Origin: Rhodosorus marinus CCMP1338
Lineage: Eukaryota > Plantae > Rhodophyta
Length of the DNA stretch: 64,000 nucleotides
Direction of reading: 5' to 3'
Assembly (NCBI GenBank): GCA_029953675.1
Contig: JAMWBK010000003.1
Location: 2,232,001 to 2,296,000, forward strand
The notes under the pieces were generated by a model, which saw nothing but the letters and a program-made list of their open reading frames with translations, made no database searches and was not told the origin of the DNA. A program made the position numbers and the translations under genes. This document shows positions 1 to 64,000 of the stretch, piece by piece. Every line of letters starts with the position of its first letter. Position 1 is the stretch's first letter.

Positions 1-948
1 CAGCTGCTGCCGTTCTCGTGGCGATTGGGATTATTGTAGCTTTTAATGGACGTTACCTTCTGGCACCGTTTATTTTTGTGCTTGGCGCTGCGCCAGGTGG
101 AATGTTGTTATTTGTTGCCTCCCAGGCGGTCTTTTCAGGAACAGATTTCGAGCTCGTTGTCTCGGTCATAGCGTTTGTTATTGGGTGTATATTATTCGGC
201 TGGTTGTTTGTTTCGCTCCTTTATGATCTTGGCGTATTCCTGTTAGGTGCCCTTCTAGCTGTTGTCGTTGCTTCCACGCTGACTACTTCCGCATTGTACA
301 GAATCAATCCCAGCGATCCGAACCTAACTTTCTACTTGACATCCGGTACGAAGCCTGAGCATGAGCGCAAAATTCAAGCCTGACTACCCTCCGCTTACGA
401 TCTACTCCTTGTGTGCAAAAACAAACAAACAGCTTTCCTGGGTTCTGTGTTTGGTCTTCTAGCTCTCAGCTATAGGGGAGCCATGGTACCGCTCTCTTCG
501 GCGTTTGTGGGATCCTTCGTTGCTGTGAGAGCTATTGCCTTTTTCATTGGAGGGTTTCCGGATCCGGTCGATTTCGTAAGCGAGGGAGCAGAACCAGGAC
601 GCAGTATTTATACAGGTACAATCGTATTTCTGGGAGGTATTGCTGCGTACAACCAATGGAGGTACAGCCGTGTTCTCAGTGCCCTACTCTTGTCGATTGC
701 TCCCAGTAAGAGCGATCTTGAATCTCTGACAAACTTCGTGCGCTGCGCTCCTTTTGAAAATTGTCGTTTATAGTTCACCCGCGAGGATGGACCACAAGAA
801 AGATGAAACTGAGGCATTACTTTCTGGTGACGAAGAAAAGTCTAGATACTCTCAATTGAGCCCCACCAAGGTTCAGAGTTTACGAGAAAAATACACCTTT
901 ACTCCTCCACGATTGGCATCTACCCATGAGGAAGGAGACATTCCGTGA
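1..948 (+). CDS. Multi-pass membrane protein, DUF4203/TMEM198-like; 5' end lies outside the window
   Basis: Serial hydrophobic Gly/Ala-rich helices in ORFs 18-383 and 411-773. Predicted GT-AG introns 346-432 and 662-773 join them in frame to the hydrophilic tail of ORF 754-948 (..YNQW-S-SPARMDHKKDETEALL..). Confidence 0.6.
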
Positions 949-3143
949 CCTCCAACGAAATATTTACGCGATTGCCCGTGCTCTGGTAGAGGAGTTTAAT
1001 AGTAAAAAGTGCCTCGCTCTTAATAACCGGATCACTTTCATCTGGGCAACCTGGAGCTATAATCCGATCTCGTACTTGAGTGATGACGAATATGTCCATG
1101 CAGACTACATCGGCTCGAGAGACCTGCATCCATTCGCAGAACGCCTGTAGAGGAGAAGTTTTTCCAGCGTGCGTGACTAATGCTCACGCAGTAGTCGATC
1201 AGTAGTCCAACCGCTCCCCCGACAGCTGGGCCGTTTTCTGTACGTAGTTTAAACTGACATTGTTTCCTGACTGTTCCCGAACCTGCTCAGCATTATGACA
1301 GCACTTCTGCGCAAGCTGACCTCGTGCAGTCCATGCAATACGGACAGGTTTTGTCGTAAATGTCAAGGCCCACCTACACCGGAGACCCTTGTCGGCGCAC
1401 AAGCCTCGACAGAACGGGGAAGGGTGAGCAATGGGGCAATTTTGATACAACGAGGGAATGAGACGTCGGGTCAACGTGTCCGATAAAGGGTCTAACCTTC
1501 TATACAAAACAAAACAAGAAACAAAAAACAAAAAAGCCTTCTAGCAATACGGCAGCGCTGTGCTCTTGCCCACCGTGCTTATTGCCACATTTGCACTAGA
1601 ACGACCCAAAGGACGAAAAAACTGATTCGTAAAAAATGTTGTAAAAAAGAAATTCTTAACATGGACGTAAAGAATATCAACTTGGGGATTGCGTGCTCGT
1701 TTTCACAGACACAGAAGAAAGTATGAAATCTAATAGCATTCAACTAGTTATATTTGACATCAAGCAGGTCCCCAAGAAAGCTGTTTGCGCTACTGTAACT
1801 GCGAAGCCTCTTAGCCAGTGCGATGTGTAGTCTGCTTGCTTTACGGAATTTATGGAAACACGTTCGAGAGAGGCTACACAAGGATGTGAAATCTGAGAGT
1901 CATCTCCCCACTCTCAAGAGCTAGGAAGGAGCCGCTGAGGGGGAAGGCTGCCAAGCAAACTATTGGGGCACCATGAGCCGTGGTGGTGGCCATAATTTTT
2001 GTTGTTTTTTGTTGCTGTAGCCGGGTGGCCTCCCTATGCTTCAAAACCTACCTCAAAACAGTAAACCAAATAGCGAAAAAGCCTGCGGGCCGGCCAGTTC
2101 TATGAGAAGTAGTACTTAGCATCCAATTCAAGAAACAAGCTCCAGAGCCGCTCACAAAAATGGGACGGGAACCCACGAATCCGTCTATTTTGGCACATAT
2201 TCATACATTTCAAAGAAAGATCTCAATAGAAACACAACCAAAAAAAAAAAAAAAACGTTTTTCCCAAGACTGCGGTGGAGAAACAAGAACCAATGAATAA
2301 TACTAATAAATCATAATGATCCTCCTCCCAAAAGAGAACTTCCTCTTTTTCACTATAAAACAAACCGAAACAAGATACCCCCACAAACCCATCAAAAAAC
2401 CATTTCAGTACCCTCCAAATATTTAAGAAAAAACAAACAAACAGCAAGTTCGCGCAAACCAAAAAATCCTGCTCTTTCAATAATTTCGAAATTTTTATTC
2501 AGCAACGACGGGAATGGGGAAAACTTGTGGCACAGAATCGATCTCTGCCTGAGATCGACCACCAACAAAAAAACAAAAACCCACCCAAAAATATTCAGAT
2601 CATTCTAATTTTAAGATCTATTTTCCAAATATTGTACTCCACGCGTAAAATAACTTATGTAATTTATAAATCTTTAGCACATATTAACACCTGTCCTTTA
2701 ATTTTTGTAATGTATTTTTTCTATAGGTTAGGGAATATTAGAACTAGATTTTGGAAAGAGGAAAAGTGGACATCCTTTTTTTTTTGTTTTCATTGCACAG
2801 AAGGAAAATGTTTTGTTTTTTTTTCTTCTGGTTTTGGCTCGATGATGGGGGGAGGATTTAGGATATTTTTTACATTGAGTTTGGGGGGAGTGATGATAGA
2901 CGAGCAGAATTTGGTAATGAATGTAAACATGGGTTTGGGAGAAAGCGGAAGAGGAGGGGAATTTATTTTTGGGGGGTTGGGGGTGGGGGTGAGGGTGGTT
3001 GAGGGGGTGGATTGTGATAGATCATAGATGCTTTAGGTTGGTGGTGGTGGAGGAGGAGGAGGAGGAAGGGAGGGATAAAAAAAATTTTGGAGGGGGGGGG
3101 GGTGGGGCGGGGAGGGAGGGCTTTTATATTTGCATTGAGAAGG

Positions 3144-3968
3144 ATGTCGGAAGCGTTTGTGGGTGTGTTGCCTGGTTGCGGGCGGGTGAGTAGACGTAGT
3201 GGTGTGGTGATGTGCAGTGAGAAGCCTGAGGGAGGGTTTTCTCGGAGGAGGGCGATGGAGTTGGCTGGCGGTTCTGTGCTGGGGGTCGTGTTGGGAGGTA
3301 GGTAGCTAGCTTCGGGAAAGTTTTCGCTGATTCTTGTTCCCCCCGCCCCTCTTCCTGCCACACTGTGTACTGAAAGATGTGGTTCTTCTGTGGGGCGTGT
3401 TTTCAAGGTTCTGTTCAAGGCGGAGTGAAGGATGCTGAGGCTATGTCGCTGAAGAGATTGAAGATGGGCCCACCTATTGAAATTGACGACGGAGTTGTGT
3501 ACAGGGAGATCAAGACGGGAGATGGATACAGCCCGAACCAGGGAGACACAGTCGCTATCCACTACTCCTTGTTCTGTGATGGCATCGAAGTCGAAACAAG
3601 CAGGGAGAGCCAAGGTCTGGCGGCTAGACCTCTTGCGTTTACGTGGGGGGCTACCAGAGGCCCTGGCGCTATCCTCAAGGGCGTCCCAATGGTAGTAACC
3701 AGGTTCAAACAATCACTAGCTCTGACTCAAAATTATGCAATCGCCCGCTCAAAATCTGTGTTTTTTCCCACTTGACTAGGGCATGGACGGAATGAAAGTC
3801 GGCGGACAGAGGATGATCATCCTCCCACCCGAACTAGCGTACGGGGCAAAAGGACGTCCACCTTTAATCCCACCTAATTCCAACGTAGAATTCGCCGTCT
3901 CGCTTCTTTCAGTTAAGCGAATGGGCTCCAACCCGAACGTCAGCAGTTTGAAGAATTCTGTATATTGA
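3144..3968 (+). CDS. FKBP-type peptidyl-prolyl isomerase, plastid thylakoid-lumen targeted
   Basis: Exon 1 MSEAFVGV..FSRRRAMELAGGSVLGVVLGG is a transit peptide plus twin-Arg and hydrophobic signal. FKBP motifs GDG..P..GD.V..HY, GMKVGG.R.IILPPELAYG and IPPNS..F. Two introns (~3300-3419, ~3690-3779). Confidence 0.9.
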
Positions 3969-4236
3969 AAGCCTATCTCGTTGCAGGGAAGCCAAAGCTA
4001 CCGAAATGGGTTGACTAGATTTCCAAAAACTACAATTCAGATACAAAAAAGCCAAAAAAAGCGAATTAAGTACAGAACAAGAACACTTGTCAATTTTTGG
4101 GATCCTATTTTGCGCCTCTTTTGCGACTCTCATGACTGTGCATGGCCGCCTGTTGCCTCAACAAAGGAAGCGAGGAAGGCGTAGAGAGCCGCCGGTTTAA
4201 GCATACGGTTAGTATTATTCTGCCACCTTGCGCCTT

Positions 4237-4740
4237 TTATGGTGGTGGAATTACGTCATGCGTGTTGTCCAACGAAAGCGCCCAGTTGACCATGTTTATG
4301 TACTTGGTCACTGTGTCCGTTCCAACGTCGCGTATCATCTCCGATCCCAAATAATATACTATAACTGTTGGAACGCCTTTGACTCCGATCATAGCTGCCA
4401 AATTCGGAGAATGATCGACATTGAATCTCGCAAGTAGCACCTTCCCTCTCGTTCCCAACACGGCCCTCTTCACGTTCTTCTCGGTGGTGCCACAGGGCGC
4501 ACACCACTCCGCGTATGCATCGAGCACGACAGGTTTCTTCGCAGCAAGCACTTCCGTCTTAAAATTATCAATGTCGACTTGAATAAAAGGCATGTTGGCC
4601 GCCTGGTACTTGCGGTCGGGCCACACTGAGTTGAGGTTCTTCATCCTCTTGAACTTTGCGAATCGACGAGATCCACCCGATAACTTAACCGACCTCTCAA
4701 AGATCTCCGATGCAGATCTAAGTATACGAACAGAACTCAT
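4237..4740 (-). CDS. Thioredoxin, probably mitochondrial (Arg/Ser-rich N-terminal presequence)
   Basis: VVLDAYAEWCAPC active site and GVPT cis-Pro loop. ATG at 4740 (MSSVRILRSASE..). Single exon. Confidence 0.85.
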   Translation of the reverse strand: MSSVRILRSASEIFERSVKLSGGSRRFAKFKRMKNLNSVWPDRKYQAANMPFIQVDIDNFKTEVLAAKKPVVLDAYAEWCAPCGTTEKNVKRAVLGTRGKVLLARFNVDHSPNLAAMIGVKGVPTVIVYYLGSEMIRDVGTDTVTKYINMVNWALSLDNTHDVIPPP

Positions 4741-5621
4741 CTTCCCTTCACCCGAAATCAAAACGAACAACAAAAAAACTCCCGAACCCTCCAAAAAAAA
4801 ATACCTTCTCTTCCGATCCCTCACCAAAGCCGAATGCCCCACAAATCCCCTAACCCCCTTCTTCTTCCCCAACAATAAATTTCTTTAAACCCCCGAAAAA
4901 GAATCCACATCAGCCCCATCAACGTCCACACTTCTTCCTCACCGTCGATCAAAATACCTCAAGACTGCCCCAACCTTTGGTGGACTCGATGAACTGGAGA
5001 GACACACTCACCACCTCCAAGATAAAACCCCATCGACGTCGATGGGCTCGATGTCATACTGTTGTTTCCAAATCTTATCTGTTCGAGAAAGCTGGCGGAT
5101 CTTACCAGAACATGTCAGAACTTCACTCATCTATTTTTTTTTCTTAGGGGGTCCTACGTCACTCTTAAGCGTGCTTACTGGATGTTGATGAAGGAAACAT
5201 GTGAACACCACCCTGGCGCCGGGTAACTATACAAGACGAGTAGCTACTCACTTGGATGCAAGAAAGCACCGTCACAGATCGTGATGAAAACTCTCTCGCG
5301 TTGCTTCTCTTCTTTGAGCTTCATGCGCTGTCGCGGCCAATGCGGCCTTGGCTTAAAGAGGCCCGCTCTCTTCGCTTATCTTAGCCTTCTTCCGCTCAAG
5401 GTTGTGGTCACTGAGTAAACGACGATCAGATCACAACCTTCCGTCGTACTATGCGCTGCGGAGCGTTGGAAGGAAGGGCAGCATGAGGATATTGGGGAGG
5501 CAGTTCCCAACGCGGAGTTTCGGAGGGGATGATGCCGAGCCTGGGGTGAGGCCGACGGTGAAAAGGAGGGCTGTTCATCGATACCCGATTGTTTTTCGGG
5601 TGGGAGACGGGAATAGCCTAA

Positions 5622-6416
5622 GTGAGTACCGTTAAGTCTCTAACTTCCTCTCCACAAGACTTTTTTGCGTCCCAAGCAGTCAGGGAAACAAGGAGTGTCG
5701 GAGACAGGAAGGCAGAGAATAATGTCCTTCGTCTCATCGCGTGTCTTACCATCATGAGCCCCACCCTAAACATGTCCCCTAGTACATTCAATTCTCCACC
5801 TGGAACTCAGCCTTCGAGTCGAGCCTCTGAAAACCTCCTCGTGAATACGCTCCGTGAAAGGTTTATATTTAAGAGTATAGACACTGGCCACGGCGGTTGC
5901 TAGACGCTCACGGACATAAAGGATCGGAGGTTCCTGAGACGCGCAACTTTCAACTGCGTGCAGCAAGAACTGAGCCAGCGACCGGAGGCTTCTGAGCTTG
6001 CTCTCAAGTGGAAAGAAGCTGTCGACGATGTAAATGGCGTCGCTTTGGGACTTAGTACTTGAGAGTTGCTTGATCAAACAGCACGTGCTGCAGACGTCGG
6101 GCACATGCAGAGACGTCTGCCAGTAGATGTCTTTTGTTTGGTTTACAGACGTATTGAGGGAGCGTCTTCCTTTGAAATCTTGTGTCCAGTTCCGACCCTT
6201 GGTTGGCACCTTCATTTTAGTCCCACAAGCATCCCAGTCATTGATTCTAGCGGTCTTCTTGGTCACGATTCCTCGGGTCCGGAAACACCTATGCGGATAC
6301 TGGAAAGCACCATCTACAGCATAAATAGATTGGGAAAACGCATTTGGGAATCATTGAAACTCCAAACCATCGGCATAGGGAAGTGTTCGCGTGTTTCCTT
6401 CCTCAGCATCGAGTAA
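5622..6416 (+). pseudogene. Possible decayed gene of unknown family
   Basis: ORFs 5622-5903 and 6066-6416 share one frame, giving ~265 codons interrupted by only two stops, with protein-like composition. The antisense ORF 5766-6266 is in register, so one frame is the shadow of the other. Confidence 0.25.
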
Positions 6417-6613
6417 GCAAACTTAGAGTGACCTAGACCGCAAAAAGATCAGCAAAGCTCTGGCGCACCACGCGTGAGATCAGCCCGCTATGTCGAACAT
6501 AGAAAGCTTGGAATCAACAGTACAACATCGAGCTCACAGTGTCGATTGCCAATGGGGTTCGCATTCGTTCGATTCCGACACTTGCGGTTGGTTGGTGTCC
6601 TGCACGCGACCAA

Positions 6614-9600
6614 CTAGGCCACAGCTACGATGTCGTCGTCGGAAACGATGCGTGGATGCAGATGTAGTTTGCTCTTGAACAAGTCGAGATCTGCAATTAC
6701 AGTGGCGCTTGTTTCTAGCTCGTTCTCGACCGGGTGCTGGTTCCCATGAACGTGTACAGAGAGTTTTCTTCTCTCTCCGGCGTTTCGTGAAACGCGCCTG
6801 CTCGATCACAAGCAACGGTATTAAAGCGTTAGGTTTCCCCCATGCTCCATGATCCGGGAGAGCCAAACAACTTTACAATCGGGAAGCACAGCCTTTGCTT
6901 ACCGACGGAAAAGATCGACGACGTTCTCGTGAGTGACCTGCTGTAAGGCCTTCTCCTCCGCTTGCTTTCGGTCGTATACAAAGGTCTCGTTCAATATTTC
7001 TGTCCAAATTCGACTGGTTAGAATAGAAAGCTTGCCATCCTTCTCGCGCTTAAAAGTTCTCAGTCCCTCGACGTACTTCTGCAAATGGAGCGAATCAGGA
7101 CGTCACTCGACGCTCAGAAGAATAAAGTCCGTGGCTCGTGGGGCAGCATATCGACCACCTACCTTGAACTGCTCGTGCGGCATCGGCTTCAAGACAAGCT
7201 CCTCAAAAGTCTTCAGGAACGCTTCGATTCTGTCGTTGACAGTCTGCGGTGAACTAGTCGGGGATTGAACGATGAACTGAAGTCCGATGACGTTATTGTA
7301 CTTGGTCATGCTTGAATGGACGACGTATCCCAGTTGTTCAACCGTACGGAGCTGATTCGAACAAGGTTCACGGATCATTTGTGCCAGAACGCCAGCCACA
7401 CACGCGGCTTGAAAGTTCCTCGGAGAGATCGAGCCGAATTCAAAGTAGACAAGAACTGCAGAGTTGGATTCATCCGGGTTCGAGACGGCCGTTCTGTACA
7501 AACTACCCTCGGGAGACACCTGCAGCTCGGAAATGACCTGTCGTAATCGTTCTGCTCGACAGATTGGACGAAACTTGAGCTTGCGCTCAAACACCGAGAT
7601 CATTCCGTCTACTCCTTTAGCATCGATATTCCCGTGGGCCAGCATCTCAATGAACAGTTCGCTTCGCATCCGTGGAATCGACTCCTCAAGCTCCGCGAAA
7701 GATATCTGTGATATCTCTTTCTTGTATGCGTTTATATGCCATCTTGGGTGCTCCAACAGATATCCGAGGGTGTACATCGCTAACTGGTACGGTTGCTCTT
7801 TGTGGAAGTTGTTGTACTGCTCCTTAAGGGACTCCCGCATAACCTCATACCTGCCCATGTCCGGTTTGAAACTGGCGATCCTCTGGACAACCAGCGACAC
7901 TAGTTTTTCTAGCCGGTGGCTAAACCCCTCAAACATCAGGAGAATTCCACCTGTCCCGTGCGCGATGACGTGCCTTAAGCCAGCGATACGCGAATCGTAC
8001 GTAGATTCTTTCAGGTCATCGTTCAACATGGATATGAACAGGCTGGACAACACAAACATCCTCGGCGATGAGTAGACACATGGTGATTCGATGAAGACCA
8101 TTAAGTTGGTCTTTGGAAGTCTGAACTGGTTGTCCATCAGGTGGTGGATTCGGTAAGATTCGTCGTCACGAACCAACTCTGGACTTTCAGTTCCGGGCTT
8201 GGGTGCTTCCAGGACACTCAGATCAGCAGGGAGGAATTCGTTCGGCGGTGGGATGTTTAAGTTCTCGTCCCAGGACGATCGGCGCCATTCTTCAACCAGC
8301 TCTTCTTCGAGATTTTTCGCTGAGTAGCTCGTGTTGTACCATTCCTCAACACTATTGCATTCCTCCTCGCCAAGCTTGGACGTCAGGAAGACATACACTG
8401 GGGAGGCAATCAAGCTCTCCATCGTCTTATATATATTATCCTCATCAAACTCAAAGTACAGCAACGGCCCGCAAACATAGTGCTCTGCAGGATACTTGCG
8501 CATCGTCCCGGCCAGTCTCGTTGCTAGCGTCGTTCGATCCTCCTTCTCTTGGTAGTCGAAGGCTACCTCAGCCATGATCTTGCACTCCTCCCACAGGTTT
8601 CTGTTCACCCCGTGAGTCTTGATGAGGTTCAAATATCCGTAGACTAGCTGTACAATTTCCAAGTAGTGATTCTCACCGTCTTGGCTCAGCTCAATGCTCA
8701 CGTCGAGCAGAGAGAAATGGTCAAGATTGACGCTCGTCCTGACCAGCAACTCGTTGGCCCAATGTCGTGCAACGAGCAGGGACTGTAAACATCCTTTGCC
8801 TTCATGTCCGATCAAATGAGCGATGAACTGGTCCGTTTTGAACCGGTAGTCAAAAGGCGGAAGCACCCACCTGATCAACAGCTCTCTTTTATCTTTCACA
8901 GGCACAATGTGGGCGCACTTCGAACGAGTATCGAAGATTGGAATGTCTTCGTATTGCTCACTGCGAGGAGGAATCGATTTGTTCTCAATGTTGGCGAACT
9001 TAGACCTCACGAGCTCCTCCAACGAATCTAGGCCTTCAGGTGCAACCAGTGCCAAGCTCATGAGGTTCGAGGAGTAGTTTTCTTTGTAGAACCTTAGCAA
9101 TTCGTTGCGGACAGATATACCCTTCTGGCGTGGCCTATCCCAGAGACTGGTCTTGTTCCCAGGACCGAACTTTGAGAACGGATGGTCGTGGGAGGCGAAG
9201 TTTGCATGAAGCCTGAACGCGCGCTGCGCATCTGACTGAAGATTCATATGATGCTCTGAATCGACGGCATTGATCTCCCTCTCTGTCGCGGACAGGGTGA
9301 ACAACGGCGTGATGAAAAACTGCGCAAATCTGTCCAACGCTTCATGAAAAGCTCCGGCAGTCACCCAGAAGTAGTAGTTTGTATCTTCCATGACCGTGTA
9401 CGCGTTGCCGTCCCCGCCGTTCTCACGTAGAAATCTCTTATAGGAATCTTCGGCAGGGTACTTCTCAGTTCCGAGAAACAACATGTGTTCGCAGAAATGG
9501 GCCAGTCCAGGAAGATCAGCAGGATCAGAATATGATCCCACTGCTACGTTCATGGACGCCGATGCATTGTGCAGTTCCACGTCCGAAACAAGCAGCACCT

Positions 9601-9792
9601 TGATGCCATTCTCAAGCACCAGGGCTCTGTACCTTGTTTTCGGATCAGAAGAAAAGATACTGGCCCAGTTCAGAATCTGATCGAAACGGAAACCCTCGAC
9701 GGGAGGTTGGTCGCCTACTCTCGAGTATCCAGCTTGGAAATTCGAAGTGACACTCCAGAGCTGTCAAATTTGTCATTCCTGGACAAGTCCAT
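6614..9792 (-). CDS. IDE: Insulinase / insulin-degrading-enzyme-like M16A metallopeptidase
   Basis: Inverted zinc motif HFCEH, GSYSDP, GG..NAYT and E..AVDSEH, and LRTVEQLGYVV. Predicted exon 1 (9792-9719) splices across 9718-9633 to give ..KLDTREYRALVLENG. C-terminal exons end RRKLSVHVHG..VAVA* at 6614. Confidence 0.95.
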
Positions 9793-10080
9793 GTCTCCGA
9801 GAATCTCTACGCAAGTTGTCGATTCCGGTCAAGCAAAAAAGTTAAAAAAGGCTACAGACGCCAAAGAGAGCCAGACCTCCCATCCATCTTGCTCTTTCCG
9901 CATTCCGCAAGCGGTCGACGGCTCGAGGATCGATCAGATGCACCTCTCTCGAACCAGCACAGCAGCCTACTCAGCTTATCATTCAGCCGGGTGTATCGAT
10001 AACCAAGGGGCTCCACACCAGCATGTAAGCTGTAGGGAGACGAACCACCAGTAAACAGTCTTGTTACACATTCGGAGGGT

Positions 10081-10670
10081 CGTCGTAGAGGTTTAGAGTG
10101 AAGATTATCCTTCTGAATGAACAACGACTGCCACTGGGGCAGGCTAGTCCTCTCACGGAAAGAACAAGTCTTTCGTAAAGCTGTGGATTGTTTCAGTCTC
10201 TCACCAATGGCAATCTGGGCGTATCTTCTTCTCAGTATCTGAACTGCTCGGTTTTCGGATTCTACAGAACTTTTAGGAATGCCGTCTCTTATAACGGCCG
10301 AACTTGGGACCATGTCTTTCCCGTTCCCGAGAGCAAGTCTTGAGAGCTTTCTCAGAATCACAATGGCTCGTTAAGAAGACAGGATTTCTACACATTGAGC
10401 TGAGAGACGCGATCGTCGTAGACAAGATGGAGAGTGAGCATTGAAAGCTTTGAACGGAGATCAACTGCTTTCTTAATGCCTCCGGGCGAGCCTAGTCCAC
10501 TAGCCGGAAGAACAGTTCGCTAGGAAGGAATATCCTTGACCTCTCCGGAAAGAAAGGCCTGATGCTTTTTCTCAGTATCTGAAGCGGCTATTGTCTTTCA
10601 TACAACCGTTGGCGATAGACGTCTTCTCTGTGTCTGCTGAATGTAGACGATCAAGAGAAGAGTGAGCATC
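10081..10670. repeat. Degenerate tandem repeat, ~220-nt period, in the IDE/cyclin C divergent intergenic region
   Basis: TTCTCAG(T/A)ATC at ~10229, 10349 and 10569, with a 15-nt exact match between 10229 and 10569. GTAGA..AGAGTGA at ~10085, 10418 and 10643. CTAGTCC..CGGAA(A)GAACA at ~10144 and 10492. Confidence 0.45.
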
Positions 10671-10833
10671 TCTCAGATGCGAAATTGTTCTTGAAGAAGA
10701 CAGATTAGTACAAATTGAGCAGAGATATTCGATCTATATATATATTTCTATATGTTTGGGACGGGAAAAGTTGAGGTGGTCTAGAGCGGGTGGTTGGTTG
10801 GGAGTTTCTTTTGGGAACGAGTTTTGAGAGACG

Positions 10834-12040
10834 ATGGCAGCGAATTTCTGGACATCTACGCATTATGTGAATTGGATAAGGAATGCTGGAACGATCCAAG
10901 TGGAGATGAATGCCCTGAGAATAAGGTTGGAAGACATTTCTCATTGGCTCTTTGTTTTATTTCTTGATACGGGAGTTTGTTTGCTGATGTGCTTTGTCTT
11001 TGTCATTTGGACTTCATGAATGCTTTTGAGTAGAGACTCTGAATATTTTACAGAGGAGGAGCTGATCTCCCTTCAAGTCTATTTCGCCCAGTTCATTTCA
11101 ACTCTTGCACGGAAGGCTGGACTCCGGCAACGCATTGCTGCAACTGCGACCGTGTACTATAAAAGGTTTTATATGCGATCAGGTTTTGTGGACCATGACC
11201 CGAGACTCGTCGCTCCAGTTGCTTTGGTAAGCACGAATCCTTCACGCCCTTCACGCCCTCAAGCACAACTTTTGAATACTTTCTCGACCCGCGAATGCCT
11301 GGAACTAACACCTTTCCGGTTTCGCCTCTTGTACTACTGCCCTCAGTATCTAGCGGCGAAGGTTGAGGAGCACACCGTCACCGCCCAGAAGATAATCAAT
11401 CAACTCAACCTCATGTACAAAGGAGAACATTCGTATCCATATGTTGTTGCTGACATCTACGACTACGAATTCATGCTAATTTCCGAGCTAGACTTTGATC
11501 TCGTGGTCTTCCATCCATACAGAGCTCTGATGCGATACTGCTCAGGTTCGCCACTCAACTCCATCCTGCGGGGTGCATGGGCAATGGTCAATGACTCTTA
11601 CAGGTGCGGAACACGGATCCTCCCTCATCGTTCAGCAGGGCAAGTGTGCTCACCCAAACGCTCCTTGGGAATATTCGCCGAATAGGACCGACGTCTGCAT
11701 GAACTACCCACCATATCTCATAGCCTTTGCATGTATCTACATGGCTGGCTCCTTGGACAACATGGATATGGACACCTGGATGGAGAAGATGAACATAGAA
11801 CCGGGTGAACTTTCCGAGGTGATACGGGCAATCTCCAGTGTCTATGAACCTGGAAAGACCGGCAAGGAGACTTCCACACTTCAGCTTGGTGAAGCCCTCG
11901 AAGGAAAGATTCAAGCTCGTTTCGCTGATAGGCAGAAGCGAAAACAAGAGGAGAGGCAGGGGAAGGAAAGGTCCATGGAGCAGTGGTTGCGAAAGGACAA
12001 GGGAGCTGCGGAGCCTTCATCAAAAGGCTCAAAACCGTGA
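10834..12040 (+). CDS. CCNC: Cyclin C (Mediator CDK8 module)
   Basis: MAANFWTSTHY start, LRQRIAATATVYYKRFY, YLAAKVEE, EFMLISELDFDLVVFHPYR, AWAMVNDSYR/TDVC..YPPYLIAFAC. Three introns. Confidence 0.92.
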
Positions 12041-12409
12041 AACAGCACGGTGTATTTCTTTCGGAGACACCAAATGTTTCATATTTAAACTTTATGCTTA
12101 ATTGTCTTGGCTGATCGAGGAAAACACAAAACGAAATATTGAGAGCCTCAAGACGCCCCCCTTGTACGGAAAAAACTAGTAGTAATCGCAAAATTCAGAA
12201 ATAGCGGGGATGACCCTCGGCAGGGTCTCCAGCACTCAAGTATTGAGTACAGTGTCCATTGCACGATTCAACACCCCCACTTGTCCTCTACCTGAACAGA
12301 CATTGGCCAGGCGATAAAAAAAATTTATATGCAAATTGAATATTCTCTAGATGTGCACGGGTCACTAACATTAGCAACTCCTATATGTTCACACGTTCGC
12401 TGGACAATT

Positions 12410-12682
12410 CTACAACAGCAGCGGTACGAATTTTTCCAGACAGAACAAGAGCGAGCACACGGTAAAGAAACCAATAAACTTATCCTTGGAGTTGGCAAAC
12501 GCCAGAGTTCCGTCCGTGCTTTGAAGCAATCCCTGCACCTTCCTCGTCATCCTTCTTGAGGAAGCAGCCGAGCGCATTTCAAACTTCCAATTATCCACAA
12601 CGCCAGACTTCTTCCTCGCACAAATGCTCACACTCATTTTGACACACTTCCCAAGCACAAACCTCCCAATGCCATAAACCAC
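12410..12682 (-). CDS. Small hypothetical protein with basic N-terminus and C-terminal hydrophobic segment
   Basis: 90-aa ATG ORF ending KDKFIGFFTVCSLLFCLEKFVPLLL. It is preceded by the same sense-strand G/T-rich leader (12690-12960) seen upstream of confirmed genes. Confidence 0.35.
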   Translation of the reverse strand: MVYGIGRFVLGKCVKMSVSICARKKSGVVDNWKFEMRSAASSRRMTRKVQGLLQSTDGTLAFANSKDKFIGFFTVCSLLFCLEKFVPLLL

Positions 12683-15515
12683 GGCCCGGCCCGCCCCTCT
12701 ACAAGCGACACAAAAAAAATCACAAACGACTCTCCAAACCCCTTTTCAATTCCTTGGCGCACACCAAACACTCCTCCTTCAACCAACCAAACCAAATCAC
12801 CTATCCCCACCGATTCCCATAAATACCCAAACCACCAGCGACCTCTCCCCCCTTCCTACCCAAGTCCGCTCTCGATGGCCTCTTCTAATACATCGAGCCG
12901 TTTCAACCCCAACAAATCCCCCTCATGACAAAGACCTCGCTCCACGCCACCCCTCAAAATATACTTCCACGCATCCCCATTCAAATATTTTACTATTAAT
13001 CTCGTCGATTCTGATGCTCTTACTGATTTTCTTCCACACCGTCCCTTTTCCCCCACTTGTAAATACCCTGCCCGACTTCCTTTCCTCCAGAGAGCATCTA
13101 ATTTTCCAAGTGTTTCTAACCGGGGCCATTTGATCGCCCAAATTGGCAAATGTTTCTGGAACATTTGGCTGAGCAACAAGATTTTAATCCCCCCCCCCCT
13201 TTAGTACATCGAGTTTCGAAGTCGAGTGCTGTTCAATAATTTTCGTATTTAGAAGTATCTCATGAATCATGGAATAAGAGAATGGGGGTACGTATTTCTC
13301 TGAACGTAAATATCCGCCATTTCTTTTTCCCCTTCTCAATAGCCTTGATTTCAGTACACAGCTTGAAATTTATTTTCCCTTTTGGACATGGGGGGCATCA
13401 TGTAAATCAGTATACGAATTTTTTTCAGTGGAAGGAAAAAAATTAGATTTAGCTGCTTCCAGAACCCTATGGAAATGAGACATGCTGAATTCATATCTAA
13501 TTCGCCCGATTTGGATGATTGTCCAAAATTTCTTTTTTCGGTTAGCCTTTTAGATCCAAGTCTGGTGGGTAGGGGTATAGGGTATCAGGTATTTTTCGAC
13601 GGAGCTGACAGCGCTGATACAGGGGGGGGCGAGGACGGGCTCTCCTCATCACTACACATAAAATACTGAATATTAGGGGCGAACATGTTCTCCAACCCCC
13701 GGAGAAATATGTTCTTCGTTCTTCCATCGCCGCTCACCCCCTGATTATCTAAATTCTGTTTCCATTCCTAAGTACTCCGCTTTGCTCGCTTCGAATCCAA
13801 GCGCCTCGTTTAGAAAAAATATTTTTGAGGGATTACCACCTTATTTTATAATACGCCCAATGCATCATGTACTGACGCGTTTTTACATTCAGACAGGCCA
13901 AGGTTGGCCCAGGCATCAAGCGGAACAGGAAACAAATTAAAACAATACTATTTGACCTGTTATTGTAATGCTCCCGTTCTGCATTTCATTTCGTGAAAGG
14001 TTAGATCGACCCCCCAAAAAAATCCACCAAGGAATGCAGAAGTTTTCTTTTTTTGTTATTTATTTTGATGGGCAGGCTGTTGGTATGTAACCTGGGAGGC
14101 GGTTGTTTGGAACTGATGTGGATGCCCTCGTTTCGGGTTTGAGTTAGTTTTGGCAGAGATACGTTGTCAATCAACGAAAATAGACTGTTTCGGGTCGGTT
14201 TTTGGCAACTCTTGTGTTGTTGCTTTTTTTGTTTGGGAGGCTTTCCCTTTGGAGAAGATTTTTTTTCTTACGCTTGGTAATGAGGTGCGATTTCGCGCTT
14301 TCTGACCTGCTATGTAAAGGTATTTGTAGATTCAAATAGAATTAGGGAAAACCCCAATAGGTTTTTTCCGAGTGCATTCGGCTTGCTTGCACTGCCATGA
14401 CCTTTGGTTTCGTGGAGATTTCCTACCGCGCCCCTCTCGACTTCTGTTGGAGTCGGGGAACGGAAGTTAAGTGGAACGGATTCCGCTATTGGTCAGAAGC
14501 AACAGCTAGGAGCGAAGACAATCGTTTTCCCGGAGATATTTTTTGATTTCCTGGGGTCGCCAGGGCTTCTAATCCGAAAGGGAAAACCCTCTCGATTTGA
14601 AAGTATCCTATACAAAGAATCTAGATTGGGAACGTGATTGTCTGTGAAAACCCTCGTATCTTTCTGTCGAGAACTATGAGTGTCCAAGCGGGGCATCGTC
14701 AGCGTACGAAATCTGAAAACCTTCCCAATCTTAGATGCGAAATTGTTTAAGCATCCCACTTTCATTTCAAAGCGATAATTGCAGTATGAAAATGCATGGG
14801 AAAAAAATATATTGCTCGTTAAACCCGTGGGGTGGGGGTAGGGATATTTATGACCATCCTTCCTTCGCGTCTCGCAGAGGCGGGTGAAGCGCTCAAACCC
14901 TGGCATCTAGATACGATAGATACGACGGTGCTTGTGCGCATCTCCCAGGTATGATGGTGCACTAAAACATAATCGTTCATCAGATAGTTCGTTCGGGAAG
15001 GACGATACGCAACGTGGGAGCGGTAAAAATCCGCGAATCTATCCAACACTTAATGCAAAGCCCTAGCCGCGGGGAAGGCCTAGTGCGCATCTTTCATGGC
15101 CATGTTCCCGTCCGCCGCCGTTCTCATGTAGAAAATCTGTTCGGTTGTGAGCCGCTGAATTTGCACAATGAAAACCGCTCCTCAAACCTCAAGTACTTGT
15201 TCGCAAGGGCCAGATTTTGAAAATCGGATACCACCACATCACCGGCGTCAACATGGGATTTTCGGCAACAGGGTCTACAAGTTTGCCGAGTAGTCACCCA
15301 TCACGTCGTGCAGTTTTGTCTCTTGCTCAAACACACACTTCAGAGTTTGTATGCCTGTGCATTTCAACACCCAATCTTGACGCTCTTTGAGACAGACGAA
15401 CTCCAACATGTCCTCTCACCATAGGATGAAGCGCGCGAGAAATCTACTCAACCACGAAACCATAGTATATGATTGATAGGTCTGCACTGCCGATTCCCAT
15501 TCCAAGAAGAGGAAT

Positions 15516-15556
15516 TCTAAAACTCAAGATCGTCCTGTGTACCCCTACTCAACAAA
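15516..15556 (-). repeat. Inverted copy of 18004-18042 (5' leader of the SLC35B gene)
   Basis: Reverse complement TTTGTTGAGTAGGGGTACACAGGACGATCTTGAGTTTTAGA versus TTTGTTGAGTAGGGGTACAGGACGATCTTGCGTTTTAGA: one 2-nt indel and one mismatch. Confidence 0.9.
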
Positions 15557-15558
15557 GC

Positions 15559-15741
15559 GACCAGATCACGAAGCAAAAGCCTTTAAGCGTCTGCCCTTGC
15601 ATCGGGTCACCCTTGGCGGAAAATCGCGCCCGAGAGAGCATCCTTGCGCAAATTGCGTCTAGTTTCGCAGCTTCTGCAAAGAGCGCGTGCCAACGCGTTC
15701 CAGGTAGTCATGAACTAGGATCACAGTACATAGCTATTTTT
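15559..15741 (+). repeat. Diverged dispersed repeat, paralog of 19942-20136
   Basis: Shared exact blocks GACCAGATCACGAA, AGTCATGAACTAGG and CAGTACATAGCT, colinear and in the same orientation. Confidence 0.85.
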
Positions 15742-15948
15742 GCAGAGGGCTTCATGCCGATAGCCCTCGAAACATAGGGACGGCTTGCCGCTGAGCAGGA
15801 TACAGACGTTCGCCGCCTCCCTCGGCATATGGACTCGTAGCCCTTTTACAGAGGAGTTCATCCCGATAGCCCTCGAAACATAGGGACGACTTGCAGCTGA
15901 GCGGGATGGCAGACCCTCGACGCCCCCCTTGTATATAGACTCGGAGCT
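15737..15948. repeat. Two-copy tandem duplication, 106-bp unit
   Basis: 26-nt exact core CCGATAGCCCTCGAAACATAGGGACG at 15757 and 15863; flanks align with substitutions. Confidence 0.9.
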
Positions 15949-18055
15949 CATGGTCTTGGAGAAAGCCCTTGCCGCGATGAACCGCCCGCTGAGGAGATGT
16001 ACCTCTTGGGTGCACATCGTAGTTGTGACAGTGCAAGTAGTTTGGGAATTGGCATCTAGGTAACCTCAAGAAGATGTCCGGCTTCGCAACATTTTCGAGA
16101 ACTTGCATAGATCATGGCCCCGCGTCGTGTCGATATATAACTTGGTCGTTTGCACAAGCACTAGCTGGGCGGCGGACATCCCCCCACCCGATATTAACTA
16201 AGAGCTTTGCGACTCTTTTACGGTTCTAAATCGTAAGTTAGCGGAGCTGGCATACTTGACTGTTCAAAAGGAGCAAAACAGCTTCTACTAGCGCCTTGCT
16301 TTACTCATATCATAGTTCGTGCACATTTGTCTCCGACGAGCAAATACTATCTGTCCCGTGACAAGACAGCTAGAGCAGAAAAATCCTAATATCTACTTGC
16401 TTGACCACGCAGAAGGTGTGTTGGGGGAACCAAACAACATACCTGATATTTTTATCTAATATTCTATAGTAGTTACGCTACCCCGCCCCTATCCTATAAC
16501 AACGTGAAATTGAACATCCAGCAAATTGAATTTTTTCGCCGAAAGGCCACCAGGCATCAACCGCAGCAAAAACCCTTCAATAGAACTCTGCCAATCTGTC
16601 CTTCTTGAACGAGTTTTTGACCCCCTTCTCAATTTGGTATGCTGAGCAGTAGATAGTGAAAATAATTAATGTTAGATGAACTCATCAACTGGGATTAGAA
16701 TCACTCTAGGGGTTGAAGCCCGTGCTCAAATGCGCATGGACACAAGCGGAAGAGGCAATTTGCAGGGGGTAAAACTTCTATTTCGTTCTGGACACGTGAA
16801 TGAGTCCCAAATTGGGTTCACTTCAACGCAGCGGGGGTTGGAAGTGTCCAAACTACCTAGAAAATGGTCTAGTACCGCACGCTAGAGCGTATTTCAGGAT
16901 GGACGTCCAATTCCACCCCTTTACAATGTGAACTGGACCAGACAACGCACGGATTGAGAACCAGGAGCCAAGCGGTATTATTTATAAACGTTAAGCAGAC
17001 ATTAAAATATTTTGATTTTAGAGTTGAATTACAGTTTATACTATATATCGTATCTGTAAGTACTGTATACGCCTCCTCTCAATTTTTGGTAAAAATGTGA
17101 ACAAGTATTATTGTGTGATGCACATGCCATCAAAACACAAATTGTCAAGCAGTGAAGTTCTGCGGGTGCTCTAGGAAGAACCAAACATAATTATTAAGAA
17201 TATTGAGAAGAAATGTTTCGGACACATCATAGAAATAGTTTGTAGGGGGGGGGGAAATGAGTTAGGTCATTTGCTTTGTGCCGTCACAAATCAGCAGTAA
17301 ATTTAGATGAAAAGTTGGACCCTTCAAACTGGGTAAAAAACAAGGATTTTGCCGTGGTGGCCGCCAAGCTGTCCATTTCCTGAGCATAAAATTTATTCGA
17401 AAGCCGAATTTACCTGACAATTGTAAGAACGAGGATTTTCTTATATGATATTTGACCTGACCTGTCTACCGTTCCTCGTCTTCATTTTTTTGAACAGTTT
17501 TGGTCGTTTGTCGCATATGGTCGTTTCGTGTCTTTGTTCAGGATGTGTCCTGGGGGATTGTTTAAAAATTTCGTAAGGGGTAAATGGATATCCCTCCTGA
17601 CGATTAAGTCCTTGTTTTGTTGTCGTTTTAAAGGATTCGGGGTCGGATTGGTTAGTCTGTCCCAATGGGTTAGAAGCTGTTGAAATTTTGTGGTCTAGGG
17701 TTGGGGGTGGGGGTTGGCAGCTGCACGTCTTGGCGAGGCTGGGCTTTAAAGCAGGAAGTGTGGAAGTGGGGAAGACCTTATGGATGGTGTATATGTATTT
17801 GATCAGGCTGGTACCTTCGATCTGTTTGGGGAAGGCTGTTTTGCGGGTTGGTTTGGTATGAGAGATTCAGCTATTATTTAGAGCTGGTTTCTATATTTTC
17901 AGTGAACGTCCTTTTTGGGGGAGGAGGGTTTGTTGGGAAACGTTTTCAGACGTTTTGTGGAGGAGTACTGAAAGTGTTTCTGGCTAGTGGGTTGGTAGGT
18001 GGGTTTGTTGAGTAGGGGTACAGGACGATCTTGCGTTTTAGAGTTTGGAATAGTC

Positions 18056-19303
18056 ATGGTTGCGACGACGAACAATTCTACGTTTGTGCTGGAGACTGAC
18101 GAAAAGGCTGATCAGGAAAATGGGGAAACCCCAATCCAGCCTGTGGCTGAGGTACAGAGCGAAGAAGCGACTGGAGCTGCGGGTAAGCGTCACAAGTCTG
18201 TATAGTCAGAGGCAGCCTGGCGATGGTGGTGACATCATCGGATGCGCTATCCGGCACAGCACTGCTCAGTGCTCATTCGATTCTATGCTACCTGCTCTGA
18301 CAGTTGATTTCGTTTGTATTGGACCTATACAGCGTTTTTGAAGTATCTGCCTTCCGGTAAACTGATGGTGTGCACGTTTGGCATTATCGGATCTCTCCTT
18401 CTCTATGCATATTTGCAAGAGAAAATTATTACGAAGCCGTACGAGGCGAACGTTCCGGAGGGTGAAGACCCGAAGGACTACATGTTCAAGAATGCTATGT
18501 TTCTGGTCCTGAACAACAGATTTGCGGCCGCACTCGTCGCAGCTCTGGTGATTTGCGCGAGGCGTGAGTTTCCGCAGCTCATCAATGCTGCTCCTCTGTA
18601 CAAGTACTTCATGATTTCCGTTTCCAATGTGCTCGCAACTGCTTGCCAGTACGAGGCTCTGAAGTGGGTTACTCTGCCGACCCAAACCCTCGCAAAATGC
18701 GCGAAGATGATTCCCGTCATGATATGGGGAACGCTTATTGACAGGAAGACCTACGGTTTGAGCGACTATGCGGTTGCTGTTACTGTTGCCCTCGGCTGCA
18801 CAGTCTTCACGGTGTCCGGCAACATTTCAGCGAAACACTCCAACCCCGAGGATTCTTGGTACGGCTTGGTTCTCATGCTGGGATACCTCGGCTTTGATGG
18901 ATTTACCTCGACCTTCCAGGAGAAGCTTTTCACTGGTTACCAAATGTCAATCTACAACCAAATGCTGTACGTGAACCTGTGCTCGGGTTTGATGTCATTG
19001 GCTTTCCTCGTTTTCGGAGGCCAGCTCTTCGAGTCGATTGCTTTCGCGTTCAAGTATCCCCAGCTGATGATTGACGCAACGGTGCTGTCGTTCTCCGCTG
19101 TGACGGGCCAGTTCTCGATTACTTACACAATCAAGAACTTTGGAGCCCTTGTATATGCTACGATTATGACGATCCGCCAGTTCCTGGCCGTCTTCGTGTC
19201 CAACATTGTTTACGGACATGCGATGACTGCGATGCAGTGGTTAGGCGCGGTGACTGTCTTCGGCGCGCTCTTGTACAAGAGTTACTCAAAGGCCAGAAAT
19301 TGA
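18056..19303 (+). CDS. UAA-family nucleotide-sugar / PAPS transporter (SLC35B/UTR-like)
   Basis: YAYLQEKI, CQYEALKWV..PTQTLAKCAKMIPVM.WG, DGFTSTFQEKLF, GQFSITYTIKNFGAL..ATIMTIRQ. Exon 1 (18056-18182) is spliced to ~18332. Confidence 0.9.
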
Positions 19304-19941
19304 AGTTCTGCCGACCCTGTTTCTTCTTTGATTGCAAAAGTTTTAACATGACAAATGATTTGTAGCGTTCTCGATCTTTTCATAAGTCGTAGCTCTTTTG
19401 AAAGGAGGGGAGGAGAGAAGGAAGATGCCGACATGAAATAAAGCTTGTTCCCTCTAAAGCGTGCCCTGTTGAAATCTTGTGCACCTGTTCGGACTAAACT
19501 TTTAACAGAATATCTCGCTCCAGTTGACTTCAACCAGAGCGACAGCGGTTCGCTTTGGAGCAGGTCTAGTGATATCAGCTCAATATAAACTCATAGAGTA
19601 CCGCTTACAGGAAAGACGGGCCCCAAGGCAGACAATAATTTTGAGTGCTTGAGCTCCCCAACAGCTCCAAATGTAAACTGTCGCATAGTGCTCGGATCCT
19701 CACGAGGTCGTTGACCAGGCTTCAGCGACTTTGCCGCGGTGCTGCCCAATGAGTATTAAGGACAAATGGACAGCGAGGTTGAGAAGCTCTTGCAGAAATT
19801 CTCCTAGCGGCCATCGACTTCGGTGAGATAGCAGCACATCGACCCTGAAGGAGGGCTGAAGTGGACTCTTTGACCGAATCCAGCGTTTCCCTAGTCAAAA
19901 TATGTTACGCAGAGGTTTTGACCTCAAACGACTTGAAAATT

Positions 19942-20136
19942 GACCAGATCACGAAACCCAAAGCTTTTGCTCAACCGTAAGCGCTTCTGCCCTACATTGG
20001 GTCACCTCTGCAGGAATCGCGACATGAAGAGCAGCCTTGCGCTAATCGTGTCTAGCTTCACTGTTTCAACAAACAGCGCGCTCTGACGTGCTCCAGAGCA
20101 CAGTCATGAACTAGGGTCGCAGTACATAGCTCTTTT
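19942..20136 (+). repeat. Second copy of the dispersed repeat at 15559-15741
   Basis: Same colinear exact blocks as 15559-15741. Confidence 0.85.
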
Positions 20137-21175
20137 GGCTCTGTCTCCTAATTCGTATCGGTGTGCGTACAGAAGCCTGTTGTCTGACAATCTGACCATG
20201 CCGCGTTGGATGCAAACCCCACTCAGGGGTAACGATCGAAATACCTCGTACAATATTCAATCAATAAAACACAACTCAGTCATAAATACGTGTAATAAAA
20301 ATGAAAATACGCTGCGCAGTCATTTTCTAGATAGATCTAGTCGATTTCATCTATTATAGAATCGAATCGCTCACGACCCAGGCTAAGGCTTTCGACATAA
20401 TTCCAACTGACATGACATACCCTACCTGTACAAGCGTCGTGGTAAGTCACGTTTTCATTCGAATTAAATACAAAAAACAAATATTGTATGGTATCTGACA
20501 TTAAAAACCATAGGGGTTAAGCATTAGTTGGCTTTGATAGGGTGAACTTCTTAATCGATGATGGAAGGGGGGTAATTGTATGCAACACAGATTTTTGTAT
20601 TACTTTAATTTTGGAAAGATTCTCGGGGAATTTTGATTGAAAACCTGTTTTCAATCAGCTTAGCCCGATGTTAGAGTGGTTCGCGTATGGAAGATCGGGA
20701 GAGGTTTTGCCTTTCATTCTTCTCTTGAGACAGTGTGAGGGGGTAGGGGGGCAAGGGGGACTATCCTTCGAACTCGTTCACCAATCCATTCAGATCTATA
20801 CGAGTATGCCAGACCTATCAGTCATCGATAACCCGCGTGCATGAAAAACACAAAAAGAACCATGAGGAAGAAGAGGAAAGGGACGGCGGTTTCTCTTAAG
20901 CGTTACCGATCCCGCTGTAGTCATGAAACCCTCCCAGTCTGGATAGGCCATGGATGAGTGAGATCTTTCACCATCAGTCGGTGGAACCTCTACTGGTTTT
21001 GCTATTGTCCTCCTGTATTCACGTACTGGAAAAACAACCGGATCCGTCCATACAATCATCTGTCCCACCAGATTGCTGTGCACAGTGAGCTTTTCATGTC
21101 ACGCGAAAAGCGTTTCGCATCATTCCAACGTTTTTACTCTCATTCGAGCGTTTCCTGTCAGCCTCGTTGAAGGAG

Positions 21176-21184
21176 TATATAAAA
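21176..21184 (+). promoter_or_regulatory. Candidate TATA box for SAR1
   Basis: TATATAAAA immediately before the G-rich leader of SAR1. Confidence 0.4.
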
Positions 21185-21518
21185 GCGCGCGTTGGAGAAA
21201 GGGGGGAGAGAGGGGAGCTTGGGAAGGAGGGGGTCCGTTTAACGGTTTGGAGACGGACGTGAGAAGGGGACAGAAATCTGTAAGGTCTGTGTCTGTGGGG
21301 TTTTTGATAAAAAGTTCCTAGATATTCAGCAGTAATCGCGTTTCTGGGTGCGAGGGGGAGCGAGGGAACGGTTGGGTTTCTCTCAAGGCTCGCTTGTGGT
21401 TTTGGGTTGGATAGGATTTAAGCTTCTCTCGTGCGGTTTTTGTTTTTTTGATAGCCTGGGATATCGGTTTTGGGAACCTGCCTGTTTTTTTTTGTTGCTG
21501 GGAAAGTATTAGATCGCC

Positions 21519-22313
21519 ATGTTTGAGTGGTTCTGGAACATTTTATCCTCTCTTGGTAAGGAACCGGATCGTGCAGCCCTTTATCTTGTTGACTTTTTTT
21601 GGTCGTTTTCTTGAGTATTGAGTGACTCCGTGGGGGCTTCAATGCGTATTTTGCTATCCCTGCCGATGCTGATTTGCTTGTGGCTTGGTTCTGGATTGAA
21701 GGATTGTATTACAAGAACGCGAAAATCTTGTTTTTGGGGTTGGACAATGCCGGGAAGACGACGTTGATGCATATTTTGCGGGATGATAGGCTTGTTCAGG
21801 CTACACCCACTCAGCAGCCGACAGCGGAGGAGGTTATCATTGGAAGTGTTCGGTTCCGTGCCTTCGATTTAGGGGGTCACGCGGCTGCACGACAAGTCTG
21901 GAGAAATTACTACACAACCGTCGATGCCGTCGTCTTCTTGGTAGATTCGTGCGATCGGGAACGCTTCACAGAAGCTCGCCAGGAACTCGGGGTAGGCAAA
22001 GTGGATTTATCAATGTGGATACTATGGCTATAATGAATTCTTAAATTTCTGCTTTTCATTGTTCTGGCACAATTAGCAATTGCTCGATGATACGAACCTC
22101 GCGGACGTGCCGTTCCTCGTGCTCGGGAACAAGATTGATTTAGCAGGGGCCGCATCAGAGGACGAGTTGCGGCAGATATTGGGTCTCCAGATGACTACTG
22201 GAAAAGGGACAGTTGCTGTACAAGATGTTAGACCCCTTGAGATATTCATGTGCAGTCTTGTACGAAAAATTGGGTATGGAGATGGTTTCCGGTGGGTTTC
22301 CCAGTACATCTGA
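21519..22313 (+). CDS. SAR1: SAR1 small GTPase (COPII)
   Basis: [13 protein letters not shown] amphipathic helix, [41 protein letters not shown]. Two introns. Confidence 0.97.
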
Positions 22314-22815
22314 AGGTCCCTGGGATCTGATAGGGAGAGAAATGGTGAGTGAAGACAGAGAAAAAGAAGACTCGGCTTTTCTTGTGTATTCCAGCAGCAG
22401 TGTCTCTTTCGGTCGTTACAGTTTTGCATTAAAAGATCAAGAACCCTTGAAAATCTAGCAAGCTAGTTTTCGTTTACCTCAAGCAGACTACCGGCGACCA
22501 AACAAGCGAAACAAGGCAAGCCCATTCTACCTCCCACTCCCGAGGCACCCGAAGTTCAAGCGCGCACCCAAGAACACCGATCATTGATCAGCTAGTCCAC
22601 ATTGGTCCGGCGAACACTCCGGCCGGATTGCATGACAACCCGTGAGAGTTGATAGTACCGAAAGCACCTCAAGTTTGAACCAAATGGACCAAGTCTTGAT
22701 TGAGTACAGATAGCAAGAGTCCTTGGCGCGAGTGGATGACAACGTTTGTCAATGGGTGAGACGACCCAGTTTGTGGGATCACGGAAGTTTGAAGCTACAA
22801 TGAAGTAGCTTTGTA

Positions 22816-23355
22816 ATGAGTGAAAGGCGATCAGGCGCGGCTGAATCGGAGCTGAACGATTCGTTGCAGCCAGCTGCAGAATCGAAGCCGAAGGGGAGGA
22901 ACAAGAGCAAGACACATCGGGATGGGAGGGTCTTTCGGGAGGGACGCAATTACAAGTGGGCCGAGACAGATAAGGTTCGTCGTGAACCCGCAAATAGATC
23001 AATGAGGGAATCTTCGCAGAAGTGGGAACCTCGCCGGGAACCCATTCTCGATCAGGTTGCTGATTTGCTCTTCGAACACTTGGACAAGAACTTTCCTGGC
23101 TGGAAAGAAACGGAATCGTGCCATGAAATCGAGCAAGGGCACGACAATGTGACCCGACTGTTCTCAGAAAGCCCGGCTGGAATTCTACGCACGGGGGAAC
23201 AGATAGCCCTAGCCCAAGACCGTATTCTTGCACATGTTGCTAACGATAGCAGCAGCAGCGGCAGCGAGGACAGCGACGGGCGTCTTCAGGACCTCAACTC
23301 CGTAGTCGTCCGGATGGATCCTTCGAGTCTAATCAGAAAAGGAAACGAGACTTGA
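22816..23355 (+). CDS. Hypothetical hydrophilic, probably nuclear protein (179 aa)
   Basis: Single ATG ORF, charged and Ser-rich, with one helical core (ILDQVADLLFEHLDKNF). No family recognised. Confidence 0.55.
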   Translation: MSERRSGAAESELNDSLQPAAESKPKGRNKSKTHRDGRVFREGRNYKWAETDKVRREPANRSMRESSQKWEPRREPILDQVADLLFEHLDKNFPGWKETESCHEIEQGHDNVTRLFSESPAGILRTGEQIALAQDRILAHVANDSSSSGSEDSDGRLQDLNSVVVRMDPSSLIRKGNET

Positions 23356-24009
23356 TCTGACACTGGCAAATGGTTGTACTCGAATCTCCGTGGAGGTAGT
23401 CTAGAGCTGCCAAGAATATGTAACAAACTTTGATCAGCCGCATCCATCGTGAGCGACAGAATGTTATTCGCATATTCTGTCGTTCACGATGGACAGAATA
23501 TTATTTCTGGCAAGGGCGAGGCAGCTGCTATGTAGACATACACTAGCCTAATCCGAGCGGGATCCACGATCGTCGGAAGTCCGAGACCCCGAGCGAAGAA
23601 GTCCGCAGCTGCTTTCTCGAAGCCAGCCATGCGCTAAAAGGGAACAAGCGCATCGCTGCGACACGGAGGCAAAGTTAAGAGAAAACCGGTTCGTGATGCG
23701 ACGAGCGGGGGGAGGGAGGGGGGGGGTTTAGGGGCGGTCAAGTCGACCAAACGTCGGGAGGTGGGTAATCTGCTTTGATCCGTAAGCGGAAGTCAGATGC
23801 GCCACCAGCGTGCGTACATGGGACTTGATCTTGATGACGAGAGAGAGTTTGCTTTTTCGCTCAGTCCTATTGATATTTAACCTTTCTCTTATGTACACTT
23901 GGTTAAACACTAAGCAGATGAACAGCCGACCAAAAATAAAACCCACACGTGTCACATACACTGTTGGCTTCTTTTCAGTGCTGTTTGCTTAACAACTCGT
24001 CCCCTAGAA

Positions 24010-27000
24010 TCAATTCCTTCCCGCAAGTAATATATCTACAGCAGCGACCATGTCGCCATTCGCCTGATCAAGCGCCTCATTTGCTGTTTCCTTGTCGAAA
24101 CCTAAAAGAATTAGCTGCTGTAGAAGCCCATTTCCGTCATCTTCGTCTTCGTTATTCATCTCCAGTTCAGGCTTTTTAGTCTGGCTCCCAGCGTCTTGCG
24201 ACGGGCCAGCTTCATCCGATGGAACGTGCTCCTCCTCTTGCATGACTTCTTCACTAGACACTTCTCCAACCGCCATGGGGAGAACGCTCTTCTTCTTGAA
24301 CGCGAACGTGATCTGCGCATGTTCCTGGTCCACATTGCCCAAGGTTGTGACAAAAACTGAAGACGAGCTGTTTATCTGTCCAAAGTAGGCCTTCTCAGCA
24401 AGAAACAGGTTGACAAAGTGGAGGGAAGCCAAACACTCTCCGTTCGTATACACCACGGCTCCATGAAGATCGGCGGTGATTCCTGGACCTGACTCGGCAC
24501 CAAAAACGTCTACCTCGCCGTTCTTCAAAACATCCCGCGGATGCAATGTCCAAGTTCCACTGCTTAACTCCGACTTGTCTACCCTCAACTCCTCGCCGGA
24601 GCGGTTCACAACTGCAAGATGAATGGACCGATGCGAGCTATCCTTTTTTAGCATGGGGTACATCTCAAATGCTGCCTTGGCGCTCTCCTCTATCAGACGC
24701 GTCTCTTCTTCAAGCTGCTTAACACTCTTCCTCTTCTCAAACTCCCCATCGTAGCTCTCCATGCCAGCAGGATCGCTCGACTGTTGCTCTTGCTGATCGT
24801 TGAGCAGAGTGTACAACTCGTCCCTGTTCTCCCTAGTGAAACACTTTATCATAGTCCATCGCCTTTCGTCTTCCACGTTCCTCGACTTCGTGCACAGCAG
24901 AAGAACGCTCTCGTCCTCCGGTGATCCTTCCACAGTCATAATATCATTCACATAGCATTTCCAGACCACCGCCAAGTTCATGTTCAACAAGTAAAAGTGC
25001 CGCTTAGTCACCAGCGCGACTCTTGGCTTCTGCACACCGGATGGCATTCCCGCATCGTGATGTTTGCGATTTCCAAGGACTCCTCTAGTAGAAGAGCTCA
25101 TCGCACTCCATATAGAAGCCAGTCCATGAGAAGGATCCGCTGTCAACAGCACCCATCCCACGAGGTCCTTGGAAGTCTCGTGAGTCAGCTTCTTCCTCCT
25201 TAGAGAGGTCATAATGTAGCTACCAAGCGACTGCTGAAAATCGTACGTGATGAGCCTCCTGTTCACATTATCCGTTCCGAGAAACGCACGCGGAGGTCTG
25301 GACGGTGCCGCAAAGTCCCTTGAAATCGTCACGATCGTTGAACGCAGACCTATCGTGGGTTCCGCGATCAAGTCCAGAGCTCCCGTGAGAGGCTTCAGGA
25401 CACCTCCTACGACTCCCTTTCCAAGGCCGCGGAAAAAGCCGGCTGGACCAGCGGCAATCGCACCTCGATACGGGTCCCTAAAAAGCCCCGTCACTCCCGA
25501 GCTGATTCCGTGTCCCAGCGACATCGCACCTCGAGCTAGCCCTTGCCTGAAGTTCTTCGTTGTCCGATGACTACCGCCATAGATAGCGCTACGTGTAGCT
25601 GCGTACCCCCTGTCAGATACTGCAGATTCCATCGTTCCCGCAAGAGCTTTCGGGATGGATCCTACTGCCCCTACTATCCCACCGAGAGTGTTACCAATCA
25701 GCGAAGTTCCACCTTTGTACAGTTCCGGCAAGAACTCCGCGCCGGACTTGACTTTGTAAGGCTCCACAAAGAAGTCCTTGGCACCTGTCGAAATATGTTC
25801 AAACAGGACCGATGGATTTCCGATGAGGTTGTTGGATGTGAAGAGCGTGAGCTTCTGCTTGTTAAGCTGTCCCGCGTAGAACTCGCCAATGAGAGAAAGA
25901 AGGTCCTCTTTCGTATCGAACGTGTGACGCAGCTGCAATGCGTTGAGGCGAAACTCGGCGTTCTCAACGTTACCAAACGTGGCGATGAGCGTTCTGATCA
26001 GACCCCAGTAAGAACCCGGGCGACGGGGTAGCGGCGTCCTTGAAGATGCCATGTTCAGTGTGATCTTCACCGGCGCGAGAAGTAGCGTTTCCACATAAAC
26101 GCACTGGAGGAGCTTTTCCTCGTCGTTTGCATGCGAGTACAGCTGCCGACTTTCGCCATCATCTGCTCCCAAACCTTCATGCGCAGATCTTACCGCTGGA
26201 TCCTGAAAGGACTGCGCCAGCAACCAGATCCTCATCACCAGCTCCTCATCAACGGACAGCTGCAACTGTTGAATAGCGCAATAGACCGCTTTAATCATCG
26301 AGATCCCACGGAAATCGATGCCATACACGATGTTCATTTCAAAGATTTGTCTCTGAGCGTTTGTCACCCCATGTTTCTGCAGATCCGAGGAGCTCGATTT
26401 TTGCTCCTTTGGCGCAGGTGACCATAGGACCACAGGCCACTTAGGTTGCGACAGCTGATTATCAATCTGTAAATCCTGTATCTGGATTCCGTAAGTCCGT
26501 TGTTCAGGGGACTTTTCAATGTGTAGCCTCGCATTTCGAACAAGTAGGTAAAGTAGTTCCTCCGGCCGGCTATCGACCATGGACACTCCAATCGAATCAA
26601 TCAGAATCTCCACGTCCAACACCCTCTGGATTTCGGGATCAGCTTCCGTAGGCTCATTCTTCGTCTCGACGATTGAGGTCTCCGTTTTCATTTCAGATTC
26701 GCCGAACGCAAAATCCGTTCCGTCCTCTTCCACGGCAGCGCTGCGTGCACCGGCCATCGTCAACGGTGAACGTGGTGTCGGAACAGATTTCCCACCGTCG
26801 AACTCGTCCCAGCCCATGACAACAACCGGGGACGCGGGCGAGTCTGGTTTTTCCAGGATCTTCGTAGCTGCAGCCGCAGCCCCCGGGGCTGGGAGGGGTA
26901 AGACGTCCGATGGGGAGTCTGAAAACGTTACGACTTTCGTTGGACCATCGAGGGATATGTTGATGTATAGCGACGTCGGAGGAGTGGTTTCAAAAGTATG

Positions 27001-30000
27001 TCTGTGGCTCGCCACTTCGTCTATTCCGATTTCAAACGACTCCGACTGCTTTTCAAGTGATGTCCCGGGGTCGCTTACCACACTAACCTGCAACGCTCGC
27101 CGACGAGGTGTGACCATGGGATCATCCCACGAGTATCGAGAAGAGCTTCCCGGCCCAATCAGCCAGAGAAGATTGTTTGAGGACGCTTGCGCAAACGCCA
27201 CCGACCTGTACCTGCACGAGTTGACCATCCGAAACGGTGGGTGTTCGCGATCCTCGGAGTAGACAACTATCTTCCTCGATCCTCCTGGTAACCGTACTAT
27301 CCGCGTCCTCGCTATGTACTGCTCCTCAACTTTTGGATTGTACATTTTGGCCGCGATCCCCTTTCCTTGGTCAGCGTTGATCGGGCTGCTCCAAATCCAG
27401 TCGCTCTGACCGTCAGCATCCACAATCCGGAGCCGAATGGACCTGTCCGAGCCCCACTTCTTGAAGTGCAGCGGTGCCACCTCACCTTGCCGTACATGGT
27501 TTACTGCGCTGGTCACTACTATGCCCCGTTTATCAATCGCGGACGAGTGGCACCATTCCAATGCCCTGCCGCTAAGATTCTCGAGCCATAGAGCAACACG
27601 AACTGTTACAACCGCGGTTCTCTGAAACCCCCCTCGAGCAGCTTTCACTTTTGCAAGCAGACTCCTATCATCCATTCCTTCCAACTCCATCGGCCTGGAG
27701 AGTTCTACCGCAGGACCACCAAGAGAACTCCAGCGATCGCTCTTGTTCACTCGGAATGCCAGTGATGGACCCAAGGCGCAAACAAACGGAGACGCTGGTA
27801 ACCCCGGGGGACTGGCGCTGAGTTGCACTACACCGCTGTCCAGAGTCTCTGTCCCATATGCTTTGATTTCCAGATCAACATCCGATCTGTTCCGAAGCCA
27901 AAGATCTGCGAAAAAGCAAGCACGTAAGGTGGAGCGGCTGCTTGCCAGCTCAACTCTCGCAGCGTACGTGTTCTCCCTACGTCCTTCATGCAGCGAGATT
28001 GGTATATCTCGAGCTCCAACTTCGCAGAGCGAAAATTTGCTTGAGAACGACTCAGATATGACGTCCTCAAATTCATACACGTCCGCAGGTCCGCTCACGC
28101 TGTTCACGTACGCCACTGAAGCATATATCTGTGTCGTCGGCCCGGCTCCGTAGACCGCAACCTCGTCCAAGGGTTTCATTTTGTAGCTTGCTACAAGAGA
28201 CGCCTTGTTTCCGTCCCGGGAATACAGTTTCACTCTTAAGGAGCGCGGCAGGGCGTTCTCCAATATAAGCGGCTTTCTCACGTTGAAATCCAACCATTGC
28301 CTGTCCGCCCCTTCGTCGCTGTCCACATGAACGGAAAACGGAAGGAGCTTTTGCCCGTTCTGCAGGTTTCGGCCATGACACGTAATCGACTGCCACGCGA
28401 CTCCGGGCCTAGAACCCCAGTCCCTAAGAGCTGAGCCGCCTCGTAGCAGAGTCCACGAAGTAGCTTCTGAGAAGCTCCCAACTTCTGAAGCAGAGTCGAG
28501 CGCTGATGCGTGCTTGCCCAGGTGCTGGAGTTGACTACGGTGCATCGACTGGGCTTTTTGGTTCGCCGAGGTGTGCTGGTCTCTTCTCCATAGAGGCGGA
28601 CTCCACTCGAACTCCAGGTCAGACTCTGGTATCGGGCGAATCCTTATCTGCTGGTTAAGGTCCTGAACAGGTATGCTCCGGTGGCCACCGTCCGATTCTA
28701 CTCGTAGGATGTTGTTCCCGCACCTCACCTCGATCGGTACCGAGAGATGATTCACAACTCGTTGGGATGTCCTGATTATCGCGAGCGGGATCCCGCTCCG
28801 CATCGTAACTTCCCATGCCAGCTCCAAACCTCTGGGTTGGAAGCTCACGCTGTCTATTCGCATCTCAGCAAGCTTCAACTCCTTCGGCCGAAATCCTGAA
28901 GGAGAAACGAAAACTCTCATCTTTCTAAGCTTTTCATGGCTATGGCTAGATTCTACTAGGTCGTCTCTGGACATCTCGACCGCTTTTTCTTCATCCGATC
29001 TCAGGACGTTTTTGGTTTGGGAAAAATTGGTCCAAAATGTAATATCCATTCCGCTCTCGTTGCGGACGACGAACGCGGATGACTCTGGTCGTCTCACCCG
29101 CTCTCTAGTCTTATCGACCGCCTCCGGTGTCTCCCGACCCACGGATTGAATCGCCTGCTTGATGGCCCTTGTCACCAACATGACTCCGTCGATTGTGACT
29201 GGAGTTGCATTCAGATCCAGTCGATCGGCGGAATGTAGCATTATCGACTTCGACTCAGCTCCAGTACTTACTGCTAGCTCCATAGGCCATGGCTCAATAC
29301 CTGGAACCCACCAGCCCTTGCGTGGATCATAAAGGTCCGCCGACAGCTCTCCACTTAGCTTGAGTATGGAGCCGGCTACGGAGCACAGTGCAGCTCTAGA
29401 GATCAAAACCTCCATAATAGGAATATACAAGTTTCCCGGCTCATCGGTAAACAAGACGCGAAACTTGGAAAGCGAAAGCACGAAGGTAAGGGCTCTTGTT
29501 TCCACGGACTCCGGAACTTCGATCACTGGCCTCGTTGGGTCCTGCTTCGGCTTCTTCATTCGTAGACATCTACTAACAACGTCCACAACGAACTTCACGT
29601 CTTGCACTGCCAAACGGGCGGTTATATCATCGCTGCTGCTTAGGTGTAGAAGCTGACCATCTTCTACTCTCTCCCCGCTAGGTCCGAGCTCAAGCAAGAG
29701 CTCGGTCGGGAAGATTAGCGGTGTTTCAAACTCCGACGGAAACCGTATCCTTACTCTACCTTCGCCCTCTCGAACCTTCCCTTCCGTAATCGCCAGCCCC
29801 AGAGAATTTGAGCCGATGTCAAGACTCGTCTGACCAGTGTAAGCAGTCTTATTTATCTCCATGGAGATGTCTCCTCTGAGCACTGCGCAGCGATCATCTC
29901 GTTCGAAAGTATCCGCAAAGAGGAGAACCTCGAGCTGAACCAGATTGACCACCACAGTACGTCCACAGAAAGGGATCTCAAAGCCTGGGAGTGATGTCTG

Positions 30001-33000
30001 AACCACAGGCTCCCCGGGCAACGCTAGTATCGTGAAGACCATAATGAATTCTGGAAGTATGAGCAGTCGAACGTCCGAGACCACCACCATGACGTGGGAC
30101 CGTCTCAGAAATGGGCGATCGAACGTGACATGAATCTGTGGAGCCCTATTTTCGTTCATTGCAGAAGCCAGCACCTCACTCACCCTGCCCGTCCGCCGGT
30201 CCACGAGCCGTTCCAGCTCAGTCTGAATGTCAAAGTATATCCTGGAATCGGAGCTGAAGTCGAAGATCATGTTTAGACTCCGTGCGGAGATTTCGAAAAT
30301 GCACTTTGCCAAGTCGTTTGGTTCGGCATTGGCGACAAGCCTCAAATTGACTTTGGGGCAGTTGAGAATCAGACGCATTGCGGGTGGAAGCCTGTTTGAA
30401 TGAGCAACGACATCCTCAGCCAGATTCTTCTCCGCCTGGACCATCAGTTCATCCCAACTAGGCGCTTGGTGCTCAATGAAGTTCTCCGTGAACACAAAGT
30501 ACAGAATCGAATACTGCGCCTCGCAAAGCAATACATCCAGACCGTCAACTGGCGCAGTCCTGATTCTTATAGCAGGAAGCCGGTGGTGAGGGTTCGACTC
30601 TACCAACGCCTTATCACCCTTCTGCATCTTCGCGCTTTCAATATCCTCAAACTTGTCTCCCTCCCTCCAGTAGTCCATTTTCGCGTTGATGCAAAGCCTA
30701 TCGATAATTGGCGTACTGTGAGGCTGCTTAGCAGCTTCTAGGAAGCTAATCTTCTCCGAACCCATTGGGTATAACGCATATACGTTCAGCTCGTCAACAT
30801 TCAAATTGAATGCAAAGTTGTATCCCATCGAAGGCGGTTGGTCGTTGTCCAGGCTGATCGAACGTATGAGAGCGCGAACAGCTTCGTGGTTGTTCTTCGA
30901 ATGCCGTGGAAACGTGACCTCTATTCCTTCTGTAGTGAGCTTCACTCGCGCCTTGCGTGGGGCGTTCGACTCTTTCTTCATCTTGGAGCTCTCTTTCACA
31001 AACACTTCCGCGGTAGATACTTTGTTCGTCTTGGAAACGATTGTTTTGCACTCCGCGGCGAGGGATCTGAAGTACGTCTCCAGCTCGAACAAAAACTTCT
31101 GCACAAACACGATCCGGAGGGCCTTGAATCGAGCTGTCACTGACGGTTCGCCATTCCCAGGCATCGGCAGAAATGCAGAGACTCCAAAGTTCTGCCCGAT
31201 CTTGCTCGATCTGTTCTTTCCGCCGGTATACTCGAGGAAGCTCCGCTGTTCCTCAAATTCGGTAAGCAGATTTTTCATGGAAATTGATCCAAACTGAACG
31301 AAAGGGAAGAGACTAGTCCAGTCAGGATACAATGGTTGCATCTTTCACGGCTGCCTATTGAAAGATTTGCAGTGTTTGTGGACACCTGCTTACCCGGCCT
31401 TCAATATTGCTATCGCCCGACGAGCCTCGGTTAACCGAACAGAAAAGCTCCCTGACTTCCAAGGATGATATATCCCCTGTGACTTTCGAAGTCACCAGGA
31501 TTTTCAGGCCATCAAATTCAGATTGCAGTTTGACGCTTCCCAGCTTTTGTATGACCGCTCGCGATCGGCGTATTACGACACCCGCCTATATGATAACACG
31601 ATTAAGTCAAAGACAAAATCTTCCTCGCAGCGCTTCATCGTCGCAGCGTTTGTACTAGTAAACTAGTTTTCGGCCCAAAAACGCTTACCTTTTCCCGTAG
31701 CAACTTGGCCGCTGCCGCTGCCGATGTACCTGCAGCAGCGAAGGGATCGTCGAATTCTGCTCTTTCCTCACCCTCTCCATCCTTGACTACATAGAGAAAT
31801 CTCAAAACTTCTAAAATTGTCTCGTTCACAACCACGCAGTCCAGCATCCTAGTCTTTACTTTGATGTCCTGCAACAGCTGTGCGTCCTTTTTGAACCTAA
31901 CGTGTACGAAAGTCTTCCTATCGCCGTCATCGTCTTCGTTGCCAGAGCCTGAATACACGATCCTCCTCGGCTCCCCCGGAAAGTCCATTACTTCGAAGAG
32001 CTGGAGCCTAAAATCCACGGCGGTTGACTGCTCAGAGGCTGACACTCGAATTTGGGATCCGTATGCAGCAGCCTGCACTATGTCGTTCTCGAACTTGTCC
32101 GTGAGCTTCAAGACGACCTCCTGCAAAGCAAACCGAATATCGAGGTCATTTCCGACGCGTGGTCGCCGCACAGGGTTGGAATCTGGATGAGTACCATCCT
32201 CCAAATCCTTCTCACTCTCATGATCGCCTGTTTTCCCGACTTGCTCTAATGCAGCGCTACTTTCACGGTCCTCTTCGGAACTAGCAAGCAAGTCCTGCTT
32301 CCACGTCCTTGTCAAAAGAAGCAGCCGTCGATATGCATCCTGAGCAATTGTAATTTGAATCCCCGGCATGACCCCGAGTACACGGATTCGAGAAGTGGAC
32401 TCGGGGTCATCAATCGGAATGCTCTCGTCCTCGACTACTTGCACCGAAGATTTGATCGAAACCGGTTCGAGAATCCGCAGAGAATCATTTCCGGAGCTTC
32501 TTCTGTCGACTAATGAAGCGCTGAGGTCCGAGATTGCGGCGACGTATTCCGTGTAGGGCAATGCCTCACTGCCCCGGATGCAACGTCCAGTTGTCTCTAG
32601 TCCCACCTTCCCCAAGTCGACCATCAGTGCGAAGTCGTCACTTTGGCGATCCGGGATCAGGATTTTAGGAGCTCTCAGTGAAATATCGAGAAAAATTGGA
32701 ATTTGCTTGGACGCCATTGCCTTCTTTAACTGCATCCTCAACAGCTTAAGTCTCTCGCTCGCAGCAGCCCCAAGCACTTGCATTATTGCATCAACTCTCT
32801 GGTTCCTTGTCTTCCAGAACTTGGCAGCGGAGATCAGCGAACCCTTTGGCCCGTCCACGACTGCCTCCAAACCCGAAACAGCAACTTCCACTTTCAATTC
32901 CGGGTCTGCCCCCTGGGCCTCGTCCTCGGATTCCGTACCCGGAGACCTTTTCATTAAGCGAACAGCGGCCAGGAGGTCCCTCTTCTGCTGACGACCGTCG

Positions 33001-34856
33001 TCAGAGTCGGTTCGAAGGTCTTGCAATGCTTCCGACACATTAGCTGGAAAAGCAGTGCGCATTTCTAATGCCGAGCTTTCCGTGTGCTTCACCGACCTGG
33101 AGTACAATAATTTACTTTTTTGGTCGAGTCCAACCAATTCAAGAGCGCCCAGTAAGATCTCTGTCACAACTTGGCCAAGCAGCGGCCGAGTAGTAACCCC
33201 CACTCGGAGTTGTCTCAGATTCAGCGTAGCAATGCTGGAATTGCCAACTCCGTTTTGCCCTTGCTCAACTAAATTTAGAGATCCGCTCTCTAGCAAAATT
33301 CCCAGCTTCATCTTGGGGGCCTCGGTGTTTTCGTCTCCTCCGTCATCCTCTTCTTCAAGATCGCTACCTCCGAGATCCTCCACAACCTCCCTTGCGTAGC
33401 TGAGCGACTTTTGGGAGCTCAAGCTACCGTCGGTGGCAGCTGAAAAACTATCCTGTGACTTTACGGGTTCAGTTTCGGCACCCACCTGCGCTGTCTCTAT
33501 AGCTGCAGATGCCTTGAAAAACCGAGCAAATCGTTGTCCTGCTGTTGGGGTGCTCTCCACGCCACCGACCTTCTGTAATTTCATTTCCTCTTCAAGTATT
33601 GCGTCCACGGCATCTCGGAAGCCAGTAATTTCCAGAACTGACAGCTCGTGTTCTAACTCGATCGCAATTTTGCTGTCTTGATCGGCTCTACTCTCTTCCC
33701 CTCCTCGCCTAGCTTTGAGCACAATGATTCTAGACGTGATATAATCAATTGCTCGGCGACTCCAGGCTTGGACCCCTTGCTCCGTCCACAGTGCTGAAGT
33801 CTTCCTACGCTCCGTAAAGCCCGGTAGCAACTTCTCCAAGCTCCAGATCCAGAGTTCCTGCGGGTCGTTGGGGAAGATTCCGCTTCTTTCCTTTTTCGAA
33901 CTTGCCAACTCGTTTGTAAGCTTAAGGAAGGAAGAATACTGGAAGTGGTCCATTGTCATCTCCATCGATGGGAAGAACACTTCTAGCTTTACGTCTGGTT
34001 CAGGCTCAGAGCTCGACAAAGCTCGCGCACTCGCCCTCCTCACCGTCGCTCTTACAGTGCCACTAATCGGCGATATGAGCTCGGCAGCCCCTTCCGGAGG
34101 TTCTGCGAGGTACAGGATCTGAGATCTCAGAGTCCCGTGAACTTCTGGATTATAAATCCTTTCCAAACTCCCGCATCGGATGGCCAGACCGTTCAACTGG
34201 ATTAGCTTGTGGAGCATCTCTGATGCGTTATCTTCAACGTAAACAACGTTCCACCCCGAGTCCGCAGAAAGAAGTCGAAGGGCCGCGAGGTCGATGTCTA
34301 TAGAAAAAGGTTTTTCTGGGTCTGTCTGATCTTCAAAGCGAATTTTGACGTCGCAAAGCTCAATTTGAATATTATCAACGACCTTACTGAGTAGTCGCGA
34401 CGTCACCCCGCCAAACAGCCTCGAATATCGAGTGCTCTTCGCTGAGGAAGACGACACTGTTTTCTCAGTCCATCTGCTCTCCCGAACCAGGTCATCAGCT
34501 GCGAGTTTTCCGGATTTAAGTCGATTTTGCCGTAATCGAAATGCCTCTTGGCTAGAAACCTTCACAGGCGAGGCCACAATTGAAAGGTCGGACAGCGTGA
34601 TTCGTATCGGTTTGCTACGCAAGCTCTTCCATGGAACTTCGACATTTAGAGTACCGATCTGTCCAGCGAGAACCGTGACGGGCACATTGATACCCAGGGT
34701 TTCAAACAGGATAGAGAGGGCCTCCGAGTGAAGCGCTAAGCTTTTCAGCTCAAGCTTTCCGTTCCATACCCCAATTTGTATCTTGTCCTTATCCAATCCA
34801 AGGACGTACTCGCCCAAGACACGCGTGAGCGCCTCGGACACCAACCCCTCGAACAT
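24010..34856 (-). CDS. VPS13: VPS13-family bridge-like lipid transfer protein, ~3547 aa, with extra C-terminal aegerolysin-like and UBA domains
   Basis: Chorein-N start MFEGLVSEALTRVLGEYV..IGVWNG.LEL. Six VAB repeats with the conserved N (e.g. FVVRNESG, LWLENLSG, FRMVNSC). APT1/ATG2_C region (GNPSVL..I..G..DFF.EP; KG..GG..KP..G..DL), then PH. Exons 34856-31689, 31585-31394 and 31293-24010 join in frame. Confidence 0.95.
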
Positions 34857-35711
34857 GATTGCTCGCTATCTCCGCTCTTAATTCACCCGTGAACGTTCAG
34901 AAACGAATCACCTCCTCTACCAGCCATCAGTATCCAGATCGGACAGATCAATCCCAGCGAATATTTTAAAACCATCCGCCTCGTAGCCTAGGCAGAGCCT
35001 CTCAGTATTCCGCGCATCAGCAGCGAGAGAGTAAATCAAAAAAAAGCAAACAAAGCAACCAAGAATACGAAATTCCAAATCCCTCCAGCTGCAGATTAGC
35101 TAAACGACCTCGGGCAGAACAAAAACACGAAAGAAAATCTCTCCACGCGGACGTGATTCACCCACAACGGCCCTCAAAACAAACCTCACTCACATGCGTT
35201 AGCGCTCCCCAGTCTCTCTCGCTCTCAATCAAGGCTCAAAAAAGGTGAATTTCATACTCTAATACACAGCATAGATGCCAAACTTTGTAGTTTCCCCCCC
35301 CACTTTATATTATCAGGCGCGTAGCAAAACGTGCTTGTCTATGTCTCACCTTCCTCCCTCCGTAGACAGCACGCAACCTAAACGCTCTTCCCCTTCCCGT
35401 GCAAAAACTATTCCTTATACCAAAAGTTCCTCAAAATCGAATGTCCAGAACAAAACCCTCTCTGTATCTGAATTCCAAGATGAACATGTTTTTCAAAAGA
35501 AAATATAATTAAAATATCACTTCCGCTTAGAACAACGATTTCAACTGATTTTGTACCGAAACCAAAAAAAAGCGGGCTGTCGTACCAATTTTCCTAAGGT
35601 TTTTGAATAAATTATGAATTAGAGATATAATTGAACCGAATAGTCATAGAAAGTATCTTGATAGGTTATGTTTGTACCAATGGTTATTGATTATTGGTAT
35701 AGACTGGCGCT

Positions 35712-36590
35712 TTAGAACGGATAGTAGCATTCCCCACCACTTTGGGAGCACCATTCGCCGGTGATCCTACTACTTTTTAAGTAGCCATGGCGGTGCCTTC
35801 TCCCCACCTGCGAGAAGTTCTTCTGTATGCCTCCCCATCGAACGAGGGAATTGCGAGCAGTTGGAAGCCAGGACGTGGGGGCTCGTCTAGGTTTCGCTGG
35901 TAAGCAACTAGTTATGGAGATCAGAACGGTTGTTTTCCGGAACCATCGATTGGCAGCTCCGCATGTGACAGGATGCTCACTTTCGTGGCCATACTGACGA
36001 CCGAACGAGCGTGACTGCCTTAGAAATCTGTCGAAGGCTGAGCCTGATGCGAGCAGACCTATCACGTGCGCGAACTGACTTGCATATGAGATTCCGGCCG
36101 TAGAACCAGCACAGTGGTTGGTGTACGGAAACTTTGTAGTTGTTCTTTGTTGGAGGCTGACATCTACATGCCCGATGGCTAGCAGAACATGCACGAAGTC
36201 CGGGTTCCTTCCAAGCTTTTCCCTTCCGCGCGCTTGCACTAAAAGTCCCAACCTCGAAATGAGGAGACCAAAGCTAATGGACAGTTGTGGCCACTGGAAC
36301 GGTAGCTTTATTAGAAGGAGGCCATAGTCGCGCAAGTGCTTGGCGAGTACACAAAGCACGCCTCTACGTTCTCGACGTCATTGTAGGTCGCCGTCGCAAA
36401 TGCATCTGGACAGGGACTTTCTGGCGACAGGCCTGCAGAAGTTTAGCCGCAGCGACTTGTTCTGGAGCATGCAGATGATGCTAGGCCCTTCGTTGCCGGG
36501 ACGGGGGGGAGCTTACACGAGCGTACCAACTGCGGTATATCTCACGAAGTATGGGGTATACCCCTACCAAGGCGATAGATGTTTCCCACG
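35712..36590 (-). pseudogene. Possible TauD/TfdA/clavaminate-synthase-like Fe(II)/2OG dioxygenase remnant
   Basis: One frame of ~290 codons with a single TGA. It contains LRDYGLLLIKLP..SRLG.LVQ, an HVD (HxD) motif, EHPV..RK, and a distal RRH..SRIT. Confidence 0.33.
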
Positions 36591-36717
36591 CTTATCATCG
36601 CTCCGTTGTCGATCAGTCCAGCAAACGCTCTTATCTGCTCCTTGCGGGTATGGCTGCACTAACAGATTCGGCTCAGCAGATTGTTTCTCCGCGAGTGACT
36701 GTGTTCTCCCGTGGACG

Positions 36718-36767
36718 AACCTTGCAAGCTGAGCATCATGCGAGCATCATGCTCAGCTTGCAAGGTT
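36718..36767. repeat. Inverted repeat / hairpin with perfect 19-bp arms
   Basis: AACCTTGCAAGCTGAGCAT (36718-36736) and ATGCTCAGCTTGCAAGGTT (36749-36767). The 12-nt spacer can form a further 3 bp after a C:C mismatch. Confidence 0.95.
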
Positions 36768-37599
36768 TTCATTTTTAGGTAGTTTTAAGCCCCGAAGGAA
36801 TCCATTCCCAATTTTGCTTTTAAAATTCCTTCACTTCGATTTAAGACAAAACGTTGAGGGGTTGGGTTGGCAACTAACCAAAATGAAAAAGGGGGCAAAT
36901 ACTTATCAAAATATAGGTCCAGAAGATATATTCGGATTTGCAGAAACCCCTAACCAAACAAAACGGTCATTGTGAAATACGGGTAGGAGCAATGCGGCGA
37001 GATTATTTTTTTTACTATACAACACCAATTGCATGTACTGTAAGCAATATAATTTGTTTCTAAATAAAATAAGATCCTGTATGGTAACGATGTTGAGTGT
37101 AATTACGCGAAATTACGCTTGAGAAAGACATTGCGCAGGTGGGAAACTTTGCGGTTAACTCGTAATAACGGCGTAATTACGATGTATGTCTTTTACCGTC
37201 ACATCAATATTTATTGAAATATATGTACATTAAGTGCTGAAGATACATGGGTTTACGTTTTTCGCTTTTTTTGCAGTGGTTTCGGCTGCGCTCGGATGGT
37301 GTTGAGCAAGAAGATGGAATGGGTGAGGAGTGAAGAAGGGTGCGGACTTGTGCACTAAACTGGATTCTTAGGGCGGGAAAATTTCTGAGGCCGGTTCTTG
37401 GAAGGCGTTTTGGTTTTTTTTCGGAAGGGACGGGAAGTGGGGGGGTGGGTCCGTGTGTGGGGTTCGAGTAGTAACCAGGTTTGAATTTAGTTATCATCGG
37501 GTCAGACGGCTTTCGTCGATGGCCTGATTTCGAGCCTCTCAGTGATCACGTTGGTTTATTTACTGAGCTTTTGTTCAGGCTATCTGACTTTGTTCAAGT

Positions 37600-39835
37600 A
37601 TGTCAAATTCCGACAGCCAGGGACGAGGTTCGGGCGAGTTGCTTGAGCCGGTGGAGATCCACATAGAGGAAGGTTCGTCGTATCGAGATTTGAGCGCTGA
37701 CTCCTGGCTAACTGTTGAGACCGAAGAGGATGATGCCGATCAGAATTTTTTTCCGGAGGTAAGTTTTCAGTTTGTAATCTGGCAGCAATCTGAGCAATCA
37801 CCACCCGCTCACCGAAGTTTCGTAATCACAGCTCGACGATGATGAGTACAAAGAGAATGAATTGTACACATCAGACGGAAAGCGAAGAGTGAACGAAATG
37901 AGCCATCTGTCCTCGGTGGCAGGGAAGTCAGTACTCGATTGCTTAGTTGATGTTTTGGCGGGAGTGAAGGTGCAAAGGAAGAAGAGGCTTCGTTTTAATA
38001 CGTCAGAGCAGTGGCTGTGGGTAACTAGCGACCTGCAGACTCTGCAATCGAAGACCCGTCGGAAACCAGACGCTCCAGAATCTCTTAAACTTCACCAGTG
38101 CCAGAAGCTTAAGGTGGATCAGTGCGGGTTGTCGTTGGAATTTGTTAGCCGGAAGAGGGCGACTTTTACCTTCTCCAATGAACAAGAAGCCAGAGAATGG
38201 TTGACGGGGTTGTCCTTCCTAGTGCCCACTGAGGCTAAAGTATTTGCCAATGGCCAGCAGATGAGGAATCGGCACCTCTATAATCCTGCCAAGGATTCGT
38301 GGCGTGGTAAGCTAGTGGCGGACCGAAAACGGGTTAATCAGTACGTCCTGCTCGGTGGAATCGGCAGAGGAGCGTTTGGAAAGGTCAAGTTGGGTCTTTC
38401 CAAGGAGGACAAGAAGTTTTACGCTGTCAAAATTATTGAGCAAGCTCAGAGACATCATTTTAGCCGGGATAGAATCACCAGCGAGGAGCACGCGATTTTG
38501 AAAAAGTTGCATCACCCGAACATTGTCCGTCACCATGACGTGCTGTATGATGAAGAGAATGACCGGGTAAGCATAAAGAAACTTGCCCTTTTTCGTTTTT
38601 CGTGTTTCAGGTGCATCGTGAAGCTTACCCTGAGCACATTGACTGTATGCACAGATTATTTATGTTGTTGAGTATATGTCTCGAGGAGTAGTTCTTGACA
38701 GTAAGAAGCTAGAGGGAGGCAAACCGATGAGTGAGAATGGAGTGCGGGAGATCGTGCGCGACGTTGTATGCGCTTTGGAGTACTTGCAAAAGCAAAATGT
38801 CGTCCATCGCGATATCAAACCCGACAATTTGCTGAGAGCTGGAGACGGAACCGTGAAGTTGAGTGATTTCGGAGAGGCCAAGTATTATAACTTGAAGAGT
38901 AGAGATGACCGTGGAAAGAATCTTGCTCCTGGGACACCGGCCTTCATTGCACCGGAGATGTGCACATCAGAGGCACTCACGGGCCGACCTGTCGAAGATT
39001 ATTCGGCAGACGTGTGGTCTCTCGGCGCTACAATCTTCTATATGGTACGTTCCCATGTATAGGAGTTATTGCTGCAATCGGTTGTCTAATAGGGCTTGAA
39101 ATGCCACGGCTTGTATAGGTATACGGAAGGGCTCCGTTTGTTGCAAAATCGGTCCTCGATATTTATGAGGCGATAACCAAAGAAAGCTTGCAGTTTCCCT
39201 CCGCACCGAAGGTATCACGGAACCTACAAGACCTTTTGAGTAAGATGCTGACGAAGGAACCTCGGTCCCGGGTGAGACTGGTTGACGTCATAAGCCATCC
39301 CTGGTTTGAAGGGCGCGTCAAACAGAAGGCCAGTATTAAACCGATCAGCGTCACGGACAACGATATCGCAAATGCCATCAAAAAAGCAACCTACGTAGTA
39401 ACCGAATGATCGACAAGGACAGACAGTTCCACTTGCTGCCGACGTAGTAAATCGTCATCAGGACCGTGGGTGATCCTCAAGCTTCTTCAAGACCGCGCTT
39501 CTGAATCTGTCCAATACAAAGTTGTCGCGCTGGTCACTAAGATCGAGCAGGCACAAGACGGAGCCCTATAAGCCTGCTACCTACATGTTGGCGAGTCCTT
39601 GATGCATAGTGGAAGGTTACAGGAAAAGAGAGGACTGATGAATACCAGAGCAACAAGCGAAGGGAGGCAAAGAACCAGCAAGATCCGTTTTTCTAAACAG
39701 CTTGACTCCGGAGAGCAGCTCGATCTCAGCAATCCAGCGGCAGGAATGCATACAACTCGGAGCGGAAAAGCGCCTCGAGCGTCAGGAGTCCTAGATCGGG
39801 AAATCCGTGTCCCTGACTTATTACTCACATTATAG
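37600..39835 (+). CDS. Ser/Thr kinase, CAMKK/GRIK(SnAK)-type, with N-terminal PH-like domain; 3' end uncertain
   Basis: VNQY..LG.IGRGAFGKVKL, AVK, HPNIV, HRDIKPDNLL, DFG, GTPAFIAPE, ADVWSLG..Y.M..G..PF. The upstream domain ends EAREWLTGLSFL, as in PH domains. Confidence 0.85.
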
Positions 39836-40173
39836 AGGCGACAGCCTAACCAGAAGGGAAATCGTTAGTAGTTCCCGATGGGATAAAAAACTCTCAAAGC
39901 GTCACATCGAAATTCGATATGTTTCTCGGAATACATTAAGAAATACTTTTTAAAACTTTTAACCGTAGTTCTTATTGTAGTGACACTTATAAATTCGGAT
40001 TATCTCACACATGCTACCGACGATTAGCACGGGTTTTGAGATCATGAGGACGGGCTGCTAAGCGGTAGAGGAAGGGTGATCTTTGAGGGGCTACGGGTGG
40101 TAGGAAAGTTTCTTCTTCTGAACTCATGTTTTAAGAGAGCTTTCGGCTTAGGTTTCATGGGACCGCGCAAACA

Positions 40174-40896
40174 ATGAATTCGCTTCGAATACTAGGGAAC
40201 GCGTCCAGGAGATTGTTGCATGGGTCGGTGAGGTTGAACTCGAGAGTGCCTGGGACTGAAGCGGTAGGGGCCGCAAATGGAGGAAAGGGGGACAAGGAGG
40301 AGACAGTCGCGATACCGGCGAGTAGAGTGCTTAATTATCCGAGCGCTGAGCCTTATCTCCATTTGCGGAAGGGAAGAAAGAGTATTATCTGTATAAACGA
40401 GGAAGAAGTTATCGCCGCGAAGAGGAAACTGCCATGGTATTTCAAGACGAGCTTTTCAGCCGAAACCGGACGGTGGAACCCCCCGAAATACAGGGCTCGG
40501 GCTAGGAGAAACCTCAGGAAGCGGACTCGTATGGCCGGAAAGGTACGATCAATGTTGGGGAAGCCTTAGCAAGAAGTTGTCTTTGGAAAGCTCCGGTTGG
40601 GATCCCTCTAAACCTTGTTTTTTCTTTAATGGATGCAGGAGTGGCCATGGGATATCCCAAATAAGAAGATGGTAAGGATCGTTCCGTTCAAGGGACTGAA
40701 AAGGTGGCGAGAATCAGACAAGAGGTTTCAGAATATTGTGCTTCAGATGGAGAAAATGCCAGAGAAGATCAAGGAGTATCGTGAAACTAGGCACAAGAAC
40801 GTATCCCTCAGAGTCGCGAACAAGAAGAAGCACGAGTCATTTGTGGAATCAATTCGCGCTAGGATCGAAGAAGCCAAGATGAGAAGGAAGAAGTAA
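40174..40896 (+). CDS. Mitochondrial ribosomal protein mL59 (MRPL25-like)
   Basis: Mitochondrial presequence, F..ETGRWNPPKY..R.R..LRK, then after an intron WPWD..PFKG.KRWRE..R..I...M.KMPEKI.EYR. Confidence 0.75.
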
Positions 40897-41599
40897 CTAG
40901 CGCCGTGTCCGTTTCGGAGCTATCGCTTGCTTCGGTACCGACCTAAATCCGTAGGTGACGATTCTGGACTTTGTTCTTTCATCCTGGTGATTCTGGTAAT
41001 CCTGTTTAATGACGTCATCGTTTATTTATACAGTATACAAAGCATACCGTTTAAGCTGTAGTATTAATTGAAGTTTTCTGATGCTCTCAGTACGTCGCTT
41101 CTATATGGATCAGATTTCTAACCTCTTCAGCAGTTTTCGACGTTCCCATGGTCGTTCACGAGACGTGAAGCTCTAAGCAAGCTCGTTCCGCTCCGCTTCC
41201 TGGTCCGTTCCATACATGAAGTGTCAAAGCAGAATGTAGAGCCTGCTTTCAAGATCCGCTCCACCTGAAGTCCTTAACTCGTCAACTCTCTGTCACGTAG
41301 ATCCTTTGTGAGTGGGGCTTTCTCTCTTGTTTTAGCAGCTGAGTCCATGGACTTCATTATCGGATGAAATCACCCTCTACACATCAACAGAGCTTTCACA
41401 AGCCAACAGATCTCAGTCTGTCAGCTATCGGTGAACTACAACTTTCGGGCCAATTCCGGTATCATTGGACTCGCCGCCGGATTGGTAACATTGGCGATCT
41501 ATGAAGTCTTGGCCAGTCTACAGTAACAGTGGATTCGTTCCTGATACGTCGTTCTGACCAAGAAAAAACTATCACAGAATGTCCATAAATACAAATCTC

Positions 41600-41830
41600 A
41601 CGTTCTTGCCCGAGTAGCTCCATTGTCACATTAGCGATGGATGACTATTCTTGCTCTGGTAACAGTGAATACCCTTCTAGCGCGCGTGACATTCCGCTCC
41701 TTTTTGCGCGGTAACAGTGGACCATTTGGCCCGAGTAGTAACAATCGCTCTTTTATTCGCAGGTAACAGTGGATGATCTTCTGGCCCGAATCGGAACGTT
41801 TGTTGCCCCTCCGCGGCCCGCAGATCCAAT
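41600..41830. repeat. Degenerate 52-bp minisatellite upstream of NPRL2
   Basis: GGTAACAGTG at 41658, 41710 and 41762 (exactly 52 apart), half-unit AGTAACAAT at 41737, and an extra GTAACAGTGG at 41523. Confidence 0.55.
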
Positions 41831-42138
41831 GGAACATTGGTCATGTAAAGGCCCATGATTCTAAAGCCCTTGGTTGATGAGCAGGGCTTTCATAGGACTT
41901 ATCGGGAGCGAGCATGGTACGAAGGGCTGAGCTTGTATTGAAAGCAGGAACTGTTGATTGCTCCTGTGTGTTCTTTGGCATGCGTTTAGCCCTATCGGAA
42001 AGTGGGAAGAGCTAGACACAGAGGACGCGCTTGTCCTGCATTGTGTGTTATTTGTCGGCCTGGAACGTGCTTATAGATGCAAAGGAGCGACTTCCTGAGT
42101 ACGTGGTTAGGAGAGCCTGAGTGCGGGTAACCAAGAAA

Positions 42139-43782
42139 ATGGCAGAACTTGAAGGAATTTACTTTGCAGAATTTGACAACACGATGGGCCCAAAGGTCAC
42201 GTATGAAGCACCTGAAGGGTTGATCAATCCCGAGGTATTGTCGAGCTGAAAAATGATTTAATGTACCAGCGGCGCCAGATCGTTTCTCTCCAGTTGTTTT
42301 TAATTCGCTATTTCTCCGTTTCTCTTTGCCGCTTAAGGTGTTTGACGCGATCTCAGAGTGCATCATCCCAAAGCCATGGCTGTTTGGACGCATGATGTCG
42401 ACTTATGCTTTCGGGAAGACATACCTGGGGATGCCCGTCAATCTTGAAGGCGCTCAATACGAACGGAACCGCATGCTTTTCAACGTTGGCGTCGTTCTAC
42501 ATCCTTCTAGACGCAATCATTCGTCCGAGGTTGCAGTTTATGAACCAGTCATTCGAAAGATTGCGCAGACATTGGAGGCGTTAGAAGCGGAAACCTGCTT
42601 CCTGTCGGATGAGTCCATGAAGGTCAAGGTGAGCTAGCCCTGAATCATTGCGCAGAAAGGAAAGAAGAAAGGGTTTTGTAATTAACGATGGAGAAGAGGC
42701 CTGACGCCTAAACTCTACATGAAACCTCTCCGCAAACCGCTTGTCAAAGGCTGAAGTTCGTTGCTGTTTTTAGCTTGGTGATGTACTTGAAAAGGTTTTG
42801 ACAGGGTTGCGTAAGCATAGCAAGGCCGTCGTACCTATAGACGAAGCGAATATACTGCATCTGGTACTAAATCCGAGGCAGACTTCTCAACCGGTACCAA
42901 ATGTTCGAGAGCATGATGTACCCGTCCCTCTGTGCGATCTTAGGAGGTAGGACTTGCACGAACAAATATGACTGTGAAGTTGCCGTTGAAAAATTTTCTA
43001 AACCGGCAAAGCGCATTTCTTGACCGTCTTTTCAATATACAGGCACGTTGCGAGCGAAAAGGATTTGGTTTTGCGGAGGATTTATCCGTGCATAGATGGG
43101 GTTCGTTTTATCAAGCAGGTGGCTGAGATGGCTGATGTCGATACAGAGCTCGCGATTGAATGTGTTGCGGGTCTAGTTTGCCTGGACTTGGTCCGGCTGG
43201 TTGATATATTTCAGTACTCAAACATTTACGCTGCGACAAAGGATGTTAGGAGGATAGCATCTGATCCTGCCCTACGTGATAAGTGCTTGGCGACAATCCT
43301 CGATCCGGCGGTACGGAAGACTATGACTACGAATGAGCTATTCTCACTTTATGCAGCCTTGCGACCGGGACTACGGTACGAGGACTTTTGTCTCACGAGA
43401 GAGTCAAAACTCATTGGTACGTGGCTTACAGCTTATCGGTTTGACAACACGAACACTTTGTCGAATTTGCTGAGCCAAATGTTTTTGTCTAGGAGTCCAT
43501 AGGCATAGATTGATCACGTTTGGCCTGGTGAACGGGTTGATTCGAAGAGTGCTTCCGTATCCCTTGCACCTTCCGCTTCCCGGCGAGAGCAACATATCGC
43601 AACTCATCGCACAGGAGAAGATGGACGCACAAGCCGGGAACCAACTCAAAACCTTTGAGCTCAGTCTAATGGACGGCAAGAAGTCACTTGACGAACTGTG
43701 CTGTATAGTTAGAGAGCGGGGGCCCGCTGAGCTTGCAGAAGCCATCGCAGCTCATCAACGATGTATTCTTGTATATAAGTGA
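42139..43782 (+). CDS. NPRL2: NPRL2/NPR2, GATOR1 complex subunit
   Basis: IYFAEFDNTMGPKVTYE, FDAISECIIPKP, G.PV..E...YERN..LFN, IDGV..IKQVA..ADVD..L..EC, DIFQYSNIY, ITFGLVNGLIRRV..YP. Several introns. Confidence 0.9.
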
Positions 43783-43955
43783 AGCAAGTCTTAAGTGTGG
43801 GTTTCCAACAACTACGTGCGAACACTCTCCAGGCCAGGACAAGTGACCCGTTCTGAATTCTGAAACAGAACTCAGCAGAGAAGAAGCGCAGCGGTAAATG
43901 CCCAAACGTTGTGAGACACTGCCCTGATTCCACGAGGGGTGTTCACGACATTCGC

Positions 43956-45182
43956 TCAACTAGGGTAGTCTGCATCTACGCTGTTGCTGTTTGTCTTGCT
44001 GCAATGCGTGTTCTCATGTAACACCTTTTCTAGGAGGGGCACCACGAGAGCTGCATCCAACCGGCATAGCGAGCCGAAGAACGAGAGTGGCGAAAGGAAA
44101 CGACGAAGGAAGAACTGGTGTGGTTGAGCAACAAAGTTCAAACGACTGACATGTGCAAGGGAACCGTGGTATGCAGAGCACCTTTCAACGCGTTCGGCAG
44201 GATTCCTCCTGGTGAGGAAGCCTGCCACTCTGGCGCGAACATGAGGATTCGAGCACGTCAGCGTCGACAACCAGAGAGTCAGCCGGCGCATGAGGTCTTC
44301 ATCCCTGTTATCGGCAAGCTGGCTAAAGATGGGCTGGAGATTTAACGACCGGGTACCAGATTTAGACTCGCGCGAAAGGAGCTGCTCGATGTGTTTCTTC
44401 ATCATATCCACTTTTCCAACACGGGCATAGTGGTTGACAAGCTCAACGCGTAAGAAATGCCCCCTCTGCTCGCGCCCAGCGTCCAATCGATTCAAAAACC
44501 GTTCCGCATCGTTCTCTAGTTCGCTGACATCCGAAAGCAAAGGGCTCGGGGCTCTGAGCACGACCTGCAGAACTGCTCGGATGACATTAGCATCCTTGCT
44601 ACTCAAGTTCCTATAAAACTGCAGAGCTGTTCAAGCAGATGAAGAAGTCCTGAGAAACCCATGGAAAAACTGAACATGAGCGGAGAAAGGGTTACCTCGT
44701 GGAGCATTTCCAACGTACGCGAACCCAATGACGATGTCTTTCTGGTGTTCCTGCGGCAAGGGTTCCGGAAGGGCCTTTACCAGTCGGTCCATAGCAAGCT
44801 CTCCAGCTGTTGACTGCGCTTTTATCACCTGCTTCCAGATTGGATCCGTGAGGAACCTCTGATCAACTCTCATCATCACGTCCAGTGATTTCGAGGCATA
44901 CTTGATAGCATTGTATCTATCTAGCTCGTTCATCCTGCGTAGGTAGCACAGGGCAATAAATTTCGCAGGTAGTTGAAGTTTCCATCTTCGCGCATCCCTA
45001 TAGATCCACGAAGTCTCGAAGACGAGCCCTCTACTCGCAGCATTTCCCGCAAGTTCACTCGCAACTTCAAGATCCGGCTTCCATCCATGCAAGATCGCAA
45101 GTCGCCAAGCCTGCAATGCGTTCCCTAGCCCCTTGTTTTCCAAAACCCATATTACCTTCCGCGAGATTCTGTCCCTGGTCAT
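43956..45182 (-). CDS. Alpha-helical repeat (PPR-like) protein of unknown function; 5' end uncertain
   Basis: Two long same-strand ORFs (183 and 216 aa) with helical-pair patterning (ELVNHYARVGKVDMMKKHIEQL) and introns between them. Confidence 0.5.
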
Positions 45183-45619
45183 CAGAGAACCTTACGAGAC
45201 AACAGCTACCACCTGTAACCTACAGGTCCCCAGCGTCGCCAGAACGCTCCCTGCTACGGATCGGAGCTCAGCTTCTGCCTACCAAACGAATGAAGAGGTA
45301 TCCTCCCCAACAACCTTAGATCTGCGAACGTCAGTAGTATCAGTGGCGATCCTCGAACGAGATCTTTTAGAGGATCGGCAGCCTCTGATCTGAAAACTTT
45401 GCAGTTCTGGGCCCTTGCGCGAGACCGATAGCTAGGGCTCCATTGTCACGAAGCCCCACAAAATCGATATCCGACGTCCTCCAAAACCATATTTTGCGTA
45501 GCAAAGCCGCTTCGTCGTCGGAGACGCATCTGCGGTCAAGTACGTCACACCACATGTGAGTCTCGCCAGCTCTTCTTTGATGGTTTGTAGATTTGGAAAA
45601 GTTGATTGTGGGATCCAAC

Positions 45620-45957
45620 TGATCAATGGCGATGGAGCAAACCTGATTCTATCAGAACGTCTTCCAAATACCCGCTACTTCGTCAAGAGATGCTTGTGTA
45701 TCATTTGTCCTGACCCTCTGACAAGTGCAGCTCAGTTGTTATGCACGTTCACAGCCACATTTTGTGGAGGACTTTTTTGTTTTTGGACTACTTAAGATTT
45801 GGAATCGCCGATGGTTGAAGGGTCCAAGCGATCAGCGGCGGAACTTCTTGGAGGTGAAGAACAATGTAGCAAAAACCCCAGCTGATCAGAAAGTCCTCTC
45901 AAAATCCGCTGACCAGGAAGTCGCCCATTTGTCAAGAGCTGGTTTGTGCATCATCGG
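45620..45957. repeat. Degenerate ~100-bp direct duplication, offset ~250 nt
   Basis: On the minus strand, ATGAT(G/A)CACAA..CTCTTGAC..AGCGG..TTT..GAC.TTCTGAT..GGTTT..GCT.CAT occurs at ~45955-45865 and ~45705-45625. Confidence 0.45.
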
Positions 45958-46170
45958 GGCTGATGGCCGTTAAGTACCTCAGCTATAGCAACGGGTTACA
46001 TTCTTGAAAGATCGTTGGTAGATGTTTTGAGAGTCTTGAGGGGTTCACCTGATAAGTGGCGGACGTCTTGTGGGTGGAAGAGCGTGCTTGTGGATGAAGA
46101 AGAAGCGGGATGTAGATTAGCCATCTTGCGTGGTCGGCGCTGTAGGTGGTTTTTTGTTCCTGGTTGAGAA

Positions 46171-47674
46171 ATGGATTCCAAGATTCGCACTCGAGGGAGA
46201 GGTACGAGCGTGGGAGGATACAAGAAACTAGAGGAGGTGATTGGGGACTACCCGGAAAGGGAGAAAGAAGCGAGGGCGCTGTGGAGAGTCTTGGGCAGTG
46301 GTCATGCCGTGGTGGTAACGGGGCCGCCTGCGAGCGGGAAGAGCGCGGTTGTGTCCGCGGTGGTTGGATGTAGTGGAAGGCGTGAGGTACTGGGTGACTG
46401 TGTATCGGCTGGTTCAGATGGGGGGCTGTTTGGTTCTCTTATTCGCCAGCTCGGGCTGAGGACTGCGCATTCGACAAACCTGTCTGCGACGGAGTTTGTT
46501 GAGGCCTTGTCACGGCTTACGGAGAATATAGTGCTTGTTATCGATCGGGCGGAACGGCTCAGAACTGACAGGTTTTCTCCTCAGACGCTGCCAGTCCTCC
46601 TAAAAATCAACGAGTTTGTTGGCACTGATCGTGTGAGGATCGCTCTGATCACTGACGTTCGATGGTCTAGGTTTGTCGAAGAGGATCCTGCACTCCCAGC
46701 CGTATTTTCAGTACCTTTTAGGTCGTATAACCGGGACGACATGCATAAGATCCTCTGTCGCATCGGTCCGAGTGACGAAGAGTGGGTTCACCAATCCGTT
46801 CAGTGAGCCCTTAGCTCTGTCTAGCGTGCGATGCTAAGTACCCACCTTCCTCCTTCGACGGTGTCCAGGTACTCGGGCCTTTCCTCTCTGGTCCTCGACG
46901 TTGTCTTCGGCTGTTGTCGAGATCTCCGCGAGATTGGAAAAGTCTGCGAAAGAATGCTACCAGTGTATTTGGAGCCGCTTAGGGACCGGTCAGTTCAGCG
47001 AGGAGACGGAATTACTCTGTATAAACACCTCCGACCTCACTTGAAGACTGCTGCCCAGTCGCTTTACCGTCGATCACAGGTATGCATATATCACAGAGGG
47101 TTTTATCAAATGCCTTGTCCCAATAGATGGCGAGAGAACTAAAATCGCCCATGGTATCGTATTCTGGCAATTCGGAAATCGGTAGGACGCCCTCCAAATC
47201 GATGACCATCAATCTGTACAGGTGCCAGACCTTCCTTTCGGAGCGAAGATTCTCCTCCTTTCTTGCTATCTTGCGGCAAAGAATCCACCTGGCACAGACA
47301 GGAAGTACTTCGTTGCAAGTGGTCGAGCAGCCAAGCGACGGAGGAGGACCACGTTTGGTCACCCCGTCGACGAAGAAGCGTCCACAAAGTCGAGAACGTT
47401 CCCTCTCGAAAGGATTCTTGCCATCTTAGAAGTCCTCTTGGCCCAATGTGGAGACGACGTCACGGCTCCGTCATTGACTGTAAATAGCTTCGCAACGGCC
47501 GTTCTCGTACAGCTTTCGACACTAACTTCAATGGGGTACTTGTCGAGACAAGGTGACAATCTCACAGACCCCAAGTTTCGGGCGAACATAGAAGATACGC
47601 TGGCGGACCAGGTAGCAAAGACGGTGAAACTTGAACTGACGAACTTTCTCCACCTCTCCGAGAATGGAAGATAA
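46171..47674 (+). CDS. ORC5: Origin recognition complex subunit 5
   Basis: Walker A GPPASGKS, VLVIDRAERL, F.SYNRDD..KIL, CRDLRE, LP..AKILLLSCYLAAKNPP.TDRKYF, FPLERILAI, STL..MGYL. Confidence 0.92.
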
Positions 47675-47792
47675 GAAACTGTGTGTTAAGCTGCATATAT
47701 AACGTCCGAGAGCAGTCTTCAACCGTAACAGATCTCCTTTCCAAACTCAGGCCGAATCGAATTATCCTCAATTCCCGATCAAAACTTTTTCT

Positions 47793-48605
47793 TCACTGCT
47801 TTTGGTCTGCCGTGCTGCTCTTCGGGTTGTTCGTATCCGCCGGTGTAACGACGAATCCAGGTTCTGTGCTTTCCTTCTTTTCACTAGGTTGCACCTCCCT
47901 TCTCTCGACTACCACCAAGCCCATCTGTTTTGCTCGCTTCAGTATCTTCACGCAGATATCTTGCAGCTCCAAATGTTTATCCCGCAAGTTCGTCTGTTTC
48001 GAGATCTTCGAAATTTCGTAGATCTCCTTCACAGTCACCTAAAATAAACCAAAAAAGGTTTTATGATTGCATGAGCTTCGTCGTTTCAAACGTTTGATCA
48101 AGTCTACACAACGCCAACGTCTCCACTCGTACCCATCCGTTGATCCTTCCCGGAACATTTCTTCTCGCTCTGACTCTAGCTGCCTGACTCAAGTAGTGAT
48201 TGTACTGTGGGTTTTTCGTATGCCATATGCAGAAAAAGCATTGCGCTTCAGCTCCTGGAGGATTCACATCGACTGACCGCTTGCTATCCAAGTGGGCAAA
48301 AAGATCAAACCTTGCTCGATGACCATTACCTCAGCCCAATATCTGAAATCGTATTTACCGTGTTCATATATAAACAGATTCACGGTTATCGGAACTCTAG
48401 CCTTCACATCGCGCTGGATCTCGCCTCGTATTGGCCCCCACACAAAATAAACCTCTGTCCTCGGAATCCCAAAGAAGTGAATCAGCTTATTGACGGTTTC
48501 CTCATGATGCCAGTCCTTCACTAATCCAGTGACCAGCTTCAAAAGCCCTACTTTCTTGACCTTCAGCTCATGTACGTCTTTCAGCCTAACTCGTCTCAGA
48601 GCCAT
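47793..48605 (-). CDS. MRPL11: Mitochondrial ribosomal protein uL11m, divergent
   Basis: The C-terminal domain VTVKEIYEISKIK-like..DICVKILKRAKQMGLVVV and PITVNLFIY..GKYDF match uL11. Three predicted exons. Confidence 0.75.
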
Positions 48606-49940
48606 GCAACAACAAGAAAAACAAAAACAAGAGGGTCGAAGACAAGCCCCAAAAACGAAACACGGCAAACGTATACCTCGTTTCCCCGCTTCAAAACTTT
48701 CCAGAAATCCAGACGGGTTGTTTAATAAATGATCGTCAGTGAAGCTCTTCCTGCTGAATCCTAACAGAGCATCAATAACTTCAATGGCTTCCCCTTCTTT
48801 ACGACATCCCAAACCTCACTTTCCTTTCACATCCACTTCTAAATCAAGTCCACAACTACTTGTGACGTCGGACGCAGCAACGTCTCTGTCTACTTATCTA
48901 ATTTTAACTTCAAACAGTATATAAAAACAATCTATTTTGTTCCAAAAGATTATTAATTTGTCCACTAAGAGTTTTTTAATCAAAACATGTTGGAAAACTT
49001 TCTATTAGTTTCAAAAATATTGTACTTGTTTTTTGTTTTTTTGTAATATTTCGACTTGTATGTTTTAAGTCGGTAAGGAGGTCTACACCAACGTACTTGC
49101 TGAAGTTCGAGATGACGCTTGCGTGTGTCTAAAACGGACCGTGTAAAGATGTTTTATCAGATATAGAAGACATCCAAAGTGATTCGCGCTTCGTTTAGGT
49201 CACGGAGGTCCCGGTTTCTCATCACGTATTCGCAGCGAAGCTTCCCACCGCGGGACCCCGCGAGCATAATCTTCACCTGCGACGGCAGGCCGAATCCTGT
49301 AGTGATCTTTGCTAGTAAAAGCGACTCCTCGGAAACGCAAAAGTTTATTGCGTCGCGCCTCTCTGGAAGCGATCGGCGTGGACATAGCTATCCTAAGTCC
49401 AATCAACTTCAACTGAATTCAATCATAAACATACTGGGCATAGCAAAGCCGTGCTTGAGTGAAGCACAAGAGTTGTTCAAGTTGAGCGGATTACACATGC
49501 AAAGGCGCAATGTCATACTAGCAGAACCATTAGCTCGTTATTAGCTCAAACTAGCTCGGAAGTGATTACGCACGACTACTTCGTCTCAATGTGTCTCCTG
49601 AGTGAGATCGTGGCTTAGTGGCAGTGGACCCTCCAAGGCTCGTCCTGTTTGACTTACCCGCTTCGTGGTCTAGAGCTACGGAAAATCTTTGAGGTCCACG
49701 TCGCCTGTCTGATAGTCGGAAGTTGGCAGGTCCGAGCTCTGAATACGAAGAGGTTGATTTGGGTGATGATTGACTCGACCGTGCCCAGCAGCGAAAGAGC
49801 TCGTCAACATCGTGATGATGGGTTGGTACAGTCTCCGTCTGAGACCCTGCTAGTACATTGTTAATATGCGCATGCTATGGGTCCAGGCTTGTCTATCTTT
49901 TGTCAGTGTTGGATAGAATTCTGAACTAGTTTGATTAGGC

Positions 49941-50801
49941 TTAAATACTTTTCGAGTTCACTAGAGATCTAATTGTCTTGTTAGCATCCGGTCCGAGAGT
50001 TCCAACTTCGGCCATGCGTATTGCTGTAACGACGATTACGGTATCTGCTGGTGTTGAGGCGCGGACCCAGACTCTCCCGTTCGTTCCTATCACGCACTCG
50101 AAGCCCTTGGGTAGGGCCTCTCCAAGCGCGTTGAGCACGGCACAGGAGGGCTTGAGCAGACCTCTCGCGGAGGCCAGAGATACTTTAATCAGCTGTCCTC
50201 CACCAGTCAATTCTCCAAAGAGGGATTCGCCGCTGACCCAGCTCTTGGATGAACCAGGCTGGATGCAGGAGATCTCTGGCTCCATGACCTTGTCACAGGA
50301 CACGACCCTCGCATAAACCAGCGCGCCAGGGTTCAGATAGGGTCGGTTCCTTTTCGTTGCCCCTTCGAAGCTTAGGGATCCCAGTTGTGCTGCTTCATAG
50401 CTACCGATATCCACTCTGTACCCTTCCCCGTGCCTGTCAACAACAACTCCAATGACCATGTCTTCCAGAGCCGGCACATACTAGGAGATGAGACGAAATT
50501 AAGGCAATGAAGAAGGTTAATTGAAGGAAGGTTAAGTATGTTCCATCCGTGGGAGGCTATGCGCAATCATTCATACCCTCCTACCGGCGCTCTCAACCCA
50601 GATCTTCGATCTCTCCGCCTGCACCCGTACAAGCCCAGGCTTCATAGTTAAAATGGCGTCACCATCACGTCGAACTCCTGGTCCAAGTCTAACCAGGGAC
50701 GGCGCCGATCCTTCTTGTGCCTCCAACACTTTCGCAACAGGGTCGCCGGGGAAGACTGCCAGGCCCTCCTCGACCTTGAGCAAGAACCCCGTAGAAGGCA
50801 T
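49941..50801 (-). CDS. RRP40: Exosome complex subunit RRP40 (EXOSC3)
   Basis: PGD.V, RLGPG, YVPALEDMVIGVV, YRVDIG, L..LSFEGATKRNRP.L..G.LVYARV, E.SC, FGEL..G, GTNGRVWV. Confidence 0.93.
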
Positions 50802-51441
50802 CTACGGTGTCATAGACAAAACAAAAACCAAGAGCAGCAATACAAAGATAAATCTTGACAGCGTCCTAGAAAGAAGCAAGATATTGTCTGCTCTCTGAGC
50901 AACATGCGATGCTCTCACTGACTTCCTCATTGCTCACCCGCCGTTCGAACTCTTTCAATCCAGTTTAACCTCAAACAGCTCCGGACGGGGAAGCAGTTTT
51001 TGTTCAAACGAGAAGAGGACGATGCTATGGGCCTATGAATGAACAGGATAGGCTGATATAGAGTCAGTATTGGTGACCGTGACCACCAGATTATACTGCA
51101 CCCACACCATACAGCAAAGCCATCCACTTCAGATCCCCGTGCCCAGCTCCACCCGACCTAGTTAAGATTATCAGGCGTATATCTGAAAACTAAATTATTC
51201 CTTAAATTCAATTATACTACTTTGATCTTGCCCCAATACCACCATATTAAATTCTAAAGATCAATAAATATTTCCAGTTTCAAAAACACGGTTCATAATT
51301 TAGCTAGCCAAGAATCACCAAGATCACCTAATGTATTTCGTAAATATTCTTCTAAATCGTTCCCTTCCGTTCACGAACAACAAACCAAAACATGTTTATC
51401 GAAACAATAATTACTTTTAATACGAGATTAAGAAGTACTAT

Positions 51442-51900
51442 TATATACTAAAAGTCTTTTGTACAATTCTTATGCAATCCCGGCTCGGGCTGTGTACGAA
51501 CGAAACAGAAAAAATGTTTTCGAAGAACAATTGCCAGATTCGGCTTGATGCACCAATAAATACTATGCCATGTACAATTCTCGTTTGCAAATGAGACACG
51601 CGTTTTCTCGTTCGTTCGGTTTTTATAGACAATTTTTCTTCAGTTTTTTTGGACGGGACGGATTGAAAAGTACTAATATGTACTAAAACTCTTGTGTACA
51701 ATTCTTAGGCACTCCCCGCCTGTGTACGAACGAAATAGAAAAAATGTTTTCGAAGAATAATTGCAGGATTGGGTTTGATTTCAGTTGTACTAATAGATAC
51801 TATGCTCATGTACAATTCTTGTTTGCAGTGACACACGCGTTTTCTGGTTCGTTCGGTTTTTTTCGCGAAGTTTTCTTCAGTTTTTTTGGACGGGACGGTG
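51442..51900. repeat. Two-copy ~235-bp tandem duplication with internal subrepeat and imperfect inverted repeat
   Basis: Long shared blocks (TGTGTACGAACGAAA.AGAAAAAATGTTTTCGAAGAA; TTTTCTTCAGTTTTTTTGGACGGGACGG). TGTACAATTCT at 51460, 51571, 51695 and 51809. Confidence 0.9.
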
Positions 51901-52044
51901 GAGACATTGTGTAAGAGATATAGATATGGAGAGAAAAAGCTTCTGGACGGTTGGAAGGGGTTGGGGGATTTGGTGGGGTGGGAGGGAGGCGGAGAGAAGA
52001 GTGTGGTTGGTTGGTTGGTGGGAATTTAGGTTAGTTTTGGTAAT

Positions 52045-54744
52045 ATGGAGGGTGCATATGCGCGGATAGTACCGGCTGCGCCTGTGTTTTACCCTACTCA
52101 GGAAGAGTTCCTGGATCCTTTGGCTTACATTCGTCAGATTCGGGCTGAGGCATCTGTACATGGGATATGTAAGATTATCCCGCCCAAGGGATGGGATCCT
52201 CCGTGTCTCGTGAATGATTCTTTGAACTTCTGCACGACTCTGCAATCGCTGCACAAGCTGAAGGACCGCTCGCCCGCGCCAGAGCAGTTTATGAGGAGGC
52301 TGAAGTTGTTTCATAGGGATGAGAGGAAGAATTTTAGGTTGAGACAGGAACAGGGTACTGAAAACGGGGAGAGGCAGCCCCATCCCCGCTTGAAATTTCC
52401 ACCAAGAGTAAGCGTTACGGATCAGCATGGGACCGGAGTCGATCTGTGCGCCTTGTTCAACGAAGTGCGGACAAACTGCGATGGCGGGACAGTTTCGTGG
52501 GACAAAGTGGCCCACAATCTGAAGTAAGCAATCCAGCAAGCGGAAATTGCGAACGGAAATGAGCTCTGGCTCTAATCGGTTTTGCTTTGGTTGGCTTCCT
52601 CTGTGCAACCAAAAATTGAAGATTGTTTCACGCAAGGAACCCAAAGGAGCTGGAAATGATCTACGAGCTCTACCTGTCAAAGTATGAACAAAGGGTCAGC
52701 AAGGACGGCGATAATTTTCTAGAAGATTTCGAGAAGCACCTCGTGAAGGAGCGGCAAGAGGAGAAAGCAAAACTTGCAACTGACGCGGCTGTTGTGGACC
52801 TAACCTGTCACAAATGTGAAAGCGGAAAAGATGACGAACAGCTGCTCATATGCGATTCGTACGTTTGCTGCAGTGCTTCTGAACTAAGAAACAAACTGCC
52901 CCCGTGACCGGTGGTTAACATATGTCATCTTTGAAAACCTACACAGGTGCGATACTGGTTGGCATATGTTCTGTATGACACCCCCAATGAAACGATTGCC
53001 TCCGGAGGATGAGCTCTGGTTTTGTCCCAATTGCGATCCTGGAGCAGGAAAGGAGTTTGGTTTTGACGTAGGCGAAGAGTGAGTCACAGCAAACATCTGA
53101 TTTTGGTTTTTCGATCGACGTTTTCTGACTCCTCTGACTTGCCTACTTCAGTTTCTCCTTGGAAGAATTCAAGGAATACGCCACGGCCATCAGGAACAAC
53201 TGGTTCCACGATCTCGGACGTGAGCCTACTATTGACGAAATTGAGGAGCAGTACTGGAAGGTCTCCCGCGAAGCCGAGAGATTGGTGTACATTCCTTATG
53301 GATCAGATTTGGACACGCGCGAGGTGGGGAGTGGGTTTCCAAACCCCAGAAATGAAAAACATTCCGGGGGTGAGTATGATGAGTATCTTCGATGCCCCTG
53401 GAACTTGAATATTTTCCCCGAACTCAACGGGTCGCTGCTGAGCTATCTCACGGAAAGCATTAAGGGAGTGACTGTTCCTTGGCTATACCTTGGAATGATG
53501 TTTTCCAGCTTCTGCTATCACACGGAGGACTCTTACATGTACTCCATTAACTACCATCACTTCGGGTCGCCAAAGGTATAATCCAAATCAGTGATCAGGA
53601 TGTGAAGGCAATCGGCGGAGTTTCGCTTCAACTCACAGAATTGTACCAGCGCTAATGCCGTTTGTCTTTGTGCCCCTGCAGATATGGTATGGGACTTCAG
53701 GCGGAAAGGGCGCAGCCCACTTTGAAGCCGCGATGAGATCTGCGGCACCAAAGCTGTTCGATGCAAATCCGGGCCTTTTTTACCACCTTACCACAATGGT
53801 TTCTCCCATAGACCTCTTGAATAGGGGGGCAAAGGTTGTCCGCGCCGTGCAAAACCCGGGCGAGTTTATTATGACCTTCCCCCAAGCTTACCATGGCGGA
53901 TTTTCGACCGGATTTAACTGTGCGGAGGCGGTAAGTATTCTCTTAAAAGCAATTTTGCTTGAGCAAATGAAACATGGCTTCGTGGTGCCGCCGCTACTTC
54001 TCCGCAATGCTTTGTTCTCAAGTCCGAGCATGGTTGTCCAGGTTAATTTCATTACCGCGGACTGGATTCCGTTCGGCCGCGCAGCCTCAGCGAGGTACAA
54101 AATACACAAGTGGGAGCCCGTATTCTGCCATGAAGAAATCATTCTCCGAACCGTCTTCTCACCGTACTTTAAGAGAAAAACTTTCCCACGAGACGCAAAG
54201 CTTCTCTACGCTGAGCTCGCGCATGTGAGTTGTTCTTGTCCCTACCTCTTCCCATGGCCGCATCTAATGCAGGGAACCTCCTCCCGCGTTCTTCTGCAGA
54301 TTGTCGCTCGGGAGCGAGCTCTGAGAGAGAAAATGCTTTTCGGCATCCCCACGAGGCGCCGGATTGACCCTAGCGCCTTAAAACACAAAATATGTGAAGA
54401 ATGCAAACAGATTCCGTTTCTCTCTGCAGTGGAGCTTAGAAACCCGGACACTCGCGATAAAGCCTATTTCTGCTCCGAACACTGGACAACTTTGCAGAAG
54501 GAAGCAAGGGAGGAGTTCGTTGCTTTGTATACTCACACGGACGAGGAATTGAAACAGGTTGGTTCTACAAGTTGTGATTCAGAGAGTTAACCATTGGTAT
54601 TGAACAGCTAGCAACTCACAGAGCAGGTTTGCATTGTTTTCATTACAGGCATTGACTAAGGTGAAGGAAGCCAGCATCAGCCACAGAAAAATTGCCAAGA
54701 AGGAAATCTTCCCCGTTCCCCAGCAGCCCATTATTATTGACTAG
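52045..54744 (+). CDS. KDM5/JARID1-type H3K4 demethylase (JmjN-ARID-PHD-JmjC-C5HC2)
   Basis: APVFYPT.EEF.DPL.YI..I; ARID; PHD C..C..G.D..LLICD.CD.GWH..C..W.C..C; PWNLN; MFSSFCYHTED..YSINY.H.G.PK.WYG; QNPGEF..TFPQAYHGGF..GFNCAEAVNF. Confidence 0.92.
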
Positions 54745-55220
54745 AAGAGCGGCGCGAGGCTTGGGGAGGACTGAGCAGGTGCTGATGGTCAACTAACTTT
54801 CTCGATGGCGCCCTACAAGAGAATGTGAATAGGGGCGTGCGTGCAAGCAAATAAGCAACTCAAAATCGACGCGTCAGTTTAATTGGTGATTATTAATTGA
54901 GAAGAGTGAAGGCAAACTAAGATTAGCGTTAGGAGGTCGTCCTTGTAGCTATTGCAATCCTGAGGAGATTGGGACCCACAACAAGCGAGCTCTCCGCACC
55001 ATACAAGGACGGGGCTTGTGGATTCTGCGCAGCGAAACATGAGCTCGTCCGAGAGATGCGGCAGGGTACGTTCAACAAGCATACTCGCCCAGCTCTCGCT
55101 GTTTCGACGTGATCCAGCTCCTGGTGGGAGCAGGCTCGAGGCCCACTTCTTCCTCTTCCATTGATGTAGCGTGCGCCCCTCTCACAAAGGCTCACAACCA
55201 AAGGTCAAACTCGAGCGACT

Positions 55221-56768
55221 TTATGACCCCATCGAAACCCCAATCGAGTACTGACGCGGGTTGTCTGCGGACTTCCGCATTTCCACCGTGGCCTCCACCT
55301 TTTCTGATGCCTTAACTTGATACTCCCCGCCGAGCATGAACAGACTCTGTTTCCAGTGCGTAGCAGGTGCATGCGGAGACGTGCTAAGAGGGTCACCGTT
55401 CCCCATTCTCACGTCGAAGAAGCAGCAGATGCCATGGAACGAACTGTCTCTCGCCTAGATCGATTTACGAGATCAATGAGAACCCTCAGTTTCCCCTTTA
55501 AGCTCCGGTCCAGCTTAAAAGAGTTCAAAACTCAGGAGTTGGTCCTGAAACCAACCCACAATCGGAGCGGGCAGTACGAGCAACTTACGACAGTGAATAC
55601 TATCTTTCTCTCAAGATGAGCGAGCTCAGAGGAGGTGACAGTCGTGAGGTCAAAAGCGGCGTACTCAGCAACGTCCGAAATGAGATTTTCTGGCTTGACA
55701 ACCTCACAAGTAGGGCTTCCAATGAGCTTCATGATCGCCATATTCTTCAACTAAGTGATCAAAACGGGGTTCCAGAAAAAGCACACAGGTCAATGAGGAC
55801 ATGAGAGGCATCCTGTATGAATCAGTCTGAGTGCGTGAATACCGATGACATGTCGTAACCATAGACGTTGTCCCAGAAAGAAACGCGCTCACGGTATAAG
55901 TCTGGAACAGACACTAGAGACAAGAAAATCTTCGCTTGAGATGGGACCATGGTTCCTCCAGGCTTCAGAAACTTGTCCCTGCTAAGGATGACGGAGTCCA
56001 ACATTGACTCGTGGAGCAGGTAGAAACCCATCCATTCAGACACGATTACGTCGACCTGCAGGGGAGAGGAAGACTAGGGTCAATCAGGACGGATACAAAG
56101 ATTAGCAGCGTTTCCTGTCTTCCTTGTAAACACCTCCCCGAGCTCAAGATCCTCGACCTTGGTTGAGTGAACGCTTCCATCTACTTTGTTGGTCTTGAAC
56201 GTCTGGGCCAACGCTTTGACCATCAGAGGAGCTGCTTCTACGGCATGAACGTATTTGGCCCCAGCGCTTGCAGCTGATAGAGAGAGAATTCCGGACCCGG
56301 CACCGACATCCAGAACGGATTTGTTATTCAAGTTGAGACTCGAGATCATCTTCATATACCATTCAGTTCTCGGTTTGTCCAAGAGCATCAGTCGATGCAC
56401 CTGCAAGATGAGTTTTGAGCATCCAACCTCCACACTGCTTGGGGATCAACGACGGCAGGTTGCATTGTGTATTTGGATCTTACTTCAACGTCTTCGTAGG
56501 AACTATAGTAAGGATCAACTACCGAGATCTGGTTGATGTCATCGTGAACGTCAAGGACAACCACGGAATATTCTTTGCCAGAGATCTGAGCGTTATAAAA
56601 TTTTCGAGCTTCCTTCTCGTCGTCGGCGGAGATCCTGCGCTTCCACAGATCGGCGGATTCGCTCTCCGCAAGGGTCCGAAGCTTATCTACAGACTCATCT
56701 CCCTTCTCCACGCGCAGAAAGATGTTCACGTTGCCGTTCGCTTGCTCATCTACACGTTCGATTTTCAT
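55221..56768 (-). CDS. Type I protein arginine methyltransferase
   Basis: YY.SY....VH..ML.D..RT..Y, VLDVGAGSGILS, AVEA, VDVIVSEWMGFYLLHESML, FLKPGG, THWKQ loop. Confidence 0.9.
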
Positions 56769-57364
56769 CGTTTGTCCTCTGTGCTAGTTTTCACTTCAGC
56801 ATATTCTTTCGTCAGCATGGTCTATCTCCTCATATATCGATAAGCGGCTGCATCAGCTCCACCGCAAAAGAAGGTTTTCTAACGAGGGCGTTTGCCAAGA
56901 TCCGTACGGAACTATGAGACAATTGTTATCCAGAAATGAGATCAACTGAACTGGGTAGGATGATCGTTAATCAGGAGATTAAGCACTCGCCTGTGGACCA
57001 ACTAGTATGCCAAAAACGTAAACGACTGCCAGGGTTAGGCGAGAGGGTCGTCAGCTGATTAGGTGATTTCGCACTACGACGTAGAGGCTAGGACCCTGTC
57101 TTCGCTCGCGCAGTTGTGTCCCTTTTAATTTTTGGTTTCAGACGTTCCGGTAGAGCTCCGATGCTGGCTATGCCTCACGAGGTGCCTGCCTCGCTGTAGC
57201 GCGAAACCTCGGAGCTGGAGCAGATACTGGTCTGCACACCCCTCCCAATCCACATCCGCTAGGAGAAAAGACCAAAAAAAATTCACTTACCCGTCCAAAT
57301 TTTAGGATTTGATAGCTGTATTTGTTATATACAGATTGACTGTTTCGATAGTAGACCCTTATCA

Positions 57365-57688
57365 TTGCAAAACGTTTCTGGACACTCCGTCACCAGGATC
57401 GTGAAGGAGGAAGAGCATCAGTCGGCGTTCAACTATATAGAACGACGCTTGCTCGACATACGAACAAGAGCTGTATGTGGTGGTGCTCGCAGTTGCGCAC
57501 TGAGAGGCATTCTCCAGACAAGCATGCCAAAGCTCAACCGCATAGAGCTCCATTTTCGCAAATTCGAGTTCGCGTCGTCCTGCTCATTAAGAGCTTGTGC
57601 GAGTGACAAAACCCGATTTAGTACGCAGGAGCTTCCCCCGGACCGTACTGCAAGCGGCACCCCACGCCTCGTTGATACTGGTATGTAG
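57365..57688 (+). pseudogene. Possible frameshifted PHO80/cyclin-U (P-type cyclin) remnant
   Basis: TRIVK..AFNYIER and KLNRIELHFRKFEF resemble cyclin-U helices. The intervening helix appears in another frame (ELYVVVLAVAH*). Confidence 0.3.
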
Positions 57689-59075
57689 TGACTCCCACAA
57701 GATGGATTCGAGGACCTAGTTGAACAAGTGATGGTCTGATCTAGTAAACGAAAACTTGCGTCGCCTGCTCGGGCCTACGCGACATCATGCTTCAACTTTG
57801 AGAGACACCGAACCCTAGCAGCTTTCGGTACTGGACACATTCCAGTATTTATATTGAATTTAGAAATACTTTCTCCCTCATCATGAAATGTCCTGTTCTC
57901 ATCATCAATTTCGCCCTTATCCAGTTTTCACAATAAAATTACAGCCCAAAAGAAAAAAAGTTCCTTAAAATATTCAAAAACAAATCGGTTAGCAGTTGGT
58001 ATCCAGAGCATGACCCCAGGGGGTAATGAAACTAGTCTTCCACCGATGCGTCTTTTCATTACGAAAGAAAATACCCCTTTAAAATCCTTGTGGCATTACC
58101 TTTTACTGCATAATGAAAATATTTATGAAAATATTTATGACGAAAAAATGTTTAGCAGGGAGAAATTATTTACCCCTCCTAAAGAGTTCACTGATCGGTG
58201 CACGTTTTGCGTCTACGAAACATGGGTATTGACAAGGGGGGGAAGGGGGAAGCTTCGGGGGTTTTGGAAAACCGAAAATAATATCTTGAATTTGTTTTTT
58301 GGTTAAACTATTGACGGTGTCCCATGCACTGAAATTCTTCGCTCGTTGGAGAGGGGGGGGGAAGGCGGTTGGGAATTACGTTGGCATTCGCCTCATTGCA
58401 ACTGAAGTGTAGAGTTCAGTTGCTAGGTAGAGCGGCAGAGAGCGTATGGGATCGGGCAACTCGAGAAGCCGACGCACGTAGTATGCACGGGTTGTTCCCA
58501 AAGAGTTTTCTCAGTTTCGTCTGCAACGTGGGGAAAGAAAACCTGCTCGGTTTTAGGATCACCCGCTCCCCTCTCCTCACTGGCGCGTGCAGAATGGCCT
58601 GGACTGTTCCAAATTTTTTTTCTGTTCTTCAGCGGGATCTCAGCTTTTGAGAAATCAGCGAACAGATACTGTCCACAGTCTGGTGGCTAAAGGAGCACAT
58701 TCCCAGACAAAGAGTCTATTCCTCTCCTTGTTCAGTTGAGGCTGAGCATATCAAGTCTCAGGTATTGAAGCAGCATTGGAAAGTAGTGATCTTCTCAAGG
58801 CTCGCGAAAGGTGCTTGTTTACTAGACGCACTACGGCGATTTCGTCATCTCTTCCCCTGTAAATCTGCACTTCGGAAACCCTAAGCTATTTCCCCGCTCC
58901 AGGAATGTACTTGTTCACTTGTTCAATAGGGTTTTGCCCCGTTGCTGCGTTGAGGAGGTCCAAAGGTGTAGGGCTTCATCGACGACGACGAAAGAGCGAA
59001 ACGTTTTGTTTGAGAGGGGCCGGTTTCGGAAGTTTTGGTTGTATTGCTGTTCCAAGGTTCCGTTGTTCAGAAAAG

Positions 59076-61278
59076 ATGGCTTTTGTGACGAGTTTGGCAC
59101 CGCCAAGGAGGGTTGGGAAGGCCGAGGTAAGGTAACCGGCGTTCGACAGGAGCGCTAAAGAACGACGCCAAAACCCTTTTTTGACGTGATTCTCGTCGTC
59201 GATCGCTCTATAGGTCACTAGAGCGAGGAGGGGTAAGAACGTGGTTGTCGCTATCGAGCGTCAGGGCGGACATGCTGCGGCTGATCCTGAAGCGGTAGTC
59301 TCCACTGACGTGATTGAGTATCCTTCCCCTGAAGGACCTTTTTGTGAGCTGGGCCATCTGTCAGAGGTGAGAAAAGGTTCCTACAACTTTGAAGTTGCGT
59401 TGAAAAAGTTCTGATTAAGCTTATTTCTTCGAAACAGGTTGCTCATCTTACGGACTACTTGCCCGATTTGGAGGTGTATAAGAATCCAGCTGCTGGGAGA
59501 GAGTTCATCAACAGGTACAGCACGCTCTGCGCCTCCTGACTCCCGAAGAGTAGTTTGCTTAAAGATTGTTAACTTTGACAGATATTTCGTGGATAACGGC
59601 GATGCGGTCATGAAGCAAGTGGTCATGAATGCTACCAAACCGCGCGACATGACTATGTACATGCGTGCAGGTCCTCGTGAGTCCGTTTACTTCCATCCGG
59701 ATGAAGTTCGTGCTGCCATTGTCAGCTGCGGTGTACGTATTGCTGCAGAGCGGTTCCGGGAAGAGATCCTTCGGAAGAGCTCATTCGCTTTGTTTCTTGT
59801 ACATGTTTAGGGAATCTGTCCAGGAATCAACACAGTTATCAGAGAAGTGGTTGAGAACTTATGGTATGAATATGGTGTGAGAAGCATATTCGGTGTGCAA
59901 AATGGGTACCGAGGATTCTACAGCAAAAATTGGAAGACAATGAACCCTGAAATGGTCGACCAAATCCACAAGCAGGGAGGAACTATTCTTGGTAGTTCGC
60001 GTGGAGGATTCGACTGCAGAAAGATCATGGACGCACTGGAAACTCGAGGAATTAATCATGTAAGCTATGAGTCGATGCGTCATTATTTGTTTTTGGGCAC
60101 TGCGTTGACTGGAAATTAAACACTTTGCGAGCTAGGTGTACATCATCGGCGGTGATGGTACTATACGAGGAGCAAACATCCTAGCGTCTGAAGCGAAGAA
60201 GAGGTTTTTGAAACTGTCTGTTGTTTCTGTCCCAAAGACAATTGACAACGATATTCCCGTGATTGATCGATCTTTCGGTTTCGAAACCGCGGTTGAAGGC
60301 GCGCTGCGTGCGATTAACGCAGCCTGCGTGGAAGCTCAGAGTTTCCCAAACGGACTTGGACTGGTTAAGCTGATGGGAAGAAACAGTGGTTTCATCGCTA
60401 TGCACGCGACGTTGTCCAGTCGGGATGTTGTAAGTTATCAGAAGACCAGTGTGCATGAATTTCCAGCTCGTGCAGAGAAGTGCTGACGATCTTGTCAACG
60501 TTGTTTGTGCTCAGGATGTGTGCTTGATACCAGAGGTTCCGTTCCAAATGGATGGACCCTGTGGACTAAACGCATACGTGGAAAAACGACTCAAGGAAAG
60601 AGGACGATGTATTGTTGTTGTCGCGGAAGGAGCGGGACAGGATATCGTCGAGGACAAGAGAACGATTGTACGGGACAGATCCGGCAACCGTCTCTTGAGT
60701 GACATCGGGCTGTACCTTTACAATGAACTGAAGCTGTACTTCCAGCAGAAAGAAACGGAGGTGAGTCCAACCGCTAAAAATCCGATCGAAGCCGAAGAAA
60801 ACGCTTCTGGAAGACTGACTCTTTGGGGTGAAATCTGTGCTTTGGAAACATCAGATTAATCTCAAGTACATAGATCCGACGTATATGATTCGAGCTGTGC
60901 CTGCAAATGCTGCGGATAACCTATACTGTACAATGCTTGCGCACATGGCTGTGCACGGAGCTTTTGCTGGCTTCACCGCGTTTACCATTGGGCCCGTGAA
61001 CGGGTTCCATGCATACATTCCACTAGCGGACGTGACGAACTTGCAGAACAAGGTGGATATCGTGGATAGAAACTGGCTTCGACTGGTAGGTTGAACAGCC
61101 ATGTATCGAACAAGCTGTTTTGGAACTCTTTAGCGTTTGGATTATGCTCACTGTTTACCAACACTTGTGCCTTTAGGTTGCCTCAACTGGACAGTCGGAA
61201 ATGATGGACACCAGCCTGGCCGGTTCTGATTCTAATGGCACTGAGCCTGAAGCTGAGCCTGATTTTCTCACCGCATAA
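59076..61278 (+). CDS. PFK: ATP-dependent 6-phosphofructokinase (plant/algal PFKA group), plastid-targeted
   Basis: MAFVTS transit peptide, [26 protein letters not shown] (ATP-type), [45 protein letters not shown]. Many introns. Confidence 0.95.
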
Positions 61279-61951
61279 ATTTGTGACCACTTCAGTTAAG
61301 CAAAAAAAAATCGCGTTTGTAGCGACTGTAAGAATTGGAGCGTTACTCTGTCCCATGTTGGCTTTGTTTTATTCAGACAAGAGTTCCTTTTAGCAGTTGT
61401 GGGATTTGAGATTTGCTAAATCCCAGTAAAGGAGCTAATGACCTTTAACAATCGATTCCGAGTCATGCGCGGCAAAGTGGCTTGAGATCTTGAGGTTGCA
61501 GGCAGTGGCGAACGGACTGCAGGAGAAATCCGGATGCGTCGTTTGGACCTTCCTAACTGAGGACTTCAGCCTCACGAAGGTGCTGACTGTGCTCCCCAAT
61601 GGCCAGCTAGTGGAGCAAGCATCTGTTTGATACTCAGCCCGGTGCGAAAGCGCTGGCCAAGGCGAAAAACGATGCATCTATTGGGTGTGTGCGCAAATGA
61701 GCTGAACAAGATTCGTACCGCTTTCGCTACAATTTGTCTCAGATTGCGTCATTAGGTTCTTTTGAATAGCTACTGGATCACCATCGAGAGATGATCGAGC
61801 CTGCCGTCCTTTCCCCCTATTTAGCGAAAGACTCTTCACAAGCTCAGAGTGGGGTTTAACAGCAACGGGTCTGAACTTGGCCTTGCTGAAGCGACGACAT
61901 CATCCAGGGACATCGATGATGCGGAAGCAAAACTATCTTTATATTTCCACT

Positions 61952-62428
61952 CTAATCTTCGTCTCTCCCATAGACAGCACCACTGGCCTCGGACTGGATG
62001 TATAAGGTGATCAGGAAAGCAATTGGGATGAGCGTACCCAGGAAGACAGCCAAGTAAGCCGGGAAGGTAACAGCCATGCCGCCCTAACCATGAAAGCCGA
62101 ACAAGAACGATCCGACAAGAGCGAATCAATGTTCAGCATTCTGCACCACTCCATAATCTCGAGTTGGCTACCAGATGTATGTCAAAACTTACACCCTCAG
62201 CGATCATCAGATTGTTTACGACCGTGGTCACAGGCTCGACGCTCATCTGAGTCCTGCCAGCGGTCTTCCTCACGGCAACTCTCTTCTGAACCGAAACTCC
62301 CTAAAAACACAGAACGCAAGACAAATGTTCAGTCCAAGCCCAGACAGATCCATGGAGGATACCCTGCCGAGAGCCCCACTCACCCGAACCAAACGGCCGG
62401 TACCCACAGTCGACACAAAACCGATCAT
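61952..62428 (-). CDS. psbM: Photosystem II subunit PsbM, nucleus-encoded with transit peptide
   Basis: Three exons give MIGFVSTVG..transit..MAVTFPAYLAVFLGTLIPIAFLITLYIQSEA, which is the single TM helix with PsbM's P..FL..LYIQ pattern. The ORF track misses this gene. Confidence 0.85.
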
Positions 62429-64000
62429 CTTCAAAATTCCAAAGAAACAAATTTATGCCAAACCTTTTTAAGGATCCCAACTCTAGCTCAAGATACACAA
62501 CTCACAAACTCTCCTTCCTGCCCCACCCAACGCTCCAACCTTCCCAGCCAAACGCGACCTCTTCTTCCAACCACTTTCCCCAGCCGAAGTCCATTTTCTC
62601 TCTGTTTCCACTCTCATCCTCTAATGAGCTGAACTCCTACCAACCCCCCCTAACAAACTCCTTCCTCCTATCCCCGTTCACTTTTCCCGGCTAGCTTTCA
62701 ACCCCTTTCTAAAACCCGTATTCAAATATTACCTTACTATATTTCAACTTTTTTAGTCATGTATTGTCACAAAGCATGGGGGTAATAGATTTAAGTTACG
62801 GGGTAGGGGGTAAAAGAGTGATTTTACCTCTTTCGCAAAAGAATATTAGTAAGCCAACCCCGATCTCCCAGCCCCCCTAAAAAAATCCTCGAATTTCAAT
62901 ATGATCCAGACAAGAATCTCCCCTCTAAAAAAGTTATACTTTTCAGGAATAGAACCGATCGGTAAGCTTTTCGAAAGGAATCTCCGAGGGAGGGAAAAAA
63001 GGGCCAAAACAAAGGAGGAGGATTTTAGATAGTTGAGTTTATCCCCCCACCTAGTCTGATGTGGATTTTGGTAGATATGCAGGATTTATTTAGTTTTATT
63101 TGAAATAACTGCGTGAGATGGGTTTGAATATGACGGGGTGTTTAAAGTGCATTTTGTTTTGTATGGTTAGTCAGTATTTTGGAGTAGAGTCTCATTATTG
63201 AGATGCTAGTCTGAATATTGGAGTGACATGTCTCGATGAATGTTGTGAGGGCTTGGTTTGGGGGCTGGGCTGGCAAGCTCCGCCGCGGGTTAGCGTTTTG
63301 ATAAAGGTTTGGACCGGCCGGGTGCACCCGACGCAAGGTTATTTAGCCCTTGAGAGGAAATAGAGTCTATCCCAGCTTGCGTTAATCCTTAACCGTTATG
63401 GAAAAATTTTCCTCGACGTCGGCCTACCAACCCGTTCGGGACGAATCCACGGCGACGGTAGCCCGGCGTCACCGGAATGACGCTTCCACGACGCTGCGCG
63501 CACCTCGTTGAAACAGACGCAATCCAAAGAAAACGATGCTTTCCTTCCGTCAAAGAAGCTCTTGGTTCTCGATACTTGAATTCGTTCCTGGAAAAGAAAA
63601 ACTTGCTGTGATTCTCGTGATTGAAACTCATCAGCAATGAACTCCATCGTGAAGGCGTCGCACACCAAAACTCGAGCAGCATTCCCATCATGCTCAGTAA
63701 GCCTATTGCTGAGCCCGGCGCTCGTGCCATTAAGCAAACCTTAATAACCGTTCTCAACCATTCAATCACTTTGCTGCTGACTTAAGAGCTTGCATATGAC
63801 ATAAGATCTGTAATAGAGTATATAATTGGATAAAAATATCTTTTAAGGGTTTTGATTCGCTTTCTACCAACTTATGTTTCCGAACTCGGGTATCGATGAA
63901 CGGGCAGCGTTGATGCGGGAGTTGCGAGTCATGTTAGGGAGTTGGAAGTAGTAGTGGTTTCATGCAAGACTAGTATGGATAGAAGACTTCAAAGTTGCAA

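Follow-up and report, generated by a model that had tools for sequence, protein, structure and literature searches.

The VPS13 protein of the red alga Rhodosorus marinus CCMP1338 carries near its C-terminus a 114-aa beta-sandwich (24289-24630, minus strand; aa 3342-3455) that belongs, as a divergent member fixed long ago, to the Cry34-like branch of the aegerolysins, as phmmer, hhalign, AlphaFold2 and Foldseek all indicate. Positions are those of the window, the whole 64,000-nucleotide stretch of DNA that was analysed. The choice of an acceptor membrane by VPS13 bridges is among the central questions of bridge-like lipid transfer. The architecture in which the sandwich sits has been described before: Leterme et al. 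(2023, Contact; PMC10683392) reported VPS13R, a rhodophyte-specific clade with a beta-sandwich, sometimes with a UBA as well, downstream of the C-terminal PH domain. Thus the order PH, sandwich, UBA is already in the VPS13 literature, contrary to the first-pass annotation of this DNA, which had presented the fusion as new; what is new is the identification of the sandwich as aegerolysin/Cry34-like. Under this name a module hitherto without identity yields a hypothesis that can be tested, with a predicted tip and two loops that could read a membrane ligand.

The host protein and its C-terminal domains

The gene (24010-34856, minus strand, like every feature described here) encodes the 3547-aa protein KAJ8906925.1, which maps exactly onto the window in three exons (34856-31689, 31585-31394 and 31293-24013) followed by a stop codon at 24010-24012. 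The two introns are 103 and 100 bp long and both have GT..AG ends. Judged by its Pfam matches the host protein is VPS13: its N-terminal (chorein) region (32595-34856) matches PF12624 VPS13_N at E 3.5e-61 and its VAB (adaptor-binding) domain (27115-28791) matches PF25036 VPS13_VAB at E 9.9e-21. A conserved region in the ATG2_C position (25258-26016) is named by position only, and the Pfam scan assigned it to no family at E<=0.1; nothing else in the C-terminus is as well conserved, its identity being 99% between strains and 79% to the red-algal orthologue P0002.

The adjoining region (24784-25257) is probably PH-like. It gave a weak match to Myosin_TH1, which has a PH-like fold, at E 0.002, below the cut-off, and no match among PDB sequences; we call it PH-like because of its position in the VPS13 plan and the description of VPS13R (PMC10683392). 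Of the surroundings first claimed for the sandwich, the acidic linker upstream is borne out and the 'PH domain' is weak by sequence. That linker (24631-24783) is charged and poorly conserved (23.5% identity to P0002). A second acidic linker, of low complexity (24130-24288), lies on the sandwich's other side and evolves fast, with identity down to 15% to P0002 and 81% between strains. The protein ends with a UBA domain (24013-24129, aa 3509-3547), which falls just below the Pfam cut-off (E 7.9e-4) and matches the Mud1 UBA in the PDB (E 1.9e-4); its counterpart in P0002, 61.5% identical, scores 23.8 bits, above the Pfam cut-off, and UniRef calls the R. marinus protein a 'UBA domain-containing protein'. 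This terminal domain was missing from the first-pass annotation.

The sandwich itself is a real, constrained domain of VPS13. The reverse strand of 24298-24630 does encode the 111 aa from which the domain was originally recognized, RSIHLAVVNRSGEELRVDKSELSSGTWTLHPRDVLKNGEVDVFGAESGPGITADLHGAVVYTNGECLASLHFVNLFLAEKAYFGQINSSSSVFVTTLGNVDQEHAQITFAF, corresponding to aa 3342-3452 of the 3547-aa product and to aa 2238-2348 of the ORF 24010-31341 (minus strand), and this peptide covers all but the last three residues of the domain; on the plus strand the same stretch gives a translation riddled with stops. A single ORF with no internal stop carries the VAB and C-terminal regions, the PH-like region, the sandwich and the UBA domain. 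The expectation that the sandwich is part of the same mRNA is borne out by an MMETSP transcript of another R. marinus strain, a complete 3548-aa ORF that includes it. Moreover, the order of PH-like region and sandwich recurs in three other red-algal VPS13 C-termini: P0002, in which a UBA domain follows the sandwich, and P0005 and P0007, which lack the UBA domain. The P0005 contig also bears VPS13_N, VPS13_M and VAB, and P0007 comes from Purpureofilum. The sandwich is 43% identical to that of P0002, against 15-24% for the adjoining linkers, and 93% identical between strains, against 81% for the second linker; the four red-algal copies share 24-43% identity.

These observations leave a practically nil probability to an assembly or annotation artefact, or to bacterial DNA that was recently inserted into VPS13 or became joined to it as a contaminant. 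Such an origin would fit the fact that the closest non-algal relatives are Bacillales proteins, but the ORF runs on continuously from the PH-like region through the sandwich to the UBA domain, the domain has the same composition as the rest of the gene (GC 0.52 and GC3 0.595, compared with 0.525 and 0.583 for the exon), and it is found both in the independent transcriptome of another strain and in the three further red-algal data sets. We rejected artefact and recent transfer on this evidence of composition, transcript and orthologues.

Like the proteins described as VPS13R, the R. marinus protein is red-algal (from the Stylonematophyceae) and has the sandwich before the UBA domain, and the 'sometimes' attached to the UBA domain of VPS13R fits its presence in P0002 and absence from P0005 and P0007. 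The main text of PMC10683392 does not include Rhodosorus, and the VPS13R assignment used here comes from rhodophyte origin and domain order. In that main text the module is only a 'beta-sandwich', grouped by name with the sandwich of HsVPS13B, and aegerolysins and lipid binding are unmentioned. The literature that we searched held no paper naming the VPS13R sandwich aegerolysin- or Cry34-like, and none in which VPS13 is connected in cis with a domain of aegerolysin or actinoporin type.

Kinship and predicted fold of the sandwich

The family was first read from the sequence as aegerolysin/ET79-like, and single-sequence, profile-profile and structure comparisons point the same way. Against PDB sequences, phmmer returned a single match, 4jox_A, the '13.6 kDa insecticidal crystal protein', at E 2.3e-12, in an alignment that spans residues 2-112 of 123 with about 30% identity across the whole domain. 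An exhaustive HMMER scan of 1.84 billion representatives found this same protein of Bacillus thuringiensis (E 1.1e-5) and an Aneurinibacillus 'aegerolysin family protein' (E 4.5e-4), and in hhalign the profile of the four red-algal copies aligned with bacterial Pfam PF06355 members over 114 columns with 97.3% probability (E 1.8e-11). These similarities argue, far beyond chance, for kinship to the Cry34/ET79-type aegerolysins. The Pfam aegerolysin model PF06355 detects the bacterial relatives P0006 (E 1.4e-20) and P0010 (E 7.6e-9) but misses the red-algal domain: the isolated domain matched no Pfam or NCBIfam family, the aegerolysin HMM included, even at E<=10, and Pfam scans of whole R. marinus VPS13, P0002, P0005, P0007 and an amoebozoan protein, P0008, gave no PF06355 match. 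Since these scans are empty, membership in the family rests on transitive homology via the Cry34-type proteins.

The core residues listed for Cry34Ab1 (Val6, Ile8, Val10, Leu18, Trp31, Tyr63, Leu73 and Phe75; PMC4229197) correspond to hydrophobic or aromatic residues in the red-algal domain, and the Trp is invariant. Cry34Ab1 (4JOX), with its Bacillales relatives, is the best match of the domain in both sequence and structure and shares with it the strand order, the core residues including the buried Trp, and the same conserved loops. The setting differs, since the Cry34Ab1-type proteins are free-standing, come from bacteria, measure some 120 aa and work outside the cell together with a Toxin_10 partner, whereas the red-algal sandwich lies in the cytosol, inside a eukaryotic protein of 3547 aa. 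A scan of bacterial genomes added homologues from Paenibacillus and Lysinibacillus only, and a metagenome scan with the red-algal motifs found no relative. A word-indexed protein search gave no match with the domain alone and only already-known proteins with alignments. P0003, P0004 and P0009, also picked up in the 1.84-billion scan, were rejected as relatives: they are bacterial Ig-repeat proteins that match over short stretches only.

Modelling predicted an aegerolysin-type beta-sandwich and not an unrelated fold. The AlphaFold2 model has nine strands, with pLDDT 87.1 and pTM 0.80; this confidence needed the input alignment, for from the single sequence pLDDT falls to 44.7 and the model is unusable. 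Its top Foldseek match is 4jox (TM 0.79/0.85, rmsd 1.8 Å, E 7e-10), towards which the model leans because the alignment is shallow, at 12 sequences, and includes Cry34-type ones. Behind it come Nakanori, FraC, equinatoxin II, sticholysin II, OlyA with and without sphingomyelin, PlyA, AfIP-1A and TDH. The best 40 PDB fold matches consist entirely of beta-sandwiches of the aegerolysin, actinoporin, Nakanori or TDH type, and unrelated folds appear from rank 41 down; OlyA, PlyA and AfIP-1A superpose on the model with a Foldseek TM of about 0.7.

Ostreolysin A6, pleurotolysin A, Nakanori and the actinoporins, which share this beta-sandwich fold (Foldseek TM 0.6-0.8), are readers of membrane lipids (SM/cholesterol, CPE, SM). 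At 10-15% identity, the red-algal domain has no significant single-sequence similarity to the fungal aegerolysins, Nakanori or the actinoporins. It lacks the N-terminal pore-forming helix of the actinoporins and, unlike the fungal aegerolysins, has no known MACPF partner. The layout of a free-standing aegerolysin with a pore-forming partner, typical of the family and not strictly defining, is thus not seen here. The aegerolysin field gains eukaryotic members that are cytosolic and multidomain and that escape the Pfam model; a 2022 review of aegerolysins leaves algae unmentioned.

VPS13 and aegerolysin-type modules in other eukaryotes

The red-algal fusion can be seen as a natural cis counterpart of a partnership reported in 2026 from Plasmodium falciparum, where, at the inner membrane complex, the PH domain of VPS13L1 is tied to PfAegerolysin (PF3D7_1364000), which has two aegerolysin domains (Nat Commun 2026; PMC13036008). 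In both organisms the C-terminus of a VPS13 is coupled, beside its PH or PH-like domain, to aegerolysin-type domains, which in the red alga too would sit at the acceptor membrane. In the parasite, however, these domains belong to a second protein whose HEPN-like domain makes the contact with the PH domain, whereas the red alga has one domain in cis after its PH-like region. The Plasmodium aegerolysin protein was absent from the matches of our 1.84-billion HMMER scan. The comparison suggests that the pairing of lipid bridges with this membrane-binding fold of toxin type is no peculiarity of the parasite.

Another multidomain eukaryotic protein that the Pfam aegerolysin model also misses is built with this divergent Cry34-like module: P0008 of the amoebozoan Nolandella sp. 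AFSM9 (E 2e-4 in the 1.84-billion scan). Here two tandem copies accompany an EEP domain whose sole PDB sequence matches are sphingomyelinases; the host is enzyme-like and not a lipid bridge, and the protein is transcriptome-derived. Metazoan VPS13 proteins likewise dress a conserved lipid-transfer rod with lineage-specific recognition modules, a UBA domain included: UBA and ricin-B lectin in VPS13D, WWE in VPS13A/C and a jelly-roll sandwich in VPS13B. Yet these modules sit upstream of VAB or within the rod, not after PH, and none has the aegerolysin fold.

Apicomplexan plastids are of red-algal descent. A bold reading, which we regard as unlikely, is that VPS13 and aegerolysin-type modules are an old recurrent pair, in cis in red algae and in trans in apicomplexans. 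The domain would read sphingolipid exposed to the cytosol on growing, scrambled or damaged membranes, the UBA domain would add a ubiquitin signal and P0008 would be an independent reuse of the module. If true, the sandwich would tell the lipid bridge where to deliver lipid.

A probable conserved tip and its possible ligands

Conservation in the sandwich is concentrated on one set of loops. Across the four red-algal copies, mean pairwise identity is 0.67 in the loops at the N-terminal end, 0.30 in the strands and 0.11 in the loops at the opposite end, where the ends are assigned from hairpin connectivity in the secondary structure of the model. Two loops stand out in copies whose identity is otherwise 24-40%. 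The one between strands 4 and 5, SGPGITAD (24469-24492), carries the motif G-x-G-x-T-x-D and has a mean pairwise identity of 0.62; the one between strands 6 and 7, LFLAE (24394-24408), reaches 0.87 and is predicted to form an exposed hydrophobic hairpin tip. The latter lies within the invariant stretch F-x-N-L-F-L-A, where N81, L82, F83, L84 and A85 never vary. The bacterial relatives conserve the same two loops with other residues, S-x-G-x-M-T-G and P-Y-x-G-S in place of G-x-G-x-T-x-D and L-F-L-A. In the model, both red-algal loops probably share one tip, at the end that bears the N-terminus; two loops close to its N-terminus make up the ligand cavity of RahU (PMC7985367).

The reading that we favour, with slightly better than an even chance of being right, is that R. 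marinus VPS13 is of the VPS13R type and that its sandwich is a Cry34-like docking module whose tip touches a membrane ligand. With flexible acidic linkers tying it to the PH-like region on one side and to the terminal UBA domain on the other, the sandwich would dock at the acceptor-membrane end of the lipid bridge; the G-x-G-x-T-x-D loop and the N-L-F-L-A hairpin, which is hydrophobic, would make up its tip. We infer that the ligand is a membrane lipid, most likely its head group, with Leu-Phe-Leu inserting shallowly, and that the module has a share in targeting: besides the VAB, PH and UBA inputs, the bridge would gain from this contact a second recognition signal, of low affinity. Counting against lipid docking, the VPS13 sandwich is cytosolic, whereas it is mostly the exoplasmic or lumenal leaflet that holds the classical aegerolysin ligands (SM/cholesterol, CPE). 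Among solved structures Cry34Ab1 is the closest relative, and it is reported to bind vesicles with cholesterol, CPE or SM only weakly, its receptor being disputed (PMC7985367). That the Pfam aegerolysin HMM misses the domain also speaks against this reading.

The invariant LFLA hairpin could just as well serve for contact with another protein or within VPS13. The sandwich may be a module for protein recruitment and not a lipid sensor, its tip or a sheet face binding a protein that resides in an organelle, for instance a scramblase or an adaptor, or another part of VPS13, a possibility that we hold to be rather unlikely. Aegerolysins do work in two-component systems, in which they sit on the membrane and bring in a second protein, PlyB/MACPF or Cry35/Toxin_10 (PMC4229197, PMC6433908), and the weak vesicle binding of Cry34Ab1, the Plasmodium link through a protein contact between PH and HEPN-like domains (PMC13036008) and the resemblance of the NLFLA hairpin to surfaces at protein interfaces all agree with recruitment. 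Yet the characterised relatives of the fold all touch membranes, and the larger ORFs near VPS13 include no MACPF or Toxin_10 gene, although eukaryotic neighbours are expected to be uninformative on this point. The cytosolic place of the domain, set against the exoplasmic ligands of its family, would make sense if the sandwich sensed damage or loss of leaflet asymmetry: it would read lumenal sphingolipid after scrambling or rupture while the UBA domain reads ubiquitin, and the bridge would be recruited for repair. The joining of two such domains to a sphingomyelinase-like EEP domain in P0008 mirrors repair by sphingomyelin scrambling and neutral sphingomyelinase (PMC8986845), damage to lysosomes recruits human VPS13C to them (PMC12081312, PMC13328759), and the UBA domain is conserved between R. 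marinus and P0002. This scenario is decidedly unlikely, being entirely inferential, and the UBA domain that it calls for is absent in two of the four lineages.

Finally, the sandwich might have no specific ligand at all, as an inert retained spacer or one more repeat of VAB type. The topology of VAB repeats is that of a lysin-like beta-sandwich, yet they do not bind membranes (PMC8978259), and the failure of the Pfam aegerolysin model to find the domain would be in keeping with this. We consider it highly improbable, and rejected a duplicated VAB repeat: hhalign of the domain against the VAB region of the same protein gave a probability of 0.7%, as against the strong similarity to Cry34-type aegerolysins. 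The fusion has, moreover, been kept across lineages in which the sandwich retains only 24-43% identity, and its N-terminal-end loops are more conserved than its core strands, the opposite of the pattern of a mere scaffold.

Homology and predicted fold of the sandwich domain

The first-pass annotation had read an aegerolysin/ET79-like fold into the C-terminus of VPS13, and its peptide (24298-24630) is found exactly on the minus strand, as residues 2238-2348 of a 2443-aa open reading frame (ORF), the plus strand being broken by stops. When all PDB sequences were searched with phmmer, a 124-aa segment returned a single match that aligns end to end, 4jox_A (E 2.3e-12), the 13.6 kDa insecticidal crystal protein Cry34Ab1. 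An exhaustive HMMER scan of 1.84 billion representatives yielded ten proteins in total at E<=1e-3: the window's own VPS13 (P0001), three other VPS13 C-termini, two bacterial aegerolysins, one two-copy amoebozoan protein and three bacterial Ig-repeat proteins, which we dismissed as relatives because short stretches alone match. In the same scan the sandwich domain (24289-24630, minus strand) matched one protein from Bacillus thuringiensis (E 1.1e-5) and, from Aneurinibacillus, an 'aegerolysin family protein' (E 4.5e-4), both bona fide members of the Pfam aegerolysin family PF06355 (E 1.4e-20 and 7.6e-9). When the four red-algal domains were combined in a profile, it aligned with the bacterial one over 114 columns (hhalign, 97.3% probability, E 1.8e-11), and the core residues of Cry34Ab1 (PMC4229197), including the buried Trp31, pair with conserved hydrophobic/aromatic residues in the sandwich domain. 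The Pfam aegerolysin HMM detects no red-algal and no amoebozoan sandwich domain, including both copies in the amoebozoan protein P0008. Judged by sequence, the red-algal and amoebozoan domains are a divergent branch, reached solely via Cry34-type proteins.

AlphaFold2 predicted nine strands when given a 12-sequence alignment (pLDDT 87.1, pTM 0.80; single-sequence run, pLDDT 44.7). Searched against the PDB with Foldseek, this model found 4JOX first (E 7.4e-10, TM 0.79/0.85, rmsd 1.8 Å). Next in rank were Nakanori, fragaceatoxin C, equinatoxin II, sticholysin II and other actinoporins, then ostreolysin A, both with sphingomyelin and without it, pleurotolysin A, AfIP-1A and thermostable direct hemolysin; the earliest unrelated fold came at rank 41 (E about 0.1). 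Aegerolysin/actinoporin-type matches were what the first-pass annotation had expected, and its fold call is upheld by the PDB sequence match, the profile alignment and this ranking. The alignment is shallow and includes Cry34-type sequences, so the model cannot count as independent of 4JOX; it fits the sequence results but is no separate line of evidence.

Among viral models, Foldseek matched the sandwich model to the known aegerolysin-like protein of an ascovirus and to some proteins of giant viruses. The BFVD matches included uncharacterised proteins from Pandoravirus celtis, Terrestrivirus and Yasminevirus (E 5e-6 to 2e-4). Going by these models, giant viruses may have this fold more commonly than is stated in the literature.

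The amoebozoan P0008 (Nolandella sp. AFSM9, eukprot transcript, 862 aa) carries tandem Cry34-like domains at about aa 12-128 and 165-285, with an EEP domain downstream (PF03372, E 8e-8) for which all eight PDB sequence matches are sphingomyelinases. It is possibly a lipid-sensing sphingomyelinase.

The VPS13 gene and the age of the fusion

R. marinus belongs to the red-algal class Stylonematophyceae. Its VPS13 product P0001 (3547 aa, KAJ8906925.1), which the HMMER scan found and UniRef calls 'UBA domain-containing protein', maps onto three minus-strand exons (34856-31689, 31585-31394 and 31293-24013, then the stop codon) separated by introns of 103 bp (31586-31688) and 100 bp (31294-31393) with GT..AG ends. 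These two short introns are the only ones in a gene of 10.8 kb. The 2443-aa ORF (24010..31341, minus) contains VPS13_VAB (Pfam E 9.9e-21) and a VPS13_M fragment, and directly upstream the ORF at 31635..34856 (minus) contains VPS13_N (E 3.5e-61). The C-terminal part, all on the minus strand, runs from a strongly conserved region that occupies the place of ATG2_C (25258-26016) through a PH-like region (24784-25257), linker 1, which is charged (24631-24783), the sandwich domain (aa 3342-3455) and an acidic, low-complexity linker 2 of 53 aa (24130-24288) to a UBA domain (24013-24129). The PH-like assignment is weak by sequence (sole match Myosin_TH1, E 0.002; zero PDB matches) and is treated as positional. 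For the UBA, Pfam gives E 7.9e-4 in the window and exceeds its cut-off in the orthologue P0002, where the domain is 61.5% identical; the Mud1 UBA structure matches at E 1.9e-4.

The sandwich domain is in frame with all surrounding VPS13 sequence, and its GC and GC3 (0.52 and 0.595) compare with 0.525 and 0.583 for the gene. That it belongs to the same mRNA, as had been supposed, is shown by an MMETSP transcript of a second R. marinus strain, whose complete 3548-aa ORF includes the domain; an artefactual fusion is extremely improbable. One MMETSP isoform shows apparent intron retention, which splits the ORF into 1135 aa (P0012) and 2424 aa (P0011).

The order PH-like region then sandwich recurs in three other rhodophyte VPS13 C-termini: P0002 (Logan assembly L001, run SRR22824282), which has the UBA, and P0005 (Logan assembly L002, run SRR22824290; contig also with VPS13_N, VPS13_M and VAB) and P0007 (Purpureofilum apyrenoidigerum), which end right behind the sandwich without it. 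L001 and L002 are neighbouring SRA runs with divergent VPS13, one nearer Rhodosorus by similarity, the other nearer Purpureofilum. The three sandwich copies are only 24-40% identical to the window's, and P0005 and P0007 share 33% overall, so the fusion is old. Between the window and P0002, identity is 43% in the sandwich, 23.5% in linker 1 and 15% in linker 2; between R. marinus strains it is 93% in the sandwich and 81% in linker 2.

VAB repeats are said to show a lysin-like topology (PMC8978259); an origin of the sandwich as a copied VAB repeat was ruled out (hhalign probability 0.7%). In the VAB segment (27115-28791, minus), about aa 444-484, KKWGSDRSIRLRIVDADG...NADQGKGIAAKMY, loosely echoes the sandwich start and GxG loop, probably by chance given that hhalign value.

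The ORFs around VPS13 are those of ordinary nuclear genes, namely an M16 insulinase-type peptidase (7103-9619, minus), a UAA nucleotide-sugar transporter (18314-19303, plus), a protein-kinase fragment (37862-38671, plus) and a JmjC/C5HC2 demethylase fragment (53655-54590, plus). No tRNA genes were found within the 64-kb window.

Conserved loops, a proposed tip and its possible role

With strand boundaries taken from the model and loop ends assigned by strand connectivity, mean pairwise identity among the four red-algal sequences is 0.67 in the N-terminal-end loops, 0.11 in the opposite-end loops and 0.30 in the strands. The N-terminal-end loops comprise the Gly turn preceding the buried Trp, 'SGPGITAD' (strands 4/5), 'LFLAE' (6/7) and a short loop (8/9); N-L-F-L-A is invariant and G-x-G-x-T-x-D nearly so. 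The bacterial relatives conserve the same two loops with different residues. By strand connectivity, the conserved loops would share one tip. In RahU, two loops close to the N-terminus form the ligand cavity required for CPE-membrane binding (PMC7985367). Because of this position and the conservation of the red-algal loops, we propose the N-terminal tip as the working surface.

Lipid binding and membrane targeting are plausible for the sandwich. We lean slightly towards the sandwich being a module for docking at the bridge's acceptor end: the tip would touch a membrane ligand, probably the head group of a lipid, with Leu-Phe-Leu inserting shallowly, and would add a coincidence signal to the VAB, PH and UBA readouts. 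Classical aegerolysin-family ligands face away from the cytosol, which counts against this proposal. So does the weak binding of Cry34Ab1 to vesicles (PMC7985367). The sandwich could instead be a protein-recruitment or intramolecular interface, a clearly less probable reading, and an inert scaffold is more doubtful than any of the other roles considered here. It is unlikely, too, that the domain senses cytosolic-leaflet sphingolipid exposed by scrambling or damage, jointly with the UBA. In favour of such sensing, P0008 couples two sandwich domains to an EEP domain with exclusively sphingomyelinase PDB sequence matches, a known repair pathway combines sphingomyelin scrambling with neutral sphingomyelinase (PMC8986845), and damaged lysosomes recruit human VPS13C (PMC12081312, PMC13328759).

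Relation to described VPS13 proteins

The architecture had been thought new, a claim that falls: the description of VPS13R, the rhodophyte-specific clade (Leterme et al. 2023, PMC10683392), already has a sandwich with or without UBA past the PH. The sandwich was detected there by HHpred; in the paper's main text the module is placed, by name, in one group with the HsVPS13B sandwich, and no word begins with 'lysin'. A 2022 aegerolysin review leaves algae unmentioned. In the literature searched, VPS13 and actinoporin do not co-occur, and VPS13 and aegerolysin do so in only two papers, one that cites RahU for VAB topology and one on Plasmodium VPS13L1. Within that literature, assigning the VPS13R sandwich to the Cry34-like aegerolysins is new, as are the conserved loop tip, the amoebozoan sphingomyelinase-like fusion and the Plasmodium parallel. 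There, the VPS13L1 PH domain binds a two-aegerolysin-domain protein at the inner membrane complex (PMC13036008): the aegerolysin is a separate partner in Plasmodium, whereas the red-algal VPS13 is its cis-fused counterpart.
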